DNA of 64,000 nucleotides from a virus, in the IMG/VR virus record IMGVR_UViG_3300025168_000074, positions 4,084 to 68,083 of that record; one strand, given 5' to 3'. The notes below the pieces were generated by a model. That model did not search any database and had not been told where the DNA came from. It worked only from the letters and a program-made list of their open reading frames with translations. Both the position numbers and the translations under genes were made by a program. This document shows positions 1 through 64,000 of the stretch, in pieces; positions within the stretch are counted from its first letter, which is position 1, and each line of letters starts with the position of its first letter.

Positions 1-380
1 TAACCACCCTCTGGCTCTGCGCACAATTTGGCGAGGTCGTAGAGATTCATCTCCTTTTGAAGAGAAGCTTTTTTATCTCTTTTTTTCATTGTACCGGCTA
101 ACCAGCTTCTATCCTTATCGGATACTACCCAAGCGTTCTCAAAGCTCCTTCCATCAGCACCCACGCCAGCCCCCTGGACGACGTATGTCTCTCCCAGGAT
201 ATTTCGTACTACTCCAGTGAGCTTGCCTCTAGGAATAGGCTTAGAAACGCTCTCCGTCTTAGTCTTCTTAGCATTGCTAATAGCGATAGCCACGGCTTGG
301 TCTTTTTTGCGACCTTCCCTACTCAACTTCTTAATATTAGAGGAAATTGTTTTTTTAGAGTTACCTGGCTTTAAAGGCAT
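1..380 (-). CDS. Hypothetical phage protein, partial (runs off window start)
   Basis: Not in ORF track; read by hand from ATG at 380 (TAATG overlap with upstream stop): MPLKPGNSKKTISSNIKKLSREGRKKDQAVAIAISNAKK..., open to base 1. The N-terminal motif resembles a small basic module seen in phage proteins. Confidence 0.8.
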   Translation of the reverse strand, partial: MPLKPGNSKKTISSNIKKLSREGRKKDQAVAIAISNAKKTKTESVSKPIPRGKLTGVVRNILGETYVVQGAGVGADGRSFENAWVVSDKDRSWLAGTMKKRDKKASLQKEMNLYDLAKLCAEPEGG

Positions 381-1072
381 TACTTTGATGCGGTGGTGTT
401 ACCGACAGGATTTAGCCCAGGCTTCTTCTTCTTTTTATCTCTGGGCTTTAGAGGGCTGGAGTTATTGTCCCTATCGCCATTATCTGAACCTTTAGCTTTT
501 GAGTCGCTGCCTCCGTATGCTCCGCCTGCACCTGGCTCGAATGCTTCATACTGCGCTTCCTTCTTTACTGTCTTCTTCTTAGCCATCTTCTTGAAAGTTT
601 TGGCTAGAGTTTTGGCTTTGCCAGTACAGCCTTTCTTGGTGATAGGGGTACACTTACCTTCTGTACCGCGACGCTCAATATCCTCTTCAGCACCTTGAAT
701 CCAGTTATCGCCTTTCTTCGCTTCATCGTAAGGACCGCCGACTTTTTCGTTACCCGGGTTCTCTGTATTACCTGGTTGGGAGCCGTAACTAGACATGGAA
801 CGTCCACCTTTAGTGATGGCTGTCTGGGTCTGGTTGGTAGAAAGCACCTTATCGGCATCCTTCAAGAGTTTAGCTTTGCCAACCTTCTTAGCTTTAGCTA
901 TTTTAGCTGCGGCTTTAGTGCCGCCTTTAACCCCTTGCTTAGGATAACCCTTCGAAGCGTTCTCATCAATCTTTACTTTACCACCAAACAATGTGTCTGA
1001 TACTAAAGGGTATGATTTTGACTCTGCAGGCTTGGTCATTCGTGATTCTGTAATTGTTCCAACTTTCTTCAT
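380..1072 (-). CDS. Lys/Gly-rich low-complexity hypothetical protein, possible internal head protein
   Basis: 230 aa ORF, GTATATA element just upstream on minus strand, ITE/YDE-type candidate protease sites, coupled to the next gene by TAATG. Confidence 0.7.
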   Translation of the reverse strand: MKKVGTITESRMTKPAESKSYPLVSDTLFGGKVKIDENASKGYPKQGVKGGTKAAAKIAKAKKVGKAKLLKDADKVLSTNQTQTAITKGGRSMSSYGSQPGNTENPGNEKVGGPYDEAKKGDNWIQGAEEDIERRGTEGKCTPITKKGCTGKAKTLAKTFKKMAKKKTVKKEAQYEAFEPGAGGAYGGSDSKAKGSDNGDRDNNSSPLKPRDKKKKKPGLNPVGNTTASK

Positions 1073-1126
1073 AACTTTATATACTCAGCGCACAGGGAGA
1101 ACTATATAATTATGTAAACTTAAATT

Positions 1127-1771
1127 ATGGCACCAATCCCAGCACCCTCTCCCACTTCTCTGACTGGCTACTCGGCACCGAACGCGGCTGCAGGTGGCGG
1201 TAATCAATTTCAATCCAGTGGTCCTTGTTCAGGAACTACGTGGACTCACACTCAAGATTTATTTATTGCGTACGAGGTTGTCGAAATACCACAAAACGCA
1301 GGTACTTGGTTACCTTCCACTAGCAACGTAAGCGCATTAAAGCTTACAGTGTATGGTCAAGCAGAAGACTCTTTGGATTTCTTCTCCACTAGCTCTGTTT
1401 CTGGCGCAACCGGGTGTGCCACTGCCGCTGATGCAAGACAAGCTCACGTACTAACCTTATCTTCTACCGGTGCTCTTCAAGGCATGGGTCCTGCTGGCGC
1501 GATTTACACCCTATCTGGTGGTTACGAAAGACGTTGGACACAGACTGGAGACGTTGCTCGGTCAGACAACCGAACCTACATGAACGGTTTATTTCCGATT
1601 GACGGACTTCCATCTGGTTGGAACAATGACGTAACTTTATCTAATCTCGTTGCACGTCAGATTATCGCAAGAGTAGTTAATGGAGGTATTCGTTATAGCA
1701 ATGATGGAACGACCCCTCCTGTGACAGCAGGCGATTGGGACTTAATGTACTTCGGTTTGATGGACGTCTAA
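1127..1771 (+). CDS. Hypothetical protein, probable virion structural protein
   Basis: 214 aa, S/G/T/A-rich; preceded by CTATATAAT (1102) and an AAACTTAAATT leader like the sheath and tube genes; followed by a hairpin. Confidence 0.7.
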   Translation: MAPIPAPSPTSLTGYSAPNAAAGGGNQFQSSGPCSGTTWTHTQDLFIAYEVVEIPQNAGTWLPSTSNVSALKLTVYGQAEDSLDFFSTSSVSGATGCATAADARQAHVLTLSSTGALQGMGPAGAIYTLSGGYERRWTQTGDVARSDNRTYMNGLFPIDGLPSGWNNDVTLSNLVARQIIARVVNGGIRYSNDGTTPPVTAGDWDLMYFGLMDV

Positions 1772-1787
1772 CTTAACAAGACAATAT

Positions 1788-1830
1788 AAAAAACCCAGGA
1801 GGCTTTCACTTCCTGGGTTTAGTCTTTTTA
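1788..1830. terminator. Bidirectional rho-independent terminator
   Basis: Perfect 10 bp inverted repeat AAACCCAGGA (1791-1800) / TCCTGGGTTT (1811-1820) with A-tract left and T-rich sequence right, between convergent genes. Confidence 0.8.
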
Positions 1831-1860
1831 CGGGGACCATCCCAAAGAACAAATATATAT

Positions 1861-2283
1861 TTAACCGAATAGCATTACAGACTGAGCCTCTTTAGCTTTT
1901 GGGATAGTTACGCTTAGTAACCCATCCACATAAACCACCTTAGCTTTCTTAGTGTCATATTGCTCATCTACATTAATAGAAAAATCAACATCTTTTCCGC
2001 TTATCCCACGGTGCAGCACGCAACGCGTGTCTTCCTCTGCGTTTTTTGAGGCACGTACAGTAAAGGAGTTCTTACCCCCGATAACCTTCACCTCTTTTTC
2101 CTTGTAACCCGCAAGGGCAAACTCAAAGTGTAGTGAGTTTTGGTCTTCCGATAGGTAGCAGTTGCTAACTGGGTATTTCGGCAATCTACAAGCTTCTTTG
2201 GCTTGTTGTGGTTGGAACTCCTTTTCGAAGCTCCCATGTAGCTCACTGAAGAGCCTATCAAAATGTGTAAAGTAATGATTCAT
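1861..2283 (-). CDS. hsp20: Small heat shock protein (Hsp20/alpha-crystallin family)
   Basis: KYPVSN...FEFALAGYKEKEVKV...LHRGIS...YVDGLLSVTIPK motifs; AAGGAGG upstream. Confidence 0.92.
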   Translation of the reverse strand: MNHYFTHFDRLFSELHGSFEKEFQPQQAKEACRLPKYPVSNCYLSEDQNSLHFEFALAGYKEKEVKVIGGKNSFTVRASKNAEEDTRCVLHRGISGKDVDFSINVDEQYDTKKAKVVYVDGLLSVTIPKAKEAQSVMLFG

Positions 2284-2656
2284 AATTTTTATTCCTCCTT
2301 TCGGCAGGTGTTAGAAGACTAATTATTTTATTTGTTACGTCCTCTGTTTTATGGAGGGTTTTATCCACCCCATCGATTTCGACAATCAGAGAGTACCCTG
2401 ATTTGCCAAGTGTAGCTTTATATAGAGAGGTACAGCGACGCATTAGTATGTTATACCTAGCACTGCCCTTCTCAAGCTTCTCCTTCGTTATAGTCTTGTA
2501 AGGCTCCATTTGAACATAAACTTTCTGCGACCGTACGACATGGACTGTCTGACCCTCGACGAAGTTCTTCAGGTTTCCGTGACGGACTTTGCTCGCTTCT
2601 ATCCCTTTAGGGCTAGATAATACGAGGCAGGTAATTAAAAATAGTTTATGAAACAT
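2258..2656 (-). CDS. Hypothetical exported protein, possibly short OmpH/Skp-like
   Basis: N-terminal hydrophobic segment MFHKLFLITCLVLSS; C-terminal GYSLIVE...EDVTNKII recalls the OmpH C-terminus. Confidence 0.45.
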   Translation of the reverse strand: MFHKLFLITCLVLSSPKGIEASKVRHGNLKNFVEGQTVHVVRSQKVYVQMEPYKTITKEKLEKGSARYNILMRRCTSLYKATLGKSGYSLIVEIDGVDKTLHKTEDVTNKIISLLTPAERRNKNYESLLYTF

Positions 2657-3160
2657 GTTCGGGAAAATACAAAAATGGGGTTGTTAGGGGAAAACCAGTT
2701 TCCCCCTATGGTTAACTCTCACCTCTCTACGAAAAGACACTACGCGCTTTCACAGTGTTTTGGCGCAATAGCTCAGAATAAACCATCGGTTATTTATATA
2801 TGTCCTACCAAAGGGGTTAATATTAACATCCTCCCTCTGATTATTATCAACAAAATAAAGTTTGTGCTGGTAATACCAAGTAAAAAGTTTTTTACTTTGC
2901 TGACTAAGGACGAAAAAGCAATTTTAGATTCAGCAAGCGCCTTAGCAGAAAAAATAATAATTTTAGAGACCAAGACTTCGAATCCCTTAGATTGGAATAA
3001 AGATTTGATAGCAGGAACCAAACGAGTTATAGACTCCTCAGACTGGGTAATGATAGCTCACAATCAAAATGAGGAGAACGAAGCTTTTGCAGACCTGTGC
3101 CTACAGTTCGAAGGAGACCCTACTCCGGTTTTGGAAGTTGGCTTTGGTCAGGAAGAGTAA
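2648..3160 (+). CDS. Hypothetical protein, divergent SLOG/YspA (DUF1273)-like Rossmannoid fold
   Basis: Pattern GVN...IKFVLVIP...ALAEKIIIL...KRVIDSSDWVMIAH parallels YspA-like GVD...LIAAIP...ADEVV...RNxxMVDNSDxLIAV; start may be 2675. Confidence 0.5.
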   Translation: MKHVRENTKMGLLGENQFPPMVNSHLSTKRHYALSQCFGAIAQNKPSVIYICPTKGVNINILPLIIINKIKFVLVIPSKKFFTLLTKDEKAILDSASALAEKIIILETKTSNPLDWNKDLIAGTKRVIDSSDWVMIAHNQNEENEAFADLCLQFEGDPTPVLEVGFGQEE

Positions 3161-3839
3161 TCTCGAGGAAACCATCTCCATACATTTTATGGAAAGCTAA
3201 GCGGCTTTCATTCCACTCTTCACTCATTGCACCCTCACCTTCTGATGAGTGTAGAACCATGAGAGGAACTACGTGGTTCTTTCGCCCTTTACGATTAGCT
3301 TGTAACGTGTAGTACATGTCGTAGTAATCCCAATCGGATGAAAATTCTTTTGGTTTAGCGGTTTTTATATTGTTTAAAGTTGCGCCCGTGGTAATCAATA
3401 ACAACCCGTCTAAAACCTCCGCTTCTCCGTAACCTCCGTAGTACGTAGGAAAACACTCGTCAAGGCTGTCGCCGTGCCACACGCACCCGCGCAGGAAGCT
3501 ATCTGGATGAGGGTATTCCCTGCCTAGCCCATGCCACCAACAACTCGTCTTGTTTAGGCGTTGGGGACCTGCGATACCAAGAAACCCTACGTCCTTCGTA
3601 AGATTATTGTCTACAACCTCGTTAAACATTTCAGGAGTATTTAAAATTTGTATGTCATCGTGGCACATAATAACTTTATCTTTCGCAATAACGTTATTAT
3701 CTTTAAATGCTTTTGTATAGGCTTCAAAGATAGAGCTCTCATTTACTAAGTAATGTACCACCCATCCTGCTTTCTCTAAAAAAGTTTTAATTGGGCGTTC
3801 TTTCGCTTCGCGGGTAGGTATGAAGGCAAGTTTTCTCAT
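3120..3839 (-). CDS. Glycosyltransferase, GT-A fold (Glyco_tranf_2_5-like)
   Basis: SIFEAY, IMCHDDI (DXD-like), VGFLGIAG, VLDGLLL, WDYYD, VLHSSEG motifs. Confidence 0.85.
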   Translation of the reverse strand: MRKLAFIPTREAKERPIKTFLEKAGWVVHYLVNESSIFEAYTKAFKDNNVIAKDKVIMCHDDIQILNTPEMFNEVVDNNLTKDVGFLGIAGPQRLNKTSCWWHGLGREYPHPDSFLRGCVWHGDSLDECFPTYYGGYGEAEVLDGLLLITTGATLNNIKTAKPKEFSSDWDYYDMYYTLQANRKGRKNHVVPLMVLHSSEGEGAMSEEWNESRLAFHKMYGDGFLEITLPDQSQLPKPE

Positions 3840-3890
3840 GTCTATATAATAGTGTTATTGCAGGAAATGTGAAGCCCTAAAAAGCCTAAA

Positions 3891-4862
3891 TTAAATATTG
3901 TCCGCTACTAGCTTCATGTCAGCATCTACCATGGCTGTGACTAAGCCCTCAAACGTATGCCGAGGAGCCCATCCTAAAACTTCTTTAGCTTTAGTATTAT
4001 CCCCTTTCAAGATATCCACCTCAGCTGGTCTATAAAACTTAGGGTCTACTACCACATGTTGTGTTAGGCAGAGTCCTACATGCTTAAATGCTATTTCGCA
4101 AAACTCCCTCACTGTACGTGTTTCCCCCGTAGAAATTACAAAATCTTCAGGGGTATCCTGTTGTAACATTAACCACATAGCCTCAACGTAATCAGGAGCA
4201 TACCCCCAATCTCGTTGGGCGTCGAGATTACCTAACAGTAACGTGTCCTGCAGGTTATGAGAAATCCTAGCGACGGCTTGGGTAATCTTACGTGTAACAA
4301 ATTCCGTGCCCCTCCGGGGCGATTCGTGGTTAAACAGAATACCTCCACATGCGTACATACCATAACTTTCCCTGTAGTTTTGAACCATGTAGTGAGCGTA
4401 GGTTTTTGCAACCCCGTAAGGGGAACGGGGGTGAAATGGTGTCGTCTCGGTTTGAGGGGTTTGTCGCACTTTACCAAACATCTCACTAGTAGAGGCTTGG
4501 TATACCTTAGCCTTTGGGTGCATAAGACGTACTGCCTCCAAAACATTTAAAGCTCCTATAGCGTTTACCTGGGAGGTATGAATAGGTTCATCAAATGACG
4601 CGTGTACAAAACTTTGCGCTGCAAGATTGTAAATCTCATCAGGCTTGTACCTCCCTACTATATGCATTAAGCTGGATAAATCCGTAATATCTCCTTCTAC
4701 CAGCTTGAGCTCGTCGGACTCTATATGGGAAATCCTTTGAGTGTTCTCTGAGGAAACTCTTCGAACGAGACCAATAACAGTATACCCCTTGTCCAAAAGA
4801 AATTCAGTTAGGTAAGAACCGTCCTGTCCGGTTATCCCCGTAATAAATGCAACTCTCCTCAT
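3891..4862 (-). CDS. gmd: GDP-mannose 4,6-dehydratase
   Basis: [40 protein letters not shown] (YxxxK), [19 protein letters not shown]; start placed at ATG 4862 (MRRVAFITG). Confidence 0.97.
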
Positions 4863-4863
4863 G

Positions 4864-4877
4864 CTATATAATAGTGT
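4864..4877. promoter_or_regulatory. Bidirectional -10-like element between gmd and terminase
   Basis: CTATATAATAGTGT, identical 14-mer also at 3842-3855; reads TATAAT on + and TATTAT on -. Confidence 0.65.
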
Positions 4878-4884
4878 AACCATC

Positions 4885-6360
4885 ATGAGTCCTGAAGAAA
4901 TAAAGAAAGAATTTTTGAGGTGTAAGGAAGACCCAGTCTACTTTATGCGTCATTATATTAAAATTATTCACCCCATACGCGGGAGAGTGAATTTCGATTT
5001 ATACCGATTTCAAGAACGTATTATTAACGAGTTCAAGGAAAACAGATTTAATTTAATGCGTAAGTTCCGTCAGGCGGGCGCCACAACAATTAGCGCTGCG
5101 TACGCTCTTTGGTACATCACGTTTAATAACGATAAGAATGTTATGGTGGTATCTATTGGTGACCGTGAATCTAGAGATTTTCTAGATAGAGCCGTTAATA
5201 TGTATGATGATTTACCTGAATGGTTACGAGCACCGGAGACAGAGCGTAATAAGCACGTTCTTAAACTCTCTACAGGAAGCAAGATAAAATCTCAACCTGC
5301 TGGTGCGGGACGTGGAGAGTCTGTATCTCTCCTCATCGTAGACGAGGCTGCGTTTATTGATAACATGAGAGAGTTTTGGATGGCTATCTACCCAACAATC
5401 TCTACAGGTGGTTCTGCATGTATCCTTTCTACAGTGAATGGTATGGCTAACCTTTATTACGAGCTATATCGAGACGCTGAGCTGGAGAAGAACGATTTTA
5501 ACGTAATTGATATTCATTGGAGGGAGCACCCTGAATACACTGAGAAGTGGTCGGAGCAGACGAGAAGTAATGTAGGTGAGCGTGCGTGGTTGCAGGAGTA
5601 CGAAGGACAGTTTCTAGGCACAGGTGAAACCTTTATTGACGGTGGCACTTTAGACCAAGTTAAAGTAAGCACCACTCACAAATTCACCAAAAAGCATTAT
5701 AACATGATGCGTATTTTTGAAGAACCTCAACCCTACCACACCTACCTAATAGCTGCAGATACTTCCTTCGGACGAGACAGGGATTACTCCGCCTTCCATA
5801 TTATCAACCTGTACAACGGAACTCAAGTAGCTGAGTTCTACAGTAACCGTTGTGGGTTGAACGAGTTTGCTCGAATCATGTCTGAAGAAGGGTTGCGCTA
5901 CAACACCGCGTTTATATGCCCAGAACGAAACGGTTTAGGGTTAGCTCTTATAGAGCAATTATTTGAAGTGCATGAATATGAAAATATGTGGTGTGATGAT
6001 AAAGGTCAGATGGGGTACTTGGTAAATAACAAAAATAGAGATATTATGTTAAATACCTTACAAGAAAAATTAAAAACTTCAAAAATAAAAATCAATTCAG
6101 AGAGAACTTTTAAAGAGTTAACTACTTTTATAATAAGTAAGTCAGGAAAAATCAAAGCAGAAGATGGTTTTGCAGATGACCTGGTTATGAGCCTAGCTAT
6201 TGGTGCTACTATTATGGAAGACATCGTAGGCAAAAGCCCGGTACCTATAGTTATGGGTGACCTGGACAAACCTTCTAGTAAAGAAAGTATAGAAGGTGGT
6301 TTTTCCAGGGGTACATACAATAAGAGCCAGGAGTTTGAGGAATACAGAAAATGGATTTAA
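4885..6360 (+). CDS. terL: Terminase large subunit (T4 gp17-like)
   Basis: [23 protein letters not shown] (Walker A variant), [10 protein letters not shown] (Walker B), [19 protein letters not shown] and DDLVMSLAI nuclease motifs; start likely ATG 4885. Confidence 0.96.
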
Positions 6361-8072
6361 ACGATAACAACAACGACAATCTCGATGAGAATGAACAATT
6401 AGATGAGAATGCAGGTTTTACCGCATTCCCTGGGTCACGTGGCTATAACCAACAGGCACCTTTATCCGGAGCATTTGCTGCGTTCTTTAAATCATTCTTT
6501 ACAACAAAGAAGAAGCGTGGTAGACCTGCCGCTGCTAAAGACCCGTTTAGAGGGGACGTAGTAAAGCAAGCAGACGGTGAACAAGACACCTCTATGGGTA
6601 TTGGTGTATCCAAAGGTGGTGTGCAATTACCTCAAGTTGAGTACGAACGTCGGCGCCGTTACCAAGATTATGAGGCTATGGACGAGTACCCAGAAATCGG
6701 AGCCTCTCTAGACATCTATGCAGATGACGCTACTCAAACCCATCTTGACGGTCACATGATTGAGGTCCAGACAGAAGTTCCAGAGATTGCAGAGGCAGTA
6801 GAGGCTTTTGTTCATGAAACGAACTTAGAAATGTTTATGTGGGATATCATCCGTAATATGTGTAAGTACGGCGATTGTTTTTTAGAAAATATTGTGGATT
6901 TAAATAATCCAGATGCAGGTATCCAAAGATTGAAAGTATTGAATCCTGTATTTTTATTCCGTCGCGAAGATAGATTCGGGTATTTGAAGGGGTTTGTCCA
7001 AGAAGTACCAGAGTCCACATCCCAAGCATACAATCAGGGCATGGGACACATTAAAAAGAAGAGTATTATCGACTTAGACCGTCACCAACTGGTACAGTTT
7101 AGGTTACATAACTCAGACTCTAACTATTACCCTTACGGGAAATCCATTTTGGCTCCGGGAGTGCGGGCGTGGAAATCACTACGTATGATGGAAGACGCGA
7201 TGTTGATTTATCGTTTACACCGCGCTCCAGAACGCCGTATCTTCTATATTGAAACGGGTAATCTCCCTCAATCTAAGGTAGAGATGTTTATGGAACGCGT
7301 TAAGCAGAAGTTCAAGAAAGAGAAATTTTACAATATGCAGGAAGGCGCAGGTGACGAGCAATACAACCCTATGTCAGGAGAGGAAGATTTCTTTGTCCCA
7401 ATCAAAAATGGTCAAGGAACAAAAATCGATACCTTACCAGGCGCTCAGAACTTAGGAGAGATTGACGATGTTAAGTACTTCCGAGATAAGGTTTTAGCCG
7501 CAATGAAAATCCCTAGAGATTTTATTGTAGAGCATGACAAGTCTCCGGAACGTAAAGGCAACCTAGCTCAGCTAGACGCCAAGTTTGCTAAAGCTGTTAT
7601 GCGTGTCCAACGTGATACAGAGGTAGGCTTGAATACTTTAATTAAACGTCACCTAAATTTGCGTAAATTCCCAGCACAGCTGGTTAAGCAGCTTCGTATT
7701 AAACTCGCTCCGCCATCCGATATGGCTGAGAAGAGAAAGTTGGAGTTATCAGAACAACAGACACGTGTAGTCCAGGCAGTTAAAGGTTTGGAGATGTTTT
7801 CTAAGGAGTATATCTTTAAGAATTACTACAACTTCAACGATAGAGAAATTGAAGAAGTTAACCAACAACGTGAGGATGAGACTGCTGCTGACCAAGAACA
7901 ACAAGCTGCGGCGCAGGGCGGTATGCCAGGCGCAGCCCCATCTCCAGGAGGTCCTCCTTCACCAGCTCCAGGAGGTTCGCCTTCACCAGCTCCAGCTCCA
8001 GCTCCAGCAGGACCCGACCAAGGTGGGGGACCAGGTGGTTTAGGAGGAAAACCAAAAGATACACCTCAATAA
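6351..8072 (+). CDS. Portal protein (T4 gp20-like)
   Basis: YPEIGASLDIYADD, LRMMEDAMLIYRLHRAPERRIFYI, EEDFFVP, TLPGAQNLGEIDDVKYF; Pro/Gly-rich tail. Confidence 0.96.
   Translation: MDLNDNNNDNLDENEQLDENAGFTAFPGSRGYNQQAPLSGAFAAFFKSFFTTKKKRGRPAAAKDPFRGDVVKQADGEQDTSMGIGVSKGGVQLPQVEYERRRRYQDYEAMDEYPEIGASLDIYADDATQTHLDGHMIEVQTEVPEIAEAVEAFVHETNLEMFMWDIIRNMCKYGDCFLENIVDLNNPDAGIQRLKVLNPVFLFRREDRFGYLKGFVQEVPESTSQAYNQGMGHIKKKSIIDLDRHQLVQFRLHNSDSNYYPYGKSILAPGVRAWKSLRMMEDAMLIYRLHRAPERRIFYIETGNLPQSKVEMFMERVKQKFKKEKFYNMQEGAGDEQYNPMSGEEDFFVPIKNGQGTKIDTLPGAQNLGEIDDVKYFRDKVLAAMKIPRDFIVEHDKSPERKGNLAQLDAKFAKAVMRVQRDTEVGLNTLIKRHLNLRKFPAQLVKQLRIKLAPPSDMAEKRKLELSEQQTRVVQAVKGLEMFSKEYIFKNYYNFNDREIEEVNQQREDETAADQEQQAAAQGGMPGAAPSPGGPPSPAPGGSPSPAPAPAPAGPDQGGGPGGLGGKPKDTPQ
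7936..8010 (+). repeat. Short coding tandem repeats (CCAGCT)n / PSPAPGG in portal C-terminal tail
   Basis: cct tca cca gct cca repeated; encodes PSPGGPPSPAPGGSPSPAPAPAPAG. Confidence 0.7.
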
Positions 8073-8129
8073 TTATCACAAAGAGCTAGGTTAGGAGCTC
8101 TATATAAAAACAGAACCAATTTTAGAACA

Positions 8130-9992
8130 ATGAATTTAAAAAACCTTTTTAATAACCGTAACAAGAATTTCGCTCGTTTAAACGAGGCAGGTGACTACTT
8201 AGGTCGTCGTCTAAGAGAAAATTTAGTTATTTACGATATAGATGACTCGAATAATCGAGTTACTTATGTAACAGAGTCTAGTAACCTTATCTCTTGTCAT
8301 TACAAGGAAACAAACAATAAGCTTACCTTAGAAAACTTTAATATTGCAGGTCTAGACGAAATAATGTCGGACGACGCAGTAGACACTCAGGTCCAAGGTA
8401 ATATCCATCAGTTTGTAACAGGTCTTGTAGATGACAGGTACGACAAAGCAGAATCTTCTTTTGATGCAATTGTCGAAAGTTTTACTATGAGAGCTAAAAT
8501 TGAGGAGTCTCGTAAGAAGCTTAACAAGAAAATAGCTCGCTTTGGTGAAGCATACAACATAACCGAGACTAAGTCGTTCAGTAAGTTCGAAGAAATCTCT
8601 CCTATGCTTGAGAAGTTCTTACAAGAAAATATGGAAGACCTACAGGCTAACAGTAAGCTTATCGAAGGTCTACGTCTATCTAAGGTGGTAGGCGACACTT
8701 ACGACCTCCCAAGACTAACTCTTGAAGGTTTGTCTAACGAGTTTATCGTAGTCCCGAGCAATACCCAAAAAACACTATACGAAATGGTATGCGAAAAAGA
8801 GTTAGTGCGTAAGGAGCTTATGGAATCCAAGGAATCATTCTCGCGCATGTGGGCACGTAACGGACATATCTCTAACCTAGCTTCTAATATTTACTCAACG
8901 GATGCGATAATTAAATCTGCGTTGCAAGAGGCTGTTTTGGATATTCCATATATCGCTCTATCCAACAAAGTGGATTTATCAACAGTTATGGAATCTGTAT
9001 TCCATATTACCAACCCAGGAACTATCTCTCAAAAAGATATTCGTGAGTTTGTTGGTAAGATTTACGAGTTTAAGAAGCCGTTAAAGGCTGAAGTTATTAC
9101 CGCTCTTAATGAGAAGTATGGTGTAAATGTCCAAAGCCTACGCTTTGTACCTTCTTTCAAAGGATTGGCTGAGGTTCAGTCTGAAATCTTTTCTATGTTA
9201 GGTGAGGCAGCTGGTGACGGTGTACTAGCGGATGTGCTTAAAGAGTTCTCCGTTTGTATGTCTCGCAAAGGTGGTGTGCAAGTTTTAGACATCTCTAACA
9301 TGCTTTCTAATATTATGAAAGAAGCTAACTTTACAGTAGTAGACATTGACGAAAACTTCGAGATGAAAAAGCTGTCTGATTACCTAAAGAACAATCTTCA
9401 GGATAACCAGTACTACGGTGATGACGATGACCTATCTAACGACCCAGGTGAAGGCAGTACCGCTAAGAAAGGTTCTAAGTCCAAAACTAAAAAGGGCGCT
9501 AAGGATTTTGAAACTAAGGACGGTAAGTCTAACTTCGGCGGCAACAAGGGCGATATAAAGTCTGCAGACCGTAAGGAAGATGACGACAGTAAGTTAACTG
9601 CTGACGAGAAGGGTGATATCGATGATAACGATAACGACCTACCTAACAATAAGGAAAAGAAAGGTAAGAAGCTTTCTAAGAAGCAAAAGGCAATGGATGG
9701 TGATGGCGACGGCGATATCGATGCCAAAGACCTAAAGAAGCTTCGTAAAGAAGGTGTAGCCGAGGCTGAGCGTGAAGTAGCGCAGGACGGGCAAAGTGAA
9801 GAGAAGTCTGAGAAAGATGCGGAAGATGTAGCTGCCTTTAACGACATGTTCAATAAAGTGCAAGATATCTCTAAGAGTATGAAGCTAGACTTGGAGCCAG
9901 ATGAAGAGGAAGCGGACTCAGCTGACCCAGACCCAACACCCGAAGAGGATGAAGAGGTAGAAGCAACTGAAGAAACCGAACCTACTCAGTAA
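8130..9992 (+). CDS. Hypothetical head-associated (prohead core-like) protein with charged disordered tail
   Basis: 620 aa directly after portal; CTATATA at 8100; D/E/K-rich C-terminus with EF-hand-like DGDGDGDIDAKDL. Confidence 0.65.
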   Translation: MNLKNLFNNRNKNFARLNEAGDYLGRRLRENLVIYDIDDSNNRVTYVTESSNLISCHYKETNNKLTLENFNIAGLDEIMSDDAVDTQVQGNIHQFVTGLVDDRYDKAESSFDAIVESFTMRAKIEESRKKLNKKIARFGEAYNITETKSFSKFEEISPMLEKFLQENMEDLQANSKLIEGLRLSKVVGDTYDLPRLTLEGLSNEFIVVPSNTQKTLYEMVCEKELVRKELMESKESFSRMWARNGHISNLASNIYSTDAIIKSALQEAVLDIPYIALSNKVDLSTVMESVFHITNPGTISQKDIREFVGKIYEFKKPLKAEVITALNEKYGVNVQSLRFVPSFKGLAEVQSEIFSMLGEAAGDGVLADVLKEFSVCMSRKGGVQVLDISNMLSNIMKEANFTVVDIDENFEMKKLSDYLKNNLQDNQYYGDDDDLSNDPGEGSTAKKGSKSKTKKGAKDFETKDGKSNFGGNKGDIKSADRKEDDDSKLTADEKGDIDDNDNDLPNNKEKKGKKLSKKQKAMDGDGDGDIDAKDLKKLRKEGVAEAEREVAQDGQSEEKSEKDAEDVAAFNDMFNKVQDISKSMKLDLEPDEEEADSADPDPTPEEDEEVEATEETEPTQ

Positions 9993-10209
9993 AGTAACCT
10001 TGTTTAGTCCAGTTAATAATATTGGATACAAATAAAGAACGCATAATAAGGAGCTCAGATATTAAATTATCGAGCTCCTTTATTGTTTCCTCAGTTACCA
10101 TCTTACTCTCACGCATATTTTTAAGCTGGTCTTCTAGCATAGTCAGCCTCTCCTTCGTATCGGGAGTGAAATCGTTTAGTTTCTTGGTTTCAATTTTTTT
10201 ATTTTTCAT
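9982..10209 (-). CDS. Small helical hypothetical protein
   Basis: 75 aa, GGAG upstream, overlaps helicase stop. Confidence 0.7.
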   Translation of the reverse strand: MKNKKIETKKLNDFTPDTKERLTMLEDQLKNMRESKMVTEETIKELDNLISELLIMRSLFVSNIINWTKQGYFTE

Positions 10210-11554
10210 GTTTAATCTCCAGTCCTAAGGACTTGTAGGATTTAATCCTTTCCTTAGCGTGTTTTTCGAGGTAAGGGGCTCGGTCAAAGAAGTCGTATAT
10301 AAATACTTGGTTTTTAGATTTATGTATTCGTAACGCACGACCCATCGCTTGAAGGGTAGCAATCTCAGACTTCAATCCACGAGCGTTAATCAAGTGAGTG
10401 ATTTCTGGGATGTCAATTCCGGTTTGCATAATAGTTGTGCCTATCAAAACAGAGACTTTGTCATCCTTAAAGGCGTTAATAGTCTTTTTTCGAGTAGCAA
10501 GGTCATCTTTCCCCTCTAATTTAAAGGAGTTAGGGATTCGTTGGTGTAGAATCTCAGCATGCTTCAGGTCTTTTACTATTATAAGAGTTCTCGACCGGTT
10601 TTTTTGTATTTTTTCTGTTAATTCCACAATCATATCATTGCGAATATCATTTTCAGTCACAAATTTCTCGTACACCTCTCGATATGACAGTTCTGTGTCC
10701 TCCACAGTACCTGTATCCTTCATAGGAATTATCTGGATGATTGGTTCAGTAAGGAATCCGTCGTCAATCAGACCTTTAGCATCAACCTCTTCAATCACTC
10801 TACCTAATCCTGAGATAAGGTTAAGACGGCTCATCGGGTCACGGGGTACGGTTGCCGTCATTCCAATTCTATAAGCTGCGTTAGGGAAGGACTTTATAAC
10901 TTTTGTGGCTACTTTTCCTTTAGCAAACTCATGCACTTCATCAAAGATTATAAAATCGGAGGTTTTTAGATGAGTATCAATAACTTTGTCAATTGACTGC
11001 ACAGTGCATAAGGTCATGGGTTTAATAATAACGCCATCTCCGAAAGCTAACCCTACATCAATACCCCATTTACGTAGGTCATCATAGGTTTGTTTGAGCA
11101 ACTGTTTCTTTGTGAAGAAAATTAAACCGGTCTTACCCTCCAAAGCTTTCAGGATACCCCCTAAAATTAAAGTCTTGCCCGCGCCCGTAGGAGCTTTAAT
11201 AATACAACCTTTAGCTTCTAAAGCATTTCTAACCATTGATTCCTGGTAATCACGTAAGGTAATACCTGGTAATTCGATGTCATCTGAGTGGGTAGCATTA
11301 CGAGAATCCTCTATTTTGTAGTCTATACCTAAATAAGTGAGGTCTTCCTCTATATGAGATAAAAGACCCGTACCAAACTTACCAGTTTTAGAAGAGAAGA
11401 ACGCTTTCTCCCCATTCCAACCATGTTTTCTGTACGCAGCAGAATAGTTGTACCCAGGAACCTTAGCACTATACTTCTTTTCTAATGTTGTTAATAATTT
11501 TTTATTATCTGTTTTTAAAATAGATAAACTATTATTGATAATTATTGTTACCAT
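10199..11554 (-). CDS. uvsW: Superfamily 2 DNA helicase (UvsW-like)
   Basis: LRDYQ, APTGAGKT, DEVH, GMTAT, TGIDIP, QAMGRALR. Confidence 0.92.
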   Translation of the reverse strand: MVTIIINNSLSILKTDNKKLLTTLEKKYSAKVPGYNYSAAYRKHGWNGEKAFFSSKTGKFGTGLLSHIEEDLTYLGIDYKIEDSRNATHSDDIELPGITLRDYQESMVRNALEAKGCIIKAPTGAGKTLILGGILKALEGKTGLIFFTKKQLLKQTYDDLRKWGIDVGLAFGDGVIIKPMTLCTVQSIDKVIDTHLKTSDFIIFDEVHEFAKGKVATKVIKSFPNAAYRIGMTATVPRDPMSRLNLISGLGRVIEEVDAKGLIDDGFLTEPIIQIIPMKDTGTVEDTELSYREVYEKFVTENDIRNDMIVELTEKIQKNRSRTLIIVKDLKHAEILHQRIPNSFKLEGKDDLATRKKTINAFKDDKVSVLIGTTIMQTGIDIPEITHLINARGLKSEIATLQAMGRALRIHKSKNQVFIYDFFDRAPYLEKHAKERIKSYKSLGLEIKHEK

Positions 11555-11595
11555 AATACTATTATAGTATTAAAGTTTTTATAACTTATAAAATT

Positions 11596-12528
11596 ATGAC
11601 TCAACCTAATAAAGAAAAATCTCTTATCGACCTTGCAAAAGAACATCTAGATAATGTGGGGGCTGACCCTGCACAAGGTGTTAGTGTTCCTGACGCACCT
11701 TCAACATCAGCGTCGGAGAGGGTAGAAATACCTGCAGAAGACCTAAAGTTTAATACTCCGAAAGAGGAACCTAAAGAGGTGATTAAAGACGCGTTTGATG
11801 GTACTGTTGCATCTGCTGTAAGTGACCTTCTTAAAAATATAACGGGAGGTGATGAATGGGTATCCTTAAACCTTCCTTCCCAAGGAAAATCATACCGTGA
11901 CCACAACGGTACAGTTAAAATTAAAGCTTTTACGTACCGTGAGGAAAAGAAGCTACGGAGCATTAAAAAAGTAAACCAGGCTAATAATGTGATAAAATCT
12001 TTATTTGAGGATTGTGTACAGGGGTTAGATTACGACTCAATGACTTTACAGGACAAAAACTTTATTTTATTTAAGTTGCGCGAGATTTCTTACGGCGATA
12101 AATATGTAATCTCAGCCGAGTGTCCAGATTGTTCTGCAGAAAACAACTTAAATCTCCTTATTAGTGAAATTCCGGTTGAGTACGCCGCTGATGATTTCGA
12201 AGAGCCGTTGGAAATAACTCTCCCAGACAGTGACCAGGTGGTTAAGTACGTTTCCCCCCGGGCAAAAGATGAACCTTATATGGAAGATATGGTAACACTT
12301 ACAGAAAATCTATGGCGTTTCGCATTATCAGTAGGGACACATGCGGATAAAAATATTTTACGTCAATTCTTTGAGAAGACCACTGTTAGGGATATTGCCT
12401 TTTTCCGTGAAAATCTATCAAAAAGCCACTATGGGTTTACGAAAAAGGTTGCTTTTGATTGCGCGAACTGTGGGGAGACCACAGAGACGTTTGTACCGTT
12501 TAACGAGTCTTTTTTCTCCGTGAGCTAG
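11596..12528 (+). CDS. Baseplate hub/tail assembly chaperone (T4 gp26-like)
   Basis: LPSQG, FTYREEKKL, DKNFILFKLREISYG, two CxxC pairs (CPDC, CANC), terminal FF. Confidence 0.8.
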   Translation: MTQPNKEKSLIDLAKEHLDNVGADPAQGVSVPDAPSTSASERVEIPAEDLKFNTPKEEPKEVIKDAFDGTVASAVSDLLKNITGGDEWVSLNLPSQGKSYRDHNGTVKIKAFTYREEKKLRSIKKVNQANNVIKSLFEDCVQGLDYDSMTLQDKNFILFKLREISYGDKYVISAECPDCSAENNLNLLISEIPVEYAADDFEEPLEITLPDSDQVVKYVSPRAKDEPYMEDMVTLTENLWRFALSVGTHADKNILRQFFEKTTVRDIAFFRENLSKSHYGFTKKVAFDCANCGETTETFVPFNESFFSVS

Positions 12529-12704
12529 TTGTTCGAGGGGAGAACCTAGCGTCTGAAGTATACTCCTTAATAAAACATGCCAACTTTACCCTTCATGATA
12601 TGTATCTTATGACGGGGGAGGAGAGGGGTGAGTTTATGAATTTATTGGTTGAGGAAAGCAATCGAGAGAAAGAAGCAATTGACTCTGCTAGGTCCTCTAA
12701 ATAA
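12504..12704 (+). CDS. gp51-like ORF without a proper start, probably a -1 frameshift extension of the gp26-like gene
   Basis: -1 frame open 12504-12704: ...RELVVRGENLASEVYSLIKHANFTLHDMYLMTGEERGEFMNLLVEESNREKEAIDSARSSK*; slippery T TTT TTC at 12510-12516. Confidence 0.75.
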   Translation, partial: RVFFLRELVVRGENLASEVYSLIKHANFTLHDMYLMTGEERGEFMNLLVEESNREKEAIDSARSSK

Positions 12705-12711
12705 ATAAGAC

Positions 12712-13698
12712 ATGACTACTTTCAACGATATCACTGTAATCAACAGAGCAAACCGCCCTTCTCCTATCAGCCCATGTAAACTAGATTTTATATGGATTAA
12801 GGATGGTAGTTACCAGAATCCTTTTCAGGTATGCTCAGTACATATTTTCCCAAATACACAGTTTGGGTCTCCTAACCCTTACGTCAACCTAACCGCAGGG
12901 AATGCCAGCTATGGTTTGGTTAGCTCTACCGCCACGGAATACATTTTCCGTAACTATAAGCGTAATGATGTTGGTGACCGAATTGGGTTTGATGCTAATG
13001 TTAGTGCGTGTGCAGAAGAACCCGATTATGTTGGCGGAAATTCCGCTAGTGCTATTTTTAATACTAGCCCAGGTAATTTTTCCGTAATTCTACAGCCAGA
13101 GGCAGATTACTTTCCTACTACAGCGCCTGCTAATGCTTGGTTACCTGTGTCGAGTAACACCGCGTCCGCGACAGGAGATTATTTAGATATTTGGACACTA
13201 GTGGACGTTGAGGGTTCTCGCGCACAGATTTACGTCAACTCTTTTAAATTAAATTCTAACTCTAACGTGGCACTAACCCAACCTTTGTTGGTAACCCCGA
13301 CAAACAAACTGATTCAACGTTACGTAGAGGTAGGGAGCAAGGAAAAGCTTCGCGTTAAAACCGAATTGGTTGTAGATAATGAGCCTATTACGAACGACCT
13401 TCGCAACCTGCTAGAAACCGGTTCACTTCTTTCTAAACCACAGATGCGAATCGTTAAGCTGAATGAGAGCCCTGAATTAACTAGCAGGGTAGTGGTTCAG
13501 GAATTCGGGGACACTTCGGGTAGTATACAACTAGACTCACAAAACCTAATAAGCTACCTTTGGAATACCGAGACGATTGTCCCGAAATATGAAGATGATA
13601 TTTTAGGTGGTTCTAGAGGAGTGTACGAAATCACTGTAAAATATGATATTTTAACAGAGAGTTTTTACAGCCCTAAGTTTAAGTTAATAGTGAGGTAG
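12712..13698 (+). CDS. Hypothetical protein, probable virion structural protein
   Basis: 328 aa, beta-rich composition, CTAAATA at 12697 upstream. Confidence 0.65.
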   Translation: MTTFNDITVINRANRPSPISPCKLDFIWIKDGSYQNPFQVCSVHIFPNTQFGSPNPYVNLTAGNASYGLVSSTATEYIFRNYKRNDVGDRIGFDANVSACAEEPDYVGGNSASAIFNTSPGNFSVILQPEADYFPTTAPANAWLPVSSNTASATGDYLDIWTLVDVEGSRAQIYVNSFKLNSNSNVALTQPLLVTPTNKLIQRYVEVGSKEKLRVKTELVVDNEPITNDLRNLLETGSLLSKPQMRIVKLNESPELTSRVVVQEFGDTSGSIQLDSQNLISYLWNTETIVPKYEDDILGGSRGVYEITVKYDILTESFYSPKFKLIVR

Positions 13699-14662
13699 CA
13701 GTTAGCTCCCAGTTTGCCTTAAATATATTGGCATACACATACGTTTCAAAATCTTTACGATTTGAGGCTACCCAGAAGTCATTCCAGTCTTTATAGTGTT
13801 TCGGAGGACGTAAAGCGTAGATGTCATTAGTGCGTTGGGTCAGAAGTCTCTTCTTAGCCTCAGTAAAGCCCTCCTGACCGCTTTCGTCGTTATCGTACGC
13901 AAGTATTACTCTTTTACCTTTAAGCTCCTTAGCTTGGACGGTAGACATCTTACAGCCCTGAGTACACGTAGCGTTGAAACCTGCTGCCCGTAAGGACATA
14001 GCATCTAAAGGACCTTCCGTAACCATTACATACTCTAGAGACTTATCGTAGGGGTACAGTACTTCTGATGTCTTAATACCGTACAAACCCTTGCTCGGGT
14101 TTAGATACTTAGGGTCACGATTTATAAGGGTACGAGCTTGGAAGTAAAAACAACCTTTCTTATCAATGTAAGGAATTATGATTCTCTGAAAGTAGCGCCC
14201 CTTCTTTCCAACGTAGAATTTAAAAGAAGCGAGTTTGCGGGAGATAGCAAAGTTAGAAGCTAACCGCTTTAGAGTGTTCGTAGACTTTATATCCTTTTTA
14301 GGGTCTACCTCAATCCAGTCCTCCATATCACCCTCGATAGTCCGCTCCACAGAAATAGCTTCATTCTCCACATTCAGGGTAGATACTTCAAAGAGATTAA
14401 CTCCCTTATCAAACGCAATCCTATTTACAAAGGAACGAGCTGCGGGATACGGGACATTCTCTACGTGCGAGATAAGTTGGAGGAAGTTTCCTTTTTCCCC
14501 AGATTTGAAGTCAGTCCATAATCCCGTATCCAGGTTAATATAGAGCTTATGCTTGTCGTCGTCGGCAAAGATTGAATTAATACGGAATTCCCGCCCTGCG
14601 GAGGTATTTTCTGTAAATTTTTCAGACAAATAGTCTTTAATAATAGCTGGAGGAACATTCAT
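13679..14662 (-). CDS. DNA primase (DnaG/TOPRIM type)
   Basis: RIIIP, FQAR, PKYLN, VTEGPLDAMS, AYDNDESG (DxD), KDWND. Confidence 0.9.
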   Translation of the reverse strand: MNVPPAIIKDYLSEKFTENTSAGREFRINSIFADDDKHKLYINLDTGLWTDFKSGEKGNFLQLISHVENVPYPAARSFVNRIAFDKGVNLFEVSTLNVENEAISVERTIEGDMEDWIEVDPKKDIKSTNTLKRLASNFAISRKLASFKFYVGKKGRYFQRIIIPYIDKKGCFYFQARTLINRDPKYLNPSKGLYGIKTSEVLYPYDKSLEYVMVTEGPLDAMSLRAAGFNATCTQGCKMSTVQAKELKGKRVILAYDNDESGQEGFTEAKKRLLTQRTNDIYALRPPKHYKDWNDFWVASNRKDFETYVYANIFKANWELTATSLLT

Positions 14663-15449
14663 GTTTATTAATAAGGTATCACCCAGTAAGATTAAAGTCT
14701 ACGACGAATGCAAATTGAAGTATAAATTCAAATATATTGACTATTTGCAGGAAAAGTCCACTAATACGGACGCCCTACAGTTTGGCTCATACATTCATAA
14801 GATTTTCGAGGACGGCGTTAAAGCTACCTCTGAAGAGGAGTTGCATCAAGTGGCAGAGTCACTTAGGTCGAATTACAAGTTCGATAAAGAGCGAGAAAAT
14901 AAGATAGAGATTTGTATAACTAATTTTCTAAATTTTAACAACTCGCTATCAAGCTGTGAGCAAATCGCAACCGAGCAGGTATTCGCAGTAGAGCTGAAAC
15001 AAGGTTACGCCGTAAACGGTATTATTGACCGCGTGGTAAAAAGCGAAGACGGTAATTATCTAGTTATCGACTACAAAACCAGTAAAAGACCTTCTACTAA
15101 AAGAGACCTGATAAAAGACCCTCAAATGTTATTGTATGCTTACGCAATCTCTAACCTTTACACGGTACCTATTTCTTCAGTAACTCTAGCTCATTACTAT
15201 CCTCATCTCGATAAGCTGGTACACATTAAATTTTCTGAGGCACATGTATTAATGTACATGAGAAAGCTAACACAGCAAATTTGGGAGATTAGGAAGAAAA
15301 AAAAGGACGAGTTCTTTCCCCAAGTAAACCAATTCTGTAATTGGTGTGGGTATAAGGATATGTGTCCTAAACAGAATCCTACAAGTCACTTAGCTGAACA
15401 TGCTGAAGCTATGAAGAACAAGAAGCCTAGAAAGAAGTTTAATACTTAA
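14661..15449 (+). CDS. PD-(D/E)XK exonuclease, RecB/AddB/Cas4-like with Fe-S cysteines
   Basis: SPSKI..YDEC, FGSYIH, GIIDRV, VIDYKT, QMLLYA, CNWCGYKDMC; GGAGG upstream. Confidence 0.88.
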   Translation: MFINKVSPSKIKVYDECKLKYKFKYIDYLQEKSTNTDALQFGSYIHKIFEDGVKATSEEELHQVAESLRSNYKFDKERENKIEICITNFLNFNNSLSSCEQIATEQVFAVELKQGYAVNGIIDRVVKSEDGNYLVIDYKTSKRPSTKRDLIKDPQMLLYAYAISNLYTVPISSVTLAHYYPHLDKLVHIKFSEAHVLMYMRKLTQQIWEIRKKKKDEFFPQVNQFCNWCGYKDMCPKQNPTSHLAEHAEAMKNKKPRKKFNT

Positions 15450-15754
15450 ATAAGGTCTTTCTTCTGAGACATGTATTTTTTATCCTCATACACAAGAGGG
15501 TAATATTCCTCTATTGATATTAACCTGAAAAAGTCTACAACCTCTGTAGTAGAATATTTATATTTTTTTGTATAGGTAGATAATAAGGATGATAACTTCA
15601 AAGGTCTTTCAGTCTTTACTGAGTTCAATACTTTAGACTGAAACACTTCTATAAAGTGAGTACTAAACCTATACCTCCATTTTTCTTTAAACTTCAAAGA
15701 CAAACAGTAATCTATTTGCTCTAGGAATTCAGACAACACTAATTCATCGCTCAT
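15446..15754 (-). CDS. Hypothetical protein
   Basis: 102 aa ORF filling the space between two + genes, AT-rich leader. Confidence 0.65.
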   Translation of the reverse strand: MSDELVLSEFLEQIDYCLSLKFKEKWRYRFSTHFIEVFQSKVLNSVKTERPLKLSSLLSTYTKKYKYSTTEVVDFFRLISIEEYYPLVYEDKKYMSQKKDLI

Positions 15755-15808
15755 AATTTATTTAATATATATAATATAGTCGAAGCTTATCCAGTTCTGA
15801 CGTAAAAA

Positions 15809-16195
15809 ATGGTAAAAAATAAAAAAACTCTGTTTCTGGGCACCACCAAGAAGCTCCCCTTTCAGGATACAGCTAAAAAACAGCCTAAAATGTCTCCTGG
15901 AGGTTGTTTGTTCACCTTCAAGTATAGAGCGAGGGACGGACGTGACCCATCACCCTTCATTATTATGGTGTCAGGACGATGGAAAGCTAAAAATGGCGGT
16001 ACTTATTTTAATGGGGTAAATTTAAAGACTTTAGGTGCTACAGCTAGAGCCAGGGTAATCCTTGAGTTTGGCGCTTTACCTGTAGGGTCAGTATCGTACA
16101 ATGATATCCAGGCTGTAGCCGGTCAGGACCCTGAATGCTGTATCAGGACGTATAACGTTAGGAAGGTAAGAGCCCTACATAAGGTAGGAAACTAA
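15809..16195 (+). CDS. Putative DNA end protector (T4 gp2-like)
   Basis: FTFKY...DPSPFIIMV...FNGVNL...CIRTY pattern resembles gp2 family. Confidence 0.6.
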   Translation: MVKNKKTLFLGTTKKLPFQDTAKKQPKMSPGGCLFTFKYRARDGRDPSPFIIMVSGRWKAKNGGTYFNGVNLKTLGATARARVILEFGALPVGSVSYNDIQAVAGQDPECCIRTYNVRKVRALHKVGN

Positions 16196-16199
16196 AACT

Positions 16200-17921
16200 A
16201 TGGCTGCCGAATCAGAATTACCCGAACTAATCTCCTCCATCAAATCGTTGGCGGAAGGGTTAGCAGCTGATAGAGCCAAAAAAACAGACGCAGAAGATGC
16301 AAAAACTTCTTCAAAAACCCTCGCTACTAATTTAGCTAAAAACTCCGTAGCTGTGTTAGGGTTGTCGCAAGGTCTCACCTCGATGAAAGGCTTCTTTTCT
16401 CAAGCAGCAAGAGACAACACTAAGGTTGTTGGTCAACTGGCGAAGTTTACTACAGCATCTACCACTACAAGCAAACAGTTATTAGCGTCTCTAGACACCG
16501 GTTACACTACCATGCAAGAAGGGTTGGCAACTCAAGGGGAGTTGATTAATATGGGTATGGCTGACATGTCAAAAGGGAATAAAGAATCCTTTATTGCTAT
16601 GAAGGCTTTAGGGGTTAATCTCGCTGGAGTAACATCCATTACCCGATTCAATCAGGAAGCATTAGGCATAAGTGCTGACGCATCTACCGAGTTATCCAAG
16701 AGCCTTATTGAGACCGCGATAAAGAACGGTACCAGTATGGAAGCCTTGGTTAGCGCCGTTGAATCCATGAGAGGAGCTTTAATAAAGACTTCTGTCGAAT
16801 TGGGACCTGAGATGTCCATGAAAGTGCAGAATGTTGTGGCTCGTATGACCCAAAACAATTCTGATTTAGCGGGAGCGGCAGCCAACTTTGTCACAAGCCT
16901 CGTTTCAGGAGAAGAAGGCTTCTTCAAAGCAGCTAAACTAGGAATAATGTTCAACAGAGGTGATTCGGAAGACCAGTTAGTTGCCAAAATAGAAGAGGCA
17001 GCCCGTCGAATGAATCAGATGAGCGCAGGTGCCGAAGGCGGTGTTGCGTTCCAGAGATTTGAAGATGCGTTTGGTATATCAAGAGAAAACTTTCTGGTTG
17101 CCAAGAAACTAGGTACTAATATAGAGCGGATGAGAAGGGCTGATACTAAAAGTGCTACTGAACAGCTTAAACAAATGGACGTAGGCAGGCAGATAGAAGT
17201 TAATTCCTTTATGCTGCAGTCTAAAGGAGTTGATTTTATGCAGGGAGTAGCCCAGGCTACCGCACCTCTACAGATGTTCGTACCTTTAGCACTAACCGCT
17301 TTAGGAACTATCGCCTCAATGACTACCATGATGGCGCTTAAAGGTACTGGCGCAAATCCGACAAGTATTCTGGGTTCGCTTAAAGCTAAAACAGGACTGC
17401 TGCCTTGGGCTGCTGGGTTAGCTGGACTCCTGTCTACTGCTAAAGATATGGACGATGTTATTAATGGTTCACGTAAAAAGGAAGATATGGGTGGAATCGG
17501 CGGAGGTGTTGTCGGGGGGACTATTGGATTTGCCTTGGGCGGTCCGATTGGTATGGGTATAGGCGCGATGCTTGGTAATGTTGTAGGTGGATACATAGGA
17601 CATGCGTCTGATGAGAACACATCACACGCTACAAGAACCAACGAGCTTCTTAAGGAGATGCACGGTCAAGACGGAAAGACGCAAGAAGATACAGAACAGA
17701 TTCGTCGAATCCAGCAAGACCAAGAGCGTCGAGCTAGAACCTTGTCAAACCCACAAATATCTATTCTTACTACTATAAACGATACCCTTGTTAGGAACCT
17801 AGCGGTACTAGAAAGAACCGCTGGTCAGACACGCCGTCAAACGGAACTTATCGAAGATTCAAAATTCGACAACGCTACTATGAAAGCTCCTATGCTGAGT
17901 AGGGCTATAGGTGGGACTTAA
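16200..17921 (+). CDS. Putative tape measure protein
   Basis: 573 aa, Ala/Leu/Met-rich helical, hydrophobic and glycine-zipper segments, first gene of baseplate cluster. Confidence 0.7.
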   Translation: MAAESELPELISSIKSLAEGLAADRAKKTDAEDAKTSSKTLATNLAKNSVAVLGLSQGLTSMKGFFSQAARDNTKVVGQLAKFTTASTTTSKQLLASLDTGYTTMQEGLATQGELINMGMADMSKGNKESFIAMKALGVNLAGVTSITRFNQEALGISADASTELSKSLIETAIKNGTSMEALVSAVESMRGALIKTSVELGPEMSMKVQNVVARMTQNNSDLAGAAANFVTSLVSGEEGFFKAAKLGIMFNRGDSEDQLVAKIEEAARRMNQMSAGAEGGVAFQRFEDAFGISRENFLVAKKLGTNIERMRRADTKSATEQLKQMDVGRQIEVNSFMLQSKGVDFMQGVAQATAPLQMFVPLALTALGTIASMTTMMALKGTGANPTSILGSLKAKTGLLPWAAGLAGLLSTAKDMDDVINGSRKKEDMGGIGGGVVGGTIGFALGGPIGMGIGAMLGNVVGGYIGHASDENTSHATRTNELLKEMHGQDGKTQEDTEQIRRIQQDQERRARTLSNPQISILTTINDTLVRNLAVLERTAGQTRRQTELIEDSKFDNATMKAPMLSRAIGGT

Positions 17922-17930
17922 ATTTAAATT

Positions 17931-19079
17931 ATGGCAGCAAACTCAACATGGGATTTTTCAAAAGGACTTGGCTACAATGGTAGACCAGGGATAAACCAAG
18001 CTGTAGAAAAGCGTTCTGGTTTGCTGTTTAACTATGGTGGAACTGCTCGTTCCCTGGGCAAGACCATGAAAAGATGGTTACCCTTTTACGAAAACCCTCA
18101 AATTGTTGAAAGTAGGAAAGCTAATTATGCGTCCACTGACATCTTTTTAAGGAATGAGCCTGTTAGGTTATTCACAGGTGCGGACGCAAGACAGTTTAGA
18201 GTAGAGATTCACTACACTTTAATCCATATGGCATCCATGGTACCTACTTCTGAAATTTTAAAAATGTTTAGTAATGATAAAAAGTTAGACGACGACGAGA
18301 TAACAAAGGTTGAGGAGTACGTCAGAAATGTAATCCGACGAGACACAGGAAGTAGGCGCCCTTTAGGTGAAGGTACTGCAGAACAATTAGCCCGAGCCGT
18401 CCAAGCTATTAATGGAACTCCTAATGTTCCTTCACAAGCAAATAATCCTTATACTAATAATTTTCCAAACCAAATAAATAATATGGATGGTCTGAACTCC
18501 ATTGCTAATTCCCAAAGAAGTCTAGCGGACTCCATGTTAGAGGAAGTTGCGAGTCGGGCTACCGACGGCACCGACGGACCCTTTGGTAAACTTCCAAACA
18601 GTATATCCTCTCAGTGGAACGACGCTTTAATTTATACTATGGGAACTCAGTCTGGGTATAATAAGCTAACAGCACTTCTTCAATACGCAATGAACCATAT
18701 CCGTGCTTCAGTAATGGGAAGTGGGGAGGTTGCGGTTAAAGGTCCACCTATCGTTCAGTTAAAGCATGGAGCTATGTATGACTTTGTCCCGTGTATTGTA
18801 AAAGATTACCGCCTGCAGCCTGTAGACGATGCAGGCTTCGACGCCAAATCACTCTTCTCCCAAAGACTTAAAGTATCTTTAACTTTAGAGGAAATGAGGA
18901 GCGTTCATGGGAATCAATTTGGCGACCCTTCCATAACCGGTTCTTTACCCGGATGGGAGAATATTCTCCAGACAGGCACCTTACCTACTCCGTTACCTAC
19001 GACTGCTAAACAACATAAACTCATGGATGACTCCAACTTCCAAAACGAGATAAAAGAATCATTACCTTGGCTTAAATAA
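17931..19079 (+). CDS. Tail tube initiator-like baseplate protein (gp48/gp54-like)
   Basis: ESRKANYA...RNEPV...GPPIVQLKHG...PCIVKDY...VSLTLEE; position between tape measure and LysM/gp53-like gene. Confidence 0.65.
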   Translation: MAANSTWDFSKGLGYNGRPGINQAVEKRSGLLFNYGGTARSLGKTMKRWLPFYENPQIVESRKANYASTDIFLRNEPVRLFTGADARQFRVEIHYTLIHMASMVPTSEILKMFSNDKKLDDDEITKVEEYVRNVIRRDTGSRRPLGEGTAEQLARAVQAINGTPNVPSQANNPYTNNFPNQINNMDGLNSIANSQRSLADSMLEEVASRATDGTDGPFGKLPNSISSQWNDALIYTMGTQSGYNKLTALLQYAMNHIRASVMGSGEVAVKGPPIVQLKHGAMYDFVPCIVKDYRLQPVDDAGFDAKSLFSQRLKVSLTLEEMRSVHGNQFGDPSITGSLPGWENILQTGTLPTPLPTTAKQHKLMDDSNFQNEIKESLPWLK

Positions 19080-19081
19080 TT

Positions 19082-19381
19082 ATGGCATTTTCTAACGACC
19101 GCGCAAGTATTTTCCCTGGACGAGTTATTTCTCATCGAGGAAAGACTATAACAGATATAGGAAGTTCTCCTTCTTATCTTTCTTTTCTAGAACAACAAAG
19201 CACAGCAACTAATTATAGAGTTGCTATTGTTCCTAATGATATGGAAGGTAGACCGGATTTGCTGTCCTACGCCGCCTATGGCACAGAGCTAATGTGGTGG
19301 TTAATCGTCGAAGCTAATTCAATTTACGACTACGAAGAAGATTTGAAAGCTGGCACTCAAATAATGATACCCCAACTCTAG
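19082..19381 (+). CDS. Baseplate wedge protein, gp53/LysM-like
   Basis: GRPDLLSYAAYG..LMWWLIVEAN.I......LKAGTQIMIP. Confidence 0.85.
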   Translation: MAFSNDRASIFPGRVISHRGKTITDIGSSPSYLSFLEQQSTATNYRVAIVPNDMEGRPDLLSYAAYGTELMWWLIVEANSIYDYEEDLKAGTQIMIPQL

Positions 19382-19384
19382 GAA

Positions 19385-22300
19385 ATGATTGGAACACCTC
19401 CTACCGAAACAAATACACGAGCATATAATGGTAACAGCGTTGCTTCCGTGTATATTTCTTCGGGCTATGGTGACCTAGTAACTAAGACTGATGGTGGTTC
19501 CGGTCCAAATGGACAATTTGATGACCCCTCGTTAAGCCTGCAAAACGGTATTTACGGTATGTCAGACCCGGCTAACTTACAAGGTTTGGTAGAAAGGTTT
19601 GAGGTTGAGCTTGAGCAAGGTGGTACCTCTAAAGGAACCTATCGACTCCGTCTTATAAATCCCACGGATGAACTAGAACTATTTTTGTTCGGGATTTATA
19701 ACGCTGTATTCCCTTCCACAAAAACGTCCTTTGATATTTATGCGGAAGCTGCTTTAGAGCAGCAAGCAAAGACTACTGTAAATGCTGTTGACGAGGAAAA
19801 CCCTTTAAAAGACCTTTTGTCTCGTGGTATGCAGTTACCTTTTCTTTACCTCCGTTGGGGGTATGGTACTAAGTTAGAAGAAGGGCTATCTCGAATACAT
19901 AAATGCGTATTGTTTAGCTGCGACTACTCTATAAACGCTAATAAGGACAAGGTTATAGAGCTTCATCTTATTGATTGGTTTTCAAGCCTCGCCGAAAACC
20001 AAACGTTTAACATTGCTCCGCACCTAACAGAAGTGTCGTGTTTGGACGAAAATAAACAACTTAAAAACTTTAATGTAGTTGTGGAGGAGCTTATCACGAA
20101 GTATGCGGGCGTATTTCCCGGGGTACTTCCTTTGTACGATTCGGAGAGCTCTAATATGGAGCAACTGAAGGTAATCGCTAGTAATATGGCGGTACTTCGC
20201 TGGAACGAGTACCAGGAATACGTTAAAACAGATTCGGTAGGGCAACCTCTTAACTTTGCCAATTTTGTTGCGAGTAGTACTGGTGAGACTGCGGCGTCTT
20301 CACTAGGTAGTGCCGATGTTCTTACTATAAGTGATAACCTTACTTTAGGCAGAGACTTTAGTGATAGCGAAAACGAGTTATCCGCCGCTCACAAAATATG
20401 GCTTGGGGCGTATTCTGAGATATTTAAATTTTTAGGTATAAAGCAGAGCCACTTATCAGACCAAGGGGATATTCAACCAGTCTCCCTTTCCAACTCTGCG
20501 TTCGCTCAGCCCGATTCCCGCAGTGCTCTAGGAAAAGCGTACAATTACTATAAAGACACTACGGTTATGAAGACAACCGATATTGGGGAATTAGATTTTA
20601 TGGTACCTGTATGGGAAGCGCCTGAGGTTAAGTCTACTTGGATTGCCCAAGACCCCACATTAATGGTGGCGGCGAAGCCCAAACTACAGCCCTTCTTCAC
20701 ACCACGCCCTGTTAACTACAATCCAAATGCTGTGGTGCAAGAGGAGATGACGACCAATATAGGTAGTCCATATGTAAAAGGTTATTTGTGTGGCACCGGT
20801 TTGCAAGCCCGGTCAAAATTGAAGGATATTGGAGATGATTCTTTAGGTCGAGATGGTAAAGTAATAGATGCTTACACATTAACATATGCGGAGTTCGAGA
20901 ATGCTATCGTGGAGCTTCGAAAATTAAATGATTTTGTTCTTGAGGGGAAAAGCTTTGGTATGGACAGCGGCGAATTCGAGTTAATGCCTACGGCACTGCT
21001 TACTGCGACAACCATTAATAACTCTCAACCAAGCTGGTCGCCATTTAGCGCACCTATTCCGTTTTCGAATTACCTTTTATACAGTCCTGTAAATGCATCC
21101 GAAACCATCTCCCCAACAACCAGCAGCCCGTACGTCGGGGCAGGGCTTCCATTACTTAGCGCAGGAAGCTTCCAAACAAAAGGTCGTAGTTTGAAATCAG
21201 GTAAGACTGTTACCCCTGGTCTCCCGGAGTACCAGTATATTTATACCGACGAGGTTACTATAGGAACTGACAGTAACATTATGGACCTTGAAACCAAGCA
21301 TGATTATTACGCAACCACGACCGGGCGCTCGCGTATCAATAATGCAAATCCTTTTATGCGATTGGTCCCGTCCCCCCAAGCAATTATCACTCTCGAAGCG
21401 AAATTTCTGCAAATGCAAAAATACGTACTTGAGTTGGCTAAAGGGGGTATTCCTAAGGAAGTAGGTGGCTCCGTACTTCAAGGTACAAAGCAACCAGAAG
21501 ACCTCCTACCTCCGGCAGAACCATCCCGCGACCTCGAGGCACCTTACTCGCACTCCGTGACAGCATTTCTAGGCACGGGAAACTCTACCACTCCACATAT
21601 TACGGGGGTGCTTATTAATTTAGTTACGGGCATGAACAAATTGGTAGTGGGTGAGGCGGACCCTTTCGTAGTACAGCAAGTAGATTTAACTCAATTAACT
21701 CCGGAAGAGCTTACCGATATGTTTAAACCAACGGGGTTACTTCACGACCTTACCACAGGACCTTCTAACCTTTCGACGCTGCAATCGAATTTAAATATAT
21801 TATTAAATAGACCTACATTACTTTTGATAGGTAGAAGCAGTTGGTTAGTTAACGCTTTTTCTAATAGATTGTTGTCAAAAATTAATTCTTTTCCTGAAAT
21901 AACGAGAGTAGAAGAAGAGTACCAAGATTATATTTTCTTATCTTACGGAGAAAAAGATTCTATTGTAACTGATTTAAATTTTACGGGAGACATAAGAACA
22001 CTTTATAATATACCGAGAGCATTTTATTCAACTAGACAGTTTAATAGTCTTCAAGGATTTTTCAAAACAACTAGTGACAGTGAAAGTAATCAAATGCTTA
22101 AAGATATGATTCTTTTTGTGCATGATACTCAAAACAAAGAAACGTTATCTAATTTACAATACGCACTTACACAAAGTTCAGACGATGAGCTTACTAAATC
22201 ACTGTTAAAGGATAGAGATGCAATTGAAACTGAGCGAGCAGATATAAAAAATCTAAATTCGATTGATTACGTGACCCATAAAGAATACTTAGATATGTTC

Positions 22301-22843
22301 CCCGCTTTAATCACTGAATTTACCGATGAACAATTAGAATCCGCAGGGTTCAAAGACCCTTTGGCTGCTCGTAAAGTAACTAGTATTTTGGGCTCCAAAG
22401 AATTTACAGACATTTTATTTCCTGCTGTGTCATATAATCCCGGAGGAATTTTTTTGGAAACCACAAAAACTCCTCTACCACTCCGCCGACAATTAGACGT
22501 CGCCTATTTCAATCAAAAGTTATCGCAATTAGAAAGAGCTTCTATGGACGCAAAAAAGAACTATGTAGAAAATACTCAAAACGAAGCTTGGCAAATTCAA
22601 ATCGCCACACTTGGAATACCAGAAATTGATGTTATGGGTGCCGAGTTCTTCGCACGAAGAGTTTATCTTACCGTAAACACCCCCCGAGGAGGAAAGACTA
22701 AAGAGGGGACCGAAGGATTGCATTGGCTTTCCGGTATCTACTCTATCGTCGGCATAAGACACGAGCTAGAACCTTCCTCAGGATTTATCACTAACCTATC
22801 ACTTGTAAAAGTACCCGCAGCAGCCATGACTACCTATGCCTAA
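19385..22843 (+). CDS. Baseplate hub protein (gp27-like) with large insertions
   Basis: LYLRWGYG, IATLGIP, C-terminal LSGIYSIVGIRHEL...GFITNLSLVK; precedes spike gene. Confidence 0.7.
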   Translation: MIGTPPTETNTRAYNGNSVASVYISSGYGDLVTKTDGGSGPNGQFDDPSLSLQNGIYGMSDPANLQGLVERFEVELEQGGTSKGTYRLRLINPTDELELFLFGIYNAVFPSTKTSFDIYAEAALEQQAKTTVNAVDEENPLKDLLSRGMQLPFLYLRWGYGTKLEEGLSRIHKCVLFSCDYSINANKDKVIELHLIDWFSSLAENQTFNIAPHLTEVSCLDENKQLKNFNVVVEELITKYAGVFPGVLPLYDSESSNMEQLKVIASNMAVLRWNEYQEYVKTDSVGQPLNFANFVASSTGETAASSLGSADVLTISDNLTLGRDFSDSENELSAAHKIWLGAYSEIFKFLGIKQSHLSDQGDIQPVSLSNSAFAQPDSRSALGKAYNYYKDTTVMKTTDIGELDFMVPVWEAPEVKSTWIAQDPTLMVAAKPKLQPFFTPRPVNYNPNAVVQEEMTTNIGSPYVKGYLCGTGLQARSKLKDIGDDSLGRDGKVIDAYTLTYAEFENAIVELRKLNDFVLEGKSFGMDSGEFELMPTALLTATTINNSQPSWSPFSAPIPFSNYLLYSPVNASETISPTTSSPYVGAGLPLLSAGSFQTKGRSLKSGKTVTPGLPEYQYIYTDEVTIGTDSNIMDLETKHDYYATTTGRSRINNANPFMRLVPSPQAIITLEAKFLQMQKYVLELAKGGIPKEVGGSVLQGTKQPEDLLPPAEPSRDLEAPYSHSVTAFLGTGNSTTPHITGVLINLVTGMNKLVVGEADPFVVQQVDLTQLTPEELTDMFKPTGLLHDLTTGPSNLSTLQSNLNILLNRPTLLLIGRSSWLVNAFSNRLLSKINSFPEITRVEEEYQDYIFLSYGEKDSIVTDLNFTGDIRTLYNIPRAFYSTRQFNSLQGFFKTTSDSESNQMLKDMILFVHDTQNKETLSNLQYALTQSSDDELTKSLLKDRDAIETERADIKNLNSIDYVTHKEYLDMFPALITEFTDEQLESAGFKDPLAARKVTSILGSKEFTDILFPAVSYNPGGIFLETTKTPLPLRRQLDVAYFNQKLSQLERASMDAKKNYVENTQNEAWQIQIATLGIPEIDVMGAEFFARRVYLTVNTPRGGKTKEGTEGLHWLSGIYSIVGIRHELEPSSGFITNLSLVKVPAAAMTTYA

Positions 22844-24119
22844 TGTAACACCCTCCGAACAAGCCGCCGCTCTAACTAGAGCTAATGGTGGCACCGCTAC
22901 AACTGCAGCCCAAAGAGAAGCGGCTTTTGGACAAACCACCCAAGCCCCCACATTCGGCTTCGGTATTGTTAAGGGTTGTAGTGACAGTGAAAAGGGTGGT
23001 CAGTTATTGGTACTCGCGGATATCTTTGGACCCCTTGCAGTACCTTGCGCTTACGTCTCTCCTGTAGGGGGAGGAGGTGCTGGGTTTTTTGCTCTTCCTG
23101 GTATAGGAGCTACTGTGTTATGTGCAAATATTCCGTCAACTAACCCTCCCGTACAAAATGTATGGATGGGTTGTCTGTACCCAGAGGGGTCTGTTATCCC
23201 CGAAAGCTACGTAACACAACCATACTCAAAAACTGAGAGGGAGGTATCTAAATTTTATACCCCAGAAATAACTCCTCCTCGAGGAAAACCTACACAGCTT
23301 GCGGTGGGCGCAGGAGTACCTAACCAAGACGTAATTTATTTAGATAATAATCTACCTAATTCGTATGTATTCCAACACCCGGCTGGACATTCATTTAGAA
23401 TGACTAAGAAAGTTACGAGACATCGTAACCAAAATGAAATTGTAGTGCGTAGCGCTATGGGAAAAAGATTGGTGTTAAGCGATGCACCTGCTGACAAAGG
23501 AGGAAACTCACTACAGTTGTTGGACGAGAACGATAATGGGCTATCTATTTACACACAAAGTACCGCACCTACTGTAAAGATAGAGACTGATGGCGATATA
23601 GTACAAAAAACTAGGGTGGGGGATATAACCTCTACCATCTCAGCAGACGCTAAAGATGCTTCTATTGAATCGACCAATGCTGGTATAAACAGTCATATCG
23701 GTGTAAGCAGTATTGGTGATAGCGGAACTCTTAACTTAACAGCCTCTAAAGAGATTATCCTTCAGGTGGGAGGCTCCCAAATAATAATGACTGAGAACGC
23801 TATAACAATTAACGCCACTAAATTAAACATTACTGGTGGAGACGGCTCAGATATTACCCTAGCAAGTATTCCTTTTGTGGACCACACACACGGCGTTACT
23901 GTCAATATACCTGATTCTATATTAAACACAATAGCCGTTACTACCACAGGCATAGGAACGGCTACCTTAGATGGAGCAGCCATAAAACAGGGGCTGCAAG
24001 CCACGACCGTAGCCAGCACAGGAACGGTTTTATCAACGACCGGTGGTCTAACTACCCAAGAAATCACAAGTAAGCCTATAACTTCAACCGGTTCCAGCGA
24101 ACCACTCTACCTCGCGTAG
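22836..24119 (+). CDS. Baseplate central spike (gp5/gpV/VgrG-like)
   Basis: OB-fold motif GFFALPGIGATVL...WMGCL, beta-repeat region, DHTH metal-binding motif. Confidence 0.8.
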   Translation: MPNVTPSEQAAALTRANGGTATTAAQREAAFGQTTQAPTFGFGIVKGCSDSEKGGQLLVLADIFGPLAVPCAYVSPVGGGGAGFFALPGIGATVLCANIPSTNPPVQNVWMGCLYPEGSVIPESYVTQPYSKTEREVSKFYTPEITPPRGKPTQLAVGAGVPNQDVIYLDNNLPNSYVFQHPAGHSFRMTKKVTRHRNQNEIVVRSAMGKRLVLSDAPADKGGNSLQLLDENDNGLSIYTQSTAPTVKIETDGDIVQKTRVGDITSTISADAKDASIESTNAGINSHIGVSSIGDSGTLNLTASKEIILQVGGSQIIMTENAITINATKLNITGGDGSDITLASIPFVDHTHGVTVNIPDSILNTIAVTTTGIGTATLDGAAIKQGLQATTVASTGTVLSTTGGLTTQEITSKPITSTGSSEPLYLA

Positions 24120-24141
24120 CATACCTAAATAATACAAGAAA

Positions 24142-27100
24142 ATGATAGAACTAAAAAAAGCAAGTGCAATGTTGATGAGTACGGCATCCCTCATCGCAGT
24201 CGGAAACCTATTGGTTCAACAGGCTTCGTCTTTAGGAAATAAAATTGCGTCGACACAAAACAAAGCCGACGCTTTAGAAGGTAAGTCCACGGTACAAACC
24301 GGTGCTAATGGTGTCGCTAAAGTGGATGGTAACTCAGGCAATACAGGAGACCCTAATACGGTAGCCGCTGACGCTGATGCCGCGAAAACTGTAGCAGATG
24401 CGGGGTATGCACCTTTCGTTCCTGGAAGCGTTCCTAACCCTCCTGACGAAGGAACTTTAGAAGGTCTGTATAATGATGCCTCGGAACTAGCAGGAGATGC
24501 GGTAGGTTTAGTTAATAAATACGCAGGAAATGTTATGGGTCTTTTAATGGCATACCGAGGTCTTATAGCGGGGTTCAATATATTGATGGCGCTGATTGAG
24601 AAAAACCAAGCCGTTGTCAACCAAAGACTTACGAACCGTGCTGCAGGAATTGAACCTGAACCCCAAGTTAACTTCGAGGCACTTCAAACCGAAGAGCTTC
24701 CCCCAGATGTTAAAGCGGAGATAGAGAATGCTGCTTTAACATATAAACAACTTGTACAATCCCAGGTAATAATCCCTGCTACTGAATTAGAAGCAAGGCA
24801 AGCCGCCATACAATTACAGCTGTCTGGAACCGGAGAGCCCGTACCAGTATTTGATTTAGAGTTCGGTCCGCCTATCTCTGCCTCTAATAAATTTATATTA
24901 TCAAAAGATGGTCTGTATTACAATTCTCGAACTCAAGACGTCCCAATAATCAACCCTAGAGAAGGAAGCGATAAGACTTGGGATTTAGATTACGATTCAA
25001 ACGTAGGTGGTCGAGGTTTAACCTTTAGTGAAGATGATACTTATGGCAATTTTGGAACTGTTTTTCATATCGATACAGATATAGGAAAAGGAAACCCTGT
25101 AGCGGAATCCTACCACCTATACGATGACGTATTACAACAATTTAAAGACGACAAAGTTTCTCAAATAACTGAGGTTTCTGGATACATCACAGAGTTAATC
25201 GGTAATAATTATTCTGATGATGACGCATTGGTACAATCTTACACCGCGCAACTCGCTGGAGTAGCTGCTACTTATGATTATAAGATAAAGAAAAGAAAGA
25301 AGCAGTTAGACTTAGCAGCTGTATACGGTAGAGACACATTTTTTCTTACTGACCGGGACCACCCACTAGGAGAAGGTCTCTTCTTCCAATACCAGATACC
25401 TACTGGAAAAGCTTTTGAGTATAATTTGCGTTACAAGGATTTAAACGCGGAATTGAAAACCATTACCTTTCTATCAGTACAAACAGACGATGGTCCCACG
25501 ACGGTAGCATGGAATAAAAAAACAAATAAGATTACTACTGTCCCTGACCAAGATACAGTGATGGCAGCAGTAGGAGATTGGAAACAGATACCAAGAATTC
25601 CTATTAACGATTTTTCTTATCTAAAAGAGTCGGATATCAGTTTAGATTCTCAGACAAAACTAACACTTTTCTCAGAGGATTTAGATACGGTTGTAGCTCC
25701 CTTTCAAGCTCGATATGTTATAGCTCCTAACGCGCCAGAAACATTCACTCAAAACCTATCGGTTGACCCAATAGGGTTAGGTGATTGGGTTAAAAGAAAA
25801 GGGTCTCGAAGTCTAAGTTCCTCTGAACCTCTTTACAAATCCCTAACGGACGATATCGTGGACGATGAATTAGTAGCCTGCTACAACTTCCTAGACCCGG
25901 ATGCCATAACACAACCTTCAGGAACCCTATACGCATTAAACAATGCTGCAGAAGGCTCTACAAGATTGGACGCTAAATTAGTTGGTACTAATGCTAATCG
26001 TATGTTCCCTTCTGGAGTAGGCACTGCTTATCTTGGTGGAACTATTTACGATATGCATTTATCCGAGTCGGCTGTATGGGCTGACATCAAAGGGTCCTAT
26101 GCGAGACTACCAAATATTACTAAAAATTATGAACTGTATAACCAACCTAACAAAGGAACCCGTGCGTTAGATAATTTATTTTACAGTATGGATGGAGTAA
26201 CTTTTGATTTTTGGGCATACGTACCTAGGGTTCACAGAGATATGACGGACGAACATCGATACCGTCTAGTGTTAGCCAACGAAAATAGTGGTCCGACCCC
26301 TGGACGATTTGTGGTAGCTAATCCGAACGACACGCAAAACAGAGGTACCGACGGAAGTAAAACTGTAGGTATGATGATGGGTTGGAGAGATAAAGGAAGC
26401 CCTCAACACGAAAACAGTTATACTACTAGTGGTCTGGAATTCTTTATTGCTCCCACAGTAGGACAAAATCAATCTTACACGCGCAACCCAGTTACTAGCT
26501 GGGGGCATAGTGTTTGTTTAGCAGAGAAATGGGGAGACGTAAACGCACCGACACCGTCTCAAGTATCTGCAATCGGAATGTTTATTCCAAGTGCCACTTT
26601 AAATCAAAGCGGGTCAGGTATCGCAGATGTAAGCAGTGCTTATCTTCACTTTAACGTGGCATTTGATTACGGCGCCAACCAAGTAAGGGTGTGTTTAGAC
26701 GGAGAACTTTTAACTACCTCCTCCATGGAAGATGTTTTGGGTGTAAATCCTTCGACAGCAGTTACACCAACTGCTGCACAAATAGGTAAAGCCCCACCTC
26801 TACCTCCAGACCCTACACGTGGGACTGCACCAACCAAGGAAAGCTTTTTAGGAGTTAATATTTACGATGAACCTTTAACACCGGAGAGAGTGCCGTTCCC
26901 TGTGTTTACCCCTTGGATTATTGGAGGTGGTTACACTGACAATATCCCAAGTATAGAAGGAACTGAGTACCGACCGATGGGATTCCTAGGCTCCAACACA
27001 AATAACACATACCAACTCACTCAGCCTGGCACTGCAGTAGCAACTACTACCATTGCTGGTAAGACTTACATAAAGGGGCAACACAACCCACCTTTGTCTA

Positions 27101-27264
27101 ACAGTAAGGGCTCCAGTGGACCTACTACTAGAGTTATCCCACGAAGTGGTTTAGACGGCTATCTTGGTAGTTTTAAGATTTACGGAAAGCCCCTAACTAC
27201 TATTGAGGCAAAAGTTAATTTTGATTCACAAAAAGGATTCTTTAAAAATATCCTAACCCCATAA
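24142..27264 (+). CDS. Large baseplate-associated protein, helical N-terminus and LamG-like C-terminal region
   Basis: TFDFWAYV, HFNVAFD..VRVCLDGEL, WIIGGG, DGYLGSFKIYGKPLT resemble LamG motifs; CTAAATA at 24125. Confidence 0.6.
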   Translation: MIELKKASAMLMSTASLIAVGNLLVQQASSLGNKIASTQNKADALEGKSTVQTGANGVAKVDGNSGNTGDPNTVAADADAAKTVADAGYAPFVPGSVPNPPDEGTLEGLYNDASELAGDAVGLVNKYAGNVMGLLMAYRGLIAGFNILMALIEKNQAVVNQRLTNRAAGIEPEPQVNFEALQTEELPPDVKAEIENAALTYKQLVQSQVIIPATELEARQAAIQLQLSGTGEPVPVFDLEFGPPISASNKFILSKDGLYYNSRTQDVPIINPREGSDKTWDLDYDSNVGGRGLTFSEDDTYGNFGTVFHIDTDIGKGNPVAESYHLYDDVLQQFKDDKVSQITEVSGYITELIGNNYSDDDALVQSYTAQLAGVAATYDYKIKKRKKQLDLAAVYGRDTFFLTDRDHPLGEGLFFQYQIPTGKAFEYNLRYKDLNAELKTITFLSVQTDDGPTTVAWNKKTNKITTVPDQDTVMAAVGDWKQIPRIPINDFSYLKESDISLDSQTKLTLFSEDLDTVVAPFQARYVIAPNAPETFTQNLSVDPIGLGDWVKRKGSRSLSSSEPLYKSLTDDIVDDELVACYNFLDPDAITQPSGTLYALNNAAEGSTRLDAKLVGTNANRMFPSGVGTAYLGGTIYDMHLSESAVWADIKGSYARLPNITKNYELYNQPNKGTRALDNLFYSMDGVTFDFWAYVPRVHRDMTDEHRYRLVLANENSGPTPGRFVVANPNDTQNRGTDGSKTVGMMMGWRDKGSPQHENSYTTSGLEFFIAPTVGQNQSYTRNPVTSWGHSVCLAEKWGDVNAPTPSQVSAIGMFIPSATLNQSGSGIADVSSAYLHFNVAFDYGANQVRVCLDGELLTTSSMEDVLGVNPSTAVTPTAAQIGKAPPLPPDPTRGTAPTKESFLGVNIYDEPLTPERVPFPVFTPWIIGGGYTDNIPSIEGTEYRPMGFLGSNTNNTYQLTQPGTAVATTTIAGKTYIKGQHNPPLSNSKGSSGPTTRVIPRSGLDGYLGSFKIYGKPLTTIEAKVNFDSQKGFFKNILTP

Positions 27265-27268
27265 TACC

Positions 27269-27679
27269 ATGGTAAATTTCAATCTACAATATCAAAAAAC
27301 CGAAAATAGAACAGACATTCTAGGGTTATCATTCCCGATGCTACAGAACGGTATTGGAGGTGTGCTTACCCAAAGCGAAAACTTAGGGGCTTTACGGGAT
27401 GGTGTTATCCAATTAATCATGACATCAAGAGGCGCACGTGTCATGAGACCTGATTACGGTACTGACCTTAGAAAATCAGTTTTTGAGCCTATGGATACTA
27501 CAACAATCCAAACGTTGAGAGGTCAAATAACTCAAACTATCGCTACGTACGAACCTCGTGTTGTCGTACAGCAACTTAATATTATTCCTGATGAGAGTAG
27601 AAATTCCCTAACTGTAAGTTTGGTTCTCTCAACGAAGAATGACTTACTTACCACAACATCCGTGGCTTTAACAGTATAA
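27269..27679 (+). CDS. Baseplate wedge subunit (gp25-like)
   Basis: LIMTSRGARVMRPDYGTDL...FEP...IATYEPRV. Confidence 0.92.
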   Translation: MVNFNLQYQKTENRTDILGLSFPMLQNGIGGVLTQSENLGALRDGVIQLIMTSRGARVMRPDYGTDLRKSVFEPMDTTTIQTLRGQITQTIATYEPRVVVQQLNIIPDESRNSLTVSLVLSTKNDLLTTTSVALTV

Positions 27680-27680
27680 C

Positions 27681-29315
27681 ATGGCACAAGACTACTCTAA
27701 ATTTTTCCAAGGACTTTACAATACGTCCGGGTTTGATGGGACAATAGAATCTGATTTCTTAAAATTAGGGCAGATTCCTGATGACCGTAAGCCTGATTTG
27801 ATTGATTACAATCTTAACGGCTTTAACGATTACCGCGCAGCACTGCAGAACTACCTTAGGGCTGTATACCCACTGGACTACAATAACTTCGCAGCCTCCG
27901 ACCTAGGACAGATGCTGTTGGAAATGTTTGCTTATATGGGAACCACACTAACCTTACGTGCGGACATGACAGCTAATGAAATGTATATTGACACGGTTAA
28001 AGATAGAGGTAATCTTGGTCGACTTCTTGAGTTGATTGGGGTAGCCATGAAAGGACCTACTGCATCTAAAGCGACAGGTAAATTAACCTTACCTATTTCA
28101 TACCCAAACATCGACGCCGCTGGGGTCACCATAACAGAAAGCAATAGACAAATCCAAATTGTTAACCAAAGAACTGGCACTCCTCTTACCTACTCGATTA
28201 TGCGTCAACAACTCGACGGCACTTTAGATGTTTTTAGTAGAGATGTGGACATTCTTAAAACAGACTTCGTAGGGGATGCAGTTAGCGATGCGTACGCACC
28301 AAACCTTATGTTGTTGGAGGGAGTCACTCAATCACAAGTAGGAGCTTTTGGTCAAGACGCCAATCGCCAAACCATTAGGATAACTAACGGTCCCGTCATT
28401 GAAGGTAGTATCGGGGTATCATCCACCGAAAGCGGGGGTACTTATTACAACGAAATTTCTAATCTTTATGTAGCATCTGGAGGAAACACCCCTGTGTTTG
28501 AGAAAAAGTACAATCAAGATATGACAGCAACTCTGTTCTTTGGTGATGGGGTAAGAGGAAGACTGCCGTCTCCGGGAGCTAATTACATAGTTACATACCG
28601 TACAGGTGGTGGTGTTAATGGCGATATTGCCCGGGGTACCATAAACTCTCCTGTTTCTATAATAAATGGTGTGGACACCCTTGACGCTACCATCGAAAAT
28701 ACTACAAAAGGTTCGGGCGGTACAGCCGCTGAAACCGTAGCCCACGCAAAGCGCTACGCACCATACTTCTTCAGAACACAGTACCGCGCTGTGACGGGAG
28801 AAGATTACAACGCCTTAGCAAACTCCTTCGTAGGTGTTGCTGGAAAGACTGCCAAAGCAATGGCTTCTGTGCGTAAAAACGGCGCTGCCGCAAACGTTAT
28901 CGACCTTTTCGTCTTAGCCAAAGCCTCAGAAACACAACTCGAACGCGCATCTGTAGCTTATAAAAAGGAACTTCTAGATTATTTCCAGAACTATAAAATG
29001 CTTACCGATGATATTGTGGTGTCTGATGGAGTGATTAGAACATTAGATTTAGTTGCCTCTCTGTATATTGATACAAGCAACAGACGAAATGCAGATAACA
29101 TAAAACAAAAGGCTGCAAATGAGTTGTTAAGATACTTTAATGTAGATAACATGGAGTTTGGTCAAGTACTTTCTTTAGCAGACCTCAATAACTTTATGTT
29201 ACAAGTACCTGAAGTAAGATTCTTTAAGGTTAACAATATCGATTCCGATATATATTTAAATTTCAATGAAATTATCCAACTCAATAACTTTGAGTTTAGC
29301 GTAGAATTAGTTTAA
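27681..29315 (+). CDS. Baseplate wedge subunit (gp6/baseplate J-like)
   Basis: SDLGQMLLEMFAY, FGDGVRG, YRTGGG.NG, GGTAAET, RAVTGEDY. Confidence 0.92.
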   Translation: MAQDYSKFFQGLYNTSGFDGTIESDFLKLGQIPDDRKPDLIDYNLNGFNDYRAALQNYLRAVYPLDYNNFAASDLGQMLLEMFAYMGTTLTLRADMTANEMYIDTVKDRGNLGRLLELIGVAMKGPTASKATGKLTLPISYPNIDAAGVTITESNRQIQIVNQRTGTPLTYSIMRQQLDGTLDVFSRDVDILKTDFVGDAVSDAYAPNLMLLEGVTQSQVGAFGQDANRQTIRITNGPVIEGSIGVSSTESGGTYYNEISNLYVASGGNTPVFEKKYNQDMTATLFFGDGVRGRLPSPGANYIVTYRTGGGVNGDIARGTINSPVSIINGVDTLDATIENTTKGSGGTAAETVAHAKRYAPYFFRTQYRAVTGEDYNALANSFVGVAGKTAKAMASVRKNGAAANVIDLFVLAKASETQLERASVAYKKELLDYFQNYKMLTDDIVVSDGVIRTLDLVASLYIDTSNRRNADNIKQKAANELLRYFNVDNMEFGQVLSLADLNNFMLQVPEVRFFKVNNIDSDIYLNFNEIIQLNNFEFSVELV

Positions 29316-32300
29316 TGGCATCAGACAGTGGACCAGAGCAACAGCATTTTAAAGCGAATTACATAGAAGTAATTAAGCGCATAATTCCTGAATTTTATGA
29401 CGAGACTGAATATAAACTTTTCGGAGAAGAAGAGGATTTACAGTACAATGTACTAGCTAAACTCCTGTATACTGCGAAAAATATGTCGTCTCTTATCGAC
29501 ATACCCGTGTCGTCTGTCCAGTTTGGTGGGTCCGCAGGCGCGTCTTACTCCAGCGTACGCTTTGTACCCTACTTCGTTCCTTTTAATAAGATAAGTAGAG
29601 TTTCTCCTTATGATTACGAACGTCATGTAATGAATCCATTAGGAAAGTCTCTTAGAGACTTCACGAATGTAAATGATTTTAGTTCTTTTATAATTACGTC
29701 TGCGTTACCACACACCCAATTAAACTATGTAACCGAAAGATTTGTTTCTGGGTATAGCGCGACAGTAGACGAATCCGTCTCATCTGTCTCCTCAGTACAA
29801 AACGCACTACTAGAGAATTTAGGGTGGACTTACATGCTGAACACTAGTGGTAAGGTAGTAGACAGTAACTCCCTTGCACCCAGCTCTTTACTTTTAAGCA
29901 GTATAACAAACGAGCTCTACTTAGGAAAACAGCTAACCGAGGCAACCGGCGTTTCCATTATAATGAAATGGCTTCTCCGGAACTGTTTGGGTGGAGGTTC
30001 TGAATGGACCCAAATAAGACAGAATTATTTAGGACCCCCTTTTAACGCGCTCTCGTCTACATACTCCAACAATTACTACGCATCGGGCGCACAACTAGTA
30101 AGTGCCTTAGATACAATGGTTAATGTGTGGGTAAATGAAGACGACCCTAACTCCTTATACTTTAAGGATATTGTAAACGCATCTCTACTTGGTCTTGACG
30201 TAAGGCGAATGGAGAACGCTGGTCCTATGGGTAAGATGTTGAAGGCTTTAGCCTATGGATTTTATGATGTTAAAGATACCATTCGCGACGTACAGTTCTT
30301 GTTGGATATTGACGAATGCCCTGAAGAATTTTTACAATACCTAGGACGTTACTTGGGGTGGACATTCTTTTCCGAAGACCCCGCTAAATGGAGAGAGCAG
30401 CTTAAACAAGCGATATATCTGTACAAAGCAAAAGGAACACGACAGGCTTTAACCCAAGCTGTTCAAATGGTAATTCCTTCGGGTCTCTGGGATGCTAACA
30501 ACGCAACCTCCGGTATCCAGGAGCTTTACGAGTCTTACGTACCTAACCTAATTTATTATGTTATTAAAACCGAAACCGATTTTGGAAGTAATCCTGAATC
30601 ATACGGTAAGCTACTTAGGTCATGGAATAGGTCATTAGCAGCTTCAGGCGTTAATATGCAGATGGTAAATTTCGATACGAATGACCCTGATAATAACGCT
30701 AGATTCCTTACAGATTACATACTTCAATATTTAAATGAGAAGCACGACTTTATTAGATTCCATTCTAAGAGTTTTAAAGATTCGGATATTATAAACACCC
30801 AAGTAAGTGCTGGTGTAAAATTTCCTGGCTTCTTTCATCGTGGAAGAAAAATACCAGTCCCTCCTTTCGAGGAACATCGTTTCTATCAAAATACTTTAAT
30901 AGATGCGCCTGTACTGCGTGACCTGTCCGCGTTGATGATTCGCCCTGTCCAAAACTTAGGTCTTAATGTGTCGTCTACAGCAGCAGCAAGCCTCTCTCGA
31001 TATATAACAAATGAAACGGAGTTAAAAGGCGGTAACATGTTTAATATGCCTGCCATGGGCGCAAACCTAACGTTTAAGTTTATGACGTCCGGGCTCGAGC
31101 TTCCATATAACTATCAAAGAATTATTAGGAAAGGAGAGTTAGAAAATATGTCATTGTTTGATTTGTGGAACTCAAAAGCTTCCACCGTCAACAGTAAATT
31201 CCTAGCTTCATCTATCGACTGGAACGTAGATGATTTTCACAATTTAGCAGAGACCAAATTAGGTAATCAAGCATTACCCTCGATTATAGATATCTTCCGT
31301 CAGTTTAGCCCTTTTCACGTATTAAATAAAATATACGCCGGGTTTGAGCAGGAAGACATATACCCTATGTGGTCAGGAATTGCAGATAACTCGGAGATAG
31401 AGATTATCCAAACCCTACAAACCGATGCGGACCAATGGAACAGCAGTTTCGTTACCTCTTCGTTCCCAGGAACCATAGGTACTGGAGTCTTCTCCGGGAT
31501 ATTTCCTAATATAACAAACCCTCAACATGGCAGATGGGTTCCATCTGCAACACTGTACACCTCCCCATATTTTTGGAGCGGTGGTGGTGATGGTACAGAG
31601 AATAATCTACCGATTGGGTATAAACAAGTTGGTAATGCCCCTCGAAGCGCAGGGCGACGTAGAAGCAATCAGTACAAATTTACTGGGTGGGCTTACACAA
31701 GACGAGGTCTAAACCAACCTATTAACACTGATTTATTTACCTTTAGTGGTACGGATGCTGCAAGAGGTTTGTATGCGTCTGGTTTCATGCCAAAAGGATT
31801 TAATTTTTCTTCTCAAAATTTTGTAACTGCAAGCGGAAGCTTATCCTCCGTTTACTCTTACTACGATTCAAGTGGAGACATCCCATCCTTCCCAGGTTAC
31901 GGCGGGAATACTATTAAAGGGTACTTTCCAGCACGAGCTATTCCCGATGAGGAGCTAAATGTTTCTGGGTGGAATACCTTAAGGGCAACCTTCGGTTCCC
32001 AAATACTTCACACCTTAGCAGATATATTTGCACGACGTGGTGCGGAAGACAACAGGTGGCAGCTGCAGACCGAAGAAAGTTATATTAACTTTAAGTGGGG
32101 TAACGGGATGATGTTATTGCATAACGCATTAAACGATATTTTCGGGGGTCAATTACGAAATGTTGTGTCTGTAGGCACTCAGCAGGTAGGGGACAAATAT
32201 TCAGGAGGGTTCAATTTAATCTCTCACATATTTGGTCCTATACTCTTTAACCACTCTTTTAATATACCTGGAAGTATTATAGCTAATTTAGGTAAAGCAG

Positions 32301-34150
32301 CATTTCCATCCATCGATGGTACGGCTGTATCTGCAGGATACACTTCTTGGAGCGCCTTAGCTACAACACCAGCAGTTACCGAGGACCCTATCTTCATTAC
32401 GGCTGGCGGAAACCGCCGCATATTAGAGACCGGTATTTTGCAGGCTAATGCGTACAATACCTACAGACATCCGTTAGACCTTTTTGAAGCTCCGAACACA
32501 GAGTATTTTTCAAACGGAGTACTTTTATCGGGAATTGATACTGTAGCACCTAACGTAAACTCGTTAGCTGTCTACAATTCTAAAACCAGTACAAGTTACA
32601 ATGCAGACAAACTAGGACCTTCGGGAATAACTTTAATCCAGAGACATACCACGACTAACCCACGCGAAACTGTTAGAGTTCGTTATCCGTTGGATGGTAA
32701 TATGAATTACTCCTATAACGGTCGTTTTAAATTTCCCCCTAGGGATGAAGCCACACTTAGCAGAAGTTTATCTTCTATAGCAGCTTGGGGTTTAATCGAC
32801 CAATATAGAGCCTCTGGTATTTCTGCACAACTAATTGCTGATACTAGCATTGATTTAAATGCCTCCACTACATTAATTGAAACTAATGCGAGCGCCCTTA
32901 ATTTTGTTAAACTTAGTTGTAGCGGAGGAGGTAAACTATCTACAAGCAGTATTCTTGGGTTTATTAATAACCCGTCCCTAGCAACACGGGTTAACACTGG
33001 GAGCAGATATACCCCTGCTAACCTGCGGTATTTGGAACCAGGCAGAACATACTCTATTACTTTAGATGCCTCCTCAAACAGCTTAGGAACCCCTTTGCTT
33101 ACGTACAGCGTACTTAACCGTGGAAGCGGGGGTCAATGGAAACAAATTTTGGCTGATGGAACAGGAGGAACTTGGATAAACACAACAACCGATTTGTCCG
33201 GAAACCAAGTAAACCCATTATTCAGCAGTACTGAAGATTCAGGAAAAGATTGGAAAACTTATAGCGGAACTGTTACTGTTTCGTCGACATTCCAGAAATC
33301 GGACAACCATCAACTTTGGATAACACCTATGCAAAAGGGGACTCAAACGCAGAAAGTTACTTTTGGAATCCGTGACGTGCAGTTCAAAGAGATGTCCCCT
33401 CCGAGCCTAACCCCTAAAAGTAATGGAGTGGTGGGAAATAAATTATTACCTAACTCCAACTACCTATTGAAGTTACGTGCGCAGGTAGCGCAGTTAGCTG
33501 CTGAAACGCCAGTAGATGAAAAAGTATTTATTCGGCTTGTTGTAGAGCAAAAACCTTTCCTTGGAAATGGTTACGAAGACTTTTTATGTCGTTCATGGGC
33601 TTTCAATTGGAATAATCGCAGATGGGCTGTAGCAAAAGAGATGACTCCTCAAGAAGAGTGGTTACAAGTCCCTTTAACAGCGATACGTCTTAATGCAAGC
33701 GGGTACCAAACAGAAGAGGATGAAACTTTCGAAATACAGTTTAACACCCAAAACAGTAGAACCCCCTTATCTTATCGCTCTTTATCTGTTCAAGGACCTA
33801 TGAACGGATACTTCGCCTCCGCAGGTCCTGTACACGACGACCAGTCTGTTTACTATTTAGAGGTAGCAAAACCTATGCGTACCGGAGAATATAATGGAGT
33901 AACAATAAAAAGTATTAGTTTAGTAAATGAGCTCTATAATAAATATGCGGATGATTTACAGAAACCAGAGTTTTGGGGAGCATTCCAATTCTTCGATAGA
34001 TTAGGAAACAGTAAATCTTCAAGAGACGCTAGAGATTCTTCTGGTACTTATCATACTTCTGGAGGTTCAAGAAGCGAGTACTTGGAATACTGGGGAGGCA
34101 GTCACTCTGCAACGGACGGAATCTACGGGTTCAGAGACCAACAACATTAA
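29315..34150 (+). CDS. Large baseplate wedge protein (gp7/P2 gpI-like domain with long extension)
   Basis: DIDECPEEFLQYLGRYLGW...R..LK.A..LYKAKGT motif; follows gp6-like gene with TAATG coupling. Confidence 0.75.
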   Translation: MASDSGPEQQHFKANYIEVIKRIIPEFYDETEYKLFGEEEDLQYNVLAKLLYTAKNMSSLIDIPVSSVQFGGSAGASYSSVRFVPYFVPFNKISRVSPYDYERHVMNPLGKSLRDFTNVNDFSSFIITSALPHTQLNYVTERFVSGYSATVDESVSSVSSVQNALLENLGWTYMLNTSGKVVDSNSLAPSSLLLSSITNELYLGKQLTEATGVSIIMKWLLRNCLGGGSEWTQIRQNYLGPPFNALSSTYSNNYYASGAQLVSALDTMVNVWVNEDDPNSLYFKDIVNASLLGLDVRRMENAGPMGKMLKALAYGFYDVKDTIRDVQFLLDIDECPEEFLQYLGRYLGWTFFSEDPAKWREQLKQAIYLYKAKGTRQALTQAVQMVIPSGLWDANNATSGIQELYESYVPNLIYYVIKTETDFGSNPESYGKLLRSWNRSLAASGVNMQMVNFDTNDPDNNARFLTDYILQYLNEKHDFIRFHSKSFKDSDIINTQVSAGVKFPGFFHRGRKIPVPPFEEHRFYQNTLIDAPVLRDLSALMIRPVQNLGLNVSSTAAASLSRYITNETELKGGNMFNMPAMGANLTFKFMTSGLELPYNYQRIIRKGELENMSLFDLWNSKASTVNSKFLASSIDWNVDDFHNLAETKLGNQALPSIIDIFRQFSPFHVLNKIYAGFEQEDIYPMWSGIADNSEIEIIQTLQTDADQWNSSFVTSSFPGTIGTGVFSGIFPNITNPQHGRWVPSATLYTSPYFWSGGGDGTENNLPIGYKQVGNAPRSAGRRRSNQYKFTGWAYTRRGLNQPINTDLFTFSGTDAARGLYASGFMPKGFNFSSQNFVTASGSLSSVYSYYDSSGDIPSFPGYGGNTIKGYFPARAIPDEELNVSGWNTLRATFGSQILHTLADIFARRGAEDNRWQLQTEESYINFKWGNGMMLLHNALNDIFGGQLRNVVSVGTQQVGDKYSGGFNLISHIFGPILFNHSFNIPGSIIANLGKAAFPSIDGTAVSAGYTSWSALATTPAVTEDPIFITAGGNRRILETGILQANAYNTYRHPLDLFEAPNTEYFSNGVLLSGIDTVAPNVNSLAVYNSKTSTSYNADKLGPSGITLIQRHTTTNPRETVRVRYPLDGNMNYSYNGRFKFPPRDEATLSRSLSSIAAWGLIDQYRASGISAQLIADTSIDLNASTTLIETNASALNFVKLSCSGGGKLSTSSILGFINNPSLATRVNTGSRYTPANLRYLEPGRTYSITLDASSNSLGTPLLTYSVLNRGSGGQWKQILADGTGGTWINTTTDLSGNQVNPLFSSTEDSGKDWKTYSGTVTVSSTFQKSDNHQLWITPMQKGTQTQKVTFGIRDVQFKEMSPPSLTPKSNGVVGNKLLPNSNYLLKLRAQVAQLAAETPVDEKVFIRLVVEQKPFLGNGYEDFLCRSWAFNWNNRRWAVAKEMTPQEEWLQVPLTAIRLNASGYQTEEDETFEIQFNTQNSRTPLSYRSLSVQGPMNGYFASAGPVHDDQSVYYLEVAKPMRTGEYNGVTIKSISLVNELYNKYADDLQKPEFWGAFQFFDRLGNSKSSRDARDSSGTYHTSGGSRSEYLEYWGGSHSATDGIYGFRDQQH

Positions 34151-34152
34151 TA

Positions 34153-37100
34153 ATGATTAAAGGCAATATAGAAATAATTCAAAGCTGCGGCGATAAAAAT
34201 ACCACCTTGTTTAAAGGTAGTAACATGGTTACTGATGGTGTAAGAAAATCTATAGCTGACGTAATGACCTATATGCCAAACCCTTTTGGTGGAAGTGCAA
34301 TGGAGGTAGGTACAAGCTCAGTCTCTAGCTATCAAATACAGGCGATGAGTTTAGGGAGTGCTGAGTATTACTACAACGCAAGAAACTCTCGTTTCTGGTT
34401 TAGTTCTATGGAGCAGTCTGGAGTAAGGTTTCAATACCTCACCCCAAATAAAAATAATCACTTTGAAATGCTCGACTGCTACTCCTCTATTGGAAACAGT
34501 CAGTGGATGTCGAAGCAATCCCATGAAGCTAATTTAATTAAAGATAGTACGTTGGAGGACTTCTCAGAGTGGAATTTCCGACAAGACGACCCACCGAACC
34601 CAGCCAAAGACCCTATTTCCAGAATAACTACCCCTTTCGCAGAAGGTACGAAGGAGGTTACCCGATTTGAGGTTAGGCAAGGACAAGTACATACTATAAT
34701 TTCTCAGCAAGTAGACATGAGTTTAGGAGAAGTTTATCACGTCCTTACTCACGGTAAGGCGTACGAAGCTACCTTTGATGTACGTATAGCCAGAGGACGT
34801 CTAGGTCAGATTTATGAGTACTACGATTTTACTCAAGACCAGTTTGTTTTATTTGCCGACGCAGAAAAGACAACTAGAAAACAGATTAAACTTCCGGACA
34901 ATTACGGAGTCGACAGCTTTCGTTTTAAACTTGAAGGGCATGCTCGAATGGAGGACTTCAATCAGAACGGACAGTACTTTATTGAGTACAGTTTCCCTGC
35001 TTTAGAATATAAGGATTGGACGTTTGCTCCATGGGAAACTAATTACGTAAATCCTTATATTGATATTATAAAATTAGAATTATTGAGTGATAGTAGTTAC
35101 ATACTAGAAAACCCTAATTTCTTGAAGCATCAAAGTCGTCTATTAAACAGCGATTTTAATCATACTTATGATTTGGTTTCTCCATACTCGGAAGTAAATA
35201 ATGCAGTTAAGGCTCGTGAACGAGGCTTGGTAGGAATAATAGGATGGAGCCAAGTAAATCCGTTAGCTAAGTTTTCCGATAACCCTACCTTTAAGGAAAG
35301 TGCTTCTGGCTTAGGTTATGTACAACCGCTAACAGAGGGACTTCAACAAAATAAAGTTTTTTCTTCCGTTTACAATGGAGTTCTGCTACACGCCTCTTCC
35401 GCCGATTTAGCATCGAGCGGAGCTGCATCGATATCCCAAATATTCCTCCCTCCTTACACTGACCGCAACCTGTTTGCTTTTATGAATGAGAGTGACACTG
35501 CACCTAATAATTTAGGTAAAGGTGTACGGGGACAAGAAGATAATAACGCCACTTATATGCTTTACTTTAACGGCATGGTGTCAGGAGAAGCTACAGCTGC
35601 AAACTGCGGACACATTGAGGCTACTTTAAAAGATACTCAAGGAAACTCTTACGCGTTTTACCCAGACCCAATCACTGGAGTATGTGATAAGTTTCAAGAT
35701 GGTGGAATATCTAAAAAGTTTACTTTCGATACTAAAAATACATGGCTTCAATTCAGTGTACCGGTAACTCTCCCCCCTTCTGTAAATGGAGAAGGTTATA
35801 CGTTAGAGATAAAAGCAAGCGGGAGAACCGACACTAATGGTTTCTGTTTTTACGCTCTAAAAGATTTAAGTTTTGGTCCTTTAGGGGAGTGGAGGGTTTA
35901 CTCCTACAACAAAGGCGATGAGGGCACCGATTATGCAACTCGTTATTCAAACTGGGCATTAAGTTCAGGTTCTTGGTCCCGAGTTACATCCGGAGCAATA
36001 TTCTCCTCGTTAAGCTTTAGTTCCCAGAAGTACGACCCTACTTCAATAGAAGCCGAACAAATACGTAACTCAATCTATAACCCTACTACTTCTGAGGAAG
36101 TTATGCCCGTTAATCAATTAGTGCAAAATATAGTTGGTTTAGAACCGACCAAGTCATATAGACTTTCTTTAAAGGGAAGTACGAAAGATGCTACTGACCC
36201 TGCGTTTGTTGCTGTACTCAAAGCAAAATCTAGAGGGGAGAAAGAACTAAGACTTCACGATTCCTATAACGTATTCGGAAGTTACTTCACCCCCAACCCT
36301 GCTACTGAACAGCAAAATGGCACTATCAACCCGGCGACCATCAATACTACGCTCCCAGGAAACTTTTCCCCGTATTACAACAATACTTTTGGGCAAAATG
36401 GCTCTACGGTAATACGACGTTCCTTCCCTACTTTTTCTTACCCAATTGCAAATCAAAACGCGCAAGCTACTGATTGGGGCGTAGAGGTAGGTGATACGAC
36501 AGCCGCCAATGTAGGGCAGACATTCGTCCCCGTGAATCGAGGTAACTACACCCTTTCTATGGATATTACCAGTGAAGAGCAAAACGACTTAGGTAAAGGC
36601 AGTCATTTCATACTAAGTGCAATAGCTGACACAAGCAACTTCAAATTGTATTGGAATTGGAGTGCAGGTAACTTCGAACGACCTAGTCATCCGGACGGGC
36701 GAGTAGGAGATTCTTTTTTTAATGGGCATGGGTATAACCGCGAACTATCCTCGCTTTACATGCTTCCGTTACCATCTTCTCAAAATAAATATACTTCTTT
36801 TAAGCATGATAAACTTATTAGAGTGAATGATGGTGCTGGGATAGCTGTAAATACTGAACGCTTGGACAATATAGAAGATGGTCCGTTGGTTGGTCGGTAC
36901 CGCATAGGAGCCCTTTTAATGGGTCCAAGACCAGCGACAACCCAAACGGGAACGGGGCAGTATGGCGGAAAGGCTATGATTAAAAATCTAAGTCTTCGTG
37001 GACCTTCCCTTAACCCTGGAATATCCCCTTCTATTGAGAAGTACTATGATTTCGACGCACAAACATGGGGAGCAAATTACAAATACGTTAAACTTGAAGT

Positions 37101-38856
37101 TAATAGTAGCCGAGCCACTACTCCCCGTAGTTTTATAGCCACCACTCCCCAAATGATATCTAATATGGCAGTCAATGGTTTGGACCGCGATACACAGTAT
37201 CAACTAAATATTATGGATGCGTCTGGCGGGGAGTATACGTTATACGACGTTGCCATTAACGACTCAGCTTTGGTAGCCAATACAGGGAATGATTTGTGGC
37301 AAAGAGATGCAGGAATATTCACAAGCGAGCCGTACGCAGATAATCACATCACCAAATACAGTGATGGTACTGTAATAAAACCTCTTAACAACGGGATACT
37401 TAGCAATCTAGACTCACCTGCAGATTGGGGTACATCCTATGGGTATCAGCAATGGGAAGCAAACGCATTCACTCCCGCAGGTGTTGTTCAGAACAGTACA
37501 GTACCTAATACCGCTGTAGTTCCAACCCTTGGCGTTTCCGGATTCAACTCTACTACCCATAGACCACAAGTCATTAGTAATTTTATTTTACAGGATTACA
37601 ATATTTCTGCATCGGAGTACATGGCTGTAGGGTGGGATACAAATGTAACCCAACTTGGTCCTGCTACAATCCCGACAGCAGAGATGAGGTTGTACGCGAT
37701 GTACAACGGGAATAAATACACGTACAATTTTGGCGCACAGAATTGGGATTCTATCCGAAGCCAGGCACAGATTAACGCTCAAGGAGCTACTTGGGTAAGT
37801 TCAATACAGCTTGCGGCTTCCTCAAGCGATGATGCTTCATGGGGATGGGGAGACGTAAGCGCAACTAATGATGTTATTAATTACACTCACTTCCTTTCTC
37901 CTGTGTTTAAGGCTCCAACTTTTGGACCTACTACAAAGATAATTGCAGCGCTGGAGTTTCAAGGGAAGTTAGCAGATGACGAGACAATAAACATTAAGTC
38001 GTTCAAAACGTACTCGTGGAAAGAGCAGGTCCACGACACTTTCAGAGTATCCGGAGAGACGTTCGCTTTCCCTGAATTTCCTCAACCTAGTGACCACACA
38101 TTACAATCTGCAACCCCTGCAAATTCTCCGGGTGAGCTAGGTCAGTTCCTTAACCACATTAATTACTTTGATTATAGTTCAATAATATACGCTGACGGCG
38201 TTAGCTCTACTCTAGAAATAAATAATCCTATGGCTCCCTCTCCTACAGGGGAGTTGAGTTTAGAGGACGCAATTACCATGGGAGCATATCTCCCATCAGC
38301 AGGACTCTTCTTTGGGTCGGGTACATTCGGTACACGTAACCAAGACGTAGAATCAGGTAAAGGTTTAGCGTCCAGTGGAATGGGTCTTGTGTCGGGAACA
38401 CTTAACCAAATGGGTGTTGTAAATAGTGATGGTTATATTTATAAGCATCCACATACCCCTACTAATATTCATGATGCAAGTGCCGGTTTTATAGCATCTT
38501 CCTTTACTCTCCCAGCAGCAACGACTTACGCACATAAAACTATAAGATATGTTTTAAAGCTTACTAAAGATGACTGGCATTTCTTAGATTACTACATGGG
38601 CGGAATCGGAGCAATGGGTCTACACACCATTGATTACAAAAAAACATATGAAAAATTAAATACGGCTTACCAAATAAGTGGTACAGGAGTTTCATATTCA
38701 CAAGGTTCTCGGGCAGGACTATATAATGTAGATAACCCTGATAAAAACCCTGTGTTCAATCTAAGTAATAAAAAAGTTATGTTTCCTCCGGGACTACAAA
38801 TTGATTGGAATAATACAGATTATATTACTATAATATGGGATACAACCTTTGTCTAA
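34153..38856 (+). CDS. Large baseplate/tail fibre-associated structural protein
   Basis: 1567 aa, beta-rich; termini resemble the 198 aa neighbour. Confidence 0.65.
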   Translation: MIKGNIEIIQSCGDKNTTLFKGSNMVTDGVRKSIADVMTYMPNPFGGSAMEVGTSSVSSYQIQAMSLGSAEYYYNARNSRFWFSSMEQSGVRFQYLTPNKNNHFEMLDCYSSIGNSQWMSKQSHEANLIKDSTLEDFSEWNFRQDDPPNPAKDPISRITTPFAEGTKEVTRFEVRQGQVHTIISQQVDMSLGEVYHVLTHGKAYEATFDVRIARGRLGQIYEYYDFTQDQFVLFADAEKTTRKQIKLPDNYGVDSFRFKLEGHARMEDFNQNGQYFIEYSFPALEYKDWTFAPWETNYVNPYIDIIKLELLSDSSYILENPNFLKHQSRLLNSDFNHTYDLVSPYSEVNNAVKARERGLVGIIGWSQVNPLAKFSDNPTFKESASGLGYVQPLTEGLQQNKVFSSVYNGVLLHASSADLASSGAASISQIFLPPYTDRNLFAFMNESDTAPNNLGKGVRGQEDNNATYMLYFNGMVSGEATAANCGHIEATLKDTQGNSYAFYPDPITGVCDKFQDGGISKKFTFDTKNTWLQFSVPVTLPPSVNGEGYTLEIKASGRTDTNGFCFYALKDLSFGPLGEWRVYSYNKGDEGTDYATRYSNWALSSGSWSRVTSGAIFSSLSFSSQKYDPTSIEAEQIRNSIYNPTTSEEVMPVNQLVQNIVGLEPTKSYRLSLKGSTKDATDPAFVAVLKAKSRGEKELRLHDSYNVFGSYFTPNPATEQQNGTINPATINTTLPGNFSPYYNNTFGQNGSTVIRRSFPTFSYPIANQNAQATDWGVEVGDTTAANVGQTFVPVNRGNYTLSMDITSEEQNDLGKGSHFILSAIADTSNFKLYWNWSAGNFERPSHPDGRVGDSFFNGHGYNRELSSLYMLPLPSSQNKYTSFKHDKLIRVNDGAGIAVNTERLDNIEDGPLVGRYRIGALLMGPRPATTQTGTGQYGGKAMIKNLSLRGPSLNPGISPSIEKYYDFDAQTWGANYKYVKLEVNSSRATTPRSFIATTPQMISNMAVNGLDRDTQYQLNIMDASGGEYTLYDVAINDSALVANTGNDLWQRDAGIFTSEPYADNHITKYSDGTVIKPLNNGILSNLDSPADWGTSYGYQQWEANAFTPAGVVQNSTVPNTAVVPTLGVSGFNSTTHRPQVISNFILQDYNISASEYMAVGWDTNVTQLGPATIPTAEMRLYAMYNGNKYTYNFGAQNWDSIRSQAQINAQGATWVSSIQLAASSSDDASWGWGDVSATNDVINYTHFLSPVFKAPTFGPTTKIIAALEFQGKLADDETINIKSFKTYSWKEQVHDTFRVSGETFAFPEFPQPSDHTLQSATPANSPGELGQFLNHINYFDYSSIIYADGVSSTLEINNPMAPSPTGELSLEDAITMGAYLPSAGLFFGSGTFGTRNQDVESGKGLASSGMGLVSGTLNQMGVVNSDGYIYKHPHTPTNIHDASAGFIASSFTLPAATTYAHKTIRYVLKLTKDDWHFLDYYMGGIGAMGLHTIDYKKTYEKLNTAYQISGTGVSYSQGSRAGLYNVDNPDKNPVFNLSNKKVMFPPGLQIDWNNTDYITIIWDTTFV

Positions 38857-39445
38857 AATGAAATTTTACGAAAACTACAACCCGGTGGGGCACATTGAAG
38901 TCTGGAAACATTTTCCAGATGGCACACGCGAACTTCACTACGAAGACAAAAATGTTATTTGTAGTGGTATGGGAGCGAACCTCTCTGAGATGTTTGACGC
39001 ACCTCCAAATACTAATGTGGAGGAGTATCAATTAACTTATTTTAAGGTTGGTACTGGAGGAAGTACAGCATTACAAGTTTCTACGACAAATGATTTGGGA
39101 GCCCCCCTTAATCAAGCTGATTACGGCGATGGTTTAATCGATGTTGATGTCCATAACTTAGTAGCCAACGGAGCTGTAAATTCCGCTGCTGGAGGAACAA
39201 CAACCTTCGCAGTAGTCCCCCACGCATACATCAAGAGAATTACAAATACCAAATGTATGTGGCAGTTGGTGATAGATGAGCAATCCGCTAACGTCGCTAC
39301 TCCGCTCGATGAAGTAGGTCTCTTTTGTAAAAATCCCTACCGAACAACCCCTGAGGGTTCACTTCTTTGCGCATACAGGTATTTCACGCCTATTGCGAAA
39401 ACCGATTCCTTTATTTTAGTCATACGATGGACTATTGATTTCTAA
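38849..39445 (+). CDS. Baseplate/tail fibre attachment protein
   Basis: GHIEV...KNVI..G, FKVGTGG, EVGLF, LLCAYRYF..I.KT..F.LVIRWTI pattern. Confidence 0.65.
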   Translation: MSKMKFYENYNPVGHIEVWKHFPDGTRELHYEDKNVICSGMGANLSEMFDAPPNTNVEEYQLTYFKVGTGGSTALQVSTTNDLGAPLNQADYGDGLIDVDVHNLVANGAVNSAAGGTTTFAVVPHAYIKRITNTKCMWQLVIDEQSANVATPLDEVGLFCKNPYRTTPEGSLLCAYRYFTPIAKTDSFILVIRWTIDF

Positions 39446-42400
39446 TGGCAAGCTTCAAAACAATTACTAGCGAGGGTGGCAATGGCTACATCCCTCTAAA
39501 CTGGGCAGCAGATGTCCCTAAATACGACCCAAGTTCTTTTTATAACTGGGAGCAGGACAATATGCCTCTATGGAACTTAGAGGACCGTACCGACACATTG
39601 TATGAAGCTCTAGGCTATCCTGGAGGAAATCCACAAGGCGTAACCTTTACATTGTCCGCTGCTGGAAACGTAGACCAAAGCAAAGGCGTCTATGATAACA
39701 TAGAAGATATTATTGAACGGATTCCTAAACGATTAAAATTTCCTGTTCTGATTGAGCTTTGTACTTACGGAAACTTAGGAAAACTAGAACTAGCTAACAT
39801 TACATGTGAAGGTGATGGTATTCTAGAGGTTAGAAACCAGGCTTATTTTGAGCATGTGGACGCGTGTGCTTCTGCTACGGTAAATGTAAGTTCGAGTCCT
39901 GCTGGTAAAGCTTCTTTGATTGACCAAGTACAGTCAACTGACGCATCCTCTATTATGATGGATGTTTCCGCTACTCGAGGGGGAGTGAAATTCTTCAACC
40001 AAGCAAGCTGGAACTCTAATGCCCACATCATTACTACTGTAGGTCCTGACACTGACAGACAATTTAGCAATATTTCTGTTCATGTTGCAAGCGGTAATGC
40101 CGCCTATGACAATTTAGGAAACGGAACCAATAACGGGCGCTTTCAATTACACCCTTGGAACGCAATTATGGACCGTTCTATCTCCGCATCGACTGGAGAC
40201 GCGATGGCGTTTTGGGGCTCTTCTACAGCGTCGGCTATGCAGGAAACAGCTACATACAATGGGTTGCTTTATAAGCGAGAGGGTGCGATTACAAAAGGAC
40301 AATCTACGCTCTTTGGGTATGGAAACTGGTTTAGTGCCGTCTCTCTTAAAGACTGTCAAGGCACTATCGTTCTCCGTAATATTTTAACGGACGGTTCCAC
40401 AGGTGCCAATGATGCCGAAGGAGGTACAGGCGCTGCACACCTCGCAAATACCGGGTTTGATATAGAAAACTCAGAGGTAATACTAGATAATACAGCTGCC
40501 ATGTTTGCTGTAGAATCAGGGTATAGTGCCAAAAACTCTAGAATTAAGATTACAGGACATTGTGTTGGGTGGAGAAATTACACAAAAACTTCTATAACAG
40601 ATACCTCCCGTCTTCAAGACGGTACAGGCTTTATAGGTTTAAACTCTGATATTCAATGGGATGAAACTGCTTATACTGATAGCCGAAAATATTTAAATTA
40701 TTTTGGTAAGTCTAATCGAGGTATGGATTTACGAAACTGTACAGTCCGTGGAGGTATTGCCTGGGATACATCCCTCCCTCTTACCGCCCAAACTTCTGCA
40801 CTTCCAAACGCAGGCTCTCAGCAAAAACCTAGTCCAGGACATGCAAGTCCTCGGGGAATGAGTTTAGTTGAAGTTTCTGGCGTAGGAGGAGATACTCTTA
40901 CAACCACTATTAACGTTGCAAACTGTAATGGAGATGGTATTTATTTAGAAGGAACAGACTTTGAATTCAAGGGACGACTTAATAGTTTCTTGAATGTAGG
41001 TAATGGTCTTTATGCCAGTCGTAGCCAGGTCAGAGTTCCTCAGATTACTTCTAATAATAATTCCGAGTACGGTATCCATTTAGAAAGCTCTAATTTCACA
41101 TACGGCTTTAACTTGGATACATTATACCAACGACCTGATTTCTATGGGGACTTAGTAATGTATACAAAAAACTTTGCTGGCACATCCCTTAATACGGCGC
41201 TTCGCATCCGAAATAGAGCCAATTTCCACGTTGACAGTAATAACCAAAATATTTTAGCAAGTAAAAACTCTACGTTAACCGCCTTTTCTATGAATAATAT
41301 TCCTAAGTACTTCGGTAGATGGGGAGGGTGTGATTGGACCAATGACAGCAAATACGGAACGGCTTACGATTATGGGGCTTTTGTTCTAGCGTTGCCAGCT
41401 ACGCACTTCGGCGCCACCCCGTTCCGTATCCAAAACAAACCAGGTATTATCGCCACTAACAACTCTACCGCAGAAATAGTTAACTCTGTTTATACAGTAG
41501 ACTCCATAGATGCAGGTAAAGGTCGTGTAGGTATAGCCTCTAATGGGTCAACAATAGCTTTTCGCGGAACATCGGGATGCACAACAACTCATAACTATTA
41601 CCCTGTAAACAACGTAGCACGACAGTTTAGAAGTTGGATTAGTAACGGCGTTATGGCTACTGATAATGCAGTAGTTGAACTGACAGGACCTACTAAATCC
41701 TCTCGATTTGGCGTACCTTTTTTAGCAGAGGATAGCTCACAGCTACTAGTAAAACCACCTACTTTGGAAGGCACAGACAATATTCTAGATGTTTCAGGAT
41801 ACACCCTCCTCAACAACCTGGATAATCTTCAGTCATCCTCTAACCATACTATGTTACATGTGCACTCTACGCGGGCATGTATGGTCGCAAATAAAAATTC
41901 TGGAATTCAGTTTTATGGTTTAGGAGGCAAGCCGGTAGGTGACCCCGCTGGCGCTAACGCCGTAGACTCTGTAGACGTTCTCGCTACTGATTATGCAAGT
42001 ACGTACCTTCAAGATGCCAACAATCAATTTGTTATGTGTACATCTGGGGGACACGTTAAGTTTTACCCGAATGGATTTACGAGTGGTACAGGCGCGATGA
42101 GCGAAGTAAGTTTGAATTCAGTAGGAAGACCTTTAGACCCTTTCAAAAATTATATCCTTCCAGACGGAGAACATGATGCTGGCACCACAGGTGGTATGTG
42201 TCTACGGGCGGTAGGAGATAGTTATGTTGATGCAAACCTTGTAAATTGGCATCACTATACTCTCCCTTACCATGTTTCTGGCGCCTTTTATAATCTAAAT
42301 GGTACTGGTTGTGGAAGCGGTATTGACCTCGGAGGAAATACTGGCGACGACAACGAAACAGTACCTCCTCCAGGTTCTATCGAAGAAGTTCCTTCGAGTC

Positions 42401-43656
42401 CCGCACCAGTCCCCGTCGGTGGAGACATCGATGGAGGGTATACTGGAGAGACCGAAGGGGACTGGATAACAGGACGCTTACATGACGGTCCGACCACAAG
42501 CAAACTTGGGGGGACGGACTCTAGATGGAATGGTCTTTACAGTCCTGTAAACCCAAACACCAATAACGCTTTGTTAACCGCTGCCTTTGGCGGAACAACA
42601 AATCCAGGCTCACCGGCATGTATAGGTGATGAGCGAGAAGATGGGTTTAGGTTAGGCACTTATGGCTGGTCCGCTGGAGATGTCAAAGCCCAAAATAACA
42701 TTGACCTTATGGGGGATTTGGGTTGTATGGGTAGTCGCATCCACATCTGGAATATAGCTGATACCTCAAGGATACATGCTGCTAACTGTTTAATTAACAA
42801 TGCTGACCCTGAAACTTACTGTCTAGGAGACACACAAAGTAGCCCACCGGTAACCCTCACCGCCAACTACCACGGACCTTTTGGCAAGTGGTGGAATGGA
42901 GTGTCCCTAGATTATTATGGTCGAGGAGGTCGCCGAAGCACTTATGGCGCTCTTGGAAACTCCTACTATAACGCAGGTATTTACAGATTAATGCTTTCAA
43001 CTAGAGGAGACTTAAAGAGTTACTATGATGTAAGTACATTAAGTGGGACGATTCAAAACTCTGCAGGCGATGGTTCTTATCGAGGAAGCGCTGATTTAGG
43101 TGGTTCTTTTGTTGACCAGATAAATGGGCAAGGTTATACTCACTGGACACAAAATGTTCGCACTTTAGCCAACTCCGACCAACTCCGTAAAGTAGGAACC
43201 GACTCCGATTATATCGAAGGACTTTACCAAACATCAGGTGCCTTACGTGTGTTCGGCTGGGGTCATCCTAGCAATTTGGCTGATAGAGGTGTTGCGACTA
43301 TGCAAAGCCGACTAGGTGGGTTCAGTTCTTATAACGTAGTATCTGGTGACGCTAACGCAGGTTATGCAGGTGACCCTGATAAGAGTTGGATTTATACGAC
43401 GGCTGAACCTGAATTCCCTTTACCGCCTATCAATATGGATTGGCAAGGGTATATGAGAAATTGGTTGGACCAAACCGCCTCCAATGTTTGGCAGAACGCT
43501 AAACATATGTCCGAAGATAAAGTTAACGCGATATCCATTTACAGGTCCCACCAATCCGGCGCAGCTGGAGGAGAGGGGCGCGACGCAGGACCCACGTACA
43601 CTTACGGAGTAGGAGTTCGCTCCCTCAACTTATTCGACATGGATAGATTACTATAA
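39445..43656 (+). CDS. Tail spike/fibre with predicted parallel beta-helix
   Basis: 1403 aa; repeats such as NCNGDGIYLEGT, NVGNGLYASRS, NNSEYGIHLESS typical of right-handed beta-helices. Confidence 0.7.
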   Translation: MASFKTITSEGGNGYIPLNWAADVPKYDPSSFYNWEQDNMPLWNLEDRTDTLYEALGYPGGNPQGVTFTLSAAGNVDQSKGVYDNIEDIIERIPKRLKFPVLIELCTYGNLGKLELANITCEGDGILEVRNQAYFEHVDACASATVNVSSSPAGKASLIDQVQSTDASSIMMDVSATRGGVKFFNQASWNSNAHIITTVGPDTDRQFSNISVHVASGNAAYDNLGNGTNNGRFQLHPWNAIMDRSISASTGDAMAFWGSSTASAMQETATYNGLLYKREGAITKGQSTLFGYGNWFSAVSLKDCQGTIVLRNILTDGSTGANDAEGGTGAAHLANTGFDIENSEVILDNTAAMFAVESGYSAKNSRIKITGHCVGWRNYTKTSITDTSRLQDGTGFIGLNSDIQWDETAYTDSRKYLNYFGKSNRGMDLRNCTVRGGIAWDTSLPLTAQTSALPNAGSQQKPSPGHASPRGMSLVEVSGVGGDTLTTTINVANCNGDGIYLEGTDFEFKGRLNSFLNVGNGLYASRSQVRVPQITSNNNSEYGIHLESSNFTYGFNLDTLYQRPDFYGDLVMYTKNFAGTSLNTALRIRNRANFHVDSNNQNILASKNSTLTAFSMNNIPKYFGRWGGCDWTNDSKYGTAYDYGAFVLALPATHFGATPFRIQNKPGIIATNNSTAEIVNSVYTVDSIDAGKGRVGIASNGSTIAFRGTSGCTTTHNYYPVNNVARQFRSWISNGVMATDNAVVELTGPTKSSRFGVPFLAEDSSQLLVKPPTLEGTDNILDVSGYTLLNNLDNLQSSSNHTMLHVHSTRACMVANKNSGIQFYGLGGKPVGDPAGANAVDSVDVLATDYASTYLQDANNQFVMCTSGGHVKFYPNGFTSGTGAMSEVSLNSVGRPLDPFKNYILPDGEHDAGTTGGMCLRAVGDSYVDANLVNWHHYTLPYHVSGAFYNLNGTGCGSGIDLGGNTGDDNETVPPPGSIEEVPSSPAPVPVGGDIDGGYTGETEGDWITGRLHDGPTTSKLGGTDSRWNGLYSPVNPNTNNALLTAAFGGTTNPGSPACIGDEREDGFRLGTYGWSAGDVKAQNNIDLMGDLGCMGSRIHIWNIADTSRIHAANCLINNADPETYCLGDTQSSPPVTLTANYHGPFGKWWNGVSLDYYGRGGRRSTYGALGNSYYNAGIYRLMLSTRGDLKSYYDVSTLSGTIQNSAGDGSYRGSADLGGSFVDQINGQGYTHWTQNVRTLANSDQLRKVGTDSDYIEGLYQTSGALRVFGWGHPSNLADRGVATMQSRLGGFSSYNVVSGDANAGYAGDPDKSWIYTTAEPEFPLPPINMDWQGYMRNWLDQTASNVWQNAKHMSEDKVNAISIYRSHQSGAAGGEGRDAGPTYTYGVGVRSLNLFDMDRLL

Positions 43657-45353
43657 TGGCACGCATCTCAGAAGACATCAGATTTTATTTACCGTCAGAC
43701 CCTTATTACTACAAGGTCGACAATTTACCCCTTCAAGACTTGTTGAAGAATGACAGACGTTTGCAAACTCAAATCGATGAGTTGCAGCAAGCGGACGTAG
43801 GCGTTACTGTTAATCGAAACGGTATCCTTGAGCTAAAGCCTTTTATTAATAATGCTATTCCAGGCACGATTTCTGTTAACCCTGGAAACTTTATAGGGCG
43901 TGTACAAAGAAGTTCTAACGGTGACGGGGTTCAAGGCTCTACTTTGGAAAGTGTTTATAATGGCACCGAAGGAATAGGCAACCCTCCTACAATGCAAGAC
44001 CCAGAAGGGGGTACAGGTGATTGGAAATACAACACAGGAAATCCTCCCAACAACCAACCCGCACCCGGCGAATCACGCAGCCCTGGCTACTCAGTAGGAC
44101 GTACAGCTGTCTTCAATTTCCCTGGAGGAAATATTAGTATTGACGGTTTTAATACAGGAGACTTCCAGTCCGTTCAATTGGGTGATGTAACTGACGCTCC
44201 TGCAGGTCGTATTGACGTAGTAGGTATTACTACTGTAAACGGAGCTCAAGATGACCCATTCATTCCTGGAAATGCCGATGAATTAAATGTTGCAATTGGA
44301 AACGGGCAATGCAAACTAGCAGTAGTAAAAGGTGCTGGGTTGGTAAGTACTGCTGGAAACGGACCAAGGGACGACCAGAACCGCGAAGTAGGTATAACTA
44401 TCGGGGAAAGGTATCAGACCATTGGTCAACCTAACGACGAGATTAACACTACAGCAAAAAATCCAGACGGAACTCTTACTAACGACCCTCGCGTAGGAAC
44501 TTACCCTATGCCAGACGACGTCGTAAATATTTGTTTTTCTAGAGCCGATATCCGCAATGACCTCGAAGAGAATACTTTGAAATCCTGGGCAGAGCGAAAT
44601 CGCAATGCCTCTTTCTTCCTACCAATAGCATACGTGTTTGTTAACGACACTTACACTCTAAACAACCCAATCCCTCAAAATTGGTTATATGATATCCGCC
44701 CGTTCTTCCGGACAGCTGAACTAACTTTAAATGAGCGACAATCATTAGCGGCTTCTGTAAACCCTAGCGTTACGAATCCTGTGGTTACCGCTTCTTACCA
44801 AGAAACACGTTTCGGCGAGGAAGTTGATAGGACTAATGGATTAGCCAGCATACAACAACAAATTAATGTATTTAAAACACAGGTAGCGGATGTGTTTAAT
44901 GGTATGGAGGGCAATGCCATAACTACGATGTCGAACACTGTGATTAATGGTGGCTTCGGCATTGTTAGCAATACCAAAATCGGCGCGGCGACCTACGGTG
45001 TGCCTGCTGAAGCAACTCATGTTATATTGTGGGGAAGCGTCATTGGCGGCGGAGAACCAACTGGCTCGAGTGGTGGTAGAACCTCCCGCCCGACGCTTAC
45101 AGTACAGGGGCAAGACGGCAGTTTTCTCCTCGCTACAGCTGTTGGCAACGATGAGGATGGTGACCTGTCGCAAGACAGCGGTATGATTATCTTAAAGCTG
45201 TATCCTGGAGAACCAGCATCAATAGGGGGCTACTTCTACTACCGAGGAGCAGGCGGATACACTACTGAAACCCGCTCACTATCTCTTAGGGGGTATATAT
45301 TGCCGACCTCAATGCAAGTTTCCTTCCCAGCTCCGTCAGATACAACGCAATAA
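43656..45353 (+). CDS. Tail fibre-like structural protein
   Basis: N-terminal DNLPL motif shared with previous gene; DIRPFF motif; coiled segment then beta-rich tip. Confidence 0.65.
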   Translation: MARISEDIRFYLPSDPYYYKVDNLPLQDLLKNDRRLQTQIDELQQADVGVTVNRNGILELKPFINNAIPGTISVNPGNFIGRVQRSSNGDGVQGSTLESVYNGTEGIGNPPTMQDPEGGTGDWKYNTGNPPNNQPAPGESRSPGYSVGRTAVFNFPGGNISIDGFNTGDFQSVQLGDVTDAPAGRIDVVGITTVNGAQDDPFIPGNADELNVAIGNGQCKLAVVKGAGLVSTAGNGPRDDQNREVGITIGERYQTIGQPNDEINTTAKNPDGTLTNDPRVGTYPMPDDVVNICFSRADIRNDLEENTLKSWAERNRNASFFLPIAYVFVNDTYTLNNPIPQNWLYDIRPFFRTAELTLNERQSLAASVNPSVTNPVVTASYQETRFGEEVDRTNGLASIQQQINVFKTQVADVFNGMEGNAITTMSNTVINGGFGIVSNTKIGAATYGVPAEATHVILWGSVIGGGEPTGSSGGRTSRPTLTVQGQDGSFLLATAVGNDEDGDLSQDSGMIILKLYPGEPASIGGYFYYRGAGGYTTETRSLSLRGYILPTSMQVSFPAPSDTTQ

Positions 45354-45390
45354 TAATTTAATTAATTTTTTAAAACCTATATAATAGACT

Positions 45391-45609
45391 ATGTGGAAAA
45401 CCATCTTAAATAATATCAATACTCTCATCTTAGCAAACTGGAAAACTCTTTTCACGTTTGTACTGGGAGCTCTCGCAGGCTTATTCCTGCTTTCATGCGC
45501 TATGACCAACAAAATCGTTGACGGAACTCAAGAGGTTCTAACTGACGCGGTTGATTATGTGGTCGAAAAGACAGCGGGCGACGACGAGGAAACTCCAGAC
45601 GCTGAATGA
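45391..45609 (+). CDS. Small membrane protein/lipoprotein
   Basis: Hydrophobic stretch ending in lipobox-like LLSC; CTATATAATAG 5' of ATG. Confidence 0.65.
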   Translation: MWKTILNNINTLILANWKTLFTFVLGALAGLFLLSCAMTNKIVDGTQEVLTDAVDYVVEKTAGDDEETPDAE

Positions 45610-46070
45610 AACTTTTAATAAGCATTCTGCTGCTAACCTCTAGCTGTTCAACATTAGCCCCCATCTTTGGAGGCGCGGCTGGAGCAGCAGCAGGAAGTTT
45701 GGGTGGACCAGCAACCGCTGCTTTAGGTGGTGGCGCTGGTGTAGCCGTTGCTCAAATGGCGTACCCTAGTAACGATGCGCCCGTAAGTGATGCTGTAGCA
45801 TTAGCTGCTGCCAACTCAGGCAAGCCCGCACCAGGAACTACAGCAAGCACTATCTACGAAACAAAAAGTTTAATTTTTCAGCTCGGATGGTGGTACGCAG
45901 CAATCTTCGTACTTGTACCTTTGGTAACTAAGCGAGGTAGAAAATGGGTTAAGAAGTTTTCCGACCTAGGAAACACCGTATCTCAGAAAGATATTGATGC
46001 TCGTGATGAAGAGCAAGATGTACGTCTAGCACAGATTGAAGAAATGCTAGAGAAAAATAACGTCTCTTAA
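45606..46070 (+). CDS. Lipoprotein with glycine zipper and C-terminal hydrophobic helix (spanin-like topology)
   Basis: MKLLISILLLTSSC signal/lipobox, GGAAGAAAGSLGG zipper, LIFQLGWWYAAIFVLVPLV followed by KRGRK. Confidence 0.6.
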   Translation: MKLLISILLLTSSCSTLAPIFGGAAGAAAGSLGGPATAALGGGAGVAVAQMAYPSNDAPVSDAVALAAANSGKPAPGTTASTIYETKSLIFQLGWWYAAIFVLVPLVTKRGRKWVKKFSDLGNTVSQKDIDARDEEQDVRLAQIEEMLEKNNVS

Positions 46071-46124
46071 AGGATAACTTAACTAGATATAACAGAGGAA
46101 ACAAGATGTAACCTCTTTGTACTC

Positions 46125-46871
46125 ATGAAATACTTAATAAACGAAACAAATTCTTGCGGTATGCGCTCTTTAGATGACGCTTTTCGCAACACTCTTCTTG
46201 AATCTTTGGGTTACTCTATACCCGTCACTGACCTAGAAGCAACCGCAGCACCAGCTGAAGAAGTAGACTCTAACGAATACGTACAGCAAGATGCACCAGC
46301 TCTTTACGAGTGGGATAGCTCTGTCTTTGCTATGAGTGATGAAGTGTTTGAAATCGAAGGTGACCTGTTTGTATTAGCAGAAGAACTAGACGATGATACT
46401 ACAGCTCAACTGGACGAGTCTCACGCTGACCTTTTCATTAACGATGTTACCTTTGATAGTGCTGAGCACTCACTAGGTGATGTTTACGAGATGGACGGTA
46501 AGACTTACATCAAACTCTCTGAAGGCAAGAAGAAAGGCGATAAGTCTGCTGACAAGAAAGACGACGATGATAAAGGCGACTTCGAAACTGGTGAACGTAA
46601 AGGCGACAAGTCTAACCAAAAGTCTAAGAAAGGCGATAAAGGTGACTTCGAAACTGGTGAACGTAAAGGCGACAAGTCTAACCAAAAGTCTAAGAAAGGC
46701 GATAAAGGTGACTTCGAAACTGGCGAACGCAAAGGCGACAAGTCTAAAACTAAGCCAGGCAAGCTAGACTTCATGAAGAAGAAGCTGAAAGAGGATGACG
46801 AAGACAGAGAGCCTACTAAAGCTGAGCTGGACAAGATAGCAAAAGAAGAAGAAGCGGGCACCGCGTATTAG
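46125..46871 (+). CDS. Acidic/lysine-rich head-cluster protein with tandem repeats
   Basis: 248 aa, upstream of prohead protease, LxE sites, CTAGATA at 46083. Confidence 0.7.
   Translation: MKYLINETNSCGMRSLDDAFRNTLLESLGYSIPVTDLEATAAPAEEVDSNEYVQQDAPALYEWDSSVFAMSDEVFEIEGDLFVLAEELDDDTTAQLDESHADLFINDVTFDSAEHSLGDVYEMDGKTYIKLSEGKKKGDKSADKKDDDDKGDFETGERKGDKSNQKSKKGDKGDFETGERKGDKSNQKSKKGDKGDFETGERKGDKSKTKPGKLDFMKKKLKEDDEDREPTKAELDKIAKEEEAGTAY
46569..46746 (+). repeat. 66 bp coding tandem repeat, about 2.7 copies
   Basis: Units start 46569, 46635, 46701; encode DKGDFETGERKGDKSNQKSKKG. Confidence 0.95.
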
Positions 46872-46874
46872 TAA

Positions 46875-47372
46875 ATGACTAAATCCATGGCGCAAATGGC
46901 TGATGAGATTCTTGGTGGAGCCTTAACTGACACCACCAAGAATCCATATGACCCTAACACAGGTCACCAAGCACATATGCCAGCGATGAACCCTGAAGAT
47001 ACTTTAGTGGAAATGTCCGATGCACAGAGACATAGTTTCCTAAAAGGCATCCCAGGTATTGAAGTACAAGAACTAAAAGAGGAGGTTATCCGTGAAGCTG
47101 TAGTAGAAGCTCCGAAAACCTCTCCCGTCTCAGTAACTCCTGAAGAGGTAGATACTTTAAACGAAGCATTGCGAATCATTCAAAAAATTCAAGAAGCTAC
47201 AACAGTCGGTAACATCGGTGTTAACTTCGCTGGAAGCGAAAAAGGTTTAGACCCTAAAAAAGCAGAAGTGCCGGGCAATACCAACGTATCCAAAGCTCCT
47301 AAGAAAAGGGAGAAAAAAACAAAAACAAAACCAAAATCACACTCTGATTTTCTAGCATACTTAAAAGCATAA
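46875..47372 (+). CDS. Hypothetical prohead core-like protein
   Basis: 165 aa, TAATG-coupled to protease; contains IQEATTVGNIG, like the major capsid protein. Confidence 0.7.
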   Translation: MTKSMAQMADEILGGALTDTTKNPYDPNTGHQAHMPAMNPEDTLVEMSDAQRHSFLKGIPGIEVQELKEEVIREAVVEAPKTSPVSVTPEEVDTLNEALRIIQKIQEATTVGNIGVNFAGSEKGLDPKKAEVPGNTNVSKAPKKREKKTKTKPKSHSDFLAYLKA

Positions 47373-47977
47373 TGTTACTACGCGACTTCAACGATTTTCA
47401 ACCCCTACAAATCCTTAGCGAGGCTAAAGGAAAAAGCAAGACTATGAAAGTACGTGGTATCTTTAGCGAAGCTGAACGTAAGAATGGGAACGGTCGCATT
47501 TACCCAACGCAGTTGTTAGAGCGAGAAGTACAAAAGCTTCAACCTATGTTAGACGAGCGCCGCCTATGCGGTGAGCTTGACCACCCAAATGATGAAGTGG
47601 TTCACCTATCTAACGTCTCACACATCATCACCGATTTAAAAATGGAAGGCAAGAATTTAATCGGCGAAGCGGAATTTTTAGACACACCATCAGGACGTAT
47701 CCTCCAAGAGCTAATCAAGGCAGGAGTTCGTATTGGTATTTCTTCACGCGCTACAGGTAGCGTAGAACACGACATGAAAGAAGATGCTTACATGGTTCAA
47801 GATAATCTACGTATGATTACTTGGGACATGGTAGCTGACCCATCATGCCAAAACGCCTTCCCATCTCTCGTGGAACACAAACAGTTAATGGAGAATCAAC
47901 GCTCCCTTGATGATTACCACAACAATCTAGAATCGGAAAGGATTTACTTAACTGCCTTAAAGCAAGTTTTAAAGTAA
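47372..47977 (+). CDS. Prohead protease (T4 gp21-like)
   Basis: NGNGRIYP, GELDHP, VSHII, TPSGRIL, GISSRATGS, WDMVADPS. Confidence 0.95.
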   Translation: MLLRDFNDFQPLQILSEAKGKSKTMKVRGIFSEAERKNGNGRIYPTQLLEREVQKLQPMLDERRLCGELDHPNDEVVHLSNVSHIITDLKMEGKNLIGEAEFLDTPSGRILQELIKAGVRIGISSRATGSVEHDMKEDAYMVQDNLRMITWDMVADPSCQNAFPSLVEHKQLMENQRSLDDYHNNLESERIYLTALKQVLK

Positions 47978-48033
47978 AAAAAACACTCTTTTTTCCCTAA
48001 ACCTAGTAGATATAAACAGTAGGAAATATTTTC

Positions 48034-48618
48034 ATGAACAAAAGAATCGAACAAATCGCCGAACTACTCCCAGACGGCTTATCAGAAACCGGTCTCCAAG
48101 AAGTACTTAGTCTTGTAGAAGGTGCGGTTACTGAACGCGTCGCGGAAGAAGCTAAGCTTATGGAAGCCAAAGTAAGTGGCTTTTTACGCTCTAAAATAGA
48201 GGACCTTAAGGATGTAGCCAAACAAGAACTCGAAGCAGACGATGACGTCCTTCGTGGTTTTCGTATGTATGAGAACATCCGCGCAATGATTGCATCTGAA
48301 GTAGAATCACAAGATGTTGATTCTGCAGTATCAAAGCAACAGTCACAGATTGCGGAACTAGAAGAGAGTATTACAGCTTTAAACTTTAAGCTAACTAACT
48401 CTCTTCACGAAAACTCAATGCTTTCTAGTAAAGTATCGAGTTTGAATGAAACAAACCAATCACTTAAAGAAAACTCTAAACTTCCGTTTAAGTCTTCTGA
48501 AAGTGCTGTAGTTATAACTAACGAAACAGACTCGAGTCGTACTTCTCCTGAAGCGGCTAACAACATCTTCTTAACCGAAGACGTGCTTAACCTTAGCCAA
48601 AATAAGGTAATAAATTAA
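48034..48618 (+). CDS. Prohead scaffold protein (gp22-like)
   Basis: Coiled-coil, Glu-rich, several LxE sites, located between protease and major capsid gene. Confidence 0.75.
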   Translation: MNKRIEQIAELLPDGLSETGLQEVLSLVEGAVTERVAEEAKLMEAKVSGFLRSKIEDLKDVAKQELEADDDVLRGFRMYENIRAMIASEVESQDVDSAVSKQQSQIAELEESITALNFKLTNSLHENSMLSSKVSSLNETNQSLKENSKLPFKSSESAVVITNETDSSRTSPEAANNIFLTEDVLNLSQNKVIN

Positions 48619-48622
48619 TATT

Positions 48623-50230
48623 ATGTTAAATGAAAAATTTGCAACGTCCCTTTGTGAGAAGTGGGAGCCAATTCTGGAGGGTATCACAGACGAATCAACA
48701 CGTCAGATGACTGCCGTTCTTCTAGAGAACCAAGCCAAGAGTATTCTTTCTGAGAATTCTCATGACCATGGTACTCTTGAAGAAGCAACAACCGTGGGTA
48801 ACCTCGGAACTTTCCAAAAGTTTGCTTTCCCTCTCGTTCGGCGGGTTTTCCCGCAACTAATCGCCAACAAGATTTGTGGCGTACAGCCAATGCAAGGTCC
48901 TGTTTCTCAGATTTTCTATCTAGGTTACAACCGTGCAGGTGTAGCCCAAGATGGAACTTCTCGTGGTGAAGTAGTTTACTCCAAGTACCGTATGGTATAT
49001 GGCGGTAATATCGCTCAATCGCAGAACAACATCGGCTCACTGGATTCACTAGCGGGTAAAGCAGCTTCAGGTAACTTCAGTTACTCATCGGATGCTGGTT
49101 CTTCTATGGGTTTGTCTGCTGTAACAACTATGGGTTCTGGTACTGCTGGTGGTAAGATTGCCGCATTCCCGAATGAAGACATACTCGCTGCTCAATACTT
49201 TGTATCAGCTGGTGAGCGTCTATCAGCCTCAGCTATCCCTGAAGTTAACTTCACAATTGAACAACAAGCTGTAACAGCACGTACTCGTAAGTTCCGCGCC
49301 CTATGGACGTTGGAAGCTTCACAAGACCTTCGTGCTTACCACAACTTGGACCTAGAGCGTGAATTGACTGAGCTTCTTTCTAAAGAAGTAGCTTTGGAGA
49401 TTGACCGTGAATTGGTTGAATCAATCCGTTCGTTGGCATATGACATCCCTGCAAATACAGGTGGTAGCCCGACTTTCGGTCCCAACAACTGGGACCAAGG
49501 CAATGCAAACAGCTTCGGTAACAGTCTAGAAGGAGGTCCTCAAGGGTCTTTTGATTACGCACAACCTTTTGGTGCAAATAACGCTGAACCGGGTGTTCCT
49601 GGTCAGCCAGGCTCTAACCTAGGTGGTCAAGCAGCAATGCCTGGAGAGACTAACGGTTCAAACGTGTTCTTCGTTGACTTCGGAACTACAGCTCTAGGGC
49701 TTGCTCCTCGTCACGTAGGTGAGGTTTACGCCAACTTGGTTGCCGTAGTTAACTTCGCTGCACAAGATATCTATCGCACAACTCTACGCGGTGCTGGTAA
49801 CTGGATTGTATGTTCACCTTTGGTGGCTGCTATGCTCCAGTCTGCTGCAAAGCTAGAGGGTGGTGTTGACCCTAACGAAGCAGGTCAGTTAGGTGCTACT
49901 ATTGAATACAAAGGTAAGTGGATGGGTGCTTACGACGTTTACGTCGACCCTCTATACCCTGAAGATGAATTGATGGTTGGTTACAAAGGCGCTTCGCCTA
50001 TGGATGCCGGTTTCGTGTACTCACCGTACATTCCGCTCCAAATGCTACCAACAATCACGGACCCAGAGACGTTCCAGCCACGTAAAGGTTTGATTACTCG
50101 TTATGCGACTACTCAAATTAACCCGGCTTCACGTTTCTACCGTATCATCCGTATCGTAGGTGCTGACAGTCGTTACTTGACAACTCCGTTCCAGAAAGCT
50201 GGCGGCGGTACAACAAACACTGCTTACTAA
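48623..50230 (+). CDS. Major capsid protein (T4 gp23-like)
   Basis: KW..ILEG, AVLLENQ, PLVRRVFP.LIA..ICGVQPM.GP, ARTRKFRA.WT.E..QDLRAYH, EIDRE, YSPYIPL, FQPRKGLITRY. Confidence 0.97.
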   Translation: MLNEKFATSLCEKWEPILEGITDESTRQMTAVLLENQAKSILSENSHDHGTLEEATTVGNLGTFQKFAFPLVRRVFPQLIANKICGVQPMQGPVSQIFYLGYNRAGVAQDGTSRGEVVYSKYRMVYGGNIAQSQNNIGSLDSLAGKAASGNFSYSSDAGSSMGLSAVTTMGSGTAGGKIAAFPNEDILAAQYFVSAGERLSASAIPEVNFTIEQQAVTARTRKFRALWTLEASQDLRAYHNLDLERELTELLSKEVALEIDRELVESIRSLAYDIPANTGGSPTFGPNNWDQGNANSFGNSLEGGPQGSFDYAQPFGANNAEPGVPGQPGSNLGGQAAMPGETNGSNVFFVDFGTTALGLAPRHVGEVYANLVAVVNFAAQDIYRTTLRGAGNWIVCSPLVAAMLQSAAKLEGGVDPNEAGQLGATIEYKGKWMGAYDVYVDPLYPEDELMVGYKGASPMDAGFVYSPYIPLQMLPTITDPETFQPRKGLITRYATTQINPASRFYRIIRIVGADSRYLTTPFQKAGGGTTNTAY

Positions 50231-50250
50231 CAATAGTTAGCAGATTAATA

Positions 50251-50284
50251 AAGGAAGCCCAGCTAGTTTTAGCTGGGCTTCTTC
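50251..50284 (+). terminator. Stem-loop after major capsid gene (probable terminator)
   Basis: GAAGCCCAGCTA-GTTT-TAGCTGGGCTTC, 12 bp stem; U-tract weak. Confidence 0.75.
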
Positions 50285-50300
50285 CATATATAATAGTATA

Positions 50301-51182
50301 ATGGCACAGTACCCAGGAAAACCAAACTTTGTGTGGGGTCCGTTCGATACGGTTAGAGAAGGAGCGGGCGCTAACGAAAGTAATTTTGTAGCACCCTCTG
50401 GAGATATCCCGTACGATTCCCTAAACCGTAGATTCTTCAGCGACACCGTGGAGTTCAATCGCTTTTACACGACCATCCATGATTTTGTAAAGGCTCGTTT
50501 AGGGCATCCAGTAGTTAGAGTGGAGTTAGCTGATTTTCAAATCCTTACTGCTATTGATGAAGCGATTAGTAAATTAGATTACCATGCACCTGACTGGTGT
50601 TCCCAGTTAGCCGCATTCTCTACGTCGGCTGGCATTAACATGTACGAATTACCTTCTTACATGATTAATAATTTCAAGTATGCAGCGTACAAGAAGACCT
50701 TGTTAAGTATCCCTATGGCAGGTCAATCCCTTGAACAAGACTTTTTCATTAAATACTTTCAAGACCAATTTTTGTTTCAAGACTTCTCTGTAGGCGACTT
50801 CCTCTTAATGAAGATGCATCTTAAGCAGATGCGTAAAATCTTGGGTCGCGATGGGTCGATGTCAGTAGTAAATAACAAGTACTTGGTAATAGCACCCACT
50901 CCCACCGCTAACGATGCCCAGGACGTAGTGATTGAGTATAAAGCACTAAACTCCGATACGCTACACCATTACTTTATTTCTTGGATTCAAAGATTTACAT
51001 TAGCAATATGTAAAGGAATTCTAGGAGGGATTCGAGGTAAGTACGCAGATTTACCTTCTCCTCAAGGAGGAGCTCGCTTAAACGGCGCGTCTTTAATACA
51101 GGAGTCTGAGCGTGAAATGGCTCTTCTCGAAGAGCAATTGCTTCAAGAGATTGAAGAGCCAGCAAGCTTCTCTACTTACTAA
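50301..51182 (+). CDS. Neck/head completion protein (gp13-like)
   Basis: RLGHPVVRVEL...QI..AIDEA, K.ILG.IRGKY..LP.P.GG..LNG. Confidence 0.88.
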   Translation: MAQYPGKPNFVWGPFDTVREGAGANESNFVAPSGDIPYDSLNRRFFSDTVEFNRFYTTIHDFVKARLGHPVVRVELADFQILTAIDEAISKLDYHAPDWCSQLAAFSTSAGINMYELPSYMINNFKYAAYKKTLLSIPMAGQSLEQDFFIKYFQDQFLFQDFSVGDFLLMKMHLKQMRKILGRDGSMSVVNNKYLVIAPTPTANDAQDVVIEYKALNSDTLHHYFISWIQRFTLAICKGILGGIRGKYADLPSPQGGARLNGASLIQESEREMALLEEQLLQEIEEPASFSTY

Positions 51183-52018
51183 TGGTCCTTGTATCTGGCA
51201 CTCCGTTTGATAACTATCCGCATAATGTGCCGGATGGTACTAAATCCATTAAATATAACGGTAAACGTATTTCTAATAAATTTACAATTAAAAAGCAGCT
51301 CTTTGAAAGAGAAAATAAAAATTTTAGAAGTTTAGAGTTTTACCGCGCTACTTCTAAGGAATTACTGGGGTTGTTAAGTACCGGGCAGATACTAGGAACA
51401 GATAATAAGATTGCTCAAGTACAAACCTTTTACGCTAACTATGAAAGAGCGATTGCAATGTTATTCAAGACACGAAACCTAACATTGCCTTTAATGACGT
51501 TAGCTATTAGCGATACTAAAGAGGACTTAGACCGTAGGCGCCCGGATTTCGACATAGAATACTGGACTGTTCAAAATAAGGAAACTCGTAGGCACACCCG
51601 AGTAGCCTCCCTCTCCCCAAAAGCAGTTAAAATATCTTACACTTTAAACCTATGGACAAGGTACGTAGAAGATATGAACCAATTGTTAGAATATGTGCTA
51701 CAGTTGTTCCGCCCTCATTTACGAGTAGAGACTAATTTCATGACGAATGCTTGTGCGTTTATCACAGCTGTATCTGACAACTCAACCCTAGCTGCTACTG
51801 ATAGACAGGACAGGGTAATAAGAAAAACTGTTACTTTTGAGGTTGAAACTTATATGCCGACTAGACAATATCAAATACAGTCTAACGGGGACATCGTAGA
51901 TTTGAACTACGATATCTCCATAGAGCCAGAAGGGACGCTTAACCTCCCTAATCTAAACGCATCTGCCACGGAGAGCATGACTCTGTACCCTTTGTCATCT
52001 ACCAACGACGCAACATAA
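51182..52018 (+). CDS. Tail terminator/sheath stabiliser (gp15-like)
   Basis: LTLPLM, P..V.ISYTLNLWTRYVEDMNQLLE..L..F.P, RVIRKTVTFEVETY. Confidence 0.8.
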   Translation: MVLVSGTPFDNYPHNVPDGTKSIKYNGKRISNKFTIKKQLFERENKNFRSLEFYRATSKELLGLLSTGQILGTDNKIAQVQTFYANYERAIAMLFKTRNLTLPLMTLAISDTKEDLDRRRPDFDIEYWTVQNKETRRHTRVASLSPKAVKISYTLNLWTRYVEDMNQLLEYVLQLFRPHLRVETNFMTNACAFITAVSDNSTLAATDRQDRVIRKTVTFEVETYMPTRQYQIQSNGDIVDLNYDISIEPEGTLNLPNLNASATESMTLYPLSSTNDAT

Positions 52019-52082
52019 AAAAAATAATTAGAGCATTTTCCTAGAAGTATCCCTCTAAATACTATAGGAAGAGAAATTTATT

Positions 52083-52265
52083 ATGACTTCAAAAACAGCA
52101 ACAATTATCAACATAGCATCTCAAGATTTAGAGATAGTGCTTAAGTCAGGACGTCAGTTCGAACACATCTGTTTGCAATCTGGACAAAATATTTCGGTTC
52201 CTAGAAAATCCATCACTGATTTGTGCTTGGAACTTCAGCGGAGACAGCTTCTTCAAATTCTTTAA
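52083..52265 (+). CDS. Small hypothetical protein upstream of tail sheath
   Basis: 60 aa, CTAAATA at 52055 upstream. Confidence 0.7.
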   Translation: MTSKTATIINIASQDLEIVLKSGRQFEHICLQSGQNISVPRKSITDLCLELQRRQLLQIL

Positions 52266-52280
52266 AAATAAAACTTAATT

Positions 52281-54641
52281 ATGGCTAATTTCATTTCCCC
52301 AGGTGTTTACACAATCGAAAAGGACGTATCTGATTACGCTCCAACAGTAAGCCCTTCTATTGTAGGTCTTGTTGGCTTCGCGTCTCAAGGTCCAACAGAC
52401 ACCCCAACACTTTTAACATCCCCTGCAGACCTACTTCGTACCTTTGGTACACCTGATTTGGTAACTGGAGGTCAAGGCATTTATGGTGCTTTGGAAATCC
52501 TACAAAAAACAAACCAAGTTTACTATGTCCGTGCTGCTACAACAAGTGCCTCAACAGCTAAAGGCTCTGGTAAGTTAGCGCAATGCCCTAACACGAGAAT
52601 CGCAGTTGACAAGATGGACCATAACTTAGTTTATCGTTTTGACACCCGCACTTTTGATGCTAACGGAGCACAATACGGAGAGACATCTCAGTCCTACGCA
52701 TACCGCGAACGTCCTTACGTGTCCGGGACACAGGACAACTTTATGCCAACTACCCCAGCTGCGAGCTGGACGACCAACGACTGGAACAATGCGATTGCTG
52801 CTGGTGTAGGTGATGTCTTTGACGCGCAAACAGGAAATGTTGGTTACATACCAAGTGGTGCAGGCGGAACAAGTGGCTTGTTTACTTCTAGACTGCCAGG
52901 TGCTACAGCATCAACCGCCTCCCGTTTAGAAACTACGATATACTACTCTTCAGGAGTATCTGCTGCCGGTACTTACACAGGAACCTATCTCTCATCTACT
53001 CCTATTGATGTTACAGATTTAACTTTCTACAAGGCTGCTGACGCGACTCCAGGTCACGTAACTAACGCAGTGTTCGATATACTTCAAGCACCAAGTGGTA
53101 CGAATGATGTGTATCTAACAGCATCTTCGGTACTTACAGGAGCTAATAACTTGGCTTCTAGTGGTTTGACGTTCCTGCCAAAGCAAGCAGCAGGTGCGTA
53201 CCTACTCGAATCCCTTTACCCAGGTCTAGGGTATAACTACTCTGCTATTAACTACCAAGGCGGTCTTCAATACCGAGGTCTTCAAGCAAGTATTAACAAC
53301 TTTGTTGATGGAACATTCGCACTGAATATTGCTGACGGTGGAGGTACAGAAGAGACTTACACTATGCAAATGACCAAGCCTACGAGCACGGTAAACGCAA
53401 TCAGCCTCTACCCAGAAGATGTACTTAATAAAGGTAACGATAACGCAGTATCTCAATACGTTAAAGGAAACTTTTACAAGTTCAATAACGCGACATACCC
53501 TGTATCAGGCACAGTATCTGCCGTAACGTCTTGGACAGCCCCAACATCTTGGGGTGGAAACTTCAACTTCGGTACGATAGCTGTTAATAATGCCGTGAGC
53601 ATTCTTGCGGGCGGTAATGCTACAATCCCAACTACCCTACCGACGCCAAGCACAAACACTAACTTCCGTGCTGTAACCTTGATTCAAGACTACAAAGACT
53701 TCTCTCAAGGAGCCAACGGCGATGCTTCTGATTATGGCGGCAATATGTCGGACACAACTGTTCGAGCTGCTATCATAGGAAACACAGGAAATAAGAGCGG
53801 TCTCCACGCTTTAGACCAAGAGGATGTTCCGGTAACAATCGCAGCTGTCCCAGGTGTAACAGACCAGAACGTACAAAACTCTCTAATCTCTTTAGCTGAA
53901 ACTACACAAAACTTCCTAGGTGTAGTATCTCCTCCAGTAGGATTTAGAAGCTCCCAGCAAGCAATCCAATGGACTAACGGCAAAGGAACAGGCAGAACTG
54001 CTGCTATCAACAGTAGTTACGGCAGTGTATATTGGCCATGGGTAAAAATGTTCGATGGCTTTACAGGCAAGGACCTTTGGATGGACCCATCTATTTTCGC
54101 TATCGGGCAAATGTGTTACACTGACGAAGTAGCTGACCCTTGGTTTGCTCCAGCGGGTCTACGCCGTGGTCGTCTAACTAAACCAGTTGATGTTGAGGTA
54201 AAACTTAACCAAGGTGATAGAGACGCGCTATACGGTCCAGGAAACGTTATAAACCCAATCACTAAATTTACAAGTGATGGCATCGTAATCTACGGTCAAC
54301 GCACAGCTCAACGAGCTGCTACCGCTCTTGACCGCATCAACGTTCGTCGTATGATGATTTTCCTTCGCCGTCTAGTATTACAGTCTACTCGCCGTTTCGT
54401 ATTCGAACCTAACGACCCTATCACATGGGAACAGATTCGTAACATCCTATCACCTGCACTTGGTGATATCCAACAACGTCGCGGAATCACAGCCTACAAG
54501 GTTGTCTGTGACGAAACTACCAACACCCCACTACGCATCGACCGCAATGAGCTTTGGTGCAAGGTGATTATCAAGCCTACGAAGACTGCTGAAATGCTTA
54601 TCTTTGAGCTTAACCTCACAAATCAATCAGCTAGTGTATAA
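52281..54641 (+). CDS. Tail sheath protein (gp18-like)
   Basis: SPGVYTIEKD.S, YWPWV, PWFAPAGLRRG, INPI, YGQRT, LDRINVRR, FEPND. Confidence 0.97.
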   Translation: MANFISPGVYTIEKDVSDYAPTVSPSIVGLVGFASQGPTDTPTLLTSPADLLRTFGTPDLVTGGQGIYGALEILQKTNQVYYVRAATTSASTAKGSGKLAQCPNTRIAVDKMDHNLVYRFDTRTFDANGAQYGETSQSYAYRERPYVSGTQDNFMPTTPAASWTTNDWNNAIAAGVGDVFDAQTGNVGYIPSGAGGTSGLFTSRLPGATASTASRLETTIYYSSGVSAAGTYTGTYLSSTPIDVTDLTFYKAADATPGHVTNAVFDILQAPSGTNDVYLTASSVLTGANNLASSGLTFLPKQAAGAYLLESLYPGLGYNYSAINYQGGLQYRGLQASINNFVDGTFALNIADGGGTEETYTMQMTKPTSTVNAISLYPEDVLNKGNDNAVSQYVKGNFYKFNNATYPVSGTVSAVTSWTAPTSWGGNFNFGTIAVNNAVSILAGGNATIPTTLPTPSTNTNFRAVTLIQDYKDFSQGANGDASDYGGNMSDTTVRAAIIGNTGNKSGLHALDQEDVPVTIAAVPGVTDQNVQNSLISLAETTQNFLGVVSPPVGFRSSQQAIQWTNGKGTGRTAAINSSYGSVYWPWVKMFDGFTGKDLWMDPSIFAIGQMCYTDEVADPWFAPAGLRRGRLTKPVDVEVKLNQGDRDALYGPGNVINPITKFTSDGIVIYGQRTAQRAATALDRINVRRMMIFLRRLVLQSTRRFVFEPNDPITWEQIRNILSPALGDIQQRRGITAYKVVCDETTNTPLRIDRNELWCKVIIKPTKTAEMLIFELNLTNQSASV

Positions 54642-54670
54642 CACTATATAAAGTACAGGAAAACTTAATT

Positions 54671-55342
54671 ATGGCAGACGGCAAATTTTATGTAGACAAC
54701 GCGGTAAATCTCTTAGCAGATACACCGCGCCTATCTCACGCTCTTGAATCATTCCGCGCATACAGTTGGGAGATTCAAATCCCACAGTTCGCGGGTGTTC
54801 TGAGCCAAGTTCCAGGACTGGAAAACAATGACCGACTAACGTTGGCATGTAAAAAGATTACTCAACCAGGCTTTACTGTTGAAGATATCGAAGTACATCG
54901 TGTTAATGAAAAGTTTTACTACCCAGGTAAGCCTTCTCCAGATAACATTACAGTTACTTTCGACAACCTCATCAAAGGCGATGTAGCTGATGCTTTGTTT
55001 GCGTGGATGAGAAGTGTGTACGACCCAGTATACGGAATTCACTACGCAGGTCTAGGCAATGGTACAAGCGATGTAAACCAAAGCCCTGAAGGTTTAGCGG
55101 GTCTTACCCAAGCACCTATCTTTAAACGCACAGTAACCATCTGGCAGCTAGACGCTCACCGTAACCCAGTTACGCACGTGAACCTATATGGCTGTTACCC
55201 TAAAGGTTGGAAGCTAGGAGAGTTTAACTACGAGACTAACGATTTCCATACAATTGAGATGGACCTTCGTTACGACTTCGCAGTACAGTTCACTGAAACA
55301 TCGGATATTGACCCAGTCATGTCTCCGATAGCAGTAAGCTAA
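54671..55342 (+). CDS. Tail tube protein (gp19-like)
   Basis: Follows sheath; P.F.VEDIEV, YYPGK, ITVTFD, W...VYDP, LYGCYP, L.YD. Confidence 0.88.
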   Translation: MADGKFYVDNAVNLLADTPRLSHALESFRAYSWEIQIPQFAGVLSQVPGLENNDRLTLACKKITQPGFTVEDIEVHRVNEKFYYPGKPSPDNITVTFDNLIKGDVADALFAWMRSVYDPVYGIHYAGLGNGTSDVNQSPEGLAGLTQAPIFKRTVTIWQLDAHRNPVTHVNLYGCYPKGWKLGEFNYETNDFHTIEMDLRYDFAVQFTETSDIDPVMSPIAVS

Positions 55343-55366
55343 TAAAGATAAATTAAAATTTTTTAA

Positions 55367-55400
55367 GGCTTCTCTAGTAAATACTAGGGAAGTCTACTTT
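55367..55400 (+). terminator. Stem-loop after tail tube gene
   Basis: GGCTTCTCTAGT-AAAT-ACTAGGGAAGTC with G-U pairs, followed by TACTTT. Confidence 0.6.
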
Positions 55401-55408
55401 AATATAAT

Positions 55409-57964
55409 ATGGATAATTTCACTACCTTCACCGACGCATACCTCAACACAGGAAACACTATGATGTTGTCTGAGATAAAGATTGATGATAATAATGTCGC
55501 TGCTTACGCTAGAGGGTTTTCCCCTATGACAGCCGAGGAAGTCGGTCAGCTTGCTACACTCAATATGGCACAGGAAGGAGTGAAACCCTCTGTAGACGCG
55601 GTGGCAAACCCAGGTAAACCCTATCGGACCGCAAAGGACCCAGCAGACGCGGAGGCAACGTTCGAGGTCGCGTATGGTCAAAAGGAAGGAAAAGGGGTGT
55701 ATGGTAAAGCTGGCGCCAAGTTCTTTGTGACTGACGAAGCAGGGTGGAAAGCCGTTATAGCTTATTATCAAGAGAACACCGACCAACTTCAGGATGAAAC
55801 CGGAGAAGAAGGGGGTGGGGGTGATACCACAACCAAGGTAGAGGTTGGCATGGACCCCAATGGTCCACCTGAGGAAAACGAAAAGCTTCTACGCGCTGAA
55901 TCCGCCGCGATTTGTAAGGAGATGGAGACAGCCTGTACGACTTTTACTAAAAAGGTAGATGGCAAGCTAGACCGTAGCCAGATACCAGAAAAAGCACAGA
56001 AAAACATGGGCTGTGACGAACCTTCGAAGACTAAGATGTGTAACGATATGCTCGGTCTCAACGCCCAGGGTCGTATGACAAAGTTCGCTAATCAAGGATG
56101 TGAGACAGCTCAAGAATGTATAGATAATGCCAGGGCTATTATGCAACAGAGAATTGAGCTGTACAAGCTGAGTGATGCAATACTGGAAACCGGCTTTAAA
56201 GTGGAAAGTCTTAATTCAGCCCAGCTGGAACTTCTCTCCTGCGTTAAAATGAGAGGTACGGGGCAATCACGCGGCGTCTGGATTTCAGGAGGGAAAGGGT
56301 GTGACGGGGTTATAGCTGCGCTTGCCACTGGCGAAGGTCTTACTGGAGACGAAAGATACGGTATTATGGTGGGAAACCAAAACACTGCGCTTTGGCGTGC
56401 AATGAAAGCTGCTCAAGACCAAAAAGTAATGACTGGAGAAGGTGAAGAAAAACAAAATATTATTACTCAAGGCACGGATGAGAGCGGTTTAATAAATTGG
56501 TATAACGCTACCTTTGGAAGAATAAACGAAAAATTACTCACATTTGCAATGTGTCTTGCACATTCACCGGGCGGAGTTTTGAAAGGGGAACAAAAGAAGT
56601 GCGCAGCAGACGCAGTCCGCGATATTGTCTCCGAGCTAGGGGGTAATGCAGGTTTCCAGAAAATGTACGAGATGGTAGGGGAAAAGTTAGACGACCCTGA
56701 ATCCGAATTCGAATACGGGAGCATTGTGGATAAAGGTGCAGATGCAAAAGCTGCAGAGGTAGTTGAATGGGCGAATGAGAACGGTATCGATTTAGGGGAC
56801 GATGAAGAGAGAGCTCTTAAAATTATATCTTACCTATTAGTGCAAGGTGTTAATAGATGGGAGGCTGTGGCTTCGCAGATGCCTGAAGGTAGCGAAGTGA
56901 TTCAGGTGGGCGCTTCGAAAGTTGGGGTTGACCCAGAAGGTAACGTAGATAACGCTGATTCCGTTGTTAAAATGCCAGGAGGTCCTAAAGAGGAAGAGAA
57001 ATTCTTAGATAGTATAACAACCGAGCCTTTGTACACAGTCACAGAAGAACAATGTCCTGGTCGTGATGACGGAGAAGGGATGGGTATCTCTACAAAAGAA
57101 TCCACAACCGATACCGGGAAGATGGCAGCAGGAAGCCGCGGGGTTACCAAGACTCAGTCAGAAGAAGCAGGTCTCGCTCGAGATAAGGCGAAGTGCTTTG
57201 CCGGTGCGGTCTGTGAAAACCACAAAAAGGCAGGAGAGGATTGTGGTTTAGAAGAAGGGTGGGAGGATAACGAAGCAGAGTACCGTCAAGGGCTTGAAGA
57301 TAAAGTGGATACCTCTATGAATGCTTTAGCTGAAATGGACCAGTCCACTCTGGACTCCCTTCAACAAGACAACAACTCTAAAATGTCCTTCTCAGACGCT
57401 CAGAACCAGAAAGGGTATTGGGACGACGTAGCTGCCTGGAAGAAGGAAAAGAACCCTGAGATAAAGAAAAACTTGGAATCCCAGCTAAGAAACAGGATGA
57501 CGATAGCCTCTCAAGCAAAGGACTTCGAGGATGATGTGCCTGGCTGCCGCGAAAAGCTTATGATAGATGCTTTGTACACTGGAGGCTCTACTAGAGACCA
57601 AGCATACGTACAAACCTCTCAAAGCAATGAGACCCGTGCAGCTCGTGAAAGCGATATTATTGGTCCTGCAGCAATGGCGTTTGTACAGAGTTCAAAAGAA
57701 GAGGTTAATTTTTCCCAAGGAAGTGTTACCATTAAAGACGTAGGAAGCTTTACCCTTCGCGTAAAAGGTATGAATGAGGATGGAACTGGAGGAAGCAACA
57801 AACAGTTCTTTAATATAGACAAGTCGTTCGTTAAGGACCATACTAGACCTTTAGAGAAAGGAGCCAGTTCTGTGGGTAACTCAAGTATGAAAGCCGAAGA
57901 CTTCGTTAGAAAGCTCCAAGAACTCTTTCAAGGGATAAATGAAATACTTCCCGTCAAGGACTAA
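55409..57964 (+). CDS. Large acidic, Cys-rich hypothetical protein
   Basis: 851 aa ORF; no confident family; possible E...D...SxK nuclease-like motif. Confidence 0.7.
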   Translation: MDNFTTFTDAYLNTGNTMMLSEIKIDDNNVAAYARGFSPMTAEEVGQLATLNMAQEGVKPSVDAVANPGKPYRTAKDPADAEATFEVAYGQKEGKGVYGKAGAKFFVTDEAGWKAVIAYYQENTDQLQDETGEEGGGGDTTTKVEVGMDPNGPPEENEKLLRAESAAICKEMETACTTFTKKVDGKLDRSQIPEKAQKNMGCDEPSKTKMCNDMLGLNAQGRMTKFANQGCETAQECIDNARAIMQQRIELYKLSDAILETGFKVESLNSAQLELLSCVKMRGTGQSRGVWISGGKGCDGVIAALATGEGLTGDERYGIMVGNQNTALWRAMKAAQDQKVMTGEGEEKQNIITQGTDESGLINWYNATFGRINEKLLTFAMCLAHSPGGVLKGEQKKCAADAVRDIVSELGGNAGFQKMYEMVGEKLDDPESEFEYGSIVDKGADAKAAEVVEWANENGIDLGDDEERALKIISYLLVQGVNRWEAVASQMPEGSEVIQVGASKVGVDPEGNVDNADSVVKMPGGPKEEEKFLDSITTEPLYTVTEEQCPGRDDGEGMGISTKESTTDTGKMAAGSRGVTKTQSEEAGLARDKAKCFAGAVCENHKKAGEDCGLEEGWEDNEAEYRQGLEDKVDTSMNALAEMDQSTLDSLQQDNNSKMSFSDAQNQKGYWDDVAAWKKEKNPEIKKNLESQLRNRMTIASQAKDFEDDVPGCREKLMIDALYTGGSTRDQAYVQTSQSNETRAARESDIIGPAAMAFVQSSKEEVNFSQGSVTIKDVGSFTLRVKGMNEDGTGGSNKQFFNIDKSFVKDHTRPLEKGASSVGNSSMKAEDFVRKLQELFQGINEILPVKD

Positions 57965-58396
57965 CTCGGGTTTTACCTGGTAAGGCTTCCCGACGATTAC
58001 TATAGCCATTCGCCTGGTCTTCTGGTAGATTACCATCCATTCCTTGCTCGCGTGAGAAGCGTCATTCTGTGCCTGTGAGATGAAAGACTTGAAATCACTT
58101 TTTCGTTTGAACAAATCATCAAGCTGTACATCGTAACCATTTTTACATTCTATCACAAATGGAAAAGTAATTGGTGTGATAAGGTCCCCTTGAACACGTA
58201 GATGGTCGGGTAGGTCCTTGTGGGTAGTAGCGAAAGCTCCAGACCCTGGAGTTCTATTGAACTCCTTGGTATTAAACCGTTCGTTAAGCTGCTTCGCTAT
58301 TTTACGCTCGAAGTTGCTTCCCTTGCGCTTACTGTTAACGCGCTTCTTTTTGGAGAAATCTCCAAATTCTAAAATTGAGTCGATATTTTTTGACAT
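57881..58396 (-). CDS. Holliday junction resolvase (Hjc-like PD-(D/E)XK)
   Basis: SKRKGSNFERKIAK, RTPGSGA, GDLI, FVIECKNG. Confidence 0.85.
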   Translation of the reverse strand: MSKNIDSILEFGDFSKKKRVNSKRKGSNFERKIAKQLNERFNTKEFNRTPGSGAFATTHKDLPDHLRVQGDLITPITFPFVIECKNGYDVQLDDLFKRKSDFKSFISQAQNDASHASKEWMVIYQKTRRMAIVIVGKPYQVKPELVLDGKYFIYPLKEFLELSNEVFGFHT

Positions 58397-58414
58397 GGGT
58401 TACTATAATATTTT

Positions 58415-58786
58415 ATGAACGCCGATAAACACAAACTTACATTTGCCGTCGACGGTGAAACTTTTGGTACTTTTAAACTCCGAGATGGAGACCGTAAAAT
58501 GAAATTATACATTAAACTAAACAAAGATGAGACTGCCCAATGGGAGGCTCTAAAACAAGCCCTTACAGGGGGAGATATGTCTAACGACACTCTAGCCCGA
58601 ATTTTGTTCTTTAAAGGCATACACGCCATTACCTCTGAACTCAACGAACGTGTAGAAAACATGAGCGATGAAGAGAAAGAAGAGATAATGTCTAAAATGA
58701 GCGCAGAACAAGCTGGCGCTGCAATGTCCTTAGCCGAAGAAGAATTAAGTGGTGAAGATGCGAACACTGAAAACTCTACAGACTGA
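58415..58786 (+). CDS. Hypothetical protein, possible ribbon-helix-helix DNA-binding domain
   Basis: MKLYIKL strand followed by two predicted helices (KDETAQWEALKQAL; SNDTLARILFFKGI), acidic tail. Confidence 0.55.
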   Translation: MNADKHKLTFAVDGETFGTFKLRDGDRKMKLYIKLNKDETAQWEALKQALTGGDMSNDTLARILFFKGIHAITSELNERVENMSDEEKEEIMSKMSAEQAGAAMSLAEEELSGEDANTENSTD

Positions 58787-59084
58787 TAAGGAACTGAATG
58801 CGGTCTTGAAACGCCGCAGAACTGATAACTTTGTTGTGCTCTACCATTCCTTATGGTGTGACTGGAGCCAACGAGCTGTAAAGTTCGCTGAAGAATGGGC
58901 AAAGAAAGAAGGTGACGAAACCATGTACGTCGTAAACAGTTGGGATTTACCTCAATCATTTTCTTCATTTTCCATTACCTCCGCACCAGCCCTTGTTCAC
59001 ATTAAGAACAAAAAAGTTAGGGTGGACGTTGAGTATCCGAAGATTTATAATTTCTTCCATTCTACTCGTCCAAAAAAGACTTAA
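58758..59084 (+). CDS. Thioredoxin-like protein (CxxS)
   Basis: FVVLYHSLWCDWS and F.ITSAPALV cis-Pro motif; ATG at 58758. Confidence 0.75.
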   Translation: MRTLKTLQTDKELNAVLKRRRTDNFVVLYHSLWCDWSQRAVKFAEEWAKKEGDETMYVVNSWDLPQSFSSFSITSAPALVHIKNKKVRVDVEYPKIYNFFHSTRPKKT

Positions 59085-59424
59085 TTTTTTTATCACGGTA
59101 TTGTTGAATCTTCTCTCTATATTTTTTATTTTTTGTATAAATTAATTTGAGATTATTAACAATAACTGTGGTAAAGTAATTAAAAGCTGAACCCTTTTCC
59201 TTAGTAAAGTTCTTTAATACTTTAAGGCATAGTACGAAACACTCCTGCTTAGCATCCTCATGTTCTACTTTAAATTTAAATGAAATCAAAATACTTGAAA
59301 TCAAAAGGTCTAACTGTTGAATAAGCTCGTCTTCGTGCTCGCTCTGATTACCCAGATAATTAAAGATTGTTTCTTCAAACTTCTTGTTATCAATATAATG
59401 CTTCTTTTTTTTGCGTTTCGCCAT
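59062..59424 (-). CDS. Late-transcription sigma factor (T4 gp55-like)
   Basis: HYIDNKKF, EDAKQECFVLCLK...NF...KGSAFNYFTTVI.N. Confidence 0.8.
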   Translation of the reverse strand: MAKRKKKKHYIDNKKFEETIFNYLGNQSEHEDELIQQLDLLISSILISFKFKVEHEDAKQECFVLCLKVLKNFTKEKGSAFNYFTTVIVNNLKLIYTKNKKYREKIQQYRDKKIKSFLDE

Positions 59425-59439
59425 AACTCATAATAGACA

Positions 59440-60411
59440 ATGGATTTAGAAAAAATAATAGAATCTTTCGATAAAGATGAAAAAACCAAAGATTACTCCT
59501 CAACCGACGTTGGTGATGAGAAAATTGTCTTTGTTACCACCTGCCAGTATAGAGAGCGTGGAAGCCTCTATGATTTCAATGACCATGAATACGGTATTAT
59601 ATCTAGCTTACTAGACCAGACCAATATACCTAAGGGTCATTATCAGTTTATACCCGCCATTCGAGAGCCGAACACAGTAGAGGATGACCTTACTACTGCG
59701 GATTACAACACGCATCGACCATTCCTCTTCGCTGATTTGGAGGAGATAAACCCAGAGCTGATTATCCCTCTTGGCAACGTAGCTTTGAAAACGTTACTTA
59801 AGAAGTCGGGACTGTTCAACAAGCGAGGTAGAGAGTTTACTTACGAAGAGTGTCCGGTCGTACCTACATACAGTTCCGACCTAGTATTTTTGGAGCCTAA
59901 GCTACGCAAGCTATTCATTCAGGATGTAAACAACGCTTACGATAAGTTTATCTTAGATAAAAATAAGTTCGATGGTTCAAAATATGTTTTATGCCAAACC
60001 ATCGAGGAGTTTAATAAGCAGATGGATATAGCTGAGCAATACACTGCATTAGGATGTGACATAGAAACCACAGGTTTAGATTTCAAGAAAGACGAAATGT
60101 CTACAATTGCTATAGCCTCTGGAGAACAGCAAGCATTTACTGTCCCTATTAATCACAGGGAAAGTCCTTTCGATGATAAAGATAAAAAAGTTATCAAAGA
60201 AAGATTAGCTGCCTTAATGGCAAACAAAAGCATCGAGAAAATTTTTCATAACTGCCAATTTGATATTAAATTCATGAAGACCTTCGGGATAAATGAGTTT
60301 CATAACATTGGAGATACGAAAATTATGCACTCGCTACTCGATGAAAACCTTCCTCACGGTCTAATGGATTTAGTGAAGGAGTACTTCCCCCAAGAATTGG
60401 AGAAATTTTAA
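59440..60411 (+). CDS. DNA polymerase A, N-terminal part: degenerate UDG-like domain plus incomplete 3'-5' exonuclease
   Basis: INPELIIPLGNVALK...KRG...PVVPTY (UDG family 4-like); ExoI DIETTG, ExoII HNCQFD, DTKIMH; ends before ExoIII. Confidence 0.88.
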   Translation: MDLEKIIESFDKDEKTKDYSSTDVGDEKIVFVTTCQYRERGSLYDFNDHEYGIISSLLDQTNIPKGHYQFIPAIREPNTVEDDLTTADYNTHRPFLFADLEEINPELIIPLGNVALKTLLKKSGLFNKRGREFTYEECPVVPTYSSDLVFLEPKLRKLFIQDVNNAYDKFILDKNKFDGSKYVLCQTIEEFNKQMDIAEQYTALGCDIETTGLDFKKDEMSTIAIASGEQQAFTVPINHRESPFDDKDKKVIKERLAALMANKSIEKIFHNCQFDIKFMKTFGINEFHNIGDTKIMHSLLDENLPHGLMDLVKEYFPQELEKF

Positions 60412-61391
60412 TGATTACAGTAGATTACATATGGTTAGATGGCTCGCAAGATATGCCACAATTACGTTCAAAGACTCGCGTTTTTGATAAACCCCACGCA
60501 CTTCCCGAATTACCTGATTGGTCGTTTGACGGAGGTAGTACCCATCAAGGATGTGTTGGTGATTCAGACCGAACCCTACACCCTGTGCGTTTATATAAGA
60601 ACCCTTTTAGCGAAGGCAATTACTTGGTATTATGTGAGGTCAATAACCCTGATGGGACTCCCCACGAGACAAATCAGCGCCATAATCTACGCACTCAAAT
60701 AGAGAAGGGTGGTAGCTCTCCTTGGTTTGGGTTTGAGCAAGAGTATACTTTAACTGACCCAATGCAACAGCCCCTTGTGCCTGAGGAGATTACACAAGGA
60801 GAATTTTACTGTGGCATCGGAGCCGGTAGGGTTATTGGGAGGTTAGTAGCCGAGGAACACCTTAAAAATTGCTATGACGCAGGTATCACCTTGTTCGGCA
60901 ATAATGCAGAGGTCATGATTTCTCAGTGGGAATACCAAACCAATCCTAAGGAAGCCTTAGATGCTGCTGATGATTTGTGGATGGCTCGGTATATTATGGA
61001 GCGAGGTACGGAGAAATTCAACATGCGAGTCTCTTACCACCCTAAAATCTATAAGGAACTGAACGGTGCTGGTTGCCATGTAAATGTTTCGACTGAAAAA
61101 ACACGCGAAAGCCTTACTTCAAAAGAGACTGCGGAGATAATGAAGAAGTTTGAGAAAACTCACGACGAACATATTACTGTTTATGGTGATGGAAACGAGT
61201 TGCGTTTGACTGGAGAACACGAAACTTCAAGTTTTGATAAGTTTACGTGGGGTGTTTCTGACCGTAGCGCAAGTGTGCGGATTCCGGCTCATGTCGTACA
61301 ACAACAACAAGGTTATTTTGAGGACCGTCGTCCTGCTGCAACCTGCGACCCTTACAAAGTTACCTCTCGCATTATAAAGACGTTAAGCTAA
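60411..61391 (+). CDS. glnII: Glutamine synthetase type II
   Basis: YIWLDG, LRSKT, WSFDGGST, FGFEQEY, EVMISQWEYQ, NGAGCH, RLTGEHET, R.ASVRIP, YFEDRRP. Confidence 0.95.
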   Translation: MITVDYIWLDGSQDMPQLRSKTRVFDKPHALPELPDWSFDGGSTHQGCVGDSDRTLHPVRLYKNPFSEGNYLVLCEVNNPDGTPHETNQRHNLRTQIEKGGSSPWFGFEQEYTLTDPMQQPLVPEEITQGEFYCGIGAGRVIGRLVAEEHLKNCYDAGITLFGNNAEVMISQWEYQTNPKEALDAADDLWMARYIMERGTEKFNMRVSYHPKIYKELNGAGCHVNVSTEKTRESLTSKETAEIMKKFEKTHDEHITVYGDGNELRLTGEHETSSFDKFTWGVSDRSASVRIPAHVVQQQQGYFEDRRPAATCDPYKVTSRIIKTLS

Positions 61392-61579
61392 TGCTCAGAA
61401 GTAACTTACCACCTCAACAAAAAGAACGGGCGTCCGCGACATTAAAACAGATATTAGAGACTATAATACAGATAGGGCAAGCAACCCAACAAGACTATTT
61501 ATCTAACAGTAAATACTCTAATCTTATGTTTGATATTGGACATTTAATACAGGAGCTAGACTATGCTGACCGTAACTAA
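61391..61579 (+). CDS. Small hypothetical protein
   Basis: 62 aa, TAATG-coupled to glutamine synthetase, overlaps next start. Confidence 0.6.
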   Translation: MLRSNLPPQQKERASATLKQILETIIQIGQATQQDYLSNSKYSNLMFDIGHLIQELDYADRN

Positions 61580-63077
61580 CGGTGGAAACTTTGACTGGGC
61601 TAATATGCCCTTGGATGACATGGCGTTGGGAAACGCCATGGACGCCGATTTTACTCTACGAGCTTATAACGCTATGACTAGCGATATGCAAAGTAAGGGT
61701 GTTAACCATGTCTACGACAAACTACTCAGAGACATTCTGGTCGTTGCATCAAATATAGAACACAAAGGTATTCTTGTAGATGGTGAGTGTGTTAAAAAGT
61801 TTGACGTGCTTCTTACGAAGGAAGTAGCTGAGCTGTATACCAAGCTTTCTGAGTTATCTGTTATTGATGATGTTAATCCTAACTCTAATTCAGACATGGG
61901 GTTACTTCTATTTACTAAGGAAGGTTTTGGTTTAAGAGCGCTTGAGTTTTCTAAGAAAACAAAAGCAGCATCTATTACTGAGGCTCACCTCAAGAAAGTA
62001 GCTGTTACCGCTACAGGAGATGCAAAGGAATACATCGAGCTTTTGCTAAAGTATAAAGGACGTGTTAAGCAACATAAAACCTATGTAAAGGGTGTGGAGA
62101 AAGCCGTAGCATATAACGAGGACGGACGAGTTTACTCAAGTTACAATTTCGGTAACGTAGTAACCGGTCGACTCAGCTGCTCCACATATTCAGTAGGAAA
62201 AGAACGTAAGGGTATTTCCTTTCACACGTTACCACGCCCTGATGAAAATGATGCAGTTAATCTACGTAGTATGATGACGGCAGATGAAGACAAAGTTTTT
62301 GTTGCGGCTGACTTCTCTCAAGCAGAGTTGCGCGTACTTGCACAATGCTGCAAAGATAAAAACCTTATCGAAGCATTTAACACCGGGCAAGACTTACATA
62401 GGTTTACTGCGTCCTTAGTGTTTGGCAAAAAGCCTGAAGACGTAACCAAGCAAGAAAGACAGATTGCTAAAAGCGTTAGCTTTCTTATCGTGTATGGAGG
62501 AGGTCCCAACAAACTTGCTGAACAAATCGGTAAAGATATAGGTTATTGTAAAAATATTTTTCGGGCTTATCAAGATTCATTCCCTAAAGTTTTTGACTGG
62601 ATTAATTTTGTTCATAAGTTTGTTAAAGCTAATGGGTACGCCGTAAGTATTTTTGGACGTCGAAGACACTTACCCAACGTAAAGAGCCCTAACCGCAAAT
62701 ATCAGTACAGAGCTCTACGCCAAGGGATGAATTTTGTAATTCAAAGCTCTGCGTCTGACCTCATGCTCCACTCTATCTTACGGTTAAATAAGTACTTAGC
62801 TGCGACAGGGCTGGATGCACAAATTCTAGCGACTGTACACGACTCCGTGGAAGTGCAGTGTTCTAGGAAAGATTTATCTAAAACGGTTGAGTTAATGAAG
62901 TACGTGTTACAAAGCACAGATGATTTTAAAGGATTATACGGCTTAGATTTTATTGTACCTTTTGAGGTCGATGTTGAAGCAGGTAAGTCTTTCGGGGATA
63001 TGATTGATGTGGAGTTTGATTCCGCGGGACAGTTCCTAAATAAAAAGGAGATTATAAATTATGTCGACAACAGCTAA
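61563..63077 (+). CDS. polA: DNA polymerase A, C-terminal part: ExoIII helix plus polymerase domain
   Basis: GNAMDAD (ExoIII), TGRLS, motif A DFSQAELRVLA, motif B RQIAKSVSFLIVYG, motif C TVHDSV; AGGAG upstream. Confidence 0.93.
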   Translation: MLTVTNGGNFDWANMPLDDMALGNAMDADFTLRAYNAMTSDMQSKGVNHVYDKLLRDILVVASNIEHKGILVDGECVKKFDVLLTKEVAELYTKLSELSVIDDVNPNSNSDMGLLLFTKEGFGLRALEFSKKTKAASITEAHLKKVAVTATGDAKEYIELLLKYKGRVKQHKTYVKGVEKAVAYNEDGRVYSSYNFGNVVTGRLSCSTYSVGKERKGISFHTLPRPDENDAVNLRSMMTADEDKVFVAADFSQAELRVLAQCCKDKNLIEAFNTGQDLHRFTASLVFGKKPEDVTKQERQIAKSVSFLIVYGGGPNKLAEQIGKDIGYCKNIFRAYQDSFPKVFDWINFVHKFVKANGYAVSIFGRRRHLPNVKSPNRKYQYRALRQGMNFVIQSSASDLMLHSILRLNKYLAATGLDAQILATVHDSVEVQCSRKDLSKTVELMKYVLQSTDDFKGLYGLDFIVPFEVDVEAGKSFGDMIDVEFDSAGQFLNKKEIINYVDNS

Positions 63078-64000
63078 AGTAGTTATTTTAACGGACCTGC
63101 ATTTACGTGCAGATTACTTCCCAGGATTCTTAGACAGACAAGTAGAAACCTTACTTCATTTAGCTAATAGAAAGCGTTGCGACTACGTCGTGATTAATGG
63201 AGATGTGTTTGAAAGACGTAACCCTCGAAGCGAAGAGCTTTTAGCGTTCGGATATTTGTTAGATAATATTAAATGTAAAAATATTATCGTTAATAGAGGT
63301 AACCACGACACCCTACGTAAAGATGGTACTTCTGACACTATCCTATCTTTGTTCTCTGAGAAGGCTCGCATCGTTAAGGATACTGAAACCATACGCCTTG
63401 GCGAAATTGATTTTGATTTTATCCCTCATTACGAAGATGAAGATATAATAATCGCTGACTTAAAGAAAAATAAAAATCCTGTGTTTGGTCATTTTGGATT
63501 TGACGGCTGTGTGTCTAACGGACACTACGCATACGAGGCTCGTGTAAAACAATGGCACTTTAAGAAAAAACCTTATGCTTTTCTAGGTCATATACACAAA
63601 CCTAAAATCTACGGAAACGTAGTTATCATGGGCACTGCCTACTCTAACACTTTCGGTGAAGCTAATGCTACCAAGTTTGTGCATGAGTTAGTATTGCGCG
63701 GACAAGAGATAGAGCTTATTAAGAAGCCGATAGGTAAAGGGATTAAGCATATCGTAGGTACCATAGACGAAATACCTGACCTTGCTAAGAAGCATAAGTT
63801 TGAGGATTTCTTCACCATACTCAGAGTTAAGATGGATAAGCTGGACTCGTACACCGAACAAAGGTTACGTGACGAGATTTTCGCAGAGTATCCTATACAG
63901 AGCTTGGAGCTTGTTTTCGAAGATGTGCTTCCCAAGTTTGAGTCAGGGTACATCCCGAAGAACCGCATATTCAGTTTAGATGATACAGTTATTGATGAGT
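63061..64000 (+). CDS. Metallophosphoesterase nuclease (gp47/SbcD/Mre11-like), partial
   Basis: Not in ORF track; from ATG 63061: TDLH, GDVFE, GNHD, FGH, LGHIH; open to window end; AGGAG upstream. Confidence 0.92.
   Translation, partial: MSTTAKVVILTDLHLRADYFPGFLDRQVETLLHLANRKRCDYVVINGDVFERRNPRSEELLAFGYLLDNIKCKNIIVNRGNHDTLRKDGTSDTILSLFSEKARIVKDTETIRLGEIDFDFIPHYEDEDIIIADLKKNKNPVFGHFGFDGCVSNGHYAYEARVKQWHFKKKPYAFLGHIHKPKIYGNVVIMGTAYSNTFGEANATKFVHELVLRGQEIELIKKPIGKGIKHIVGTIDEIPDLAKKHKFEDFFTILRVKMDKLDSYTEQRLRDEIFAEYPIQSLELVFEDVLPKFESGYIPKNRIFSLDDTVIDE

What the first reader, a model, noticed from the sequence alone, without database searches (positions are those of the whole stretch)
59440..63077. 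Family A DNA polymerase split through its proofreading active site, with other genes in the break
Seen: ORF 59440-60411 holds ExoI (DIE) and ExoII (HNxxFD) and stops at LVKEYFPQELEKF*. ORF 61563-63077, 1.15 kb later with its own AGGAG, begins MLTVTNGGNFDWANMPLDDMALGNAMDADFT, the continuation containing the ExoIII Asp (YAAED-equivalent, Tyr replaced by Gly), then intact motifs A/B/C. The halves abut with little apparent loss; no intein residues are present and the gap is fully coding, leaving no room for a self-splicing intron. Established: the exonuclease site needs carboxylates from ExoI, II and III. Inference: a two-subunit PolA whose proofreading site forms only on assembly, so fidelity could depend on subunit ratio.
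Basis: partly seen in the sequence, partly recalled or inferred. Interest (0 to 1): 0.85.

Follow-up and report, generated by a model that had tools for sequence, protein, structure and literature searches.

The report
Phage DNA polymerase split inside proofreading domain
This uncultured marine tailed phage, like a large group of its relatives, encodes its only recognisable DNA polymerase as two separate genes cut through the proofreading domain, and the gap between them is a slot where unrelated genes such as a glutamine synthetase come and go.

Summary
ORF 59440-60411 (UDG-like domain plus ExoI and ExoII) and ORF 61563-63077 (ExoIII helix plus the polymerase domain) are two halves of one family A polymerase. 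They abut on profile coordinates (PHROG 17: 556-785 and 793-1248).

It is not a misassembly or a decaying gene. All 28 close relatives that carry both halves break at the same residue. So do 54 more distant IMG/VR loci. dN/dS is 0.02-0.07. Contigs from three DNA studies bridge both junctions.

The gap content varies: nothing (a TAATG overlap), GSII, ThyX, a PD-(D/E)XK nuclease or small ORFs. Many relatives carry a second cut in the thumb, giving three genes.

The ExoIII tyrosine is glycine in 29 of 29 split sequences and tyrosine in 13 of 16 fused relatives.

A complex model scores 0.91 against a best control of 0.00. This may reflect likeness to solved single-chain enzymes.

Best reading: an old gene fission produced an obligate multi-subunit polymerase with a composite exonuclease site. 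Ratio-dependent fidelity is unsupported.

Split PolAs are known (S-SBP1, LUZ24), so this is a new variant. The scan has noted the same kind of split in other genomes.

The parts
59440..60411 (+). PolA N subunit (323 aa): degenerate family-4 UDG-like domain (about residues 27-167) plus the first two thirds of the 3'-5' exonuclease domain
   Evidence: Pfam DNA_pol_A_exo1 4-134/173. The profile search against PDB hits family-4 UDGs over residues 27-167 and Klenow chain 6-112 over residues 181-286.
60058..60066 (+). ExoI carboxylates D207 and E209 (D-I-E)
   Evidence: Invariant in 20 of 20 and in the 59-sequence family alignment.
60250..60264 (+). ExoII N271...D275 (H-N-C-Q-F-D)
   Evidence: N271 and D275 are invariant in 20 of 20. 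D275 is nearly invariant in A3.
60409..60413 (+). TAATG: the N-subunit stop overlaps the GSII start by one base
60411..61391 (+). Cargo gene in the break: full-length type II glutamine synthetase (326 aa)
   Evidence: Gln-synt_N and Gln-synt_C. (E 2e-87 to 3fky, residues 2-324). Present in some relatives and absent in others.
61391..61579 (+). Cargo ORF of 62 aa, function unknown; overlaps the C-subunit start by 17 nt
   Evidence: No Pfam or PHROG match. dN/dS 0.27-0.56.
61551..61555 (+). AGGAG ribosome-binding site, 7 nt before the C-subunit ATG
61563..63077 (+). PolA C subunit (504 aa): ExoIII helix, linker, thumb, palm and fingers
   Evidence: DNA_pol_A 274 bits. Aligned to Klenow chain 162-583.
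61629..61643 (+). ExoIII equivalent G23-N-A-M-D27 (Klenow Y497...D501), with Gly in place of the Tyr
   Evidence: alignment. G23 and D27 are invariant in 16 of 16. Gly in 29 of 29 split sequences, Tyr in 13 of 16 fused relatives.
62310..62333 (+). Polymerase motif A (D250-F-S-Q-A-E-L-R)
   Evidence: Invariant; aligned to Klenow DYSQIELR.
62457..62498 (+). Polymerase motif B (R299...F307...Y311-G312); Phe at the Klenow F762 position
62835..62846 (+). Polymerase motif C, V-H-D-S (Ser where Klenow has E883)

Best explanation
An ancient gene fission cut a UDG-fused family A DNA polymerase inside its 3'-5' exonuclease domain. The cut lies in the length-variable surface loop between ExoII and ExoIII. 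The phage therefore makes two proteins. The N subunit carries the UDG-like domain, ExoI and ExoII. The C subunit carries the ExoIII helix and the polymerase domain. The first ~65 residues of the C subunit complete the exonuclease fold of the N subunit, and the two dock into one enzyme. Three of the four exonuclease carboxylates come from one chain and the fourth from the other. Once the gene was cut, the intergenic joint became a tolerated slot. Cargo genes (type II glutamine synthetase, ThyX, a PD-(D/E)XK nuclease, small ORFs) are gained and lost there. Here the four genes N, GSII, orf62 and C are packed with overlapping stops and starts and are most likely expressed as one operon. Shown here: the anatomy, the conservation of the break, the purifying selection and the variable cargo. 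Inferred: physical assembly, retained exonuclease activity and co-transcription.
For: The halves abut on profile coordinates (785|793; Klenow about 472|475). The same break was found in 28 of 28 close loci that hold both halves. An in-frame stop and an ATG were checked in 21 of 21. The break recurs in 54 further IMG/VR loci with N frames of 323-421 codons (L043, L053, L072, L073, L082 and L088 are cut by an end of the locus), of which 48 show the downstream piece or pieces. In the 50%-identity representative library the best 64 hits are all 361 aa or shorter. Apart from fragments, they end where the query ends. Fused proteins of 780-1300 aa appear only from E about 1e-26. No close fused form turned up in a search restricted to longer proteins (1 hit, a bacterial Pol I at 35% identity). 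The 50 split N parts form one clade against 11 fused ones (SH-aLRT 100). dN/dS is 0.02-0.07 for N, C and GS where it could be computed, and dN is 0.03-0.13 across the 40+40 codons at the new termini. ExoI, ExoII and the ExoIII Asp are invariant. Complex model: ipSAE 0.91, 0.91 and 0.86, best of 3 controls 0.00. The mark was reached by 58 of 80 solved complexes and 2 of 110 mismatched pairs. The runs agree in at least 89% of contacts and partner pLDDT is at least 85. The interface is C 12-67 on N 203-319. Contigs of three DNA studies bridge both junctions, and none of 4 runs shows a form that skips the gap. No PolB or DnaQ-type exonuclease is on the 68-kb record. No intron RNA family was found. 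There are no extra residues that could be intein halves.
Against: No experiment shows that the two proteins bind or that the exonuclease is active. The complex score may come from the model's memory of single-chain Pol I structures, and my own alignments were used, so the calibration holds only roughly. The ExoIII tyrosine is glycine in every split sequence examined, so proofreading could be weakened or lost. The record is only 62% complete by CheckV, so another polymerase could lie off the contig. The read evidence is from assembled contigs, which drop rare variants and cannot show transcripts. X1 may be the sample the window was assembled from. The outgroup in the tree consists of long branches, so a single origin is likely but not proven.
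Confidence: 0.8

Rival explanations
1. The exonuclease is a catalytically dead scaffold. The two proteins still assemble, because PolA needs its exo domain for stability, but the enzyme does not proofread. The split and the Tyr-to-Gly change both reflect relaxed constraint on that site.
For: Gly replaces the ExoIII Tyr in 29 of 29 split sequences, against Tyr in 13 of 16 fused relatives. The UDG-like domain of the window's clade is also eroded: its Pfam UDG score is 19.7 bits, below the cut-off of 24.3, and the Cys motifs of the wider family consensus are absent.
Against: D207, E209, D275 and C-part D27 stay invariant down to about 27% identity. This is unexpected for a dead site. From recall, not from a call: Klenow Tyr497 substitutions reduce exonuclease activity but do not abolish it.
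Confidence: 0.12
2. A single polypeptide is restored after transcription or translation, by a split intein, trans-splicing, a self-splicing intron or ribosomal bypass.
For: Phage polymerase genes are often interrupted by introns, inteins and homing endonucleases (passages read in PMC10580990 and PMC2988022).
Against: The halves abut on the profile with no spare residues for intein halves. The gap holds conserved, selected protein genes (dN/dS of GS 0.05-0.07). The gap content varies from 0 to 3.7 kb. No Rfam intron family matches at E<=1. In L026 the two genes overlap as TAATG in different frames. An RNA-library contig runs unspliced across the N/GS junction.
Confidence: 0.03
3. Assembly artefact or a recently broken gene.
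For: The window is a metagenome-assembled, incomplete contig. One relative, L034, does carry several frameshifts.
Against: The same break is seen in dozens of contigs from many samples. Contigs from three studies bridge both junctions. Selection is strongly purifying.
Confidence: 0.01

Closest known systems
Single-chain UDG-PolA phage polymerases (N4-like cluster 17; SPO1, SP-10, SP-15 type), Czernecki et al. 2023, PMC10201439 (abstract, sections 28, 31, 32 and 34 passages read)
   Same: Same domain order: family-4 UDG-like domain, 3'-5' exo, pol. Phe at the motif B position. The best INPHARED matches of the N part are SP-10 and SPO1-like Bacillus phages at 27-32% identity. Fused environmental relatives at 23-29% identity carry the same VHDS motif C.
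   Different: Those are one polypeptide of about 800-900 aa and keep the ExoIII Tyr (13 of 16 fused relatives). Here the chain is cut between ExoII and ExoIII and the Tyr is Gly.
Split exo/pol PolA of S-SBP1-like T7-like cyanophages (Czernecki et al. 2023, section 32 read in full)
   Same: A family A polymerase turned into two genes by fission. Assembly was inferred from a structure prediction. The new termini were taken to be solvent-exposed.
   Different: There the cut lies between a complete exo domain and the pol domain, the two genes overlap and nothing lies between them. The authors call it the first such case in PolAs. Here the cut is inside the exo domain, the active site is shared by two chains, cargo genes occupy the joint, and a second cut occurs in the thumb in many relatives.
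LUZ24-like Pseudomonas phages (Bruynoghevirus): gp25 exonuclease subunit, gp34 'part II', gp36 (record NC_010325; table passages of PMC3890496)
   Same: A PolA in several genes with unrelated genes between the pieces: eight genes between gp25 and gp34, and an endonuclease VII gene between gp34 and gp36.
   Different: By my reading of the translation, gp25 carries ExoI, ExoII and a Y-x3-D ExoIII, so it is a complete exonuclease domain. The LUZ24 cut is therefore between the domains, not through the site. There is no UDG-like domain.
Caulobacter phage Kuura (OQ067476): Kuura_029 / 027-028 / 026
   Same: A cultured phage with the same kind of break. Kuura_029 is a 369-aa protein with a UDG domain (Pfam 56.9 bits) and ExoI and ExoII. 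Two small genes follow. The annotated DNA polymerase then begins with the ExoIII helix.
   Different: Identity to the window's halves is only 23-24%. It is a podovirus of 43 kb and keeps the ExoIII Tyr. The passages I read of its paper (PMC9959647) mention only 'a DNA polymerase', not the split. Its Supplementary Table S1 could not be seen.
Split family B polymerases of phages: gp43A/43B of Aeromonas phages 25 and 44RR (review PMC2988022, passages read) and PhiKZ DNAP-N/DNAP-C (preprint PMC13648687, abstract read)
   Same: A replicative polymerase in two genes, sometimes with a homing endonuclease or an untranslated spacer between them. The pieces co-purify and are active, and PhiKZ forms a 1:1 complex solved by cryo-EM. 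This shows that such fissions can give working enzymes.
   Different: A different polymerase family. I did not compare the positions of the cuts with the exonuclease motifs.

Membership tests
Family A DNA polymerase (Pol I type) | Match to the DNA_pol_A profile above the curated cut-off | tested here: met
   C part 274.3 bits against a cut-off of 34.3, profile 5-380 of 381. Klenow E 7e-50.
Family A DNA polymerase (Pol I type) | Motifs A, B and C with the two catalytic aspartates | tested here: met
   D250 (motif A) and D427 (motif C) are invariant and align to Klenow D705 and D882. Motif C is VHDS, not VHDE.
Family A DNA polymerase (Pol I type) | Exo and pol domains on a single polypeptide | tested here: not met
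   Two ORFs 1.15 kb apart. The split is conserved.
DEDDy 3'-5' exonuclease domain (DNA_pol_A_exo1) | Four carboxylates: ExoI D and E, ExoII D, ExoIII D | tested here: met
   D207, E209 and D275 on the N part and D27 on the C part are all invariant. They lie on two chains.
DEDDy 3'-5' exonuclease domain (DNA_pol_A_exo1) | ExoIII tyrosine four residues before the Asp (Y-x3-D) | tested here: not met
   Gly23 aligns to Klenow Tyr497. Gly in 29 of 29 split sequences.
DEDDy 3'-5' exonuclease domain (DNA_pol_A_exo1) | Exonuclease activity | not testable with these tools
   Needs an enzyme assay.
UDG-PolA (family-4 UDG fused to PolA) | N-terminal family-4 UDG fold before the exo domain | tested here: met
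   The profile of A1 hits family-4 UDG structures (1l9g, 1vk2, E about 2e-6) over residues 27-167. The single-sequence Pfam score is below the cut-off (19.7 against 24.3). Relatives carry PF03167.
UDG-PolA (family-4 UDG fused to PolA) | UDG catalytic and Fe-S residues | tested here: inconclusive
   The wider family consensus has C-x-G-C and A-A-V-K-C-P. The window's clade reads differently at these places. No residue-level mapping onto a solved UDG was done.
Split-intein or intron-interrupted polymerase gene | Intein halves at the new termini or a structured intron RNA in the gap | tested here: not met
   No spare residues (785|793). No Rfam hit at E<=1 other than a chance CRISPR-DR match. The gap is coding.
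Split exo|pol PolA (S-SBP1 type) | Cut between a complete exo domain and the pol domain, genes overlapping | tested here: not met
   The cut is between ExoII and ExoIII. Here 1.15 kb of cargo lies between the halves.

The most novel reading that the evidence does not exclude
The cut and the invariant Tyr-to-Gly change belong together, and the exonuclease site has been rebuilt around the new chain ends. The N subunit usually ends in a hydrophobic residue (Leu or Phe in 37 of 59). By ungapped extension of the Klenow alignment, this residue falls within one position of Klenow Phe473. By recall, Phe473 packs on the 3'-terminal base. Gly at the Tyr497 position would make room for this free C-terminus. 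Proofreading would then exist only in the assembled enzyme and could be switched by association or dissociation of the UDG-exo subunit. That would give these phages a replicase with a detachable editing module, and in most relatives a third, detachable thumb piece.
Probability: 0.12. Interest if true: 0.8.

Novelty: new variant of a known kind. Interest (0 to 1): 0.6.

Why it matters
Family A polymerases are textbook single-chain enzymes. The one paper I found that treats PolA splitting as a phenomenon (PMC10201439) describes only a cut between domains and calls it the first case. Here a large, diverse clade of ocean phages carries a replicase whose proofreading site is shared between two polypeptides. 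The clade spans at least 64 clusters at 50% identity, and sequences come from Tara, JGI, ENA and Logan. In most members a third polypeptide carries the thumb. This bears on three things.

- **Annotation.** The N subunit is currently labelled 'hypothetical' or 'uracil-DNA glycosylase family 4'. PolA-based surveys of virioplankton would record these polymerases as lacking an exonuclease.
- **Enzyme engineering.** The break points are natural sites for making split polymerases.
- **Genome evolution.** A fission joint inside an essential gene serves as a stable landing pad for metabolic cargo such as GSII and ThyX.

The invariant loss of the ExoIII tyrosine gives a direct biochemical question to test.

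Tried and rejected
**Searches that found no close relative.** No near or distant DNA match exists in INPHARED. The best protein matches there are 27-32% identical and fused. No cultured close relative was found in that collection.

**Split intein or intron.** Rejected.

**Misassembly or pseudogene.** Rejected.

**Programmed frameshift.** Considered for the relatives in which the pieces overlap. The overlaps are TAATG or ATGA stop-start junctions with the next piece starting at its own ATG or GTG. I read these as separate, coupled genes. No slippery-site analysis was done.

**Promoter and terminator scan of 58900-64000.** Promoter-like sites were no more frequent than in shuffles (9 against a mean of 12.1). 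No terminator-like site lies on the + strand. This says nothing firm about transcription.

**Read laying.** The RNA-library run X20 covers only 59896-60887 plus the far end. That is no evidence about expression of the rest. One joint (61624 to 61909, one contig, side 27, in X6) was set aside as probably another organism or a repeat.

**dN/dS.** Synonymous sites were saturated, with dS not computable, in 4 of 6 N pairs, 4 of 6 C pairs and 4 of 6 GS pairs. Ratios come only from the remaining pairs.

**GS literature.** Nothing there bears on this locus.

**Claims about what is in print.** These rest on searches only. Supplementary Figure S2 of PMC10201439 and Table S1 of PMC9959647 may hold relevant rows that I could not see.

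**Rows dropped.**
- In one search I aligned 28 of the roughly 75 split loci and 16 of the 25 fused ones, chosen to span the identity range.
- In one search I used 50 split and 11 fused rows and left out near-duplicates and loci cut by contig ends.
- Some loci are the same contigs as loci: L040=L005, L041=L019, L042=L016, L051=L022.


Full report
**What is there.** The window is positions 4084-68083 of a 68,083-bp linear IMG/VR virus record that CheckV rates 62% complete. It encodes terminase, portal, major head protein, tail sheath and baseplate wedge, so it is a contractile-tailed phage. At its right end lie four + strand ORFs:
- 59440-60411, 323 aa
- 60411-61391, 326 aa
- 61391-61579, 62 aa
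- 61563-63077, 504 aa

An SbcD-like gene follows.

Pfam finds the 3'-5' exonuclease family DNA_pol_A_exo1 in the first ORF, but only profile positions 4-134 of 173, together with a weak UDG match. It finds DNA_pol_A positions 5-380 of 381 in the fourth ORF. Against PHROG 17 the first ORF covers profile 556-785 and the fourth covers 793-1248. The two are consecutive pieces of one polymerase with almost nothing missing.

The second ORF is a full-length type II glutamine synthetase, with E 2e-87 to yeast Gln1 (3fky) over residues 2-324. The third has no match.

The junctions are tight. The N stop and the GS start share TAATG. The GS stop and the orf62 start share one base, and orf62 overlaps the C start by 17 nt. 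AGGAG lies 7 nt before the C-part ATG. No terminator-like site lies on the + strand in between.

**Where the cut lies.** D207 and E209 (ExoI) and N271 and D275 (ExoII) are invariant in an alignment of 20 N parts, all of which end at the same residue. The C parts all begin M-L-T-V and carry an invariant G23-N24-x-M26-D27. A profile alignment to the Klenow fragment puts G23 on Tyr497 and D27 on Asp501. The N part aligns to Klenow chain 6-112 over residues 181-286.

The cut is therefore between ExoII and ExoIII, at about Klenow residues 472-475 by ungapped extension (inference). In fused relatives this stretch is the most length-variable part of the alignment, as expected of a surface loop. One detail differs: motif C reads VHDS, not VHDE. 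That holds for 22 of 22 further split relatives and 8 of 13 fused relatives examined, so it is a lineage trait.

**Is it real?** A scan of IMG/VR with the C part gave 37 loci. In the 28 that hold both halves, the N-part match ends at query residue 323 and the C-part match starts at residue 1. I read the junctions of 21 of them. All 21 have a stop directly after the last N codon (19 TAA, 1 TAG, 1 TGA) and an ATG at the C start.

A second scan with a 59-sequence family alignment gave 80 loci.
- 54 of them (L040-L093) have an N-type open frame of 323-421 codons (six shorter ones, L043, L053, L072, L073, L082 and L088, are cut by an end of the locus).
- 48 of these 54 show the downstream polymerase piece or pieces.
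- 24 of the other 26, at 23-36% identity (29% or less where the UDG-like domain also matches), are single open frames of 628-1240 codons.

In the library of 1.84 billion representatives the N part has 2172 hits. The best 64 are all 361 aa or shorter and, fragments aside, end where the query ends. The first long protein (835 aa) appears at E 1.4e-26. A search restricted to longer proteins found only one hit, a bacterial Pol I.

dN/dS against relatives is 0.044-0.051 (N), 0.020-0.034 (C) and 0.049-0.068 (GS) in the pairs where dS was not saturated. The 40+40 codons at the new termini have dN 0.03-0.13.

Logan contigs add support. Contigs from three studies bridge the orf62/C junction, and those from two of them also bridge the N/GS junction:
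- X1: 60360-60869 and 60840-63100, with no differences
- X2: 60318-505 and 61068-678
- X6: 61375-678

A contig from an RNA library (X20, 60005-60767) crosses the N/GS junction unspliced. None of the 4 runs shows a form that skips the gap. X1 may be the source sample. Contigs cannot show transcripts or rare variants.

**The gap is a cargo slot.** Between the halves the relatives carry:
- GSII plus orf62
- GSII alone
- GSII plus an 84-85-aa ORF
- an 80-aa ORF alone
- ThyX (Pfam Thy1, 147 bits)
- GSII plus ThyX plus a 659-aa ORF
- a PD-(D/E)XK nuclease (PDDEXK_11, about 100 bits; L024, L050, and by similarity L053)
- a DUF3310 protein
- nothing at all (L026, TAATG)

Among the 48 more distant loci the next piece starts 0-12 nt after the N stop in 27, at least 173 nt after it in 20, and could not be placed in 1. 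The other genes in the break are therefore passengers, not part of the design.

The free-standing nuclease in some gaps recalls splits in T4-like phages that are associated with homing endonucleases (review passages, PMC2988022). Whether such an element made the original cut is inference.

**A second cut.** In L026, L027, L029 and L033 the C part is itself two ORFs of 157 and 371 aa with an ATGA overlap. Of the 48 loci, 29 have this three-piece form, 13 are two-piece like the window, and 6 are undetermined. The cut falls at the same homologous place in both three-piece groups. On the alignment it lies at the gap between Klenow residues 620 and 621.

On a quick maximum-likelihood tree of N parts the 50 split rows form one clade (SH-aLRT 100) against 11 fused rows. 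The three-piece state needs at least two changes. The fused outgroup sits on long branches, so a single origin of the exo cut is likely but not proven.

**Does it assemble, and does it proofread?** The complex prediction with my alignments A1 and A2 scored 0.91, 0.91 and 0.86, against 0.00 for the best of 3 controls. The mark was reached by 58 of 80 solved complexes and 2 of 110 mismatched pairs. The runs agree in at least 89% of contacts, and partner pLDDT is at least 85. C-part residues 12-67 touch N-part residues 203-319. These are halves of a fold with many solved single-chain structures, so the pass may be from likeness and does not show binding.

The four carboxylates are conserved across the whole clade. 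But the ExoIII tyrosine is glycine in 29 of 29 split sequences examined, while 13 of 16 fused relatives have tyrosine. Of the other three, one has Arg there, one was not covered and one was unclear. I cannot say what, if anything, replaces it.

No PolB and no DnaQ-type exonuclease are on the record, which is incomplete.

**Comparison with what is known.**
- Czernecki et al. 2023 (PMC10201439; abstract, section 32 in full and further passages read) describe UDG-PolA fusions. [quoted passage not shown]
- The LUZ24 record annotates an exonuclease subunit and two polymerase parts with genes in between. Its exonuclease subunit contains ExoI, ExoII and a Y-x3-D ExoIII by my reading, so it is cut between domains.
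- OM43 phages MEP401 and MEP402 are cut inside the pol domain (PMC10580990, passages).
- Split family B polymerases assemble and work (PMC2988022 passages; PMC13648687 abstract).
I checked it. Kuura_029 (UDG, 56.9 bits, plus ExoI and ExoII), two small genes, then Kuura_026 beginning with the ExoIII helix with its Tyr kept. Identity to the window's halves is 23-24%. The passages I read of its paper do not mention the split.

My literature searches found no description of a PolA cut between ExoII and ExoIII. Supplements were closed. The scan itself has reported the same kind of split in other genomes.

**Verdict.** The two-subunit reading is well supported by comparative and modelling evidence but has no experimental test. 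The ratio-dependent fidelity idea is unsupported. This is a new variant of a known kind, the split PolA. Its distinguishing features are a cut through the exonuclease site, a conserved Tyr-to-Gly change, a cargo slot at the joint and a frequent third piece.

Noticed in passing
window 60411-61391: Full-length type II (eukaryote-like) glutamine synthetase in a marine myovirus, under purifying selection (dN/dS 0.05-0.07). It is present in many relatives but not all. It is a likely nitrogen-assimilation auxiliary gene.
   Followed up: partly
L026:6001-7586, L027:3661-5246, L029, L033, and 29 loci: A second conserved cut of the polymerase in the thumb region gives a three-gene PolA (N about 330 aa, M about 160 aa, C about 360-370 aa). 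The stop and start overlap (ATGA, or GTG starts).
   Followed up: partly
window 61629-61631 (C-part G23): The ExoIII tyrosine is glycine in every split sequence examined and tyrosine in most fused relatives and in phage Kuura. No replacement residue was identified.
   Followed up: partly
window 62835-62846: Polymerase motif C reads VHDS, with Ser at the Klenow E883 position and an invariant Glu two residues on. This is shared with most fused UDG-PolA relatives.
   Followed up: partly
L024:5550-6032, L050:8154-8630, L053:805-1305: A free-standing PD-(D/E)XK nuclease (Pfam PDDEXK_11) sits in the break in some relatives. It is possibly a homing-type endonuclease linked to the origin or turnover of the slot.
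   Followed up: partly
L021:574-1254, L023:1595-2329, L045:6972-7670, L049:6770-7447, L050:7447-8157, L022:3252-3989: ThyX (flavin-dependent thymidylate synthase) occupies the same slot in another subclade. Pfam confirmed it for L045 only; the others are assigned by similarity of the N-terminal sequence.
   Followed up: partly
window 61391-61579: A 62-aa ORF is conserved in a subset of relatives, with weaker constraint (dN/dS 0.27-0.56) and no family match. It overlaps the C-subunit start by 17 nt.
   Followed up: partly
window 59440-59960: The UDG-like domain of the window's clade scores below the Pfam cut-off. It lacks the Cys-containing motifs seen in the consensus of the wider split family (C-x-G-C, A-A-V-K-C-P).
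   Followed up: partly
window 59062-59424 (- strand): A 120-aa ORF with a weak sigma-70 region 2 match lies head-to-head with the N subunit, 15 nt away. This arrangement is conserved in nearly all close relatives.
   Followed up: no
L034:3-1544: One relative has the C part broken into three frames near homopolymer runs. This is probably sequencing error rather than biology.
   Followed up: no
L058:7079-7927: Within an otherwise three-piece group, this locus shows the M and C regions in one open frame up to the end of the locus. It is possibly a healed or never-cut thumb junction.
   Followed up: no
L119:5764-9045 versus L118: Two near-identical fused-type relatives differ. L118 has one 783-codon frame. 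In L119 the frame stops after 425 codons and the polymerase match resumes 1.2 kb later, which suggests an insertion.
   Followed up: no
L120 (LUZ24) 1-3076: LUZ24 carries glutamine-related genes (GFAT, a RimK-like ligase, a gamma-glutamyl cyclotransferase) just upstream of its split polymerase module. This is probably coincidental.
   Followed up: no
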